Positions 1 through 64,000 of a stretch of DNA of 64,000 nucleotides are shown here, piece by piece (position 1 is the first letter of the stretch; each line of letters opens with the position of its first letter). The notes beneath the pieces were generated by a model, which saw nothing but the letters and a program-made list of their open reading frames with translations, was not told where the DNA came from and ran no database searches. The position numbers and the translations under genes are program-made. Source of the stretch: Vicugna vicugna. Taxonomy: Eukaryota. Location: positions 1,178,001-1,242,000 of the forward strand of contig MU058213.1 of assembly GCA_013265495.1 (NCBI GenBank). The letters are read 5' to 3'.

Positions 1-689
1 GGGCCTTACAGGCCAATTAAAATCTGCTCAGAACCAAATTATGTTAAATTACAAATCCCTCAGGAAAAATTGGAAAGTATAATTAATACATTTGATGTCA
101 GTGGGTAACATGCCCAAGTCTGGATATTGCCCACGCAGCTCTAGGTAAATAAACCTGTAACATATAATTCATAGTGCAGGGGTTCGCAACCAGCATCTAA
201 GAGTCAGCTTCACAGAGTCTGTCCTCTCCTCCCATATGAAAAATGTTGTGAGCTGATATATTTGGGAGAAAGGGATTTCACAGCTTTCAGATTCTTAAAG
301 GGATCCAAGTTGCCTTTAAAAAAAAAAAGCCTTAGTGTGATTAGGCTTATTATTTATATGTAGAAGGAACTGCCCTTCATATTTACCCAGAGCAGACCTA
401 AGGAAGTGACATCTAGAAAACTTGAATGCTGCAGATCAAGATGCTTACAATTCCTGAACACAATTAAAGCGAATCAAGCAGTGTATTACTATTGCTTTAA
501 AACTGCTTTTCCTTTATTGGAAAGAAAACAAGATTGACTTCTTATTTTTTAATCTCTCTCATGGAAGGAATCTCTGGTTCAGTTTTTGATATACTTACCT
601 AAACACATCTTGTTTAACAAAAGAAAGCTTTAACAAAAGGAAAGATGTCCTTTGCTCATGGTTAGAACATCTAATTGTCATGAAAATAT

Positions 690-1645
690 GTTTTTCCTAA
701 GTTAACTTATACATTTAACATGATCCCAATAAAATTACTAATGAACTTTTTTCCCCCTAGAGCTAGACAAGTTGATATTAAAGTTCATGTAGAAAAATAA
801 ACACACAACCTGAAAATCTGAAAAGGGGGACTTAGTTGGGGGAGGAAAATGAAGGGACTAGTCCCACCAGGTAATTAAAACTTACCAAAAAGCCCCTATT
901 CTTTTTATGTACTGGCACATAAATTAGAGTGACCAAAGGAATAGAATGGAAAGATCTAGAGTAGTCCCAAGTATATATGGAAATACAGTATATGATAAAG
1001 GTGATTTTTCAGATCAGTGGGGCCAAAAAAAAATGGACTTTTGATATTCCAATATAACTGGATAATCACTTAGAAAAAGATGATTTGATCCTTTCTTCAC
1101 ACTACATACAAGAATAAACTTTAAATGGATCAGGAATCTAAATATAGCAATGAAACCATAGTAATATTAGAAGAAAACATGGATGAATTTATCTGTAATA
1201 TGGGTATAGGGAAAGGACTTCTATGATTCAAAATCCAGATGCAATTAAAGAAAAGACAGATATATTTGACTACCTAATTTTTTAAAATTTTGCATAAAAA
1301 CACCTTAAGAAAAATTAATATACAAATTACAAGTTGAGAGAGAATATTTATAACATATATAAAAGACAGGTCTAGTAGTCCCAATAGACAAAGAATTTAA
1401 AAAAAATAAGGAAGACCAAAAATATTATAGAAAAATTAGCAAAATGAATGGATAATCACAAAAGATAGAAAAAGCGGCATTTAAAAGATACTCATAAGAA
1501 ACCATTTTTCTCCTCCTTGGGTAAACACTGAAGGGAAACAAAAACATATGTCTATACAAAGCTTTGTACCCAGATATTCATAGCAACTTTAATTGTAGTA
1601 ATTCCAAACTGGAAAACCCAATGTCCACTATCACATGAATAGACT
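690..1645 (+). mobile_element. Old LINE-1 (L1M) ORF2 3' fragment
   Basis: A-rich decayed ORF2 sequence (e.g. gatcccaataaaatt, aaagttcatgtagaaaaataaa, tatgataaaggtg, ccaaactggaaaacccaatgtcc). Confidence 0.8.
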
Positions 1646-1649
1646 AAGA

Positions 1650-1890
1650 GTTTTCGTTTTGTTATTTATTTCTAACTTTATCTCATCTGCGGTCAAAGAA
1701 GACAGTTTGTATGACATCTAAAATTTTGAATCTATTGAGACTTGAGGTGTGGCTTAACGTGTGGTCTGTCCTGGAAAATGTCTCGTGTGAACTTGAGAAG
1801 AATGTGTGTTCTGCTGTTGTTGGGTAGGGTATTCTGTGTAAATCCATTAGATCAGATGGTTTATTGTGTTGATTATATCCCCTACTTCTT
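1650..1890 (-). mobile_element. LINE-1 ORF2 (endonuclease region) fragment
   Basis: gtggtctgtcctggaaaatgt...gagaagaatgtgtgttctgctgttgttggg is typical antisense L1 ORF2 5' sequence. Confidence 0.75.
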
Positions 1891-2078
1891 AAGGAGGAGA
1901 GGACAAAGTAATGGATGAACTAGAAATGGAAGAGAGATCAAAGGAATGACTGGAGGGGGAGTATGACTGAAGGGGTGGATGATTTAGAGAAAAGTAAGTA
2001 ATTTCAATGTCTTGTCATGATGAAATTTTTATTTGCTGTTGTTATTACTAATCACAACTATTAATAAAAGGCAGTTAG

Positions 2079-2192
2079 AAAATATATATGTATGTATATA
2101 TATACTGAATTTCTTAGCTGTATACCTAAAACTAACATTGTAAATTGATTACACTTCAATAAAGAATAAAAAATAAAATAAATAAATATGTA
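2079..2192 (+). mobile_element. Extremely 5'-truncated L1 3' tail with 16-bp TSD
   Basis: tatatactgaa...gctgtatacctaaaactaacattgtaaattgattacacttcaataaa plus A-rich tail; aataaaaggcagttag repeated at 2063-2078 and 2193-2208. Confidence 0.8.
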
Positions 2193-2559
2193 AATAAAAG
2201 GCAGTTAGCATAAGTCTAGTCCAAAGTAGAAACCTGATACACAATATTTAGTATTTTCTTTTTAATTGATATGATGACTTCTCTACACAATGAATGTAAC
2301 CATTCACTGGTTTGTTTATTTGTCACATTGTGCTGGATGATGCTGAGGATAAGGTGGTAATAGACACAGCCCAAGCCTTTCTTTCATGCGTTTCACCATC
2401 CAGTGGGGAGACAGAACTTGTCCCCTGCTAGTGGTGACCCAGAGTAGCAGGGCAGGATCAGGGAGCCCAGGAAGGTGAAACAGAAAAAAATCCCATACAC
2501 ATAGAATGGCACAATGTACATTCATTTACCCACCAGCCAGATTCAGAACTTTCAAGATT

Positions 2560-3670
2560 TTGACACGAGAGGCAAAGGTAACAAAAGAAAAAGTAGACAA
2601 ATTGGACTTAATGAAAATTTTTAAAAATTTCTATGTATCAAAAGACACTACTAACAGAGTAAAAAGGAAACCCACAGAGTGGGAGGAAATATTTATAAAT
2701 CATATATCCAATAAGGGATTAATATCCCAAATATACAGGAAGCTCCCAAACTCAAGAAGAATAAAACCAATAGCCCAGTTCAAAACAGAGCAAAGACCTG
2801 AAAGGGCATTTCTCCAAAGAAGATATACAAATGGTCAATAAGCACATATAAAGATGTTCAACATCACTAATCATTAGGGAAATGCAAATCAAAACTACAA
2901 TGAGACACCACCTCACACCCATTAGGAGGACTGCTATCAAGGAAAAGAAAAACAACATGTGTTGGTGAGGATGTAGAGAAACTGAAAACTTGTGCACTAT
3001 TGGCAGGAATGTAAAATTGCATAACCACTGTGAAAAACAGTACGGTAGTTCTCCAAACAATTAAAAACAGAATTACCATATGATTCAGCAATTCTACTTC
3101 TGGGTATATACTCAAAAGAACTGAAAGCAGGAACTGGAAAATATATTTTTTCACTCATATTCATAGCAGTATTATTCACAATAGCTGTGGAAGCAACCCA
3201 AATGTCCATCAGTGAGTGAATAGGTAAGCAAAATGTAGTATGTATGTGTGTGTTTACACACACACACACACACACAGAGGAATATTATCCAGCCTTAAAA
3301 AGGAAAGAATTTCTGCAATATGAGATAACATGGATGAACCTTGAGAATATTATGCTAAGTTAAATAAGCCAGTCACAGAAAGATAAATATCATATGATTC
3401 CACTGAGAGTACTTTCAGTAGACGAAATCATAAAGACAGAGAGTATAGTGGTGGTTGCCAGGGGTTCGGGGAGGGGACAAGGGTGTTATTGTTTAATGGG
3501 CACAGGGTTTCAGTTTTATAAGATGAAAGAGTTATGGGGATAGATGATGGTGATGGCTGCACAACAGTGTGAATGTATTAAATATCATTGAACTATGCAC
3601 TTAAAAATGGTTAAGATGGCAAATTTTATATTATGTCTATTTTACCATAAATTTTAAAAAGAAGAAAAAT
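2560..3670 (+). mobile_element. LINE-1 (L1MA/L1MB-type) ORF2 C-terminus and 3'UTR, with internal (CA)n at ~3256-3276
   Basis: ORF 2506-2841 contains KEKVDKLDLMKIFKNFYVSKDTTNRVKRKPTEWEEIF; gggaaatgcaaatcaaaactacaatgaga; typical 3'UTR ending in an A tail. Confidence 0.92.
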
Positions 3671-3749
3671 CACTAAACTGTATACTTCACAAGGGTGAAT
3701 TTTATGGTATGTGAATTATATCACTAAAGCTGTAAGCAAACAAAAAATG

Positions 3750-4830
3750 GTGTAGAAGGAAAAACTTACAACAAATGTCATTTGATAAATGTAAAGGGAG
3801 TGGTGGTATAATTGGGAAATGACCATTTTGCAACTACCATGGGAAGGAATGGATGCTAAATCTAGAGGAGAAAGTTTGATGAGGAGCAGGGTATTTGCAT
3901 GGTCTCATTGTCTCCAAAGATTGTTGATTGGTTGCAAGGGTACAAATAATAAATATATAGTGAAGAAATAAACAATGACTGGGTGGTTGAAATTAACACC
4001 ACCCGGTAAATGCTGGCAGGTATCATGTGTCCCCAGATGTGACAGTCTGGGGAGAACACAAAATCACCAAATAATGATCTAGCTGGGGTTGCAAAGTTTG
4101 AATCTAATTCTGGTGAGGAAACACTACATAAACCAGTTGAAGAACATGGAAAATAATTGGCCTGCATTCTTCAAAAAGGCCAATATTATGAATGACAAAG
4201 ATAGACTGAGGAACTATTTCAGATTAAAGGAGACTAGAAACATGATATGATCTTATATGATGGAGGAAATGTTATTTGGACAAGTGACAAAGTTGGAACA
4301 TAGACTGTAGATTAGATATAATTATTTTACCAATATTAAATTTCTGAACTTTGTTCATTATATTGTGGTTATGTAAAAGAATATCCTTGTTCCTATGGTT
4401 ACAGCACAGAGAATTATATTCAATTTCTTGTAATAACATAATGTAAAAGAATTTGAAAAAATATTTATGTATGTATATGTATAACGGAATCACTTTGCTA
4501 TATACCTGAAATTAACATTGTAAATTAACTACTCTTGAATAAAAAACAAAATTTTAAAAATAAAAATAAAAAAAGAAAAGAAAACCCTTGTTCTTAGGAA
4601 ATACACATTGAAGAAGCATGATACTTGCCACCTGCTCTCAAATGGTTAAAAAAAAAAAGTAGTAAAATAGTGGCAGGGCCATGTGAGGGAGGGAGAGAAG
4701 AGAAGGAGAGAGAGAATGATAAAAAGAAATGTGGCAAATGTTGGAAAACTGATGAATCTGGGTACAGGGTACACAGAAGTTCTCTGTATTATTCTTACAG
4801 TGTTTCAGTACATAAAAGTTTAATGAAAGT
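3750..4830 (+). mobile_element. Old L1MC-type 3' end interrupted by a younger L1 tail (~4393-4575)
   Basis: Resembles 55900-56790. The inserted tail tacagcacagagaattatattcaa...aataaaaa is flanked by imperfect TSD aaaagaatatccttgttc / aaaagaaaacccttgttc. Confidence 0.72.
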
Positions 4831-5102
4831 GTGTTTGAAATTGTTAAATCCATTTGCCTTTCACATGGGAGCCCCTGAGAACAGTTTCACTCTGGAGAGC
4901 CAGGAAAAGCCCAGTCCCATATGGACACCATCTCTATGTCGCAGAAACCTTGTCAGCAGAGGGTGGAGCTGTGGGAGGCTAAGGGATGTTTTCTGGGACT
5001 TCAAGAAAGGAGTGCAGTTACCCTGGGGAAATTCTAGTGGCTATTAATTTAGGACAGGGGTAAAGAGGAGAAAATGAGAAATGAACAGAATGAAAGGAAG
5101 GA

Positions 5103-5267
5103 GGGGGAGGGTACAGCTCAAGTGGCAGAGCGCAAGCTTAGCGTATACAAGGTCCTGGGTTTAATCCCCAGTACCTCCTCCAAAAATAAATGAGTAAAAC
5201 CTAATTACCTCCTCTCCAAAAAAATTTTTTTAAATAATAAAAAATTTGGAAAAATAAATAAAATAAA
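5103..5267 (+). mobile_element. tRNA-derived SINE (camelid Vic-1-like)
   Basis: ggggagggtacagctcaagtggcagagcg...ggtcctgggtttaatccccagtacctcc (A and B boxes), then cctaattacctcc and an A-rich tail. Confidence 0.88.
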
Positions 5268-7639
5268 GGGGAGGCTAATGCCTATCAGTGAAGCCGGGTC
5301 CTGTTCAGTGGCTCGGGAGACTATGACACTCCAACCCAACAGCTTACCCATTCCAGAACCTTCTCTCACTCACATGCCCCGACCCGCCTCTTCTCAACAG
5401 AAAAGGGAGGGAAGGTGGGGAGGGGACTTTCAGGTTCCAAAAGATGAGTCAAGTACATTTTCAGGTAGACTTGAGAGTAAAGGCCGCTCTTGGTTCTCCT
5501 TCCTCACCCAAAATAAACCTCACCTGAGTCTTAATCCTTTAACCAGAAAGCCAGTCTTCTCTTTGCAATAGTCTTCAAATGCAAATAGTTGGCCAGAGCA
5601 ACACAAACATGGAAATGCGTTTATGCCACAGTATAATCAGCTAATGGATCAGTACAACCCACAGCTGTAGAGGACTAAGAAAAAACTAGGAGTAGATTTT
5701 CTTGTTTTGGAAAAGAGAAGCATTGAGAAAAGGAAAGAGAAAGAAAGAAATTCCTGGGATGTGAAGAGAGGAAAGAAAGAAGAAAGGAAAGGTCTTTACT
5801 ACCTTTATAGTTCCCTGAAAGTTAATCCTAGGATTCCCAGAAACCAAAACACTTGATGGGGTTATTGCTACCAAACTGCAAGGACACTAACTTTCCTGCT
5901 TGTGTGATTTATACAGCTTTCTTCTCAGACTGACTTTACACACATCTCAGGTTTTGGAGGATTTTTTGAATCGAGACACGGGTGTTAAGGCATTTTTCTT
6001 TGCTTCTGTTTTTTAATTTGTGAAGTGGGAACAGATATACTCGTAAATCTACCTCGTAAAATGATTGGGACTGAAGAGAGAGTTTCTCTTAAACTGCTTT
6101 TGGAAAGAAATAGTATAGCACCAATTTAAAAGTGTATACATTTTTTTTTTTCTGTTCCAACTGGTTTGAACAAATTCTCTTCAAGTCTCCTACCTTAACC
6201 CTTAGGTCACTCACCCCAGCATTATCCATTGTTCATGGATAGCTAATTGTTTTGTTAATATATTGTGGGAGACTTCTCCCTTCCCCCATGGTAAAATGAG
6301 GTTTCTTTGCTGACCAGTGGTCACAACCTCAAATTGGCCAGGGTGCAACGGTACCACAATTCCTGCAGCTGGCTGATGTGAGGTGAGGACCGGGCCAATG
6401 AAGATAGCATGCCCTGCCTGAGCCCCTCACACACAGAACTCATCCAGGCAAGTGGGTCAGTTTTGCCCCTCTAGATGCGAGGATGTCTAAATTCTCCCTG
6501 AGCTCTCAAATCCCACGATTATTTTGAAATTCACATTTGGCGTGGTCACTGGCCTGGAGCCCCTTTCCCAGTATTTATTAACCTGCATGGCTCTTGCTGG
6601 TCATCTATCATCGCAAAACCACTGGACTTAATTAACTAGTAGAGTGGTTACCGCTGAATGAGAAGTTCACATAAAATGTTTCATGTATTTGTGGAACTTT
6701 GCCCCCAAGCTCGAATTCTGCCGTCTCTCTTAAAGGACCAATTTACTGGTTATAAAACGACAAGTTACAGATTCTTCTTCACATTGACCTTTTAATGTAA
6801 AGTGTATACAGGTCCCTTTCACGCCTCCAAAGATTGCACCCAATTTCCAGTTTATCACCCTTGAATATTCCAGGTGACACTTACCTCATCCGATGACAAA
6901 TCCCTTCATCTGGCTGAGTCTCTTCAACCCTGTCACCCCCACCACAACCCTCCATCTCTTATCTTTTTACACCCATCCCCTCTTCCTACTCCCCACTTCC
7001 TCCAGACACATACCTACTAGGTCTTGTTCACAGAGGCCAGAGTGTCCCCTGCCACAGAGGTTAAGATGAGGATCTGGGAGTCTGGAGACAGTAGCAGCCG
7101 CCTAGGTCCCCGCTCCAGCTGTGAATAGGCAGAAGGGAGAGTCTGTGGGAGGGCGAGACCCGAGGGAAGCTCATTAGAGAGGCCAAGAGCTCTGGCTTGC
7201 GGGAGGAGCTGGCCCTTGGACTGTCACAGCCTCCTAATCCCAAATACTTTTGTTGTTAAGGCCTGGTCTCTGATGTTGCAGTCTGATTCGTCCAACCTAC
7301 AGCAAAGCAGCTTGGGATGTTTTACTGCAATAATGATAATGACAATGATGTCATTGACAGCTGCCCCACAGGAACTCAGGACTCCAAATTCCTAGAGCTA
7401 GTGAGTCGTATTGCTGACAGCTGGTCCCAAAGAAAGGCAGCAGCAAGGTCAGATGTCCTAAAGTTCAGAGGTCTGGTGTGAGAATGAGCACCTGGGAGGC
7501 TGTGGCTGCAAACAGTGAAGTTTCTGTTTCTGTTGTATTTGTATCTGTATGTTGTTTTAGGTCCATGAGGGACAGGCCTGGGCCAACCAGCTCCTTTGAC
7601 TCTTCTAATAGCTTGCTGCTCTGCACCCCCTGGACTCAG

Positions 7640-8330
7640 TCTCTGTCATGGCCTACAATGTCCTCCCTGCTCTGCCCCTGCCAACATCTCAGCTTTATCC
7701 CCTACCAGGTGACCCTCCCTCTTCCATCAAGCTCCAGCTGCACTGTGTTCTCAACATACCATATCCCTTAAATAAGCCAAACAAGTTCTGCCTCAGGACC
7801 TTTGCACTGGCTATTTCTGCTACTGGAACATTCATCCCACTGCTACTGTTCTCCCCTTTACATAAACATCTGGCTCCCCCTCATTCATTAGTAACAGTCT
7901 TTCTAAGGGTTTCCCTGGATTTTCCCCTCAATCACAGGACACTGTTTTGTTTTCTTCACAGCTATTAGCACTAACTGAAATTATTGAGTTTATTTATTTA
8001 CTTGGGTATTTCTCCAGTCCCCTCCCCTCACTAGATTGTAAGTGTCATGAGGGCAGATTTGCGCCTGTGTTGCTCATATTATTCCCACTTCCAAGATCAA
8101 TTCCTGACATAGTAGGTACTTACTGTATGTATGTTGACTAAATGAATGGGACATTGTTCATTAATTGACTAAGAATTAGTGTGTACATGGTATGTGCCAG
8201 GCACTATCTGAGTACAGGAGATATAACAGCAAACAAGACAGTAAAAGGCTCCCCCAAGGAGGTGTCAGCTCCAGAAGGAAAGACAACCATGAACATAATA
8301 ATCAAGTAATTGAAAATGTATCTTAAAACA
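7640..8330. mobile_element. LINE-2 fragments (two 3' ends)
   Basis: cctcaggacctttgcactggct...actagattgtaagtgtcatgagggcag...tgttgactaaatgaatg, then the opposite-orientation atgtgccaggcactatctgag. Confidence 0.75.
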
Positions 8331-9124
8331 ATAAACAAAGAAGAAATTGCTTGTTTGTGCAGAGATTGCTATAAATGTACATCCAGAAGTGTTGATAGTG
8401 GAGATGAGTTGTCAGTCACAGAGCCTGGAATTCTCAAGAACCCAAGCCACATTTATGAATTCATAAAAGGATTTTATTCCTGGAAATGTGATAGCAAATG
8501 ACCCATTTCTAGTTTTCAGACTAATTTTCTGCTGAGGCTTCTCGTCAAGACTGCCCTGTGGCACCAACCTATTTATCAGTCTCAGTGAGTTTAATTTGAA
8601 AATAACCTTTGAATCCATATTTCAACATCCAAAGAATTCAGATTCTGGGGATGACTCAGGGCAAGTCACTGTGTCCTCTGGAGATTGTAAAAGAGATCTG
8701 GCATGAGGCAGGCATTGCAATAGGTCAACAGAGCTTCCTTTAAAGTTCTAGAAGGGAAGTTGGGAACAGGTCACTTTCTCCAGGAGAAGTCACAACCAAT
8801 AATTTTGTTGCAAATCTCTAGTTTTTCCCAGGCTCCCAAGGCTCTACTTGACTCATTTCTTTTACTTGTCAGGCCCCTGGAGGCTTTTGATTTTGTGAGC
8901 CCTGTTTCTAGATGTTGAATTGGACATGCTAAGACTTTTAGTATCTGAAGTCCCTGGAAATTTTCTGTTAAATAAACTATGACTGGGGAAAATTAAAATG
9001 CTAAAATGCTGATGATTTGAGGACCGATCTAAAAACCTTCAATACAAAGGGGTCCAAGATGCTAGGATTATAAATCGCACATTCCTTTGTATTTCCTTAG
9101 CAGGAACACATCTTCTCCTTTGGG

Positions 9125-9814
9125 AGTTGTTTAGCTACTGTTCTACCTAACAAACCACCACGAAACTCAGGGACCTGAACTACCGTTGCTTCTCATTATC
9201 CAAGGGGGTTGATTCCAGGACCCCTAGGATACCAAAATTCATGGATACTCAAGTCCCTTATATAAAATGGTATAGTATTTCAATATAACCTAAACATTCC
9301 CTTTGTGTATTTTAGATCATCTCTATATTACGTATAATACCCAATACAATGTAAATGTTATGTAAATAGTCGTGAGCATGAGGCTCATTCAAGTTTTGCT
9401 TTTTGGAACTTCCTAGAATTTTTTTTTCCTGAATATTTTTGACCTGTGGTTGCTTGCATCTGCAGACACAAATTTTATTATGTTCATGGATTCTGGGGGT
9501 TAGGGATTCTGACAGGGCAGAGAGGGGACAGCTTGTCTTTGCTCTGTGATTCTAGGTCCTCAGCTGGGAAGAAGGCCCAGGTGATCCACCGGCTGAAGGA
9601 TGGGATCAGATAAAGACGTCATCACTCATATGTCTAGTTGGTGTGGGTTATCGCTAGGCACACCCACCTGTGGTCTCTGTACTTGGGCTTGTTTGTTCCA
9701 AGAAAGCAAGGCAAAAGTGTACGATATTTTATGATCTGATTCAAAGTCTCAAGACAAGAAAAGCACGTGGGATGGGATTATGGCAGGCATCTTTGGAAAG
9801 TACAGTCTGCCACA
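9125..9814. mobile_element. MaLR (MLT1-type) LTR interrupted by a MER2-like element
   Basis: aacaaaccaccacgaaactcag ... ttatgttcatggattctggggg...ggtcctcagctggg ... ggcatctttggaaag...tctgccaca. Confidence 0.65.
9181..9470. mobile_element. MER2-like Tigger (TcMar) DNA transposon relic
   Basis: gattccaggacccc...gataccaaaattcatggatactcaagtcccttatataaaatgg...tacaatgtaaatg. Confidence 0.8.
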
Positions 9815-10934
9815 GTGGTTGATTTGACTTCAAAAGTAGGTAAAAGTCATTAGAAGTTAAGTTTGATGAAAATGTCCATTAGTGAAGCTGATTTTGGATT
9901 CAAAAAAATGAAGGGTAGGCCCATCAAATAATAATAAATAGATAATTTCCTTCTGTGGCTCACATCCTGCTCAGACTTCATTTTCAGAAGCCCACTTCTG
10001 GAACTTTTAAAACAACCAGCATCATTCCACCAGTCACCATGGCGGGTTTGAGTGGATGTTGCAGTAAGTACATCATCTCCTAGGGAAGTACCTGAAGAAC
10101 AGCTGTGTGGACAGGTCAGGTAAAGCCTTGCATTTAGGTTTGTTAGAAAACACAAAAATAGTCCCATTATCTTATGTCACACTTAGTATATACAGCCATC
10201 ACCAAGACCTACACTTCATTTTGGGGGTAAATTCTGAGGTGCTGGAAAAAATCAGTAGATCCCAAATGCTTTAGAAAGGGGTTTTCAAAGACTATGTTCT
10301 GAGCACTGGTTCCTGGAGATGAGAAATCTTCCTCTCGGATATTAAAAATTAATAATCTATGTAAGTATTAAAGGAACTCTACAAAAGAAACCTATTTGAC
10401 ATTGTTTAACACAGGGATTCAATTAATACCCTTTGTTACTAGAACACTGCCAAAACACTGCCCTGTGGTCTTGTCCCTAAAAGTGTTTGGAAACAGCAAC
10501 AAAAAAAGTACTGTTGGTTTGTCATTTTGTCCCCAGCGGTTCTTTTTTAACTTCTGATTAAACAGGTGCCAGTTGATCTGATTAACCTGGGGGGATGGAG
10601 GACCCCTGGGGCCATTTGATAAAGACTCATTAATATAATACAACTGCGTTGCCTGGGTTTCAGGGCCACTTTCAGAGATGTGAAAAGCAATCTGGGGTAT
10701 AGACTGTAAAAGAACCACAGAGCTGGAAGAAACCTTAGTGATTATCTGCTTCAACTCCTTTATCTCAGAGATGGAAGCTGAGGCCTACTTGTGTTGGATG
10801 ACTTTCCCAAGAAACATTTGTCGGTGCCAAACCAGAACTGGAAGCCAAATGTACCTTCCTAGGGTAGCTTTGCCAAATATAAAAAGTGCATCTGTGTGTC
10901 TTAGAGTAAGTCTGATCCTGTACCCCTTAGAAGC

Positions 10935-11100
10935 AAGGGTTTGGAATCAGGCCTTAGGAGACTCTGCCATTTATTAGCTGTACGACTTTAGGCGACTTAC
11001 TACCTCACTCACCTTCTCCAAGGCTGTTTTCTCATCTGCAGATGTGACTGACACAGTACCCTCACTGCCTTGTGGGGGTCAGATGAGGTAAGGTACTCTA
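10935..11100 (+). mobile_element. MIR SINE
   Basis: ctctgccatttattagctgtacgactttaggc...ttttctcatctgca core. Confidence 0.65.
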
Positions 11101-11419
11101 CGGAGGCTTATGCAGATACAGGTGGACGACTGGTCTACTTGCCCTCTCTTCCTATATAGCTTTCTGGGCTCCTAAGTGATTGGATCGGTTTGAGATGCTG
11201 ACTGACTCACCAGCGCAGTCTGTCATTTAAACTCATTGCTTTCTTTTTACTTCTTTGTAAGTGACACAAAATGAATAACTGAGGGCAAAACCTCAAAGCA
11301 TATTTCCAAAGATTCTTAGACATAAAACCTAACATACCACTGACGCCTCCCCATTGTGCTTAGGACTTGGAGGATCTAATGTTTGTCTTGAAAAATTCTG
11401 GGTGTCGGGGGACCAGTGA

Positions 11420-11950
11420 GGCAGGCCTGTTGCTCATGCTGGTTGAGCTGGGGCAAGAGTACAAGCAGAAGCCCACACACCGGATGTCAGAACACTTAAA
11501 AGTTGCAGATTAAACTGACCAATGGTTAAATAAATTATGTTTTATTCTCCAACCTTAACAAGTACACCATCAGAACAATCCAAAGAGCCAGGTTTGAATT
11601 TTAAATCCTCAGAAGCTCATAACAAAATGTGGCATCAGAGAGAGAGCTGACCCTGGCTCTCAGCCCCTTCTCCTTCCCCTGATACCGTCAAGCTCTGTGA
11701 CAGCCTCTCCCACATACCAACTGCACAGCCACACCCTCTTCAGACAGCCACCCCTAGGCCACCCTTTAGATCCAGGCCTGTGCATACTGGTTGCAACATT
11801 CACGACGCCAGGATGGCCGCCAGGAAAAAGCCTACCCACGCTCTGGAAGCGGGCTTAGGACTATTTGGACAAGAAATTCCAGGATCTGAACAATAGCATT
11901 CCATTTGTGGCCTAGAAGCGGGGACTTGGACTCCGAGTGGCGTATCCCGC
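11420..11950. mobile_element. hAT-Tip100-type DNA transposon relic (MER115-like, name uncertain)
   Basis: gggcaagagtacaagcagaagcccac...ttaaaagtt...gttaaataaattatgttttattctcc...gccaggtttgaatttt, recognised from memory. Confidence 0.45.
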
Positions 11951-14900
11951 AGCTCTGCAGCATCCTCTCCTTGTGGAGAAGGGCACAGCCGGAGGGCCAG
12001 GGCGAGGGCCCCTCTTGCCTGGGTCTAAGAACAGCACTGCAGTTGGAAGATTCTTGCAAAAGTCACAGTGAAGGGAAACAAGGCTGTGACCAAAGGAATG
12101 AAATGGAGATAGTAATTGGGAAGGTCACACGGGGAAGATTTCCAAGTACTTAGAAATGACGAAGATGTGGAAGAACAAAAAAGAAAGGAGGCAGCAGAAG
12201 ATGACAAATTTTCAATCCTGGGTTATTGGTTGGGCTGGGGGAAACCTCTGTCCTAGGAAATCTCAGATTTTTGTTAGCATGCATGATTTTTTGTGACTGA
12301 GCAACACCCCTTCTCAAATATTTTCACCAGACTCTTCATCCATTCATATGTATTCAGAATAGTGCAGAAATTTAAGCATTTGCGCCAAGCATCAGATTTA
12401 AGAATAATTTGCTTAGAAATATTTATTAACAGCAATGTCTTAGAGCAACATGCTTTAGGAAAATGTGTGATTTCTATTTAAATATGTTATTTCAAGTAAC
12501 ATAGCAAATGAACTGCATTCTACAGACTTTATGGTTTAGAATTTGATCAGCTACAAAACAGGGCAATTGAAATTGCTGTATTTCTAATTTTTAAACTTCA
12601 TATTGCTAAAAGTACAACAGGGTAGTATTTTACCAAGCCTGAGACCTCAAACCTGAGACATGAATTTTCCTGTCACAGGTCAGTCCAGCTGAACCATAGG
12701 TGGAAAGTATGTAGATGGAGCATAATTGTCCTAATTGGAATATGGCCATGGCAGTGAGCCAGCCAGCATTCCAGTCACAAAAACAGTGTTATTTTTTAAT
12801 TTCATTGCTTTTTATGAGACATTGCAATAATGGTTTGCGCCCGATAAGTCTGACAATGTAATTGGATTCTAGAGTCATTGTTCTAAACCCACTTGTAATA
12901 TGAGAAACAAAAAAATAAGTGTCTTTAAAAGTAATCTTACATCAAATATTTGCTTGAAAGATAAAAATATTTAGTGTTATGAAAGGTCCCAATGATGAAT
13001 AATAAAAGTAGTCCCACAGTGGTTTTTCCTAAAGGCTAGTGAAGATTTTTTAAATGGTCCACTCTTTTTCTTAATACTGATCACTATGCAGGGAAACCAC
13101 ATAGACAGAAGCGTATCTTGGGTTGAGGGTCTTAGAGCATTCCAAATATCCTGGAGATCCATGGCATGCCCCAAATCAGAGCCTGGAGGACATGGAAAGG
13201 GAGTGGAACAGGACAGAACTTGTGAGTGACTAGGTCCTCGTCTCCGGATTTACATGTTCTCCAGCCCATGGGATACATCTGACAAGCCCCAGGTCTAAAT
13301 GGGGAAGGGGAGAGGTGAAGGGTGGCGTTGAGGTGAGGGTGGGGCCAAGGGCTCTAAAAAATAGATCAGGATAGATGCTTGTTCCTTGGAGGGCACTGGG
13401 AAGCAAGGGAGTAGAAATCTTTGCTGAGCCCTTCTCCTTAAGTGGTCCTTGACATCATAGGGATGCCGATCAATCACATGCTTCCTCCCTCCAGGTTCTG
13501 CATTGGTTGAGAAATAGGCACACGTGTCTAGTGGGAATAAAACCACACCTGTACCAGTGGTGAAGCTGGACCAGAGAACACCTGTGGCCTAGGGAGGGCG
13601 GTCAGCTCTCGCTCTGGGTGGGGAGAGCTGCTCTGTGGAGCATAGGGACCTGCCTCTGCAGGAAAGGGAGCTTCTGCCCTCACTCCCTATCAGACTCAGA
13701 GAAGAGGCCCGGGGAGACGTCGGCCTCCAGAAGGCAGGCCCCCAGCCCCCACCCAGCTCTGCTTGCCTCGTGGGAATAAAGTCAGAGGGGAGGATGTGCA
13801 GGCAGGTCTCCATCAGGGAGTAAGTGAGCGAGCAGTGTGACCTCCACCCTCGTGACCCCCATCATATCTGTCACTCCTCCCCAAAGGGCAGAGCTGGGAG
13901 CAGCTTTCCCGCTTCCCTGAGAGAACACAGTGTGGGCAGAAGGTACTGTTTTAGGGCTCAACGATGGAACAGGGGGAGAAGGAGAGAAGTGTTCCCTCAG
14001 TTGTCATGTGACTCAGTCTTATCCTCTCAGAAGAACATTCCCCAGAACATTGGGTCCTGAAAGTTATATTTTTAAATGAGCCCACGTTTTAATCAGGACA
14101 GAGCTGGGTGACAATCACTCCCTGTTGCTCCTGGGTGAGTGTGGTGGGTGGGGGAGGGGAATGCAATTTTCAGTTTGAGCATTTGCAACTGAAACTCTGA
14201 GCTCAGTCTTGAATAGGAGCCAAGGATTCCCTCCCGAGAACCCTACAGGACTTGTTTGAGGGAAAAAAGTTGTTTATATTTCTTTGTATTGGAAGCTGCC
14301 TTTCCCTTCTGAGGCTGTCAGCAGGAGAAGTGAGGATGGGGGCTCATCTGGAGTAAGGGTCGGGGGCTGGTGGGGGAACCTGGATATATGGTCAAGGTTG
14401 AGTTTTGAAAAAGTTTGAAAATTTGGTTCATCTTTGGTATCCTCAGTCTGCTCTGTATGATTTCTCCATCTTCCAGATGATCTTTCCTTCCTTCCAAACT
14501 TGTCAAAACAAGCATTCATTCATTCCATCAAGTGTAGCTCATAGGTAAGTGGCAGGAGAAAAATAAATTAATTAAAATAATTAACAATGAAGTGTGAATC
14601 TTAGCCTTACTTAGCCACCTTGGATGTGTTTGTATTTTAAAGGAAAACACTGCTTTACAGGTATAGATATCTCAGTGGTTTAAATTTCAGGCAGAACTAT
14701 GAAGCTATTTGCCTGGAAATTGGGGGTGGAATTGTTCCCAGTGCCGAGCAGACAATACAGCCTTCTGTGAACCCGTGCAATGAGTAAGGACCAGGCACAG
14801 ACTCAGCCGAGGTCAAAAAGGATGAAGGCAAAGAAATGACCACTGGTGGGCCTAGGATGAGGTCACTGGTAACTTAAAGGAATTGGGGAGAAACAGTGGC

Positions 14901-17399
14901 AGTGACGATGGAAGATAATCCAGGCAGCATGGATTCAATTCAGCCAGTAGTTTTGGGGTCCTTATTATCTGCTAAGCCCTGGGCTGGATACAACCAAAGA
15001 GGCAGGAAAAGGATGCACTCACTTGGAAGAAGGGGAAAGCTCTTCAGAAGGTTAGTGGAGTGAAACATCTTAATTCTCTGGACATCTGAACTGGTAAGTG
15101 TACTTTGCTTTTTCTAAGCAAATCCCTAGTCTTGAACAAAGGAAATGCCAACTTTTCCCTTTTTAGTTGCAGGACCCAGGCTCTATCGTGACGGGAACAT
15201 CTGCCCTGAGTCAGTCTCCCTATCCATCCAAATATTGTTCTGTTTCTCCTCCCAGCAACCTCTCAGCCAAGCAGGCACCCTGTTGATGCCCCATATCCTT
15301 CACACTCTCCCCTTGCCTCTGCTCTGGCTGGTCTTTCCAACACCCCAGGTGTCCGTGCCCCTTCTGAATCCTGCACGTCTTTCTAGGCTGGCGCAGCTTC
15401 CCAGATACTTCCTTTTCTGAGCAGGCTTCCCTGAGTACCAGGACCCTGCCTTTCTCTGAACGCCAAGTACTGTAATGATTCCAGCAACAATCATGGTAAT
15501 GATTACAGCAACAATAATAAAGCCCTGCAGTGGAAGAGTGCTAAGAATATTCCAAGTGCTGACACATACTGTGTTACATTCTTGCCTCCCAGGACCATTC
15601 AAAAGATAGTAAGGGAGTAATATTATCCCTCCCTGAAAATGAAACAAAACAAAAATCAAGTAGGCAACTGAGGTCCAAAAAGAGTAAATGCCTCTTCCCA
15701 AGGCCGCATACCCCTGGATGCTTTGTGGTACCTGCCATCTTGGTGTCTGGTTTAAGTTATGATTTCTGATTCTATGTTCTCTTTCGCTGTTTTCAAATTG
15801 TTTCCTGTTGCTAGTCTTGGCTCTCTAAGAAGACTATACTTTTCTTCAGGGCAGAGAAAATCTCATGCATCATGATATTTCCTCAACACCCAGAATCATA
15901 CTGAGTATACAATTTTGGCTTAGAAATTGCTGCATTCATGATGTGGAGGGCCACCTGTTTATATTCTGGCACATGGCCGAGTGTGGACATTGGAGTTTAC
16001 TGGCAGGCACCATAGCCCTGTGATTCCATTTGACTATATTTGGGGTGTTGAAGATCATGGGGCACACAAAGACTGAGGAGGAGCTCTCTCAGATGGTAGC
16101 TACCATTACTAATTTAAAAGGCCTTCAGTGTTGGTAGAAAGTTGAGAAGGAATGAAATATCTCTATTTAATGAGTAATCTTCATAGCCCCTACATTATTA
16201 AGTTTAATTTGGAAACATGCAACCTGTCCTCATCTGATCTGAAATTCCTTGCCTCCCCCTCTCCCTCCAATAGTAGTATCTGACCTGGACCGGGTTCAGG
16301 GGGGAAGAGGAAATCCCTGACTCAATGATTGACAGTGAAGATGCGGGCAAGAGAATGAGCTGGGAAGGTTGGCAATAGTGCTGGCGGCTTTGGCTATCTG
16401 ACAGGGGACCTGGGGAGGCACGAGCTGGCTCTCTCTCTCCCAGGGCTTAAGGGAGGAAGGATGTCTATGGGTTACTGCTCTGGCTCAGAGGTTGACCCTT
16501 GAGGGAGAGGAAACAGAGGAGATCTGCACAAGCTCCAAACCAGATTTCTGGAAGGTGAAGCTACTGAAGATGGTTGCAGTGATCAGGTCAGGACAACTTG
16601 GGGTCCAGTTCAGGGACGGACCAACCCCATGTCCTAGGAGTGATGGATCCACTGGTTGATGTATCTACTGGCTTATTGCCTTGTAGATTTATGTCCTGCA
16701 TTTAGGGTGTGCAATTTCAAAATAAAGTGATATCGTAAAGATTTGCTTAAATTTACATCTGTAAATAGAGTGGAACATTGTAGTTTCAATAGTTGGAGCG
16801 AATCCTACCAACTATTGATCACTGTACAAAAGATTAATTTAAAACAGCATTCAAATTCAAGTATGGAAGCATGCCAGTAAGATTTTTGAGGCAAAAAATA
16901 TCGATGTATTCCTCCCAGTTTCTGAATCACTCTTGTGGATCACTTTTAATAAACACATAACACCTACTTCATCTCTAAATAATGACATCAAATGTTCCAG
17001 GGAATTTGGCCTCCTCCAGAGGGAAATCAATCAAAGTATGATAATATAACAAATATCCTGAGACAAACAGTAGAGCAAAGGAAATAAAAAGAATATTTAT
17101 TATGAGAATCATTTCCCTTTCCAGAATTTTGACCTTCTTATTTATCAGACTAAGAAGTCCTTGAATTGGCTGTGAAATAAAAACAAAGAACAGTTTTCAA
17201 ATTCTGAGGAAGAAAATACTTATTTTATACATACTAGAGTATAAAGCCTTATTAGAGAGCAAAGACTAGCAACAGGAAATAATTCGAACATACTGCAAGG
17301 TAACATTTAATCAGAGACCAAATTTAGAGAGACCAAAATGGCAGATACAATGCACAGACGTTAGTACATAGTTGGAGTTTAACTCATAATGGAAAGTAA

Positions 17400-17655
17400 A
17401 GTAGCAAATACTCATGTGGTGTTCATTATATGCCAGGCACTATTCTAAGTGACTTAAATATTTTAATGAATTCATTTCTCATAACATATCTCATAATGAG
17501 ATAGGCTTTATTATACAAATTTTACAGAAGAGGAAACTGTGGCACAGATCAGTTAAGTAATTTGTCCAAGGTCACACAGCTAGTAAGTGACAGTGCTGAG
17601 GAGTGACCCCAGGCAGTCTACTTCCAAAGTTTGTGATCTTAACCACACTGCACCT
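17400..17655 (-). mobile_element. MIR SINE
   Basis: atgccaggcactattctaag...ttttacagaagaggaaactgtggcacag...gttaagtaatttgtccaaggtcacacagctagtaagtg. Confidence 0.9.
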
Positions 17656-19629
17656 CACACATCTTCTCTTAGTAGTAGTAATAATGATAACTATTAAATT
17701 TGTTATTTCCTATGTTAATACCTGAAGTAAAGCTTCAGGTGTTAAGTGAAATACACTGGCCTTTGTTTTATAAGAACCACATCCAGAACATCCTAGCTTC
17801 CCATCTCACAGGCTGTGATGGACTGACTGTAAACAGCGAAGCGGCTGGCTCACCGCCTGGCTCACTTACATGAAGCCTCGAGTTGTTTGCAGGCCCACAG
17901 CCCATTCTGAGGGGTCCCTTAGGGTGTTCCACAGGAATCTTGAGTGTGTAGGTTGCTCTCATTTGTGCCTCAGAGACATGACCCACCACCCCAGGCCCCA
18001 GGCACAAAGACCTGATCCAAAGGCAGCCATCTAAAGCCTGGCCAGTGACCCTCAGACTGGCCTCACCAGAGACCTGCAGCCAACACTGTGGTGATTGGAC
18101 CAGTCAGACTCTCCCTCCGAGACTTTTAATGTGAAGCACAGAGAGGAGATGCTGAAAGAGTGAATTGGTGTTGGATATGAGAGAGACGCAGAGAAAGCAG
18201 CAAAGAGGAGGCATGAGGCAGAAAAACCATGAACAAGCAGGTGGGCAGGGAAGGTGGGGGTGGGGGTGGCGCTGTGCAGGAGGAGTGAAGAAACAAGAAA
18301 AGAGCATGCTCTGCTCAGAGGAACCCAGTCACAAACTCGGCCACTGATGAGGCCTGCAGTTGAGCCCTGAGTTCGTACTGGATCACCAGAGCCACATGGT
18401 ATCTTGACATGGCACGAGCGACATTTTCGTGAAGCCAGCGATGCAGTTCAGGAGATGGTTTCTTGTTCCCCTTAGGATTCCGAGCATCCTCATAATCCAC
18501 TTCCACTCATAGAGATTTTTAGCTTATAGTTTTGCATCTTGCGAAGGACCTGACTAACCCAGGGATTACAGTCCTAGCTTCTTCGTGTTCTCTCCTCCCA
18601 AATGCCATTACCAAATCCTGTTGCATTTGTCCTCAGACCCCTCCTTTCCCCACCCTCCTCTTGCCTGGAGGTCCTTGGTCCTCCTACCTACACAGCTGCA
18701 GTGACCTCTTGGCAGAGACAGCTTAAAAACTCAGAAATGTAAATTTCTAATGTGTTTTAAAATCGTTCTGATGATTTTCAAATGAGGTTTGGACTCATTT
18801 GTTAAAAACAAAAAACCCCTGTAAATCAGCCTCTTCTGATTAATATGCTATTAACCGCGGATTGAAATCAGAGAACATGGAAATTTCCCAGCCGCATTTC
18901 AACAAAAATACTTTCATCATGGGTATGTGGGATTGAAAAATAATAATTATCATGATTTATAAGCCCCTTCTTCCTTTGGGTCTGCCTTACTGTGATGAGG
19001 TGTCTTTTATCAGCCATGACAGCCACTAAAACCCAATGTCAAAATATACCCATCTTCTGTTAAGTCACGATTTCCAAAACAGTGAATCATAGCCCATCTT
19101 ATTGCTCAGACATAAATTATTAATTTTGTTTTTAGGAGAAACAAATATCAAAAATTATTTTTAAATGCTGATTTAACTAATCTATCTCGTTAAAATTTTT
19201 TTGAGCGTATGTTTTATAATGTACATATTAGTAGAGAGTATAAATGCTATACATAGGGATACAAGCTTAAAACATTTTAATGCACTAAAAAAAATACCCA
19301 GGCCTACAGGATAAAATGTTAGGTCTTCAAGACCTTTCTCCAGCCATCCTGCCTTTGCCTCACCTCCCCAGGTCCTTCTGCTCCAGTCACGCTCCCCATT
19401 TCTGGAAACCCCTGCTCCTCCAAGCTTCCCTCCAAGCCTCTCTTCCGTCAGGTAACCTCAGCTGACACACCTTTATCCTCCTTCCATCAACTCAGACGGC
19501 CACATTTTATTCTTTTACCAAAACCTTATGGTTCCTAACTTCTCATTTCTTGCCCATAATACTGACTTGAAAATACGCTAGTATCCAATATTGTAGCTAC
19601 ACTCTGTTTTGTTTTGTGTCGGTCTACAA

Positions 19630-20240
19630 TTTCATCACTAACATTGCAATGTTACACTAACAGTGTTGGATGTACACATATGGTTGCCAGCTTACTGACT
19701 TGTGATTCCTCACAGCACACCAGACCCTCCCCTGCCACCACCATCTTCCAGTTTCCCCACAGCACATGGATAGTGCGGCTTTACCAGTGGCCCTTCACGC
19801 CCCCTCAACATTTATAATTTCCAAGCTCGGCCAGCCTACGTCCAACTCTCAGCACCTTCAACTCGGGTTGAGGGCTCTGTTTGGCTGCTGCTGCCTGCTC
19901 CTGCCAGGTGCAGGCAAGAGGTGTCGGGGCAGTAATGTCTCTTGGGAGCAGCCCTCAACCCAGGTCTGAAGGGAGTTGGTGGACGGCCCAGATCTCTTAC
20001 CCTTCGCGGAGGAAAACCGAGACATTTTCTACACGGGTCCCAGTGTCCCTCAGTGTCTTCGGTGAGATGAAGCTCCAGTCGCCCATGGTGGTGACTTGCT
20101 GGGTGGTGACCCCTTCCTGGCTTCCCTTCCTTTCCTCCCTCACTTCCTCACTCACCTCCAAGTGTCTCTCCGGATCACCTCTCAAATAACCCACTTTCAC
20201 TCAAATCAGAGTATTCTCCTGGGGGAACCCAAAGACAAGA
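19630..20240 (+). mobile_element. Old ERVL-type LTR (LTR16/LTR33-like)
   Basis: 3' end tcacctctcaaataaccactttcactcaaatc...tgggggaacccaaagacaaga. Confidence 0.55.
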
Positions 20241-20244
20241 TCCT

Positions 20245-21940
20245 TTAGAAGTTCCCTTCATGTAGGTTTATTGGTGGCAAGTTTGGTTTTTGTTTATCTG
20301 AAAACTTCTTCATTTCATGCGTCTTCTTGGAACATGGTTTTGCTGGATACAGGATGCTGGGTTGTCAGCTGTTTTCTCTCAAACTTGGGAAGTATTGTTT
20401 CACTGTCTACTGTTAGTCTGATTACTGCTCTTTTGTAGGTGACCTGCCTTTTCTCTGTGAAAAAAGATCTTTCCTTTGTTTCTGGTGTTCTGTAGATTTC
20501 ATTATGATACAATCAGGTTTAGACTTTTAAGAAATTTACCTTCCTTGGCATAGATGGTTCTCACTGTATCTGTGGATTCTTGTCTTTTGTTGTTCTGGAA
20601 AATCCTCAGCAATGATCTCTTTAAACATTGCCTTTCATCATTCCTTCTGAGACTCTGATTAGACATCTGCTAAACTTGTCCTTTATTCTATGTCTTTTCT
20701 CTCTCTGCTACATTCTGGTTAATTTCTTAAGCTTTCTCTTCTAGTTAGCCAGTTTTTCCTTCAGCTGTTTCTAATCTGTATTTAATCTCTTCATTGGGAT
20801 TTTAAATTTTTCAATATTTATATTTAAAGTTCTATATAGATCTTTTTCCAGTCAAACCCATCATTTTTTATTGTCTCTTTTTTTTCCACTTTTGTGATTC
20901 TAACTTTTATTTATTTAGACATTTCACATATTATTATTATATTTTAGTATTTAAAGTTTTAGGCCATTCTGGCCGTCATTCAAAAATCCAAAAATGACAA
21001 ATGCTGGAGAAGCTGTGGAGAAAGGGGAACCCTCCTACACTGCTGGTGGGAATGCAGTTTGGTGCAGCCACTATGGAAAACAGTGTGGAGATTCCTCAAA
21101 AGACTAGGAATAGACTTACCATATGACCCAGGAATCCCACTCCTGGGCTTGTACCCAGAAGGAAATCTACTTCAGGATGACACCTGCACCCCAATGTTCA
21201 TAGCAGCACTATTTACAATAGCCAAAACATGGAAACAGCCTAAATGTCCATCAACAGGTGACTGGATAAAGAAGAAGTGGTATATTTATACAATGGAATA
21301 CTACTCAGCCATAAAAACCGACAACATAATGCCATTTGCAGCAACATGGATGCTCCTGGAGAATGTCATTCTAAGTGAAGTAAGCCAGAAAGAGAAAGAA
21401 AAATACCATATGAGATCGCTCATATGTGGAATCTAAAAAACAAAAACAAACAAACAAACAAAAACAAAGCATAAATACAGGACAGAAATAGACTCATGGA
21501 CAGAGAATACAGACTTGTGGTTACCAGGGGGGTAGAGGGTGGGAAGGGATAGACTGGGATTTCAAAATTGTAGAATAGATAAACAAGATTACACTGTATA
21601 GCACAGGGAAATATACACAAAATGTTATGATAAATCACAGAGAAAAAAATGTGACAATGAGTGTGTATATGTCCATGAATGACTGAAAAATTGTGCTGAA
21701 CACTGGAATTTGACACAACATTGTAAAATGATTATAAATCAATAAAAAATGTTAAAAAAAATAAAGTTTTAGGCTGTTCTAATTCTGCTGTTTTTGCTGA
21801 TGCTCACTCATGGTGCCTTTTTTTTCTTACTGATTTTTGGTAATGAGGGCATATGTATTTGCTCTTAATCCCTTAAGGTCTAAAACTGGGTTACTTTCTT
21901 TCAGGGAAAATTTTTGTTTGTATCTGCATAAAGGGGGCAC
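20245..21940 (-). mobile_element. Old L1M fragment hosting a younger L1
   Basis: T-rich antisense L1 ORF1-like sequence on both sides of the 20965-21761 insertion. Confidence 0.65.
20965..21761 (+). mobile_element. Young 5'-truncated LINE-1 (open ORF2 C-terminus, 3'UTR, poly(A)) with 13-bp TSD
   Basis: Open frame ...[36 protein letters not shown]...YHMRSLICGI* (stop 21436); aataaa and A tail; taaagttttaggc at 20952-20964 and 21762-21774. Confidence 0.95.
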
Positions 21941-21959
21941 TACCTACTGGGGCCTTTTG

Positions 21960-22091
21960 TCTTGTTTTTTGGGGTGTGAGGAGGTAATTAGGTTTATTTA
22001 TTTACTTTAGACGAGTAACTGGGGATTGAACTCCAGACTTTGTGCATGCTAAGCATGCACTCTACCACTTGAGCTATACCCCTCCCCCTTT
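21960..22091 (-). mobile_element. tRNA-derived SINE (Vic-1-like) with 17-bp TSD
   Basis: Reverse complement ggggaggggtatagctcaagtggtagagtgcatgcttagcatgcacaaag...ttcaatccccag; cctactgg(g/t)gccttttg at 21943-21959 and 22092-22108. Confidence 0.9.
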
Positions 22092-25000
22092 CCTACTGGT
22101 GCCTTTTGGCCCTTTCCAGGATTCTTGGTTTAATCTAGAGTCATGACCCAAGGTTTAGACTTCTGGGTTGAATTATGCCTGCTTCCGCCTCCCCAGTTCC
22201 TATGTTGAAGTCCCCTAGTCCGTGGCATTTTGTTACTGCAGCCCGAGCAGGCTGACAGAGGCTGCACAGGGCTTCCTTAGGATTTGCCCTCGGGGGAAGT
22301 GCCGTTTTCCTCCTGTGTGCTTATTATTCAACCAGCATTTTAATCTCTGCCCCAGGGAAATTTCCCTTACTTACTAGAGCTCACTGATGCAAAGGAGAGC
22401 GTATTTCATTGCAGATCTGGTTGCTCTGTTGGAGTATCTATTCAGAGGATCTTGTCTGCCACACTGCCAGCAGTGCCTTAAATTCTATTGTTTTCTTAAG
22501 TACCAATTTCACTGTCCTTTCTTCTACAGCTTCTTGAGTAATCACCCACCACAATCACTCCCCTCCTGAAACTCTTAGCATTAATGCATACATTATATAT
22601 TGCCATTCATGCTACCTCTTAGAATTAGTCACCAACTATTGCCTTGAAATCAGAGGCTAAATCCCACACCTTCTCTCTCACAGCTCAAAAGGCAATCCCA
22701 GACACTGCAGGCACTAATTTCATGTTTATGAAATGAGTGAATGTAAGGTGAGAAATAAAGGACCAAAACTACTACAGTACTGTCAACGCTACATTAAACA
22801 AACTACATCAACCATAGAATTGATTGTGGTCCAATATTAAGTGGTCCAAATAGGTTTTAAAAACAAAAAGATCACATCTGAGGCCTGATTCAGAGAGCCT
22901 TTGAGGAGTTGATGACAAGACCTTACGTCATTCCTTAGAAACACCCCTGAAGGAAATGAAAATTGAAGTGGATCAGATTTGTAACCCTCGTTTGTTTTGC
23001 AAGTCCTGCTCTTCCTGAGAAACAACAGAAATAATAGAAACTAAATTTATCTCGCACTGCCTCACACCAGAAAGGAAAATACAGTCACCTGTTGTGACTC
23101 ATGCAGCCTATTTGGCAATGATTTCCAGATTCCTCTTCCAATTAAGAAGCAAGACAGAAGAACCAAGATTGTTTAGTTAAGCTTATGTGGCAATAGATAC
23201 TAGACCATAACCACGTGAAGCCACTCAGAATACCGGGACTTGGCCTGTAAATGAATTTTGATATTTAAAGTTACCCAGATTTCAGTTTTCTTTCATCGAG
23301 CGTGTCATGTCACATTGCTGAAGACGTTAAAAAGGTCTTAAGTGTAATATAAACTTGTGGTAGTTATATAGCCACACGGTCAAAATTATTTTATGACTTT
23401 GGAGTGTGATTTTTAAAAAGCTAACAGATAAGACCCAACATGAAGAAGAGGGCCGAGTAGCTGGGCTGGACGTGAGAGATGGGGAGGGGCCAGAGCTGGG
23501 TACCAAGGCTACCTCTCTGAGGTGAGTCAGAAATCTGGAAGTGACCTTCCTTCCTTCCAGCCCTGAGGGCTCCTTGAGGGGTTCCAGAAAGGCCTTTGGA
23601 ATCTGGAACAAGGCGGACAGGCAGACACTGTGTATTACCCTGTGAGCATTCTATGTCAGTGATGGGAGAGCAGTCAGTCCTTTGTTTACCATGATCGCAG
23701 AGACTGCTAGGAGCAAGCTATTAGTAGACCAGCATGAACCCAAAAAACCTGGGCTGAACTTGGTTTAGTTCTTCTGTGGGCTCCATTTTCTGAAAGGCCG
23801 TGGTATTAAAGGATCACATAGCCTTATAATCAGAATTTTGATGATCTCTGTAGGTTTGTATCTCCCTCTTGTTTCTTTTTTGAAACTAACTCACCACCTG
23901 CTTAAGTTTACCTTCCTTTCTCCTAATCTAAGGAATGATTACCTCCAAATGGGCCCAGACAAGCTGCTTTCCAGCCCAGCACTTGTATTGCTGGTGGCTT
24001 ACAGGAATTTGTATTTACCTAAGTGATATGTCTGCATCCCTCTTTTGTTATTAATTCTGTAAATCAGTATCCCTTCACTCTCTCATTTGGTAAGAAAAAA
24101 AAAAAACACGATTCCCCCAGTTTCCTAAGAATCTTTCTGTGTAGCACACATACTTCAACTTTTGTCTTCATCTCATTGACACCATGATCAATTTCCTGTT
24201 GACTTGTGTCATGCGTGTGCCATTAGATCTTATGACTAATGCATGCCACCTTTGAAGAGGACCTAAATAGCCTACCTGTAATTCTAGTTCTTTTGTAATA
24301 GACCCACATCTGGTTTGTCTTCCTGGTGTAGTTCAGGCAGATGATATGGAGGTCATTTTTCTGTCCCTTCCCCATGGGGGTGGGGGTCTGGTTAGCTGCC
24401 CATTCCTGCAATACACTTCCGTGTCAGAAATAAATGTAATAAATAGTTTTCACTTATTACAGCTTTTACAATCCAATTCTCCAAGGCGCATAAAACCAGC
24501 ACACTGAGGTAGGACAAATGAGTCTAAATGTCGGATCTCAGCCTTCTTGTCTCAGAGCACACCCTGGAGAGTACCTGGACCTCCATGAAAGCCAACACCA
24601 AGGTTAAAAATACCTCTCCCTGTTCTGGCTGGGGAAAAGCAGGGCTTCACCCCGCAGAGGGGCAGTAAGGCCCAGCCACCTCTGCCTGCCCAGGGCATCC
24701 TGTTTCTGGAAAGGTGCCAAAACACAAGCACCCACTTCTCTCAGAAGCATGGTGGGGACAGTCCTGAGCTGTCATCATGGTATCAGAAGAGTTTGGAAAA
24801 GCTTTCTTCTGGGCAAAACACCTTCCCGTCCCTGATAACCAGCCACCTGAAATTCTACTGCAGACAGACGCCTTTCGCTGAAGACAAGTGAAAAAGCAAA
24901 TCCTCCTGAGAATGGTTACCTTACGGACGAATGTATTAAATAACCAAAAAAACTTGAGGTTGTTGAAAAAGTCACATATATATATAGTAAAAAAAATTTA

Positions 25001-25829
25001 AATAATACAAAAGGTTATACATTAAAATTAGTGTTCCTCCCACCCTATATCCTCAGTCTCCCTGCAGTTGTACCCATGAGACCCATATATCCTTCTAGAA
25101 ATAACACATATATATTCAGGCATATGCAAAATGTGTCCCCTTGTAGCCATCCCTCCTTGTTTTTTACCTGCATGTGAGCACACAGTTGTGGCTCCTTGCC
25201 CCATCCTGCACATATGTTTGGCCCCTTGTTTCTACAGACCTATTTACTCTGAGGGTAACAGCACATGGAGCTCATCCTTCTCAGCAGCTGCCCCATCTTC
25301 CACGATCACCATAACAGGGCGGAGCTGACCCGTCTTAAGGGTAGTCCAGAGGCTCCACGTTTCCTGGAACAGAAGAAATGTCTGAGGTCACTTTAAGGTG
25401 GCTTGTTTCTGTAAGGCATGAGCTCATAGAACAAATTATTTCTTCCACAATACCAAGGGGAAATTATTTAGAACTTGGGGGTAAATTAAGTTTTGAAATT
25501 AGGAGCTCTTGTAAACTTTGAGACTTTGAGAACAAGGAAGAACTTCAACCTGGATTTGTGGTTGCTGCTCCCGATTTGTCACTTTGAGGGTTAGGGCTGA
25601 CGTGGGGACCAGGCAGAGTAGGCATGAGGGAGATGGGCTGGACAGGGACCAGACCAGGAGTGGGGCCAGGGCTGTGAGTCAACAAATGGAAAAATCCACT
25701 TCCCAAGAGAAACCAGGGGTATTTCCTGATGTCTTTTACGTCAACTTCTTCAAAGCCATAGTAGACTGCATGTGGGTGACTTACAAGACTTTAGAGTTAG
25801 AATTATAGGTAGACTCCCATCCATATAAT

Positions 25830-26430
25830 GAATAAATAAGTAGGTTTTGTGTTTCATGAGATTGAGATAAACAAGGCCTCACTGAGCAGTACCAGTGGAT
25901 ACACGTGTGATACTTTATGTAATGTATCTGATTGTCATTTATGCCATTCAGCTTTTCTGTGGGACATTGTCTTCATTTTATAAAATACATTTGAATTCAG
26001 GTTTAACCTGAATCTATAAATTTTAGATCTAACTTCCAGGTTATAGGAAAGTCAAAGCATAGAGAAACAAGCTAAACCACATCTGGAAGAAGTCATCAGA
26101 CGCACCCAGGAGGCCAGTCATTCAGTCGTCTGGGGGGCAGTCAACTGACCCACGTCTCCAGTCAGTCAGTAGCATGAGAAAAGGGAACGTTATAGATGAA
26201 AAGACAATAGGGACATAAAAGCAGGTGCAATGAAGGATCCTGTTATTGGATCCTAGTTTAGACAAACCAGCTATAAAGGACATTTTTAAGGATAATGTGA
26301 GAAATTTGAATTTTAACTAGGAATTATATGTTAAGGAATATATACATAAAATTTAATTTGGTTTAATATGAAAATGTTCTTTTGACTATTAAAAAAATGT
26401 TATTTTAAGAAGATATCCACTGAAGCTAAA
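25830..26430 (+). mobile_element. Old L1MC/L1ME 3'UTR fragment
   Basis: aacctgaatcta...ggatcctagtttagacaaaccagctataaaggacattttt...gaaatttgaat. Confidence 0.6.
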
Positions 26431-28019
26431 AAACAAACTACTTTCCCCAACCCCACCCCTCACCCCATCCAGAACTTTGAGTTCTTAAAATGAAGGTTAC
26501 CAGATCAATCAGGGTAGGGTAACAGGGCGGGACGACATTTTCATTTTTGTGCTGGTTAAAAGAAGTGTCACCATTGGCAACCAGGGGTGGGGTGTGTTTG
26601 CAGCCATGCGTGGCTGTCTTTTTTGAATGACCTCTCTGCAGGTGTTGAGTCCTTGTATTAAGTTTTGCACGGTCAGCAGAGCGGGCATGAGTTATGTAAA
26701 GCCAGGGACTCTTGCATCACAGTCATCAAGCCCTCTTACCCACATCCTGTCACATTCAGCTGCAGATGTGGCAAGAGGCTCTGAGGCAGCACAAAAGGCT
26801 GGAGACTGCCACCTGTGCTCCGGCCTCAGCCTATTGTGGGTCAAAGCGAGCTGCTGGGCCTCCGGGTTGGAGGGACGGGAGATGTGTGGGACTTCAGTGT
26901 CCTCCAAGCAAACAGACCTCAGAATCCTGTCTGTGCCTCGACAGTCTAACTAAAGAGTCTTTTCTTATGAGGAGCCAATGAGAAGAACCAGCTCTGATGT
27001 GGGCCCCCAGCTCCCTGATGGTTGGTTTGGACTAGACCTTGAGACGCCCACAGAGACAGTGTCCCCTACCTAGGCTGGACCAGAAACTCAAGAACTGCTC
27101 CTGTTGAAACTGATTCTTAAAGCTTATTCCTGTCAGTCCTAATGTCTTTCAAGCCGAGGTCCCTGCTGGTTCTGGCTGATTCTGAAGGCCATGTCTTTCC
27201 TTCTATCCTTCTGACCCACTGCTTTGCTGAAGGCACCGGGGGGCAGTTTCAGGATGCCAGGCAGCGAGTGTTCACTGACCCGGCAGCATGCTGCCCCTCT
27301 GTCCGTTAGCAGTAGGCTATGGATTAGGAGTGGTAGAAAGGATAGCTTTAAATAGATTTCTCTTTTGTTTGTTTGGTTTCAGGCCTAGTGATTGAGGTCA
27401 CTCTGGGAGAAGCTTCAGAAGCAGCAGGAAGCTCTGGTCAGAAGTTTTAGGTTTTATGTTTCACCACCGTTATCCTCCGACTTCCATGGGGGAAGGAAAA
27501 GGTTAGTCAGGTTGGATAGTGGAATAAGGAACAAAAGCTCTCAGTCTAGGGAAACCAGAATATCACACATTATTAAAATACACATTTTATATGTCTTAAC
27601 CCTCATGAGGCGGGATCGTCTTAGTTAGCACAACTCAGCTTCGTGGGGGAATCCTTGGTGCCTGTCTGCTGGGAGTCCACTCCTTCATAGATAAATGGCA
27701 GGAGCTTAGTAAATAGGTCACAACAGGAAAAATAAACAGCAGAACTTCAACTCCACTCTTGGAAGGTGGTCCTGGTGGTTTCCAGATAAGGAAAAGTCCC
27801 CCAGTGGGAATAATCTGCAAAGGCAGGCAAGCTAACAAATGGACACCTGTGGGATTCACTATGCCTGTTTTGGAGGCTATTAAATATTCTGTTTTTGAGT
27901 CCATGGTCAAGGCACAAAGCATCCCTTCCTTGGATGAAATTTTTTACTACGGCTATTCTGGATTTCTTTCACAATGGCTGTGTAGGGTATTTTGAAAATG
28001 GTTAAATTTATTATTTATA

Positions 28020-28210
28020 CCAGAAATTGTCAACCTATATATAGTCTGTGAGCCAGATCCTAGCCACAGCCTGTTTTTGTACAATCTGTGAGCTAAGAAT
28101 GATGTTTACATTTAACAGTCAAAAATATTTAAAAAATAATATTTCACAGCATGTGACTATTATAGTAATTCAGTTCAGTGTCCACAAATAAAGTTTTATT
28201 GGAACATTTT
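28020..28210. mobile_element. hAT-Charlie MITE fragment
   Basis: gcctgtttttgtaca...tgagctaagaatgatgtttacattt...cagtgtccacaaataaagttttattggaaca. Confidence 0.7.
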
Positions 28211-29109
28211 TAACAAAGAGGCAGTAATTGGGATGGGTTTCCACCCTGCGGAAGGAGAGCTGGACTCATCCAACGTCTTGGCTTTAAGTCCTAGTTCTGG
28301 CTCTGGCTGGCAGTGGTCTTTTAAATAAGTCTCCTGACCTGCCTGGGGTTCAGTGACTACCAAAGACGGCTGAGATACTGAGGTCAGGTGTTAAAGAGAG
28401 AAGACAGCAGAGAAAAGACAGAGAAATGACTGGAGTTCCTTCCAGACCCACCATTCTCAGAAAAACCAACAAGAAATCTGGTAGTAGTCTTATTTTAAAA
28501 TTATTAAACTTTCATACTATTAATGATTTATAGTTTCTTTGTAATTTCTTCTTTGAAAGTCTCTCAAACTCACCCTTGGTTATTCTTTCAATAGTGTGGC
28601 ATTAGTGCTTGGTGGAGGCAGTGCCTGGGGCTACTCCTTCCTCCTGCCCCAGGCTGGGGTGGGAGCAGGGTGGGGATAGGGTGGGGTGGATAATTTTGCC
28701 TCCAAGCCTTACATCATTGTTTACCAGTAATTTCCTCCATGCCTCATCACTTAAGTGTCCAAAAAATGGCATCACCCTATAATGACTGTACATTAAATAA
28801 TGACAGTGTCACCTTTATCCCCTGCATCCAGGACACATTGTTTCATCTCCCCCTCTTCAATATCCTGTCTTCTTCCTGGATTTTGCTAATGAGAAACTGG
28901 TCAAGTGCCGCCACCTACTGGCCAAAGTGTATATAACTAAGCGGCCGTGGCATGGAAAATGTTAAAACCCAATCAATGTTTCCAAGACAAGATACTTCGT
29001 TGCAAACCACTGGGCTGCTGCTTTTCACATTATTCTTTTGGCAAATCAGGGGTCCACAGTTGTACTTTCAGAGAAAAATGAATTTAGACTTACTTGTTTA
29101 AGCCAAAGT

Positions 29110-30300
29110 TTTTAAACGTTTTATGTGTTGAAATAATTTTAGACTTACGGAAAAGTTGCACAAATAGGACTGGGGGTTCTGTTCACCCTTTATCCAGATA
29201 CCCCTAATGTTCATATTTTACATAACCATTGTGCAATTACTGAAATTAGGAAATTAACATTGATATAATACTTTATTCTATAGACCTGATTTGAATTTTA
29301 ACTGTTTTCCCACTAATGTCCTTTTTCTTGTCCAGAATCCAGTGCAGGAGCTCACGTTGTCATGTCTCCTGAGTCTCTTCCAGTGGTGACAATTCCTCAG
29401 TCTTTCTTGACCATCATAAACCTTTTAAAGAGTACTGGTAAACTAATTTTGTATCTTGCCGGGAAGATACTTAGAATTTGCACTGTGAACGAAAATACTG
29501 CAAACCACATCAGTAAATAAAGAATGCTGAAACCAAGTCATAAGCGGCTGCCACCCCCCCATCCCCTCCAGTGAAGACAAACCTGCAGCCCAGCCTCTGC
29601 AGCCACTCACAATGGTGCACTCTGAGCGGACTCAGAATAATAAAGAGCAAGATAATGGTCCCAGATAGCTAGATGGTTGTCAAAGAAATGAATTCAATGA
29701 GCCCAAATGTTTGCTTCCTCCCATACAAAGAAAAGCACTACATTCTTTAACTTGAGATGCCTGGTTTCTTTAGATAGCAAGTAATCTTTTGTTGTTCCAA
29801 CTACCTGGTCTTTGTTGTCAAATTCCTACATATCCCAGCTCCTCCCCTACCTCTTCGGAGCAGTCCCTCAGAGCATCTGAGAGGCTGTCATCCTGGCTCG
29901 AGTCCTCCCGCCAAATAAAACATAACTCTCAACTTTTAGGCTGGGCATTTATTTCAGCCGACAGTGCGTATCCAATTTTTCATCATTCTTTTGCCTCTGA
30001 GTTTAGCATTCGTCAATGTTTGTTGCCTGAAACACCTGTTACTGAGGTGTTTGCCTAGTGGTGATTTCCACCTCTCCATTTTAAAATCGGAATTCTACTG
30101 TAAAGGAGGACTGTCCCTTCCTCCCATTTATTTATTTATTTAGTTATATATTTATGTTACTCTGGACTTGATATTTATTTTATTCTGTGGGTTACAAATC
30201 AATACCCTCATTATTTATTTTGTAGTTCAAATTTTTCAAGCTGAGGCCTTCGGAGGCTCTTTGAAGTCTGCTCCTGTGCCCTTTGACGTGCCTCATTATT
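29110..30300 (-). mobile_element. Old L1MC-type 3' end interrupted by a solo LTR
   Basis: ttgaaataattttagacttacggaaaagttgca...; resumes after 29967. Confidence 0.65.
29484..29963 (+). mobile_element. ERV1-class solo LTR (MER41-like, name tentative), 480 bp
   Basis: TG...CA termini (tgtgaacgaaaa ... cagccgaca), aataaa near the 3' end, ggagcagtccctcagagc...gagaggctgtc motif. Confidence 0.75.
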
Positions 30301-31860
30301 TAAAAAATAACAGTATTAAGCTATAACTCACATACTATGAAATTTACCCATATAAAATGTGCGATCAGTGGTTTTTAGTATATTTACAAGATTGTGCAAC
30401 CATCACCACTAATTCTAGAATATTTTAATGACTCACCAGAGAAACCCCGGACCCATTAGCAGTCACTCCCATTTCCTCTTTCCCTCAGGCACTGGCAGCC
30501 ACTAATCTATTTTCTTTTCCTATGGACTTGCCTATTCTGGACATTTCATATAAGTGGAATCATACAATATTTGGCCTTTTGTGACTGGCTTCTTTCACTT
30601 AGCATAGTATTTCCAAAGTTCACCCGTGTTGCAATCTTTTTATAGCTGAATAGCAGTTCAATACATGGACATACTCCACGTTGTTTATCCGTTTATCCAG
30701 CTGATGAACATCTGGCTTATTCCTACTTTTTGGCTGTTATGATTAATGCTGCTATAAACCGTAGTGTACAGACTTTTGTGTGAACATATGTTTTCAGTTC
30801 TTCTGGCTATATACCTACTGGTAGAATTGCTGGATCAAACGGTAACTCCATGAGTTAACAATTTGAGGAACTGCCAAATTATTTTCTAAAGAGTCTGTAC
30901 CTTTTTACATTCCCACCAGTAATGTATGAGGCTTCTAATTCCTCTATATCTTTGCCAATACTTGTTATTATCTCTTTTATTATAGCTATATTAGCGGGCA
31001 TGAAGTAGTATTTCCTTGTAGGTTAGATCTGCATTTCCCCAATGACTAATTGTACTGACCATCTTTGCACGTGCTTATCTGCCATACCATTTGTGTATCA
31101 TATTGGAATTTACTTAGATTATATTTAATTTTTTTCAATGATATGTTGCAGTTTTCAGTGTACAAGTCTTGCACTTCTTTTGTTAACTTTATTCCTAAGT
31201 ATTTTATTCTTTTTGATGTTAATGTAAACGGAATTTTCTTAATTTCGTTTTTAGATTGTTCATTGCTAGTGTATAGAAATACAATTGATTTTGGCATAAT
31301 GATTTTGTATCTTGCAAACTTGCTGAATTTTCTTATTAGTTCTATTAAGTTTTTGTAGATCTCAGGATTTTCAATATACAAGATCATGTCATCTGTGCTA
31401 GAGACAGTTTTACTTCTTCCTTTTCAGTCTGGATGCCTTTTCATTTCTTTTTCTTGCCTATTTGCCCTGGCTAGAACCTCCAGTACAATTCTGAATAGAA
31501 GTGATGATACATCCTTGTATTATCCCTGATCGTAGGAGGAAAGCATTCACTCTTTTGCTATTAAGTATAATGTTAGTTATGAGTTTTTTTCATAGATGTG
31601 TTTAATCAGGTTGAAGAAGTTCCCTTCTATTTCTGCTTTGTTGAGAGTTTTTATTTATTGAAAAGGTGTTGAATTTTGTCAAGTGCTTTTTCTGCATCTA
31701 TTAAGATGAGCATGTGGATTTTTTTCCTTGATACATTAGTGTTGTATATTACATTAATTATATTCAGAAGTCAAATCAACCTTGCATTGTTAAGATAAAT
31801 CCCCCTCTATCATGGTGCATCATCCTTTCTGTATGTTGCTGAGCTTGGTTTGCTGGTGTT
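30300..31860 (-). mobile_element. LINE-1 (L1MB-type) 3' end plus ORF2 RT fragment
   Basis: ORF 31046-31387(-) MILYIENP...KSIVFLYTSNEQ...KRIKYLGIKLTKEVQDLYTEN is L1 RT sequence just after the catalytic DD motif; typical antisense 3'UTR at 30300-31060. Confidence 0.92.
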
Positions 31861-32674
31861 GCTCTGGGGAGCAAAACCATCCCCTGTTAAAAATCACTGC
31901 TGGAGGGAAGACTAGATTGTTTTCTATTCTCTTTATAGCGAACATCTTTATAAGGAGGAAATGTAAGTGTATGTGGCCAATGCTGCAGCCTGATGGAAAG
32001 AGACTTTATATGAAGAAAAAGGCTTCCCAGCCCAACTGGTGGGCACAGCTGTAAATGGCATCCGTAGATGCTATGGAACTGAGAGCAGATGGGACAATCC
32101 TTGAGTCAGGCACAGGCTGCGGAGGAAGTCAAATGTTTTTATCACCTGGAGTGGAAATTCTAAATCTCAGACGTTGAATTAGGCTATGCATTTTAACCAG
32201 AACCCCGGGTGATTTGTGTGCTCACTAGTCTGAGAAGCACCACATTGAGAAACTTGTTGAAGATCATAGAGACAAAAATAGCCAAAAGAGGGATCGATAT
32301 CGCCCAACTTCTGCCTACTGTGTGTTTTTGTGTGTGCATCTGTGTGTGTGTTGTTTGTGGGTAGCCACTGTGGATTTAATTAAGCCCACAAAAGTGTATT
32401 AAAAGGCTCACATGTACCAGTTAGCATGCTGGTGCTGATGAAAAAGACCCAAGAGGCTCACAGACTTGTGGAAGATATAGAGGTGCCAATAAGAAATTAA
32501 AATGCAGTATCATTAATGCAATAAGGAAAGAAAATAGCACAGTGTGGCATACATGTGTGTACATTTGTAGTTACATGCATAGATATGTTCAAGTCCATAT
32601 ACCTATATTGTTGAATATCTGTATTTGTGCTTGTATATCTCTGTGTAGGTCAGCTAGGAGGATGTTTTAGACCA

Positions 32675-33520
32675 ATTTTTATCATACTTTGTTGAGGCAT
32701 AATTTATACATAGTAAAATTCACAGATTTTAAGTGTGCAGATTAACCAGTCTTTTCAAATGCATACACTCCTGTAACCCACACTCCCATCATGAAACTGG
32801 ACATTTCTATCCCTCTAGAAAGTTCTCTTGTGCCCCTCCCCTAATCAACACCCCAAGAAGTAACCACTGCTATGACTTCTATCACCAAAGACGAGTTTTA
32901 CCTATTTTAGTGCTTCACATAAATGGAGTCGTGCAGTTTGCTCTTTTTTAGGTGTATGGTTTCTTTCACTCAGCAAAAATGCTGTATCTGTATTTTGTCT
33001 TTTCTAGTGCTGAGCACTGTTCCTTTGTGTGGTTATACCATGGCTTGTTAGCCATTCTCCTTTGTTGGATACTTGGCATATTTCCAGTCTGGGGTTAATT
33101 TTAATAAAGATAATATGAATGTTTATCTCCAAAGCTTTCTGTAGACAGGTTTTTGAAAATATTCTATTTTGACATTATTTCAAACTTACATAGCAGGGAA
33201 GGTATAGCTCAAGTGGCAGAGCGCATGTAAGCATCCACAAGGTCCTGGGTTCAATCCCCAGTACCTCCTCTAAAAATAAATAAATACACCTAACTACAAC
33301 CCCCTCCAAAAAATGGCATATAAACTTACAGAAAAGTTGCAAGAATAGTATAAAGAATTCTTGTCTACCCATTAGTCAGACTCTACAATGTTTAACATTT
33401 TGCTACATTTGCTTTATCATTTTGTGTGTACATGTTTACATTATTATTTTTTCCCCTGAACCTTCAGAGAACAGGTTATATACATCATGCCCATTTTTCT
33501 CTGAATACTTTCACATATTA
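32675..33520 (-). mobile_element. Old L1ME-type 3' fragments
   Basis: ttgaggcataatttatacatagtaaaattcacagattttaagtgt...; acagaaaagttgcaagaatagt. Confidence 0.7.
33191..33321 (+). mobile_element. tRNA-derived SINE (Vic-1-like) inserted in L1ME
   Basis: ggtatagctcaagtggcagagcgcatg...ggtcctgggttcaatccccagtacctcc; aaacttaca at 33182-33190 and 33322-33330. Confidence 0.9.
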
Positions 33521-33654
33521 TACTCATAAGTAAGCTTTGGGTCTCTCAGTGGGGTGGTGGGAGCTATGCTGAGCTCTGCCTCAAGGATGATTAATACCAA
33601 CTTTATTTCAATAGCGTGTAAAAACTTTGCTCCTCGATAGGTCTGTTCTCACCT

Positions 33655-33790
33655 ACGATGGTCAGTTTTATGTGTCTGATCTCCAGTTAGGCAAACACTA
33701 ACCTAGATGTTGCTGTGAAGGTATTTGGTGGATGTGATTACTGTTCATAATTTGACGTTCAGTAGAAGACATTATCCCACACTGATGTGC
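33655..33790 (+). mobile_element. MLT2-like LTR 5' fragment
   Basis: gatggtcagttttatgtgtc...ctagatgttgctgtgaaggtatt...gatgtgatta. Confidence 0.6.
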
Positions 33791-34325
33791 ATAGATGTGC
33801 AGATTCACAGGAATATTTCAGAGATTTTCAGAGCCCGTTATGGATATCTCATTCCCCAGCTAGTACTCAGCCCAGCAGGAATTCCAAACCCAGTTTCCCT
33901 TTTCCTCGAGCCAGGCCTCTTAATCAGTCTCCATACTTTTCTCAAAACACAGGAAGATCCTAATTTCTCAGCCATCCCAGAGCTCCACACACATACAACA
34001 CACACATGCACACGCACACACACGCGTGCGTGCAAGTTATTTCATTGGAGGGGACTTTTAAAGGATATCCTCTCTAATAATAAATTTCGTTTCTTCCGAG
34101 TGTCAATCAGGTTCATATAAATGGCTCACGTCTACAAATAGAATGTCCCACTTCCATTTATAAACAACGCCCTCCTCCACTAGAGAATACCTCTTTCTTT
34201 TTTCCCACTTAATTAATCTTTCTTTAAATTGTGCCACTGGCTTGATTTCTCAAGCCTTTCGTGCTCTCAGCCTCACCCTTCCTCCAAAGAAAACCCACGA
34301 GCTACTGACTGGGGATTGCAGAGAG

Positions 34326-34410
34326 AATAAAAACAAAAGAAGGCAAGAATTGTCTAAATTTAAAGTGCTGGAAAATCCAACATTTTATTTACTACATTTT
34401 GGTGACTACA
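34326..34410 (-). terminator. Distal cleavage/polyadenylation signal
   Basis: mRNA sense: TGTA (34410-34407), TGTA (34396-34393), AATAAA (34389-34384), a CA ~17 nt downstream (~34366), then U-rich ttcttgccttcttttgtttttatt. Confidence 0.72.
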
Positions 34411-37139
34411 TAAATGCTGAAACATTTTAACACTGAAAAGCATGATGGCATCATCACTTGCTTTTTTTTCTTTTTTTCTTTTTTGCTTAGCAAACACAGC
34501 AGATGATATTGCACGGCATAAAGTGAGAACAGTAGCGAAGCTTAAAAAAAAAATGAAAGAAACCTTAATGCAGTACAGGAGATACTCATAAACAAACCAG
34601 GATAATGCCTAATGCATTACACTTTTTGTTGCTACACACAAAAATACAGAAGAAGCATTGGACAGAGAGAAAGAGAGAGAGACAAAATATTAGCAAACAA
34701 CCATAACTGGGTACAATAATCATTTAGTCTGAAATGTAGATGCAACACAGAAACTATCACTGCTTTCTAATTGACAAAGAAAATGACAGCAACATTTGTC
34801 TTTTATCAAAAGTCTTCTAAGCCCCTCATGGTTAGGTTTTAAAATGCATTAATTACGTATTTACCTTTTTTTTTCATTGCTAAGGAAGAACTCCCTCTGC
34901 TCTTGGAAGATTTTCTACTCTACTGATCTTTTTTTAATTTAATTTTTTTTTTTTACCTGATGATTGTCTTAGGCACCCTCCTTACATAATAAACCATCAA
35001 GCTAACTTGAACAGGGAAACTGAGTCACACTCAAACAATAGCTAAGGTCAAAGGTGGACTGAAAATAGAAGAGGGGGAGGGACAGGTCTAAGTGAGTGAC
35101 AGGTGGGCTGACTTCAGAAGGGACAAGAAACACAGGGAGATACGAACACAACTACCCAAACAAGTGGAAGACAATGTTTTACAGTTTATTTTGTTAAAAA
35201 ATACTTGTCACTTGGTTCAGATGGCAAATCTAAAATGAGCCCACAATGATTATGTAATAAATGCAGAACATACCACAAAAAGAAACATTGAGACAGAAAA
35301 TATGACCTTGTGAATACAACTCTGTTCAGCGTTTCATTGCCGATGGTAAAAGTCTCCTGCCTCAACCATTTTCCTGGGCTTTCTATAACTCACTGCACAG
35401 CATTTGTATTAAAAACAAGTAATTAGTCAATGCTTACCAACAGAGCACTGAATGATCCTGCAACTCAGAGCAGATTTATTGCCCTATTAAAATATATAAC
35501 GAGTATAAAAATGTTTCTAAGAAAATGTAACATTTGACCCAAAGTCTAAGCCCTCCCTTTCTTTCCCCACCCCAAACACCCCTGCAAAATAAAGTCAGGT
35601 AAGATTCTTGTATTGGAAGAAAAAGTATTTACATCTATGGATTTATACCATGGAATTGAAGCAAGTTATTTTTGCAAAAAAAGCAAAAGAGTGGGCACCG
35701 GGTCTTCTGAAGATGCCGCTAGTCGGCTGAGAATCCAGCGTGTGTGCTGATCTGCAGCAGGGCTGAGAATCTGAACAGCCTCCACGTAGGGGGCCTGCGG
35801 CAGGGACCATCTTTAGCATGGACAAGAAAACTAGTGGGAAGATCGAGTGAGAGGAGACAAACCCAAATAGGTCTGGAGTTTATTCATCCCTGGGACACTG
35901 ACATTTGAGAATTCTTGCAGTCTGGGTCAGGGTCAGGGGTTTGGGGAAAGCAGGGGGTAATTGTGGGTGGTAGATTCCAGGGAGAAAACGGGAGGAATAT
36001 GTGGATTTGAAATATTTTTCTTAAACTTGATTGCTAATTGGGGCTCAGCAGTCAGGTTTTGCTTCTTCCACGGGTGGGCTAGAAGGGCAGCTGCCCCTCA
36101 GCTGCCCCTCCACCTTGACTTTCTCTGTAAAGTCATGAGACTGTGAGACTCTTTCCTTAGCTCTGCAAAAGGAGCTATGTCTCCGTGCCCCATCCCCTGC
36201 CTTGAAGCAGTTCAGAAACTTGGTGAAACTTAAGAGGATTTCCAAATTCAAGTTAGCTTGTCTCTGAGTTTTTACGCTTTTTACTTCTCATACCCGGGCG
36301 AATGATTTAAAAAAAAAAAAGGAGTAAATTATCTCACAAATGCCGGTGCTTTGAAACATTAAACAAATCTTAAATTCTTCGGAATTTCAGGTCTAACCTG
36401 CAAAGTAATCTTTTCTTTAAAAAAGAAAACACATAATAAATTAAAGGAAGAACACGAATAATGCCTTCTCTCTGACAAAAAGGACTATCTTGAAACACCC
36501 ATTTTGGCATGTACAGATTTTTTGAGGGGGGAACCTGGCAGTGTTCACAACACACATTGAAGTGCCTGCTAAGAAAAGCTAAAGATACACCCTGCAGTTA
36601 AGAGAAGCTCTTGCCTTCAGCTTGTCTTAGCATCGAGAACAAAAAAGATTGTAACATAAAGCTTTGGCCATTTCCATTCTACTATATACACTTTAAAAAC
36701 TACACAGTCATAAATTAATGCAGTGATTAAATAAGCTCATATAAAATGTAATTTAAATTAAAAAAATCACAGCACATTACAGAGAAAAATAGGAACCAGT
36801 TTCACAAAAAAGAGATTATATATACTTTTTTACCCTGTGGAAACAAATTTACTACGAAACACAAAAACTTCATAAGTAACCATCAGAACGAAAATCATTT
36901 CTTATTCCATTCTTGCATTTTTTTTTACACAACCCTTAACCCACCTGGGGAACATTTCCAGAAATTAAGTCTTCCTTGAGCAACAGAGCAGTTCTGCCAA
37001 GAAAATAAACCCCAAACCGAAGTAGGGGGTGGGGGTGGGGGTGGGGGACATCCCAAACATACAAACTACAAAATAAATAAGAATTATAAAGTTTTTTTTT
37101 AAAAGTAACCTTAACAATTATCAAACTAGTAAGTTCTGC

Positions 37140-37184
37140 CTTATCACATAGACTCTCTATACAACATAACCCTAAAACTTTATT
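37140..37184 (-). terminator. Candidate internal poly(A) signal
   Basis: AATAAA at 37184-37179 followed by GU-rich gttttagggttatgttgtatag. Confidence 0.4.
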
Positions 37185-37288
37185 ACTATGAGGTATTTGG
37201 AGGAATTGGTAAAAGTGACGCACGGCCTGCCTGGTGGAGGGTCTCGGTGAAGTGGGGGGGAACTTCGAGAGGGAAGGAGGAGGAGGAG

Positions 37289-38324
37289 CTTTGGTTTATC
37301 AGCAAGAAATTGGGAAACGAAAGTCATCCTTTGGTATCAAAGAAAGTTTCATTGCATGGTTGCACGGAAAAAGCACCACGGTGAATAATTATTCCTTTTT
37401 TTTTTTTCATTAGTGGCCTTTCTAAGAGGCTGAGGTATTCAAAGAGTATAAGGTGAGAGAGGTCAACAGCGGTTTAACACTTTGGTTCAAGCAAGGCACT
37501 CGTCCTAGGAGTTTACAAAGTTTGCAACATGTTTGCCTAGAGATTTACAAGTAGAACTAGCAGTAATAAGAGTAGTCTTTCCTAATGTTGTTGTTATCAT
37601 TATCGTATCGTTATTATTAAGAATGAAGACAAGTTTACACACTGAGTGAAGAGTGAGGAGGGGAGAGGAGGTGGGAGGGGGGAAGGGGCGGAGTTCCCTC
37701 TGCAGACCAAGGCCGTGCATGAAAATATCTTTGGTATTCTTTGGTATCATCAATGTGATTAAAATCACCAATGGAAATCGAGTGAGGTAGCGTCTTTGGT
37801 TCACACTATAAATAGTAGATCTTTACACTTTTTTTTTTTTTTTTTACACGTGGAAGTAGCTATTTCTTACCTTCTGCTTCGTTGTCCTTACTATTTAGGA
37901 AATAGTTACCAAATGTACTGTAAAGCTAACCACACCACAAGAATAATCCAGAAGGCCAATTGCGTCTCAAAACAGCCTCTGGTGTTTGAATGCACCCTAA
38001 ACAACTAGATAGGAAAAGGGAGAAGTGCTTTCTCTTTGTTTGCTAAATGCATAGTTTTCATCCTTTATGTACAAAGAAGGGAGGACCTTTCTTAGGGAAA
38101 ATGTCTTTATAGCTCATGTGAAAATGTCCTAGGACTCTTTGGTATAGCAAAGTTTGCATTTAACTTGCAAAGACTGGTCATTCACCTGGGGTAGCAATGG
38201 GAGTGACATGAGTCCAAAAGCGCTTTTACTTTTTTTCCTGCATAATTAACTATGCTTTTGGGGGGGCAGAGTGAGTGACTTGTTCAGTTAGAACTTCTAA
38301 ATTTCCCCACACAGTTTCTTTGGT
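37289..38324 (-). promoter_or_regulatory. miR-9-5p seed-site cluster (8 sites in ~1 kb)
   Basis: Plus-strand TCTTTGGT (mRNA ACCAAAGA) at 37728, 37738, 37793, 38136, 38317; CTTTGGT at 37289, 37329, 37480. Confidence 0.8.
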
Positions 38325-39028
38325 TTAGGTGGGATTATCTATTCCAGCTGCATCCCGGGACTGGAATACTTAGTTCCTGACATGCAGAATTCTTTTACCT
38401 GAACATTTACTGATGTCTGGGCTTTTGGGGGGGGGGTCCAGATGTCACACCTCCCACTCTTTGTCTTGGCCCCCTTTCAGGGAAGCTTCCGGTTGGTTGT
38501 GAGAGGACCTGAATGATTTATGGCCAAAAGCAGTCTAACTTCCATTCTACTGAAAAAAACCCAAAACATGCTTTGTGAAGTGCAGTTTTGGAATAAACAA
38601 GCATACAAAGAAAAGAGTGAGATCTCTTCAGGTGAATTTTGCTAAAGGATTGAGAAATGATGGGTGAACAAATGCACGGGATCTTCTCCATTGAGTGCGG
38701 TACGTTAAGAAACCTGAGCCATAAATTAATGCTGGACTAAATAAGGGTGGAAACATTCTCTATGTGCCAAGTCAGAAGCAATAAAGAATCAGTCATACAT
38801 GATGCAACACCTGTATTGCTTGTGAGAAGCTGAGTTTGTCCATTAGGATTTCTAAAAAGCAAAGGTTGTGAGTATGCTTAAACAGTCAAGTAAAAAAATT
38901 GCTTTTCAGGCTCTGATTTGTGCATCTGTTTATGAGAAAATATATCTCTAGGCCCTGAAATTGCATAATGGGTGCAAATTCAATGCTGGTATGAAAATTA
39001 TCTTTGGTGTTAGCAAATAGGATCACTG

Positions 39029-39034
39029 TTTATT
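39029..39034 (-). terminator. Candidate proximal poly(A) hexamer
   Basis: AATAAA on the minus strand, ~2.7 kb past the stop. Confidence 0.35.
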
Positions 39035-40353
39035 TGTCCAAAAAAACCATTATGGTGGGAATATTAAAAATGTAATAATATCCTTTGAGAGTGTGTCTAC
39101 ACAGTACCAAAAATAACTGGTTGAAAATGGAAATCACAGTTGGATTAATCTGAGGGGGTTATATAGGAAAAACAAAGCAAAAGACATGGTTGTCTAAATT
39201 CAGCTTTTGTTTTTCCTAGGGTATTGAATTGGGTAAGATTGTGTGTAGACACAGCTTGAATTTCCCTGCATTTAAAATTCTTACGTTTTAAATAAATAAG
39301 GCTTTCCTCCCTCCTAAATTACAAATACATTATACAGCTGTACCCCGGCCCCCTCCACTCCTGGAGAGAGAGAAAAAGTTCATCAGTTTTTTCCTTTTCA
39401 TTTATGTCATTGACAAGATTACATTTTCAGCAAATCTCAAAGGGTAGCCATTTAAATGGTCTCTTTTAATAGCTGAACTATAATTGTGCCATATTTAGAA
39501 GGGAAAATTTTAAGCTGGAATTTGGGGTGAGATTAAAAAAAATACTAAGACAAAATGTGTCAAGGCAAATTGCGCTATTTCATCAAAGGAGAAGTATGTC
39601 TTGGTTTCTGTTTTTCATTCCACAGTGGACGTGAAGGAGATACAGAAGGCTTGGGGGCTTAGCCTCCTCTCTCCAAGTGCCTGCCTCTTCTAGACCTGGA
39701 CAAGATGCTGATATTTGACTCTTAGGAGTTAAGTTTTGTGTCAAAATGGTTTCATTTCATCGTTTGCATTTTAATGAATCTCAATAAACAACTTGCTGTT
39801 AACATTTAATTTTATATTTCTACTTAGCTGTGGTGATCAGCTAAGAGTACCTGATTCTTTACCTAATAGTACAAAAGGCATGAGTTACAGTTCAATTGAA
39901 TTCAGAGAGAATTTTTCTGGGAATCCAGTGATTCACTTGGGTACTAGTAGCACAACTGTATTATCTTTTTTTTTGGCCTTGATTTCTATAGCCCTGGTTA
40001 AGTGATTTGGAAAAATAGAATTTTAAAATTTTGTATTTGAAAGTTCAGGTCTAGTTTTTAATCTGTCCCTGTTAGAGAGTGGACTCTGTGTTATAAAACT
40101 TCCAGCTTAACTGCAGCAGCAAGAAAGAATGTAGTATGCTTCGGAGGCTACGCTCAGTGAAGTAAAGAGCTTAATCCCTATGGAATCCAAGGTCTTGTCT
40201 TCCACTGGAACTTTTGCTTTTTCTATGCAGTTCCACCATGTCTCCACTTAACCTGCTATTTTTTTTTAATTGGTGTCCAAGTCACAAAATGTCTGGGATT
40301 GGCAATAAAATCAGTCTGATTACATTTTCAGGATGATGACAAATACTGGATAG

Positions 40354-40359
40354 TTTATT
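40354..40359 (-). terminator. Candidate proximal poly(A) hexamer
   Basis: AATAAA on the minus strand, ~1.35 kb past the stop. Confidence 0.3.
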
Positions 40360-41237
40360 TTAAAAATAATGTTGGTCTGCTTATTCTGTGTGTGTGTCAA
40401 GTGTTTTAAACAGGTATTTGGTGTCAAAGGCATAAAGCAGATTTAAGTCAAATTAACCTAAGTATGGAGTCCTTTATGCAGTGGACTTTTACTAAAAAGC
40501 ATTACTTCGAACAAATTTTGTAATTTAGTTACCTGCCCTGTGAAACTTCATTTTCTAAGTTTACAAGGGGGTCCTGCCTCGGAAGAACCCTCAGGTTTTC
40601 TTAGCTATGGATAGATTATGAACTTATGTCTCTATGTTTACTTAAGTGACATCTGTAGATTCCGAAAAGGGGTGTGCCATCTGGATGTACACGTCTGCTG
40701 CATCGACCTCTCTGTGACGATACTAATTGCTTCCCTGAAGCTACATTCTTTCTTGCCAGTTCTGAAAACTAATATTTCAAATGCTCCAAGAGTCATAAAT
40801 AATAGTCATGATTCTATGTGGCATGTGTATTACCGCTAGGTCAGTTCATACGTATAACTTTACATAGTATCTTGTGTAAAAATAGCTTTGGTTATTAAAA
40901 TCATTGCAATAAAATACCTGCACTATAATATTAAGTGTGTTCTTTGGTACCTAGGTGATTTTCCTTTTTTAATGGATGGACTCTTGTTTCATTTCTTAAA
41001 AAATATCTGAACATTCCTTAACAAACAAAGAGAATGCACTGGTTTAGGTGTCATTCAAATTTCTCTGCTGGATTTGAATCTGCACATAGGTTGCGGGCCT
41101 GGCAGGTTCAAACACTAGGCTAGATGAGCAAAATCACACTGCTAATCCATTGAACTCAGACAACCCCGCACCATGTTGGTTGTACTCCTACAACACAACC
41201 CTTCCTGAAGACCAGCCCTGCCTAAGTCCCTAACCAC

Positions 41238-41286
41238 TGGTGGTGGTGGTGGTGGTGGTGGTGGTGTGTGTGTGTGTGTGTGTGTG
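41238..41286. repeat. Compound microsatellite (TGG)9(TG)11 in the proximal 3'UTR
   Basis: Read directly from the sequence. Confidence 0.95.
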
Positions 41287-41701
41287 TTTGCACGCACGCA
41301 CCCACACACAGTACTGAGACACCATACACCTTCGTGGCGTGGTGGAACGGATGAGAAAGTCGATCTTAAAAATGTCCACCCAATGGCTCAAAATTACTAT
41401 GCTCCAAACCACGAAACAGCCGAGCACAGCGAGGATGATCATGGACTGAAGGTGTACGATCCAGTGGTGCTTTCCCGCTCATAATTTTTCTTGCCAAGTC
41501 GTCGCCCGGCTGAAGTGTGTGTCTCCAAACAAAGTCAGAATGCAGGTGAGCTAAGTCTTTGGTTTCTTTGGACTATAAATAACACTTTGTTTTCTTCAAA
41601 TATTTCTAAGTATAAACCTGCTATCTTGAGGTCCTGGTCTTTAAAATTTTTTTTTTTAATTTAAAGCTTTTCCACCGAGGTTTCAGTTCGTGGTTATTTC
41701 T

Positions 41702-41994
41702 TCATGCTTTGGTACAAGTGCTTGATGAAGACGATGAGTTGCCGGAATTGGAGCTGCCCTCGTCCTGCCACTTGTCCAGACTCCTCCTCCTCGCGTTCAT
41801 GAAGAAGTTGCTGACAGTGCTCAGCTCCAAGCCCAGCTGCTGGGAAATGGTGATTTGCAATTCTTTGGATGGACGCTTATTTTCCTTGAATATTGCATGG
41901 AGAGTTCGACGCTGGACATCTGTGAAGACCAACCTGGGCTTTTTGGGTGTGTTGCCTCTATCCTTCCCGTGTTCTTGCTCTTTCCTTTTGCATG
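41702..41994 (-). CDS. ONECUT1: ONECUT1/HNF6 final coding exon (linker, homeodomain, C-terminus), phase-1 start
   Basis: Minus-strand translation (A)CKRKEQEHGKDRGNTPKKPRLVFTDVQRRTLHAIFKENKRPSKELQITISQQLGLELSTVSNFFMNARRRSLDKWQDEGSSNSGNSSSSSSTCTKA*, the ONECUT1 C-terminus, with the ONECUT-type F48/M50 helix 3 (NFFMNARRR). TGA at 41704-41702. 293 nt = 2 nt + 97 codons. Preceded by acceptor ttgcag. Confidence 0.97.
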
Positions 41995-42022
41995 CTGCAA
42001 AGAAACACAGAGGGTATTAGAA
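41995..42022 (-). other. ONECUT1: 3' splice acceptor with branch point and polypyrimidine tract
   Basis: Minus strand reads ttCTAATaccctctgtgtttctttgcAG|CATGCAAA; AG at 41996-41995. Confidence 0.92.
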
Positions 42023-43189
42023 CAGACTGCCTGGAAGAATTGAGAGCAGAAAGGCACAGCCCGTAAAATTTGTTTGGCATTCCTCTTGGTCACTTTCTGT
42101 CTGCTGACCTCTGATTTTAGTGCCGTCCATTCTAGGCTGGGAGGGAAGTGTAACAAAAGCATGGAGAATGAGGAGGAGGTGGAGTTCTGCCCTCCTGCCT
42201 TTTTGTATTCCAGGTTCTCAATTCCTTACTAGACGGTCCACCAGCTCTGGCTCGATGCAGCCTCTGTGCTTTCCCCAGGTAGCCCTCCTCTTCTGCCCGC
42301 CCCTACTTTTCATTCCTAGCTGTTCCGCGTCTTGAATTTCAGAGTTCCCCTAAGGCCTTAGGTGCCCATTAGCACAAATTAGCTCAGCAATCAGAGCAGC
42401 TGAAAAGCTAATGGCTAAAAGCTGAAAAAGCCTCCAGTCTGCAGAATCCAATCTAGGGATCTCCCAGGTTTTTAATCATGGGCTACTAGTAAAAAATATT
42501 TTGAGTGTTACACTCTTTACTTCTTTATAAGGGACATGCGTGTGTTACTGTACCACTGTATTACGGGCGTTATAAAGCATACACAAAATAGAGACATTTG
42601 TAAAGGTGTAAAATAAAATGAATAGACATAGAAATTCTCTACCTTAGGTGCATCAGCTTGCCCAGGTCCCAGAGTGCATTCACCTCACTCCACGGGACTA
42701 CAGGTCCAATATATCAGGAAATATAAGAGTAAGAATTTCAGAATGGACATGAGTGTAGCCCTCAGTCACAAAAGAGAGATTTTTAGGCCAGTCAAGTCTT
42801 CTGGTACCTTTTATAAGATATCCCATAGATCACTGGCTATGTCCTATCCCCACCAGGATGGAAAGCATCAACATAATGGGAAAGATTTATTAAATGTCCA
42901 GCTCCCTCAGAGCACTGAGCTATATATACTGAAATAGGTGAGAGTCCCCAGATGGAGCCCCTCCCCTCAGGGACCTACAGCCTTCACTGGCAAATAGATT
43001 AAGTCCCTGGGAAAAAAAAAAGCTGACTAGACTGAAGTCAAGTCTACAAGCCCATGTAGACACAGCTTTATATAATACTGATGCACAAGGCTGATTGATT
43101 CATTCACTTACATTCAAAAATGAATATAACACAAGCTTTTCTCTTAAACAGGTTAGTGGTTACATAAGCAAATAACTGTAAGAGTATAA

Positions 43190-44330
43190 GAAGAGTATAC
43201 AGGAAATGATCTCCGCTTAAGGATATTAAGGAAGGCATCTCAGAAGAGGGGTGCTTACTCCAGGCCCTAAAGGATGCATGGAGTTTGCTAGTGAGAGAAG
43301 TGGGAAAAGCTCATTTGCAGCAGGGGAGCAGCCGTTGTGAAGGACTGATGAATCGTAGCACATGGTGGTGGGCAAGAGTGCATGCAGGGAGGAAAGCTGT
43401 CGGGGACAAGGCTTCACAAGTAGAGATCAGATCTGAATTGTCTTGTAAGTAAGGTCTTGAGTAAGGGTGTTGTGTGATTAAATGTGGATTTAGAAAAACC
43501 CCTCTGGTGGTGTTGTGGGGGATGAACTGGAAAGCAGCAAAATTAGGCACCAGCACGCTGTGGTGTGCCACCCACACCCCCTCAGGACTAAGGCACTCAT
43601 TCTTGTACCTGTTGGAAGAGACCGGTGGCTCTCAGCTGAGGCCCATTCTGGGAATAGCCCTTGGCCAAAGGTTATGCCACCCTGGGGTGGGGTGGGGGGA
43701 TGTCTTCAGTCTCCCTTGCATCAGGTTGGAACAACTCTGAAGGGTTATCCAGTTCCAGAGTACCTACATCAAAGTTCACCTTCTCCACCTGCCTGGTCTT
43801 ACTTCCTCCACTCTCCCCAACAGGCGCTAATCTTCATAGTCCTCCTCAATAACCTTTCTGCATGCAAGTCTCAGAAACTCAGAGTCTGTTTCTCAGAAAA
43901 CCTGATCTAAGACAGAAGCCAATTAGAAAACCAGTGTAATGAGGACCCCAAACTAGACAATGGCTGTTGAAGATGGAAAATAGGGAGCAAATGTAAGAGC
44001 TTCTTGGAAGGTAGAATCAAGAGGAATGAAAAACGACAACCTGGCTGGGAGGATGGAGTTCAGCGCATCTCCCAGGTTTCTTACTGGATGGCAGTAATGG
44101 GGCCATTAGGGAATGCAGATGGAGAAATGAGTTTTATGAGAGCAGTAATCACTTCTCTGGGGACAAACTGCACTTGAAATGCTTGTTGGACATTCTGTTA
44201 AAGATCCCTGGTAGGTAGCTGTCCAGCAGACGGCAGGCTATGTGGGGCGTGGAGCTCATGGGAGAGGGCTGGGCTAGGAACGTAGACTGGGAAGTCACTA
44301 GGGCTCCACATGGTAAATTACACAGAACAC
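43190..44330. mobile_element. LINE-2 fragment with nested ERVL-type LTR (~43530-43915)
   Basis: L2-like purine-rich sequence (ggaaggtagaatcaagagga, cacttgaaatgcttgttggacattc); LTR end aataacc...ctcagagtctgtttctcagaaaacctgatctaagaca. Confidence 0.6.
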
Positions 44331-46024
44331 ATACCTAAGGGAAAATAAAGAACTGAGCATCAGGTGCAGACTCAGCTTATTTAACATTCACAAGGCAGGA
44401 CTAAGGGAAATCACAAAGAGATGTCCGTTTCCTACCTAACCAGGATATCTGAATGACTTCAGTATGGTCCTTAGCAACTGGCAGGACTGTGTGGGCTGAA
44501 GCAACCCCAGAGCCAGCATTTCCCAAATGGTGTCAGAGGCATGGTATTGTCTCAAATAAGAATTACTTGAAAAGATGGTTTGCAGCCCAGGTACATTTAG
44601 AAAAACCTATTTATAGCCTTCTCTTCAAAATGCATAATGTGTTAGCACATAAAATTATGTTTCCCAAATTTATTTAATTCCAGAACCTTGCTTGGTAGAG
44701 ACTGTCTATTAATGTCTCATACAATACTAATGTTGGGGAAATGCAGTTTGGAAGTTCCTGCCCTGAGCTCTCAAGCATTGCAGGCGTCACCGTGTCAGAA
44801 CCTGGGAAGTGGGGTTCTCTTGCAGCGAGGACCTGGCTGACTCATTCTATCTCTCCAGGGCATGCTAGCATAGTGCCTGGCTACCAGGGGACGTCAATAC
44901 CCATCTGCGTACTGGTTGGGGTGTCTGGGACTCGACGTGTGTGGTTATATCTGGAGAGAACTTCGTGCAGAAGTAGGAATGACTGAATAAGAAAGCAGAG
45001 ATACCTGTAGAATGAAGAGTGGACTAAAGCTTGTTGAGGGTCACTGAGTGACCTCAACAGGGAGACTAGGAGAAGCAACTCACAGAAATAAAATCATGGT
45101 TTCTAGAGGCCTGTTTAGAATTATAGTTGCAAGACCTGTTAAGAGAATATGAATAAGAGCAATGCTTTGGCATTTCTATGGGATTCATTTCAGGGTAGAG
45201 ATTACCCATTATGGGGTAGGAAACTCCCAACTGGAAGTCATGAGAGTCCATACAAGTGTGCAAGGGAGGGAGAGACACAGAGAGACAGACAGAGACAGAG
45301 GGAGTGGGAGCAGAGCCTGACAAGAGGAGCTGCTGCTTAGGGAAAAACATTGCATGTGTTTTACGCAAAAGTCATACTTTTTGTGTGGGTGTACACTTTT
45401 CATTAACAATAGAGAAGTGGTTATTATAGAACTAGACTAAAGGGAAGAGGATTGCTATTGCACTAGAAAGGTAGTACTGAAGAGGAAGAAGACCCATCAA
45501 GAGTCACCTCCGTGAGGGTGGACAAGCAGATATGTTTGCAGGATGCAGCGGCCAAGTGTAGTGGGCTGTCTTAGGTGACTTTGATCTTCCCTGGGGGTGA
45601 GGTCACCTATAGTCAGTACTATGGAAGACAGAAGCAGGCATGGAAAATGGTAAAAGGCAGAACATGATTTTATGCACCACAAGAATAAAAGATTACAGAG
45701 AATTAAAAAAAAAAAGGCAATGCATGAGGACGTGAGCGAAGGACAGAAGCTGTCATTTCAGGCAAGCCTGGGGCCTATTCTTTGCCCAGAGTCGACAGGA
45801 CAGATCCAAGGGTATTTCAAGAAATATGAATTCTGCAGGATGTTGAAAGGTGCTCCTTGAACAATGAGTTTTGAGCCAATATGGGAAATGCCGAGTTAAT
45901 GATTAAACAAACTTCTTCAATACAGGACTTCTCAGAGCTTTAACATGCTAATGCGCACCGATACTTTCTAGCTTACGGGGTCTCCTGAATTTATTTGATT
46001 AAGTAACTATTCAGGGAATTTCTC

Positions 46025-46285
46025 TCAGGAATGGCGTTGCTTGAAACAGTATCTCTCAAAATGTGGTTGCAGGATTCATGCTGGTCCATGAACTGTTACA
46101 ACAAGATCAGACAATTGAGAATAAGCAATTAGAAAATTTGACATTGCTACAGCATTCTGTGTTATTGTTCTAGTAATACTTTTTTTTTAATCGTATTATC
46201 AAAATTATTGGTCCAGGACAGACGGAAATTAGAAACAAACAAACAACTACTCCTTCATTATATAGAGTTTAAGAAGCCCTGTCTT
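46025..46285. mobile_element. hAT-type MITE relic
   Basis: cagtatctctcaaaatgtggt ... agtttaagaagccctg, imperfect inverted termini. Confidence 0.45.
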
Positions 46286-49004
46286 AGAACACACTTTATA
46301 ACAACATGGTATACAACAATGTACTAAAGTCAGCTGCCAGCCAAGCATTCGTGTATCAACTTATATCCATTTTCCTGATTTAATGGCACAAAGGGCTTTA
46401 CAGCATCTAAACTGCTGATCAAGCTATGCAAAAGTCTGCCAAGAATTTGTCTGGGAATATGTGGACACACACACGTGTCCAGGTCTGGAAAACGTTTACA
46501 AAGCACGATAGATTTATGATACAACTTCTTATTCGGACCTGGGCTCAGAAGACACAAGCTCCAGTCTCAGCTCTGTGGCCACAGAAAGATGTGTGGTCTT
46601 GGGCAAGTCCCTCACCTTCTGGAGTCTTAGTTTGCCCAGCTGCAAAAGAGAGGGCCATGGCTTTCTTTCCTTACAGTATTACAATAAGCACTAAATAAGA
46701 TAAGATTGTTTAAACTATAAACCCTTAAGAAATATTCTAGATGTTTACAAATTAATATTCTGATCCTTTCTTCTTTGGTCAAGATGCAAGTATAAACATT
46801 GAATTTACACAGCAGGCATTCATCTTTGTTTTGTCTCTAGTCTGTGGTATAAACTTGAACACATCATGTGATCTCTTTTTCTGCATCCTTTAAATGAGCA
46901 GGCTCGAAAGCCCTGTGGTCAATGAATAGACCCTTACAGTGTCTCTCCTGATTCCCAAAGCCTAATGTTATCTCAGTTAAAAGATTTCCGAGGTAACCTT
47001 ACTCTGCCTTTAGAACATACAGCACTATGTTGACTTTCCACTGCATCTTCTCCATCCTTATGGCTTCTCAAAAAGAGCAGGTAGTGGTTCTGCAAGGATA
47101 CCAGCCAGTCCTGCAAACAGTCCAGATCCACGTTCATTTGAATGAAGGTGATCAAACATAAACTCACATTCCTCACAGTTCTTCAACCTTAGGAGCTTTA
47201 GAGATTAAAACAGTGACAACAGCAACAACCACAAACCCTGTGACAGTCAAGCACTTGCCCTCCTAGGACTCGGAGCCATTAAATAATAGGCACTTTATAT
47301 TCTTACCGAGCTCCTACCTTTTCATTAAAATTGTAGGGCCATTTGTTTAACTTGCTTCCTGAGGTTCTGGGCATATCTGTCCCAGAGTTGGCTGCTTCAT
47401 ACAGGATAGAACTGTGGGTTAGAAGAGACTGTCTTCTTAGGGGCAGGAGTGTATGTTTCAGTGTGTCTTTACAGAAAATATGCCAAGGGTCCGGGTATAA
47501 TGAGAGTGTACTTTATTTTCCCAGTCTAGGAGGGAGGAAGGTCTTGTATAAAGCACTACACTAGCTGACAGAAGTTTGGGGTTCTGGTTCTGTCATTATT
47601 TGAATGGCTGGGTTGAATCCCTTAAGCAGGCTGGGTCCAGGTTCCTTAATTGCATAACGAAGAGCTCTGACTAAATAGCTCACAGTCCCTTCTAGGCACA
47701 GCTCTATGGCTTGATGTGTGTAAAGAGCTTCCAACATCACTCCAGGGGGAAGAGCAGACGGTACAATCCAGGCAGGACTATTGGTTTCTATGTCATAAAC
47801 GGGCACCTGGAGAAGTGTGAGGGTGGAGCTGTTCACTGTAGCTGGGACCCACCCTCCAGGCCATGCCCCCTCTTTTGTCAGACTATCCCTGTGCCACCAC
47901 CTCCTGGCAGGCATTGGGGAGAGAAGACCTTGGGGGCAGAGCCCCTGCAGATGGGGTAGGAAAGGGGATGAGACCCATGTGCTTAGTAAACAATATTACC
48001 AGGTAAGACTAGAAAATCGAACTTCATAAATTATAATCATAATTTGCAAAGGTCCTTTAGAAAATTCTACCTTGTCTTGGTTACACTAAAGAGGAGTATG
48101 GAGAAGTGTGTGTATGTGTGTTTGAGGGGGTGGGGTGTAGTGGATGCACAGACAGACAAGTGAAAATCAGGGCCTGGCATCCTTCCAGGGAGCCACTCTG
48201 TCTGCTGCAATAAGATGGGGATGGAGCCAAAGGAGTGGTGAGCCATGAGCCTGTCACTTTAGAGATGTTGTTTAATTTTACAACAGCTCTGTGAGGTATC
48301 GCATTTAATAGGCTGAAGGAAATTTGGAAATTTAACCTGAAGAGAAGATAGGTTTGGCCTCCAAGTCTGGATGGAGAACCCCAAAAAGGTAGACTGAAAG
48401 GACTGAGGGGACCCAAGGAAGAACCAGGCTTGGGTGATTCAAATCAGAGTGATCTAGTGGTCTGACTCTAGCAGACTGAGGCAGGAGGCCATGTGCCTGC
48501 GGCTTCCCCGATCACGTGTGGCTTTCACCCTGAGGGTCCTCACAATACGGCCAAGTGCTTTCCCCTCCATACAACTGCCAGAGGGTCTGCTGTCCTAACG
48601 TGATTGCAGGGAGGTGGGCCAGGGAGCAGGAAGGGGAAGGGCTGGGATTCCCAGGGCACCAGGAAACTGCCTTGTCACCTAAAGACGCCATGGCATTTTA
48701 GCAGGGGCTCGCCGGAGACCCAATGTCTTCCCACTAAAGCCCGAGGCCAGTGCTGAAAACTGTCACCTGTGGGGCCAAGAGCCCTGGAACAAGTGAGCCT
48801 GCAATGTCCCAGGTCACTTGGGGGAGGTCCGGCCTGGATGTGGAGGAGGAAGGTGCAGGCGGGGTGCACTGGTAAGGCCAAAGCACACCCTGAAATTCTA
48901 CCCAGATCCCTGACAGACTTGACAGGGACGTCCCTGCACACCCTGCTCAGGGGAGCTTGGGGCTTTAGGGGGAGAGAAAAAGGCTAAAAAAAGCAACTGA
49001 GCCA

Positions 49005-49256
49005 GAACAGGCAGATCCAGAGGGGCAGGAAGTAGTTGGTGGTTGCCTATGGCTGAGTAGGCAGTCGGGGGAAATGGGAGGGTCTGCTAATGGGCATAGC
49101 GTTTCCTTTTTGGGGTGCAGATTAAAAGGTTCTAAAATTGATGGTGGTGATGGTTGCTCAGCTCTGTGAGCATACTAAAACCACTGACTTATACACATTA
49201 AACGGGTAAATTGTATGGTGTGTAAATTATACCTTCATAAAATGATTTTAAAAAGC
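49005..49256 (+). mobile_element. L1MB-type 3' terminal fragment
   Basis: gtggttgcctatggctg...gctaatgggcatagcgtttcctttttgggg...gttctaaaattgatggtggtgatggttgc. Confidence 0.85.
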
Positions 49257-49989
49257 AGTAGCTGGACAGGGTGGGCCCTCTGCTTTCACTCCCCACCTGC
49301 CGCTCAGAGAAAGCCTCTCCTGGACTGTGGCCAGGACTAAGGGGGTTGCTGTTCATGTCTACTGAGCCCCCCAGCACCCTCTCTTGACAGCTGAAGCTGC
49401 TTTTACAAAGTAAACTCTACAAGACTATGTATGTAGGTGGAGGAGCAAGCATGTGAATGAAACAGATTTCAGTAAGACAAGAAAGGGGAGCCACGCACAC
49501 GAATGTGCCAGGTTCCTGAGCCCGTTTAACAGACCAGGCTCCACCCTGTGGACATCGAAGAGTCAGTGGGTGTCCCGTCGCAGCTTCAAGGTTAGACCTC
49601 AGACTCCAGGAGTGCTGGGTTATCTGCTTGGCCTTGAGTTATTTAACTGCCCTGTGCCTATTTGTATAAGTCACGTTCCCAGTTGTTCTGGGGATGAGGC
49701 ACCTCTTAAGTGGCAAATTTAGAGGACACACTACAAAGCACAACTCCAGTGAGTCCTACCTGATACAGCCAAGGCAGCCTTTACACCGAGAGGGAACTCC
49801 CGCACAGACTGTCTGGAAACTGTGATGCCCAGGTGAGGGAGGTGGGGCCAATACCAGCTGCTGGACACCAGCTAGTTTTGCTGGTGTCTGTGAGTCTGCG
49901 GATAGCCAGAGCTCCTATGGAAACTCTCCTAGGCATATGCATGAAAGATGCACTAAAAACATGCAAAGAGCAGATGTTCTTAGTCAGGG

Positions 49990-50190
49990 ATGGTGACTAT
50001 CACTCACTCCTGTATCTTGCTTTACAGTACTTCCGACGCCTCCATTAAACCTTCCCACGTGATCCCCACAAAACTCAGGTGAGGTAGAAATGGGTATTAC
50101 ATCTTTTTCTGTAGAGAAAGAAATGATGTCAGAGAGGTTAGGTGAGGTGGCTATGGGCACACAGCTGGTTAATCGGGGGACCTCCAACTC
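49990..50190 (-). mobile_element. MIR SINE
   Basis: tgaggtag...ttttctgtagagaaagaaatgatgtcagagaggttaggtga...cacacagctggtt. Confidence 0.65.
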
Positions 50191-50919
50191 TACTGTGCCC
50201 TGGAGGCAGATGTCAGCATGGTGGACACATCCTGAAAACTTGCCCCAGGATGGATAAACGGGCAGGAGCAGCTGGTGAGGGAGCCCAGGGAATCCACAGC
50301 CACGGCGAGCGGAGCTGGAGCAGCTGGCCAGCCAGGCAGCAGGCGGGCATCAGCCAGGTCTGTCTGGCTATGGCTGAAAGGGCTGCAGTTGGCCCATCCA
50401 GGAAAGTGGGCTGCATGGAAGTTGAGATGCAGGGAGTTCAGGCAGCGAAGGGGACAGGAGACCCACACTGGCCTGAGAGAGGGACCAGAGTGAGTCTTAT
50501 TTCAGGAGGGGTGCAGAGGAGCACTGAACACTGTCTCCATGTGGAAACTGGCTTTGAGAGGAAGCTGAAGGAAACTGAGCTGACTCAAAGGAAAAGGAAA
50601 AATGGGGAAGAGCTAAAGCCAGGAGAGGTCAGCTCCATCAAACTCAGGTTGGAAAAGTCACCCAAACCTCTCGCCACCCGACCCTGTTTGCTTCTATCAC
50701 TGACCTGACCGCCACAGAGAACTGCCTTCCCAGACAGCTGCGGCCTGGAGTCCTTCCGGACATAGCATAGAAAATCTTCCCACCAGCCTCTTTTCTCTAG
50801 GGAAGGTTCCATAGCTGCAGCCCAAGAGGTAGGGCTACTGGACTTTATGGTCAAAGGAGAACAGAAGCTGCCTGGACCTGGGAGGGATAGAACAGGATCA
50901 GCTGAAACGTACGGTGCTT

Positions 50920-51095
50920 CCCCTGTGCTAAGTAAGCCCCATACATGTATCACCTTATGATGCCCTTCAACAGCTATGGGAGATAGGTTCCATTACATCT
51001 CTAGTGTACAAATGAACAGCCTTGAGGCTCTGAGGTTAAGGGCTGACCCAAGGTCACCCTGACAGTAAATGGTGGAGCTGGGATCAGAGCTAGGA
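50920..51095 (-). mobile_element. MIR SINE
   Basis: tgaggctctgaggttaag...cccaaggtcacc...gtaaatggtggagctgggatc. Confidence 0.7.
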
Positions 51096-51104
51096 CGGGG
51101 CCCA

Positions 51105-51320
51105 GTGATGGTGTGGGGGAGGAGGTGGTGTCGGGGGGAGGACATGGTGTGAGGGGAGATGTGGTGGTACTGTGGGAGGGGAGGAGGAGGCGGCATGGTG
51201 GGGGGAGGAGGCAATGGGGGGGAGATGGCAGCAGTCGTCGGGGAGAGGGAGGTGGTGGTGGTGTGGATGGTGGGTGAGCAGTTGTGGGAAGTGAGATGGG
51301 AAAGGTTGTTGTGGTACAGA
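51105..51320 (+). repeat. G-rich low-complexity tract (degenerate GGA/GGT)
   Basis: Many G runs, e.g. ggtgtgggggaggaggtggtgtcggggggagg. Confidence 0.8.
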
Positions 51321-53594
51321 AGAGGTGGGACCCAGGTATTCCTCAGGCACAGACCGGGAGGACATCAGGGAATCACACCAGCTCTCACTCCCCATGCTCC
51401 CTCAAACTGCCCTTTCTGTGTGATTCTAGACTCTCATCTCATCTCAGTTCTCCCACAAACTCCATCTTCTCTCGTTTGTTCTGTGCTCCGTCTGGCACAG
51501 GCTGAACCTGAGACAGAACAGTGAGCTGAGAATCCTGCTGAATGAAAGAATTTTCATACCCCTGTGATACTTGCCTCGTCCTCTCGCTGGCCATTCATGC
51601 CCACACGCACACATTTCCTAAGCACAGCTCCAAGCTTTCTGAGACTCTCGAAAAGACACAGACCACCTGACCCTTAACTCCATAAAGCTCTTTCCCTGCA
51701 TCACAGCTTCCAAAGAACCAGTGGAAAGAAAATCTGCTGCCTCACACCTGCTCCTTCAGTTAGTAAGGAAAGGTCATGTGACTCTGTTCTGAAAGGCTGG
51801 TTTAGAAATTCTGATTTTTAAATTCCTAAACTTCTGTTAATGCCTGGTCCTTTGGGTTTTTATTGCATCAGTATCTCTCATCTAAAAAAGAGCCCTTCAA
51901 TAGTTTGGGCCTTAATAATTAGAAATGCATGATATCGATGCCATAGTTATGATGTTGATTCTGCAAAACAGTCAAAACAAATGGCAGACCTGATGAATCA
52001 CATGCTTATTATGCATTATTACCTCATACAGGCCTATTGTGAATTGTAAGTCTTAGTATATTGATCCTGTTTCTTTAATTAATAGCCATATATAATACTT
52101 TATAATAGTCACAGCAATTGAAAGTTATAAAATGGAACTTCTTCAAAAATAACCTACCATTTTGACTTTTTGCTAAGTCATCAGACGTTTTCCACAGTTA
52201 ATTTCAAATTAGTGGTTTTCCTTGTTTGCGTTTCTGGAAAGTTGTCTGTAGAGTCAATTGCAAATGCCATTCTCCCAAAGACATGTGTACTATACAACTG
52301 GCCCCACAAGGGCCCAGAAAGCCTGAGAGGAAAGCCCTTTGTGGCTACTCTGTCAAGATGTTCAAGGACCTTGACCCTCTGACCCCAACCACCTTTCCTA
52401 TCTCACTACCCACAACTGCCCACCCATCATCCACACTGAGCCACAATGCTCTGAAGTCAGTCCTAAATACACTGTGAGTGAATGTTCACACCTCTGTTCC
52501 TTTGCTCAAGCTATTTCCTCACCCAGAATGCCCTTCCTTCTCTTTCTTTTCCATACAAAAGTTCCCTTGTGTCATCAAGGCCCAGCTCAGGCATCTCATT
52601 TTCTATTAGGCCTTCTCCTTCCCCTCTCTCATCTGGGGAGGATTGTCTCCTGTGTCCTTAGAGCTCCCCAGATAATTAGTTATTACCTATCCATCTCTCT
52701 TACTAGACAACAAGTTCCATAAGAGTAGATCATAGGTTATTTCTTTGGCAGATCCAGCATCCTTGTTGGATAAATAAGTTGGATGTGGCTGCCTAGACAA
52801 TGGAGACATCTAAGACACAAATCCTTATCTTTTGAAAATGGGTACGTATAATGAAGTCCCATGAGATCTCCTAAACCCTTTCACTGGGTGATTATTTTGA
52901 AGCAGTTTAATGGCACTGTGGGGGATATTTCTGAATTGTCATTGAGAAGGTAGTGAAGGGGGGTGGCACTGGGGCCCTGGTAAAGGAAGCTGGTATTGTC
53001 ACCACTCCTGTGCTTGAGTCAGAAGGTGGTTCAGGGCCAGGTAGGGATAAGGCTGGAGTAACACAGCTGGAAGAGCAGAAGGTGTGGAGGGGCTGGATTT
53101 GAGCTGGGGCATTGAAATGAGCTGGGAATAGGACCACCCAGATGAGGTGCCCAGGCAGGGGGCACTGGGTATCAGAAGGCAGAGAGATACTGTCTGCATC
53201 TGTTCTTGTTAAGTCTGGTTTAATCGGTCCATATATGTCTTAGTCAAACAGAGTTGATAAGGATCTGATTTGTGGATAATGTCAGCAAATATCCACAAAG
53301 AGTCTATATGGTAGAAACCATAACAATAAATTAATGAGATGATCCCAGGGGAAATGTTCTTGGAGAAATTAAGTTAAAATTCAAAGGATGAAGGGCTCAG
53401 ATGAAGAATGCCTTATAAATAAGGTGAAACCAAACACCATTTTGTGTCTTTTTTTCTGGCAACTGCCAGGTCTTGGACTTTTTGTACAACCTCTGGCTTT
53501 TGGTGCCCTGGACTCCTGGGTAAGAGGTGTCATTCTCTCTCCCTGGGTTTCAGGGCTGGCCTGAATTCTGCAGTGGGGGAGGCTGGAAGGAACC

Positions 53595-54280
53595 TCAGAA
53601 GTTCTTAGCCTTGGCTATAAATTGCAATCACCTGAGAAACTTCAAAAACACTGATGCCTGGGACCTATCTCCAGAGTTACTTACTTATTTAGTCTAGCAA
53701 AGGCCTGAGCCTAGGATATTTTAAAGGTCCCTGGGTGATTCTAACACATAGCCAAGGCTGAGAGCCACTGTTCTGAATCCGTACTTCTCAAACTGGAGTG
53801 CACAAACTCGGGTTGTTAGGATGAATATTTTGACCCAGCAGGTCTGGGTAGAGCCTAAGATTCTGCACATTTAACAAGCTCCCAAGTGATGCTCAGTTGC
53901 TGGTCCAGGACGGCACTTGGAGTAACCAGGGTCTAGAGTCCAGAGCAGAAACGCTAAAGTGTGAGTCAAATACACCAGCATCACCTGGGCACATGGAGGG
54001 AGGCTTGTTCAAAATGCACATTTCAGAACCCCATCCTATCCTTACTGAATCAGATTCTCAGAGAGAATGGGATTCACAAACATTTTAAACAAGCTTCCCA
54101 GGTAATTTAGAATAAAGTTGAAGTGCCACCTGCTCCTAGACCAGTATTTCAGAACTTGCCAAGGTCAGAAGAAGCACCCCACACACACTTGTCAAAAATT
54201 CAGACCAGCTGAATCAGAATTTTAGGTGTGGCCTGGGAATCTGTATTTTAAGAACACCAGGTGATCCCTTTGATTTCAGG
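53595..54280. mobile_element. Tandem array of about four MER5-type hAT-Charlie MITEs
   Basis: Repeated motifs aatcacctg, tactgaatcaga, tttaacaagctcccaagtgatgct, ccaggtgat; units ~53597-53770, 53778-53930, 53940-54130, 54140-54280. Confidence 0.75.
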
Positions 54281-55049
54281 TTTAGAAGATCTTGGTGGGG
54301 ATCTTCCACTGAGGCTGGGGAAGGTCCAGGTCACCTTTTCCCCTCTCTCCACCATGAAACTGTCCCTGTAAAATCCAAGGATACTGGCTGTCATAGACAG
54401 TGTGCAGAGGAAAAGAAGCAGATATGTGGCGGGCTGGGGCAGGCCCCGAGGTGGAAGCATCCACAGTGATCAGTGCTGGAGGCAGAGGGTTTCCTTCTGT
54501 GATTCTCAGGAAAGAAGAAGTTGGGTGAGAACAGGAAGGAAGGATCAGATTAACAGCTGTGAGCCTGGTAGAACCTCCTAATGCCTAATGCTCAGGGCTG
54601 AGGGGTAGCAGCTGCAGAACTGAAGGGCACCCCCTCTGGCAAGTGAGGGTACTTCACCCCGACGCCTCCGCCTTCCTCCCAATTAGCCCCCGAGCTGGCA
54701 CAGGAGTAGAAAAAAGTGGGGGGCCTTATATTCTTTACATCACACTTTCACACCCAAGCTAAGGGAAGGACCCTGATTAGTCCAAACTGGACCTGTTTTA
54801 TGGCTGTTACATTTAGGACACGTTTAAAGTATTATTTTACATAATAACACGTGGGATGAAGGCACACACACATACACACAGCACAAACCCATGCTGCATA
54901 TTTTGGGCTGTGCTTTAGCATGCTTTTCAGCCATGTCAAGAATCTGTAAGAACACAGATTACTGGGCTCTACCCCAGAGTTTCGAATCAGTAGGATTTCT
55001 AACAAGTTTCCAAGTGATGCTGGGCTTACATACAGGGGAAGAACTGAAA

Positions 55050-56027
55050 ATGAATACTAGTGAAAAAATATTAGCAGGTTTATTTTATGGGTGTGGGTGA
55101 GCAATTTTGAAATTATCTTAGATATATTACAGGATTGAGCAAATGAATAACTGTGTGTGTGGGTTGTGGGGGTTGGTGGGGATATGGTATTGGGTGCCAG
55201 GTTTCTCACTGTAAAGGAAGGGACATATAATTATGGAATAAAGATAGGCAAGAAAAAATCTTATGGGGATATATTGCAATCATGAGGTAATGGTGTGAAC
55301 TCATGATTTTTAAAGTATGTCTGTCAGCATGTTTATATGCACATGCGTTTATGTATGTCTGAGTGCATATGTATACTTGTGTTTGTGTGTATGTGTGTAA
55401 ATATGCATGCATTTTTTTTCCTGGATTTTTCTGAGGGAGCTAAAAATAGTCACCGTAGCAGACATGAGCACACCTAGTGCCCAGTCCTTCTTGATCTCTA
55501 ATACCATTCTTCACCGATATAAACCAGGGCTCATCATAGAAGGGGCAGATTCTAGGGCTGGGGTAGGGTAGGCGGGATGAGCTTGAGTCATCTTATTATG
55601 ATGCCAGAAGTTTAAAAAGAAAAAAAAAGAAGAGAAAAAAGAAAGATGGAAGCATGTCACAAGAACACAGGAGCCAGATTAAAGCAGCTCTCACTGGTCA
55701 AATCTGAGGCAGTATGGGCATCAAAATAGGAAAGGACAGCCTCGATTATAAACCCCTCGGAGGAGAGGAATGCATGAGTACACCAGTAACACATGATAGG
55801 TAAACGAGAGAGAAGGGGCTCATGCTCACAGGAGAGAGCCGAGCTGACTGTCCGCAAGGCAGGAGTGCTGGAGGTGGAAAATCATTTTGAAACCTTCGCG
55901 ATGAAGAGTAGGTCAGGCAAGAATCAATAGATGCTAAATCTATGGGGAATTTTTATGAGAAGTAGATATTTGCATGATCTTAAAGTATCTCCCCATAGAT
56001 TGCTTATTAGTTGTGTGTGTGTGTATC

Positions 56028-56062
<35 letters not shown>

Positions 56063-56790
56063 AAGTGATTATACAGCGGAGAAATTAGGCAACACCTTAA
56101 CCGGTGATCAAAATTAACTCACCAGTAAAGTGAGAGACAGACAGACTTCATGGGCCTCCAGATGTGGTCCCCTGAGAAGGACACTCCTCACCCATTCAGC
56201 TTTCTGGGCAAGAAAGCACCACCTCAATCTAACCACGAGGAAACGTCAGATAAACACAAAATGAGAAATATCTTTTTTTAAAAGTGGGGACTGTATTCTT
56301 CAAACACATCAGTGTTATAAAAGGTAAAAAAACAAAACAAAACAAAATAAAACAAAAACTGCTGTGGAAATGTTTAAAGAAAAAAAGAGATATGACAGCT
56401 TAAGCCCAACTGGATCCTGCACTGGAGGCAAGCAATGCATTGAGGGACATTGCTGGGTCAACGGACAGAAGTGAACTGTGGCCACATAAGGGTCTATCCC
56501 TGCTCTTGGAAATACACTCCTAAGTACGTAAGGGTGAGGGGCATGATGTATGGAACAAACTCTGAAATGGTTCATGAAAAAATGTCTGTGCACTTGAGAG
56601 ACAGGGAGAGAGGGCAAGCAAGCACGTGTGCACAGATGATAAAGCAAACGGGGCAAAATGTTAACAGTTGGTCAGCTGGTGGGGTAAATGTTATATGGAT
56701 GTTCTTTGTACCATTTTATTTTTGTACCTTTTGTGAAAATTTTGAAAAAAATGTCCAAATGAAAAATTTTAAAATCATGCTTTGAATAGC
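55050..56790 (+). mobile_element. Old L1MC-type 3'UTR
   Basis: gatgctaaatcta...gatatttgcatgatcttaaagtatctcccc...aaatacactcctaagta...gcatgatgt. Confidence 0.72.
56012..56062. repeat. Compound (TG)n(AG)n microsatellite
   Basis: Read directly from the sequence. Confidence 0.92.
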
Positions 56791-57969
56791 ATTTAATAAC
56801 ACTGAAATAAGTTTGATTGTCAATTCTTTAAATGAGCTCAATTTTGTGATAAATAAAAATTTTAAATGTCTCTTATTTTTGTACTTTTAGAAAGCTAGAA
56901 GGAGGCAAACCAACAACATACAAACAGGTATCATATCTGGGTTATGGATGATTTGATTCTGTTGTATTGGTTATCATGTTTCATGTTTTCCAAAGTTTCT
57001 ACATTAAGCATTATTACTTTAATAATTAGAGAAAAATTATTTCTGAAAGAGGAAAATAGATATCCAGTAAAGTTTCATATAGCATTGCTGACTACTATCT
57101 CACTGATTAATAAAAGCAAAAACAAAACCAAACAAGAAAACCTGAAATCACTGAAATGTCCAAATGATAGAAAAGGTTGTTAGAGAGGTTATGTAAATTA
57201 TGATATGTCTAAAATATTATATAGTCATAAAGATTTATGTTTACCCAATCAATTCATGGACCAACCTAAGTGTCCAAAAATAGGGGATTGGATAAATAAT
57301 AACATAGCTGTAAAACACAAAATGTGCAGAATGTTTTCTGACCTGGAGTGCTCCGAGAGCAGAGAGCGGGCTTTTACCTCTTTGCTGTCTTGCAGACCGT
57401 AAACATCCTGTCTGCACATATCTGCTGAATGAGTAAACGCCACACGTGAGGCATTTGGGAGGGGGCAGGGATGGTGGAATTACCAGGGTTTTTTCTTGTC
57501 TCCATTATTCTTTGATGTATTTTAAAATATTCTATCATAAATTTAATAACATGGGATTTTTAATTTAAAAAGTTATAGCATGTATGTATCATCTCATTGA
57601 GAAAGGATTGCAAAGATATTCACAAAAAATGGGGGGGTTATCTCTGTGCAGGGGTGTTATGGGTGATTCTTGTCATCTTTTTTCTTGATTAGTAGTAATA
57701 CTTTTACTTTTAAAAGTTATTTTAAAAAAGGATTGGAATTATAAAGTAAATTACAAAAATAAGATAAAAGGTACTTGGACATGGTAAGCATGCAACAATG
57801 GTAAGAAAATATTTACTAGGGCCATGTCAGGACAAAAGTAGGATCCAAAATTGTATATACACAGTATGACAATGAACTCAGAAAAAATCTCCACCTTTGT
57901 GTTGAAGGCAATGCTCTCAGGTTATACAGTGGTTGGCTCTATGTCACTTGCGTTGTATTACTTTAAAAT

Positions 57970-58135
57970 AGGGACGCTGTACTGTAGAGCACAGGGAACT
58001 ATATTCAATACCTTGTAATAGCCTAGAATGAAAAAGAATATGAAATGGAATATATATATACGTATAACTGAATCACTATGCTGTACACTAGAAATAAACG
58101 CAACATTGTAATCTGACTACACTTTAATTAAAAAG
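57970..58135 (+). mobile_element. Short L1 3' tail, same family as 2079-2192 and 4393-4575
   Basis: tactgtagagcacagggaactatattcaataccttgtaatagcc...gtataactgaatcactatgctgtacac...aacattgtaa. Confidence 0.85.
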
Positions 58136-60294
58136 ATGCGAGTAAAGCCATCATTAAACAAAAATCCTGATGTTTTAATCATGTAGACATTAATATAGAA
58201 TTAAAAATTAAAATTTCCTAGTAATTGCATGCACACATATTATCAAATTCCAAACAATACAGAAGATTAACCTAATTACTGGAATTGTTTCAGGCCAGAG
58301 TGGCCTTAATTGTATAAATCTGTTTTGAGAATAAATCTATGACTTTATTTTTAATTTTGTGGGTTTAGCTTTGTAATTTTTGTTTTACTATATCAGACAT
58401 AATTCCATAATCATAAAAAAAAGTTTTTATTCTGAAAGAAACCTGGTGAAATCACTTATATAAAAGATCCATTTGACTTGAAAAACAATAGGGAGGCTAG
58501 GTGGGAGATAGAATGTATTTTATCAGTTTAGATTTTGAACAACATGCATACATAGAGTTGTCCTTTGTAAGAGAGCTGGTAAAGGGACTGCCACTGAAGC
58601 ACGTGAAACCGTTTTCAGTATACCCAGAAGAGTGGTCACTCTGTGCAACGCTTTCATTGCTTAGATATTTGTACCAGGCAGTTCTTTGCTAGGCATGAAA
58701 AAATATATATATAACTGTCAGTCAAAAGAGCAGAATTAAAGGAAGCAAGAGGCATTTACTTTTTTCCCTACAAAGTTATTGTCTAGGAGATGGAAGAGGC
58801 TCTTGATTATTTTAACACACACACACTCAAACACAACCACACATGCACACCCATGCTCACACACTAGAAAAGCCACAGGTTATCTCTGAAGAGTACGTGA
58901 GAAACTGGTAGCAGGAGTTGCCAACAGGGGAGGGGAACTGGGTAATGAAGAAATACATTAGGAGGAAAACTTGGTTTTCTCTGTGTACATTTTCATGTTC
59001 TTTAACTTTTAAAAAATAATGTGCACATAGCAGATTTCCAAAAATGAACATGTATTAATTAAAAACAATTCTTTTTTGAAAGTTGGGATTCATGGAGCAA
59101 ACATGAAAACTAAATTAGGGAAAAGTAAAATGTGCTTTCTTATGAGAATACTCTTGACTTGGCATGGTTAGTTCCCATCCCCGAATGACTTGAAAGTGAC
59201 TAAATCCAAGACTTGCCAACACTGTCTGCCCCCACAGGTCTGTGCTCACCCCTCCTCTCCTGCTGTCTTTGCTTACAGGCAGAAGGCTCCTGACCTACCA
59301 TTGCTGGGGGCTACTTTTGCCTCTCTGCTCTCAGGAATAGAGGTGAGCTAACTGTTTACACTGGGTCTTCATGGCTCCTGTGTGCCCAACCACAGGCAGG
59401 TGGCTGGAATGAGGGGGCCATCACTGCCCACCAACACCGGGAAGCAAAAGTCAGACCCAAGGGCCTGACCCCACAATCTTCATCTCATTAGCATCATACT
59501 AACATCATGTCACCCCATTATGTGACACGTTCTTATGAGGCAGAGACAATCTACCTGATTTTACATCTCTCATCTGTGCAGAGGCCAGAGAGTCCACTTC
59601 TCTTCAGAATATGCATCAGAGTGTGGGCAATTCTGAAAAGTTATATTTTGTATTTACATCTACATAGTAACTTCACGGTTAAAAGTGCATCCAAGCACCC
59701 AGCTTCTCAAGTCAGAACCACAGGGGTCAATTCTGCTTTCATTTTTGCCCTCCATGATGTCTTCATGATTTTACTTTAGAAATAGCTTTCAAATTTTGCC
59801 CACCCACTTCCTCCACCTCTGCTGACAATGACATACAACCAGACCCTCATAATCTATGGCCACCCTCCCTGCTAGCCTCTGCTAGTCCCCTGCTACTGCT
59901 GCCTCTCCTATGTCTCACACCAGACTGGCTTCCAAAAGCACAGATCTGACAACTTCACTCCACTGGAGACCACAGTGCCCCTCAGCTCCTGCTGTCACGG
60001 GGCCACACCCCTTGGATGGCAAAGTCCTTTGTAGTCTCTTTTCAGTCTTCTTTCCAGTTTTCTTCCTGCTCCCACATAACTGTATTCCTACCTATCCCAG
60101 CACTCGTCAGGGACACTGTAAGTGTTCATTTACCTGCACACACCCTCCCGTGAGCTCCCCCAGGATATGGCACACTGTGCCTTTTAGAGGTCCAGCACTG
60201 AACCCAGCGCCTTGCACCCAGGAGGAGCCCCATCAGCATAAGGGTGAATGAAGGCAAGTGGACCTTCTGAATGAGCAATACAGCCATGTGATGA

Positions 60295-60395
60295 TGCGGG
60301 TTCCAAGTCAAGGGTCTGGGATGAAATCTGAGAGTCTGCGCTTCTTACAGGTTCTGCTGCTGGTCTAGGGACCACACTGAGTAGTAAGGACTCAG
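60295..60395. mobile_element. MER5A-like fragment
   Basis: ggtctgggatg...ctgagagtctgc...tgctgctggtctagggaccacactgagtag. Confidence 0.6.
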
Positions 60396-61599
60396 AGAAC
60401 AGTAAAAGTTTTTCAGATGGAGGAGAGTATGGACATAAATATTCCTAGAGGAATCTTGAATTTTTGAGTGAATTTTTGATCTCAGAAGAGATAAAAAGAA
60501 GTAAAATATTATATAATGATATAATTTTTTTATATATACAATGATATTATGTATCATTTAAAATACATTTACATATAAAGCTATGAAACTATAGGTTATT
60601 CCAGAAAAATGGTAAAATAAATAATAAAGGGGCAAAAAATAAGTTATTTGCTCTTAAATTCTCAATATCAGTATTCTAATTCTCAACTGGGAGTTGTATT
60701 AGAATCACCTGGGAGGCTTTTTAACCAGCAAATAGTGTCTCCCCACCTTTCTACCACCAATCTGATTTGCACCCTTAGAGGACTGTGAAACCCTCTGCCC
60801 CCGCCCTCCCCGCCCACTGCCCCCAACTACAGAAAACTACAGCCTTGGAGAATGCTTTTGTTACTGATGGGAAAGTATTGTGTCACTCAGCCGTGCTGGG
60901 GAAGAAACAAGCTTCCAGCTATATAATAATTCAGATCCAAGAAATCTCCTGCAAAGGGTTTCAGCCAGGGTGTCAACATAGGCTGTTCTTCCCTCTGCCT
61001 GAAAACCTCTTCCTCCATTTCTGACCAAGTCCCATTCTTTTTCCAGATCTTCAAAACTGTCCCTTCATCATATGCCAAACTGTTCCTTCTTGGCACAAAA
61101 AAGCAACCAAGAAACAGCTGTTTGTCTTTCTTCCCCATTAGACTGTGAGTTCCAAAGACAAGTCCGCTGTACCTGCCAAACCCAGCTCTGGGCACAGCAC
61201 TGCTATAGCTGGTGCCCAGGAGAATAACAAAAGAAGGCTGCTTTCCATACCTAATGGAATTTCCTCTTTCACTCTTATGCCCTGTCTGCAACTGGCCAAG
61301 GGGAATTCCCAAGAGGGCTGACATTTAGTACAGGGCTAGGAACTGTGTAAACGACAACATAAATGTCCTGAGGTTTGTTTGGTCCAAGTTGTTTGGGTTG
61401 GGGAACCAGACAGAAACAATCTTTTTCCTACCCAGTGTTAAAATTAAATAATGTTTACCTCTTACAAAACATGTACATTTAAGACAGGAAGCAGAGGCAC
61501 AAAATGAACACCGGTGAAGGCAGCACCCAAGAAAAGAACTACAATAGCAGCTGCCCGTGAAGCACAAGGGTGTCCTCTCCTCTTATCTCTGGCCTTTCA

Positions 61600-62200
61600 C
61601 CACCAGAGGTAACCACTCTTAGGAACTTGAGCTCATTACTAATTTGTTTCTACCGCACACTTATGCACCTCTAAACAATAAGTTGTTTAGCGTTGCATGC
61701 TTTCGAGCCTTGTAAAATGGTATTGTTCTGGTGTGATCGTCTATAGCTTGTTCTTTTTTTTTTTTTAATTCAGTATTGTTCCTAAGACTCAGCTATGCTA
61801 GTGTGTATATAGCTGTGGCTCATTCACTTTCATCACAGTACACTACTGCATTATATGAACATATCACCATTTATTCCCACATTCCTCATCAGTGGACATT
61901 GGGATATTTCTGTTTGTCTGTTTGGTTTTTTTTTTTTTCTCTCTCTTACAAACAGTGCTGCTACAAACAGTCCTTGGACTTGTCTTCAGGAACACCTGTG
62001 AGTTTATCTAGAGTATATACCATAGACCTGGCTCAGGTGTGGGTTCAGGTTTCTAAGATAATGCCAAATCTTTTGAAGCAATGATGCCACTTTATGTCCA
62101 CAGCAGCAATGCATGAATCCCTGATGATCTATAGCTTCACCAACAGCTTGTGTTCTGGGGACACAGGAACTGTCAGACTGCAGCATTTTTGTGCCAGAAG
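61600..62200 (-). mobile_element. Old L1ME-type 3' fragment
   Basis: ccagaggtaaccactctt...atgaacatatcaccatttatt...gtggacattggg...tctagagtatatacc. Confidence 0.65.
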
Positions 62201-64000
62201 GCAGCACTCCTGCCTGGACAGGCTCTTTCCTCCTGGCCATCTGACAGAAGAGCCTGATTCAAGACTCTGCCCAAGAGGTGGGCCCCTGGGCCTTATATCT
62301 TGTTGAATCCTGACTTTGGGACAGAGCACTAAATTGAGATAAGAGACTGTCGTGGATATACAGTCATCATAGAAGGCAATCAATCATAGACTGTGGAATG
62401 TAGAAGGACCCTAAGGCCAAATCCTTCACTCTACATTTAAGGAGACAGAGGATCAGAAAGGTTAAATGACTTGACAAGTTCTCAGAAATAATGAGTGCAA
62501 GAACCTGTCTCCAGGGCTCACGATCCTTAGTCTAGTGATTTTTTAAAAGTATGTTTGTTTTAGTAATTTAAGATGGCATAACACAATCTATTAAGTTAAA
62601 AATGACTCTGTAAATACTCAAACAACTGCCAATTTAGTTTTAAAAGGGAGTTGTTTGACTTATGTGATTGACGAACTTGGTAAATGCATCATCTTTCCTC
62701 GTGAAGTAAATAGAAGTAACATTGAATTTCAATGAGATAGAGGAAAGATGCAATTTCCAAAATTTCAGTTTTCAATAGGCAAATTTAACAGTATTAAAGG
62801 ACACCAATCTCCTGGGGAAAATAATCCCCAATCCTTGTCCTTGGATCATCCCCTCAGGCAAATGATAGGTGTGGTCTTAAGAAGCTATTATGTGAGGAAG
62901 GCAAACTTTAGATGCAGTGAAATTTCAATTCCTCCTCTTCTTCTGAGTCCTTATAGTTAAGCTATTGTAAGAGGCTGGGACCTGTTTGTGAATATTAGAG
63001 CAAAACAGCCTCAGTAACCTGCTGGTGTATAATCTCAGATGGCTTTACATGTGAATGTAGAAAAACTCTGACAAGAGACCAACTTGCAGCTGAGGTACTT
63101 AGTGCTCTTCAGAGTGCGCATACCAAGCATGGCATGATCCTGTGCAGAGGAATCTGTCCCCAAGCATCAGAGGCAGTAATAAAGCAACTGGGGAGGGGAG
63201 AAGGACTGCTTCATAGGAAGGGTGTTTGTGTGAAGGAGAGTGCCTTCTGAAGCCTGTGGTGGAAATTTCCACTCTGGAGCTGTTAATTTCAGGAACCCAC
63301 ACCCTCCCTTCCCCAAATGCCTTGCTCATCTCTCCCCCAAGAATCCATTTGCCACTTAAAAATATCTTTTGGTTTAACAATGTCTGCAGGCTGGCAATAA
63401 AAGCTTTCCAAGAGGCATCCCTCTTTTAATGTCAGGATAAAAGTCAGGAGCTGTTTATTACTTTGGGGTGGGGGTGGTGGTGCTTGGAGGGAAAGAACAC
63501 CAAGTAATTCTGCAAAGAATGCTGACCAAACGGTACTGAGGTACTCCTGGTTCAGGTTTTCCTCCCAGCAGTCATTTTAATCAGCACTTCCCCTATTTAA
63601 TGAGCTTGTAGTGCCATTACATAATCACCCAGCTCACTGGATTAATGATGAAAAGAGGAACTGATTTTTCCAGTTGCATCATTTGAAGTAAACGTTAACT
63701 TTCTTTCTGAGTCCTTAGTTAACCGCATTAGTGTGACAAATATGTCTTTGTCTAGCATAAGTAATTAGAATTTAATCACTTTAACTGCATCTTAATTACC
63801 CCAAATGAATTGAAAGGACATTTAATAGCAAAGATTAAATTGCCTTAATGAACGATTTTTGTGACTCCATCAATACTTGAATTGCGTTAGCCACTCTTCT
63901 CACGCACTTCGCTTGCAGTGAGCACGGGGGTCACTAGGTGGCGCGCTTCTCTCGTTTATTTATTTAATTTTCCCCATTGATCTGTTTTAGGAGATAACAG

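Follow-up and report, generated by a model that had tools for sequence, protein, structure and literature searches.

A probable multi-site miR-9-5p response region in the presumed long 3'UTR of Vicugna vicugna ONECUT1

The sequence downstream of the ONECUT1 stop codon in Vicugna vicugna is very probably a multi-site miR-9-5p response region, lying within what is presumably a long 3'UTR. In the window, i.e., the whole 64,000-nt stretch of DNA analyzed here, this 3'UTR contains 13 miR-9-5p sites in sense orientation: eight 8mers, four 7mer-m8 sites and one 7mer-A1. A multi-site miR-9 array in ONECUT1 is already known, and the number of sites has itself been published, since TargetScan gives 12 conserved and two poorly conserved miR-9 sites for mouse OC1, as quoted in a preprint (bioRxiv 10.64898/2026.10.02.755877). 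The known array shares with the present one the gene, the microRNA, a near-equal number of sites (12 + 2 in mouse and 13 here, compared by count) and the proposed role in closing early neuronal fates; the mammal is different. Three features go beyond what was found in print: extensive 3' pairing at the 38317 site, a miR-9-3p 8mer within a 23-nt block, and an AATAAA at 39029 that could cut off nine of the 13 sites.

The gene is ONECUT1/HNF6. Its translated last exon matches HNF-6 of PDB structure 2d5v, with residues 1-76 identical and a score of 161 bits, against 130 for ONECUT2; the homeodomain encoded is that of HNF-6 and not that of ONECUT2. The coding part of this exon occupies 41702-41994 on the minus strand, with acceptor TTGCAG just 5' of 41994, and ends in CTKA-stop (stop codon at 41702-41704). 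The presumed 3'UTR, about 7.3 kb long, extends over 34370-41701 on the same strand, its 3' end being placed by the best-formed poly(A) signal. The forward primer of the published human OC1 reporter falls at 41701-41678 (20/24 match), and the best match of the reverse primer, near 39154, is no better than in shuffled sequences (P 0.37).

The 8mers, which read TCTTTGGT on the plus strand, start at 37728, 37738, 37793, 38136, 38317, 39001, 40941 and 41556, and CTTTGGT without the A opposite nucleotide 1 starts at 37289, 37329, 37480 and 40886, and also at 41707, within the last codons. The first-pass annotation had listed these 12 UTR sites and the coding-end site, with every coordinate and the strand correct; it lacked two 7mer-A1 sites, one separated by 1 nt from the 8mer at 41556 (41565-41571) and another at 41862, within the coding exon. 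Its observation that the opposite strand is devoid of copies was borne out (0 in 34370-41701), and copies elsewhere are indeed scattered: in the rest of the window, beyond this region and the coding exon, there are two plus-strand CTTTGGT (14432 and 46773) and five plus-strand ACCAAAG. The expected count of 0.45 that it gave is too low, as dinucleotide shuffling of the 7332-nt region yields 1.11 for ACCAAAG and 0.33 for ACCAAAGA. The enrichment that it proposed to check against such shuffles is nonetheless strong; none of 2000 shuffles attained 12 ACCAAAG or eight ACCAAAGA (Poisson P ~3e-9 each). Among all 16,384 7-mers, ACCAAAG is the top non-microsatellite word under Markov models of orders 1-3, with Bonferroni-corrected P of 1e-5 to 3e-4.

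Mature miR-9-5p, taken as printed in PMC7294468, has the seed that the first-pass annotation had assigned to it, and ONECUT1 is a known target, as it had stated. The sites have the properties of a canonical target array, with perfect matches to miRNA nucleotides 2-8 on the sense strand and an A opposite nucleotide 1 in eight of 12. Constraint is seen at positions 2-8 in 12/12 sites, and little of it past position 10. Could the matches instead be an artefact, with their origin in a family of repeats, in sequence of low complexity or in some unrelated motif of DNA or RNA? In favour of this, one pair consists of a 10-nt unit duplicated exactly in tandem, and an A-rich UTR would suit a motif containing AAA. 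Against this stand the seed-like pattern of constraint and the persistence of the enrichment under third-order Markov correction, and an Rfam search of the 64-kb window gave zero matches at the gathering score; ranked by E-value over 33000-43000, matches inside the UTR are weak or repeat-driven. A repeat origin was rejected, as no long repeat links the sites, and the direct-repeat families are 16-32 nt in length and mostly due to chance. We regard such an artefact as hardly credible.

Nine of the 13 sites are arranged in four close groups, with start-to-start distances of 9, 10, 40, 55 and 56 nt (P ~0.003 for so many short gaps). Closest to the stop codon, the 7mer-A1 at 41565-41571 abuts the 8mer at 41556-41563. 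Further along the mRNA, an AU-rich segment (40886-40948) holds an 8mer at 40941-40948 and a 7mer-m8 at 40886-40892, 56 nt apart and predicted to be accessible (89th-91st percentile). The 8mer at 39001-39008 lies 20 nt downstream of an internal AATAAA, the 8mer at 38317-38324 is accompanied by a 3' pairing element, and the 8mer at 38136-38143 is isolated. Two nucleotides past the 8mer at 37793-37800 there is what we take to be a let-7 8mer match (37783-37790), and then tandem 8mers at 37738-37745 and 37728-37735, 2 nt between them, make up a 10-nt unit repeated exactly (37728-37747). The 7mer-m8 at 37480-37486 has, 6 nt upstream, what is presumably a miR-124 7mer-m8 match (37493-37499), and the array ends with two 7mer-m8 sites at 37329-37335 and 37289-37295, 40 nt apart. 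Three of these distal sites are predicted to be poorly accessible, namely 37329 (6th percentile) and 37289 and 37480 (36th-38th). let-7 and miR-124 7mer-m8 matches occur once each in the UTR, i.e., without enrichment, and the three miR-9-3p seed matches, with 0.99 expected, are not significantly enriched either (P 0.08).

The first-pass annotation had suggested switch-like cooperative repression. The close grouping agrees with the cooperative part of this suggestion, but the remaining gaps between sites measure 151-1884 nt, four sites are solitary, and Denzler et al. saw no cooperativity at 255 or 997 nt, the canonical cooperative range being 8 to about 60 nt (PMC5101187). The switch-like part of the suggestion is conjectural. 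Like the cooperative sites in that study, three miR-9 pairs here are spaced 40-56 nt start-to-start, and the array also has heterologous neighbours; unlike them, two pairs abut, with gaps of 1-2 nt, and four sites stand alone. Cooperativity at particular pairs would follow from spacing of this kind. The array of the paralog ONECUT2, with 13-14 conserved sites (PMC10356556, PMC10914762), offers a close parallel, as its sites 7 and 8, two 8mers 2 nt apart, are laid out like 37728/37738 and give its strongest PAR-CLIP signal; unlike ONECUT1, ONECUT2 has a UTR about twice as long (14.6 kb), for which a competing endogenous RNA (ceRNA) role has been claimed.

The best reading is ordinary multi-site repression with local cooperativity from the close groups. 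AGO loaded with miR-9-5p would bind the 13 canonical seed sites on ONECUT1 mRNA, most of them acting independently, so that their effects would multiply, and the four close groups, together with the adjoining let-7, miR-124 and miR-9-3p sites, may give local cooperativity; the combined outcome would be destabilized mRNA and reduced translation. With increasing miR-9 in neural progenitors and neurons, ONECUT1 may be among the first transcripts silenced, and the window of early-born fates would close; in liver, with miR-9 nearly absent, the array would be idle. In E18.5 mouse, miR-9-5p is found at 4-12 CPM in liver and at more than 97,000 CPM in brain, where it accounts for 10-15% of miRNA reads. 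So understood, the array is a textbook example of site number setting the order in which targets are silenced as one microRNA rises; it already serves this purpose in a 2026 preprint about the temporal patterning of neurons, and another mammal adds little.

Enrichment, strand bias and gene identity speak for multi-site repression, as do these liver and brain levels, the TargetScan count for mouse OC1, which comes close to the 13 sites here, and the proximal pair shared with a distant homolog (see below). So does published repression and derepression: a reporter with the human OC1 3'UTR is repressed by miR-9, which also lowers endogenous OC1 in 293T cells (PMC10914762), Onecut1 is derepressed in the retina of miR-9-2 knockout mice (PMC13060328), and OC1 is a miR-9 target in chick motor neurons, according to what a review (PMC4284387) relays of Luxenhofer 2014. 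Against it count the lack of any lowering of OC1 mRNA or protein by miR-9 in mouse Neuro-2a cells, where mouse OC1 is said to have no sites, and the few PAR-CLIP reads on OC1 (both PMC10914762), the reported resilience of ONECUT2 to miR-9 despite 26 sites (PMC10356556), the poorly accessible sites and the internal poly(A) hexamers. AGO chimeras in the cattle CLEAR-CLIP supplements include none of onecut1, onecut2 and miR-9-5p, those in the Huh-7.5 file of Moore et al. show no miR-9 in the ONECUT1 rows listed (2 of 3), and our literature search found no paper dissecting the nine distal sites individually.

Homologs were sought in a set of 16 loci, of which six were left out for having no stop after a full homeodomain or little sequence beyond it. 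The distant homolog L001, compared over the first 763 nt past its stop, a span that takes in the coding-end site and the abutting pair next to the stop, has the same pair (2526 and 2544) after a common 9-nt motif in a UTR that is otherwise poorly alignable. It also has the site in the last codons (41707-41713; 2371 in L001), which, being coding, is weak evidence and not independent of protein constraint. A 23-nt block, 41660-41682, is identical in L001 (2418-2440) and contains a miR-9-3p 8mer (41661-41668) with offset-0 pairing to miR-9-3p nucleotides 14-18. Five of the nine other retained loci are without any miR-9 site. The remaining four, two of them clearly related, have four 8mers versus 0.65 expected and nine CCAAAGA versus 2.42, and in these loci there is no enrichment of ACCAAAG by itself (P 0.2); at most, this hints at a miR-9 array of possibly pan-animal distribution. 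For the distal cluster, conservation is taken from the TargetScan count that the preprint quotes.

How much of the array is transcribed depends on where the mRNA ends. All 13 sites lie between the stop codon and the best-formed poly(A) signals, which are AATAAA at 34384-34389, preceded by two UGUA and followed by a U-rich element (U 0.57), and AATAAA at 35185-35190, a candidate distal site whose downstream element is GU-rich (G+U 0.77) and which also retains all 13. The nine distal sites would be part of V. vicugna ONECUT1 mRNA, and shorter UTR annotations probably end before the array does, as the first-pass annotation had proposed. At least three internal A(A/U)UAAA hexamers precede the distal nine, and the greater part of the regulation would escape short annotations or short reporter fragments. 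Different UTR ends, and the distal sites missed in this way, may explain why papers credit mouse OC1 with either no sites or 12 conserved ones.

These internal signals also raise the prospect that alternative polyadenylation sets miR-9 sensitivity, some cells making a largely miR-9-resistant mRNA, a tentative idea that is compatible with multi-site repression and would modify it. The AATAAA at 39029-39034, 2.67 kb past the stop, sits 20 nt ahead of the first of the nine distal sites; cleavage there, or at the AATAAA at 40354, would keep four of 13 sites, and earlier ends fewer. The conflict in print over mouse OC1, the null result in Neuro-2a and a paper that terms OC1 a short-UTR gene all fit such isoforms. 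The internal signals are weak, however, with 0-1 UGUA (one at 39029) and a downstream U fraction of 0.31, compared to the signals at 34384 and 35185. Moreover, seven sequencing runs from four studies contain 0.46-0.48 of the words of a 9.5-kb sequence, more than the 0.31 possible for an end at 39029. As there is no record of these seven being RNA, this result is only suggestive. Of the 24 runs listed, 13, among them the two that are recorded as RNA, contain only 0.15-0.20 of the words and give no evidence on expression. A different proposal, made by the first-pass annotation, is that the UTR is a miR-9 sink, sequestering miR-9 and freeing its other targets, as claimed for ONECUT2 (PMC10356556). 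The many 8mers would suit this role, and cooperative spacing, seen in several of them, raises competing potency about 2-fold. Even so, a competitor must approach total target abundance, and a ceRNA effect of a single transcript was found unlikely even where sites cooperate (PMC5101187); with miR-9-5p at about 100,000-150,000 CPM in brain and liver having almost none to absorb, we consider a sink improbable.

The 38317 site differs from the rest of the array in its 3' pairing. Average 3'-supplementary pairing across the array is not above background (mean -14.55 vs -13.80 kcal/mol, P 0.16), as expected of seed-driven sites. At 38317, the 8mer pairs with miR-9-5p nucleotides 1-9, and the element at 38343-38353 adds 11 contiguous pairs, two of them G:U, to nucleotides 11-21 beyond a target loop of 17 nt (offset +16). 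The duplex has -23.2 kcal/mol in total, and its 3' half, at -16.7 kcal/mol, ranks first within the UTR and exceeds all 20,776 overlapping and all 1732 non-overlapping control windows. Shuffled miRNA halves equalled this energy, taken as the best of 13, in two of 2000 trials, and shuffled flanks in none of 400. Significance varies with the metric, from P 0.001 to 0.02; the run length with wobble gives ~0.02, and the Watson-Crick run alone is unremarkable (P 0.37).

Combining a seed match with extensive pairing near the 3' end of the miRNA, this site resembles triggers of target-directed microRNA degradation (TDMD) such as Cyrano for miR-7 and Nrep for miR-29b (PMC13041716), and might itself trigger degradation of miR-9-5p, placing ONECUT1 mRNA and miR-9 in a double-negative loop. 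A trigger would be expected to have a small central loop or offset between its two helices; unlike those named, this site has an offset of +16, a 17-nt loop and two G:U pairs. The published trigger-finding pipeline penalizes offsets above 3 and scores no points for G:U, let-7a affinity drops beyond offset +4, and the bridge is longer than the cited range of 1-15 nt. Nor does miR-9-5p appear to rise on ZSWIM8 loss in E18.5 mouse tissues, where a small population of early cells might go unnoticed in bulk values: in Table S1 of Shi et al., miR-9-5p and -3p occur in the levels sheet only, are absent from the ZSWIM8-sensitive sheets, and have nearly equal paired values in brain and eye. Such a trigger is thus very unlikely. 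Equally far-fetched is the fuller version, in which a long-bridge site frees the miRNA 3' end and makes miR-9-5p decay in early neurons with high ONECUT1, the use of the poly(A) signal at 39029 gating it together with the eight other distal sites; if true, ONECUT1 mRNA and miR-9 would destroy each other in a timer gated by isoform, and not stand in a one-way target relationship. A milder variant, with the 3' element only raising affinity, is doubtful but less so. The 38317 site offers a natural test of AGO 3' pairing over a bridge longer than any measured so far.

The 3' end of ONECUT1/HNF6 lies on the minus strand of the window, with a last coding exon that starts at 41994, ends in the stop codon at 41702-41704 and matches solved HNF-6 identically over 76 residues. 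All twelve miR-9-5p seed matches listed for the 3'UTR in the first-pass annotation were found in their places (eight 8mers and four 7mer-m8 sites), and its claim of strand specificity holds, with 0 sites on the opposite strand. An additional 7mer-A1 at 41565 raises the complement downstream of the stop to 13 canonical miR-9-5p sites. The match claimed for the last codons is also present at 41707; this 7mer-m8 (41707-41713, minus strand) is formed by the codons for the conserved C-terminal CTKA, in the window and in the homolog locus L001 alike, which may be explained by protein constraint alone.

The array is far beyond what composition would produce. When 34370-41701 was shuffled 2000 times with dinucleotides preserved, it gave on average 1.11 7mer-m8 and 0.33 8mer matches, and none of the 2000 attained 12 or 8, respectively. 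ACCAAAG is the top enriched 7-mer once microsatellites are set aside, and is Bonferroni-significant under Markov orders 1 to 3. The sites are constrained over miRNA positions 2-8; 8 of 12 carry an A opposite position 1, and past position 10 there is little constraint. Averaged over the array, 3' pairing is at background, and therefore the seeds do the work. Neither a repeat family nor a structured RNA accounts for the array. A (TGG)n then (GT)n microsatellite with a short inverted arm, located in the proximal UTR at 41238-41310, is the cause of spurious mir-297 and mir-466 Rfam hits.

The array is real, strong, correctly read at first pass, and already known; the number of ONECUT1 miR-9 sites is published. 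Canonical multi-site repression of ONECUT1 by miR-9-5p is the best-supported reading, and very probably the right one. According to PMC10914762, miR-9 represses a human ONECUT1 3'UTR reporter and endogenous ONECUT1 in 293T cells; the same paper states that mouse ONECUT1 is without sites and reports no effect in Neuro-2a. Onecut1 is reported to be up in miR-9-2 knockout retina by PMC13060328, which also names Onecut factors as top predicted targets. A miR-9 sink, which the first pass had also proposed, is unlikely: with E18.5 levels of about 98,000-147,000 CPM in brain and 4-12 CPM in liver (PMC10620050, Table S1), miR-9-5p is either much too plentiful to be titrated or hardly present. A ceRNA role has been claimed for the ONECUT2 UTR (PMC10356556). 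The available section of PMC7961372 holds nothing further on the sites, and the main text of PMC13369745 does not mention Onecut. Our literature search, which covered few subscription papers and no TargetScan pages and so is no proof of novelty, found nothing published on UTR isoforms of ONECUT1, on the pairing at 38317, or on the conserved miR-9-3p block. What interest the array still has comes from its distal cluster, from a poly(A) gate that may exist, and from a single long-bridge site of unusual form.

Four miR-9-5p sites lie within 820 nt past the stop and nine at 2.7-4.4 kb; 9 of the 12 m8 sites fall inside 1713 nt (P 0.005). Five adjacent pairs are separated, start to start, by 9, 10, 40, 55 and 56 nt (P 0.003 for five such gaps), and the remaining gaps are 151 to 1884 nt. 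The miR-9 8mer at 37793 has a let-7 8mer match 2 nt away (37783-37800, minus strand), and the miR-9 7mer at 37480 has a miR-124 7mer match at a distance of 6 nt (37480-37499, minus strand); 7mer-m8 counts for neither miRNA are enriched in the ONECUT1 UTR. Two further let-7 7mer-A1 matches are seen near 37431 and 37189, and TACCTCA occurs 3 times vs 0.5 expected (P 0.014, uncorrected). The 8mers at 37728 and 37738 have 2 nt between them, as do the 8mers at sites 7 and 8 of ONECUT2 (PMC10914762). The pairs with spacings of 40-56 nt fall inside the cooperative range of 8 to about 60 nt (PMC5101187) and may plausibly cooperate; for sites separated by hundreds of bases this is not plausible. A switch-like dose response may reasonably be hypothesized.

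How much of the array enters the mRNA would depend on poly(A) choice. The two best-formed candidate signals, at 35185 and 34384, both retain 13 of 13 sites, and either of the weaker AATAAA signals at 40354 and 39029 would retain 4. In seven runs from four studies, 0.46-0.48 of sampled words of 33000-42500 were present, and an mRNA ending at 39029 explains at most 0.31; as the runs are not recorded as RNA, these shares only hint at a long ONECUT1 transcript. One of the seven comes from a sample of which two other runs gave 0.00.

In the long-bridge site (38317-38353, minus strand), the 8mer pairs miR-9-5p nt 1-9, nt 10 is skipped opposite a 17-nt target loop, and nt 11-21 are paired with two G:U (11 bp, offset +16). 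In energy it is exceptional: no 3'-half match elsewhere in the UTR is as good, and it beats 20,776 of 20,776 overlapping and 1732 of 1732 non-overlapping control windows. As best of 13, its energy was attained in 2 of 2000 shuffles of the miRNA half and in 0 of 400 shuffles of the flanks. Judged by the length of the paired run, P is about 0.02 when wobble pairs count; the Watson-Crick run taken by itself is ordinary (P 0.37). An alternative register nearer the seed would pair nt 9-14 (6 Watson-Crick pairs). Such pairing might make the site a trigger of miR-9 degradation, which we consider highly improbable: its offset of +16 greatly exceeds both the +3 tolerated without penalty (PMC13041716) and the optimum of +4 for let-7a (PMC8940178), and miR-9 was found neither in the ZSWIM8-sensitive sheets seen of PMC10620050 nor in the main text of PMC10499020. 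An affinity role for the 3' pairing is somewhat less remote, yet doubtful.

One scan of metagenome contigs yielded 16 Onecut-like loci, and comparison with them reaches 2 of the 13 UTR sites, the other 11 being beyond every locus. L001, whose protein is 80% identical and has the same CTKA-stop end, extends 763 nt past the stop and, judging from its protein, seems to be ONECUT1 of a vertebrate other than a mammal. Most of its UTR cannot be aligned with the window; kept are the site at the coding end, the 7mer-A1 with the 8mer after it, and a 23-nt block (23/23; 41660-41682, minus strand; 2418-2440 in L001). This block carries a miR-9-3p 8mer supplemented, at offset 0, by pairing to nt 14-18, so the first 170 nt of the ONECUT1 UTR may be targeted by both miR-9 arms. 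Further miR-9-3p matches are a 7mer at L001 2670 and those at 37921 and 36657 in the window. Nine more distant loci also continue beyond a stop; five of them lack sites, and the excess in the other four is not independent. The several matches in some of these invertebrate-like loci hint at older miR-9 targeting. L006 has three 8mers vs 0.11 expected. Matches downstream of coding sequence are at 2129, 2172 and 2614 in L006, 1357 and 2667 in L007, and 7191, 7309 and 7892 in L015. In L002, a second homeodomain-like segment (about 4630-4800, some 430-600 nt past the first stop, 70% identical to the window exon by blastn) is possibly a tandem duplicate.

Elsewhere in the window, open frames at 20963-21436 (plus strand), 31046-31423 (minus strand) and 2479-3284 presumably resemble LINE-1 ORF2 fragments. 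A tRNA-like match at 33198-33269 (plus strand; Rfam RF00005, 34.8 bits, E 0.00024), missing from the whole-window gathering scan, is probably a tRNA-derived SINE head. Similar short segments at about 51330-51400 and 52375-52440, on opposite strands and both partly translating as TTFPISLPTTAHP, suggest that a piece of the intron was duplicated locally in inverted orientation.
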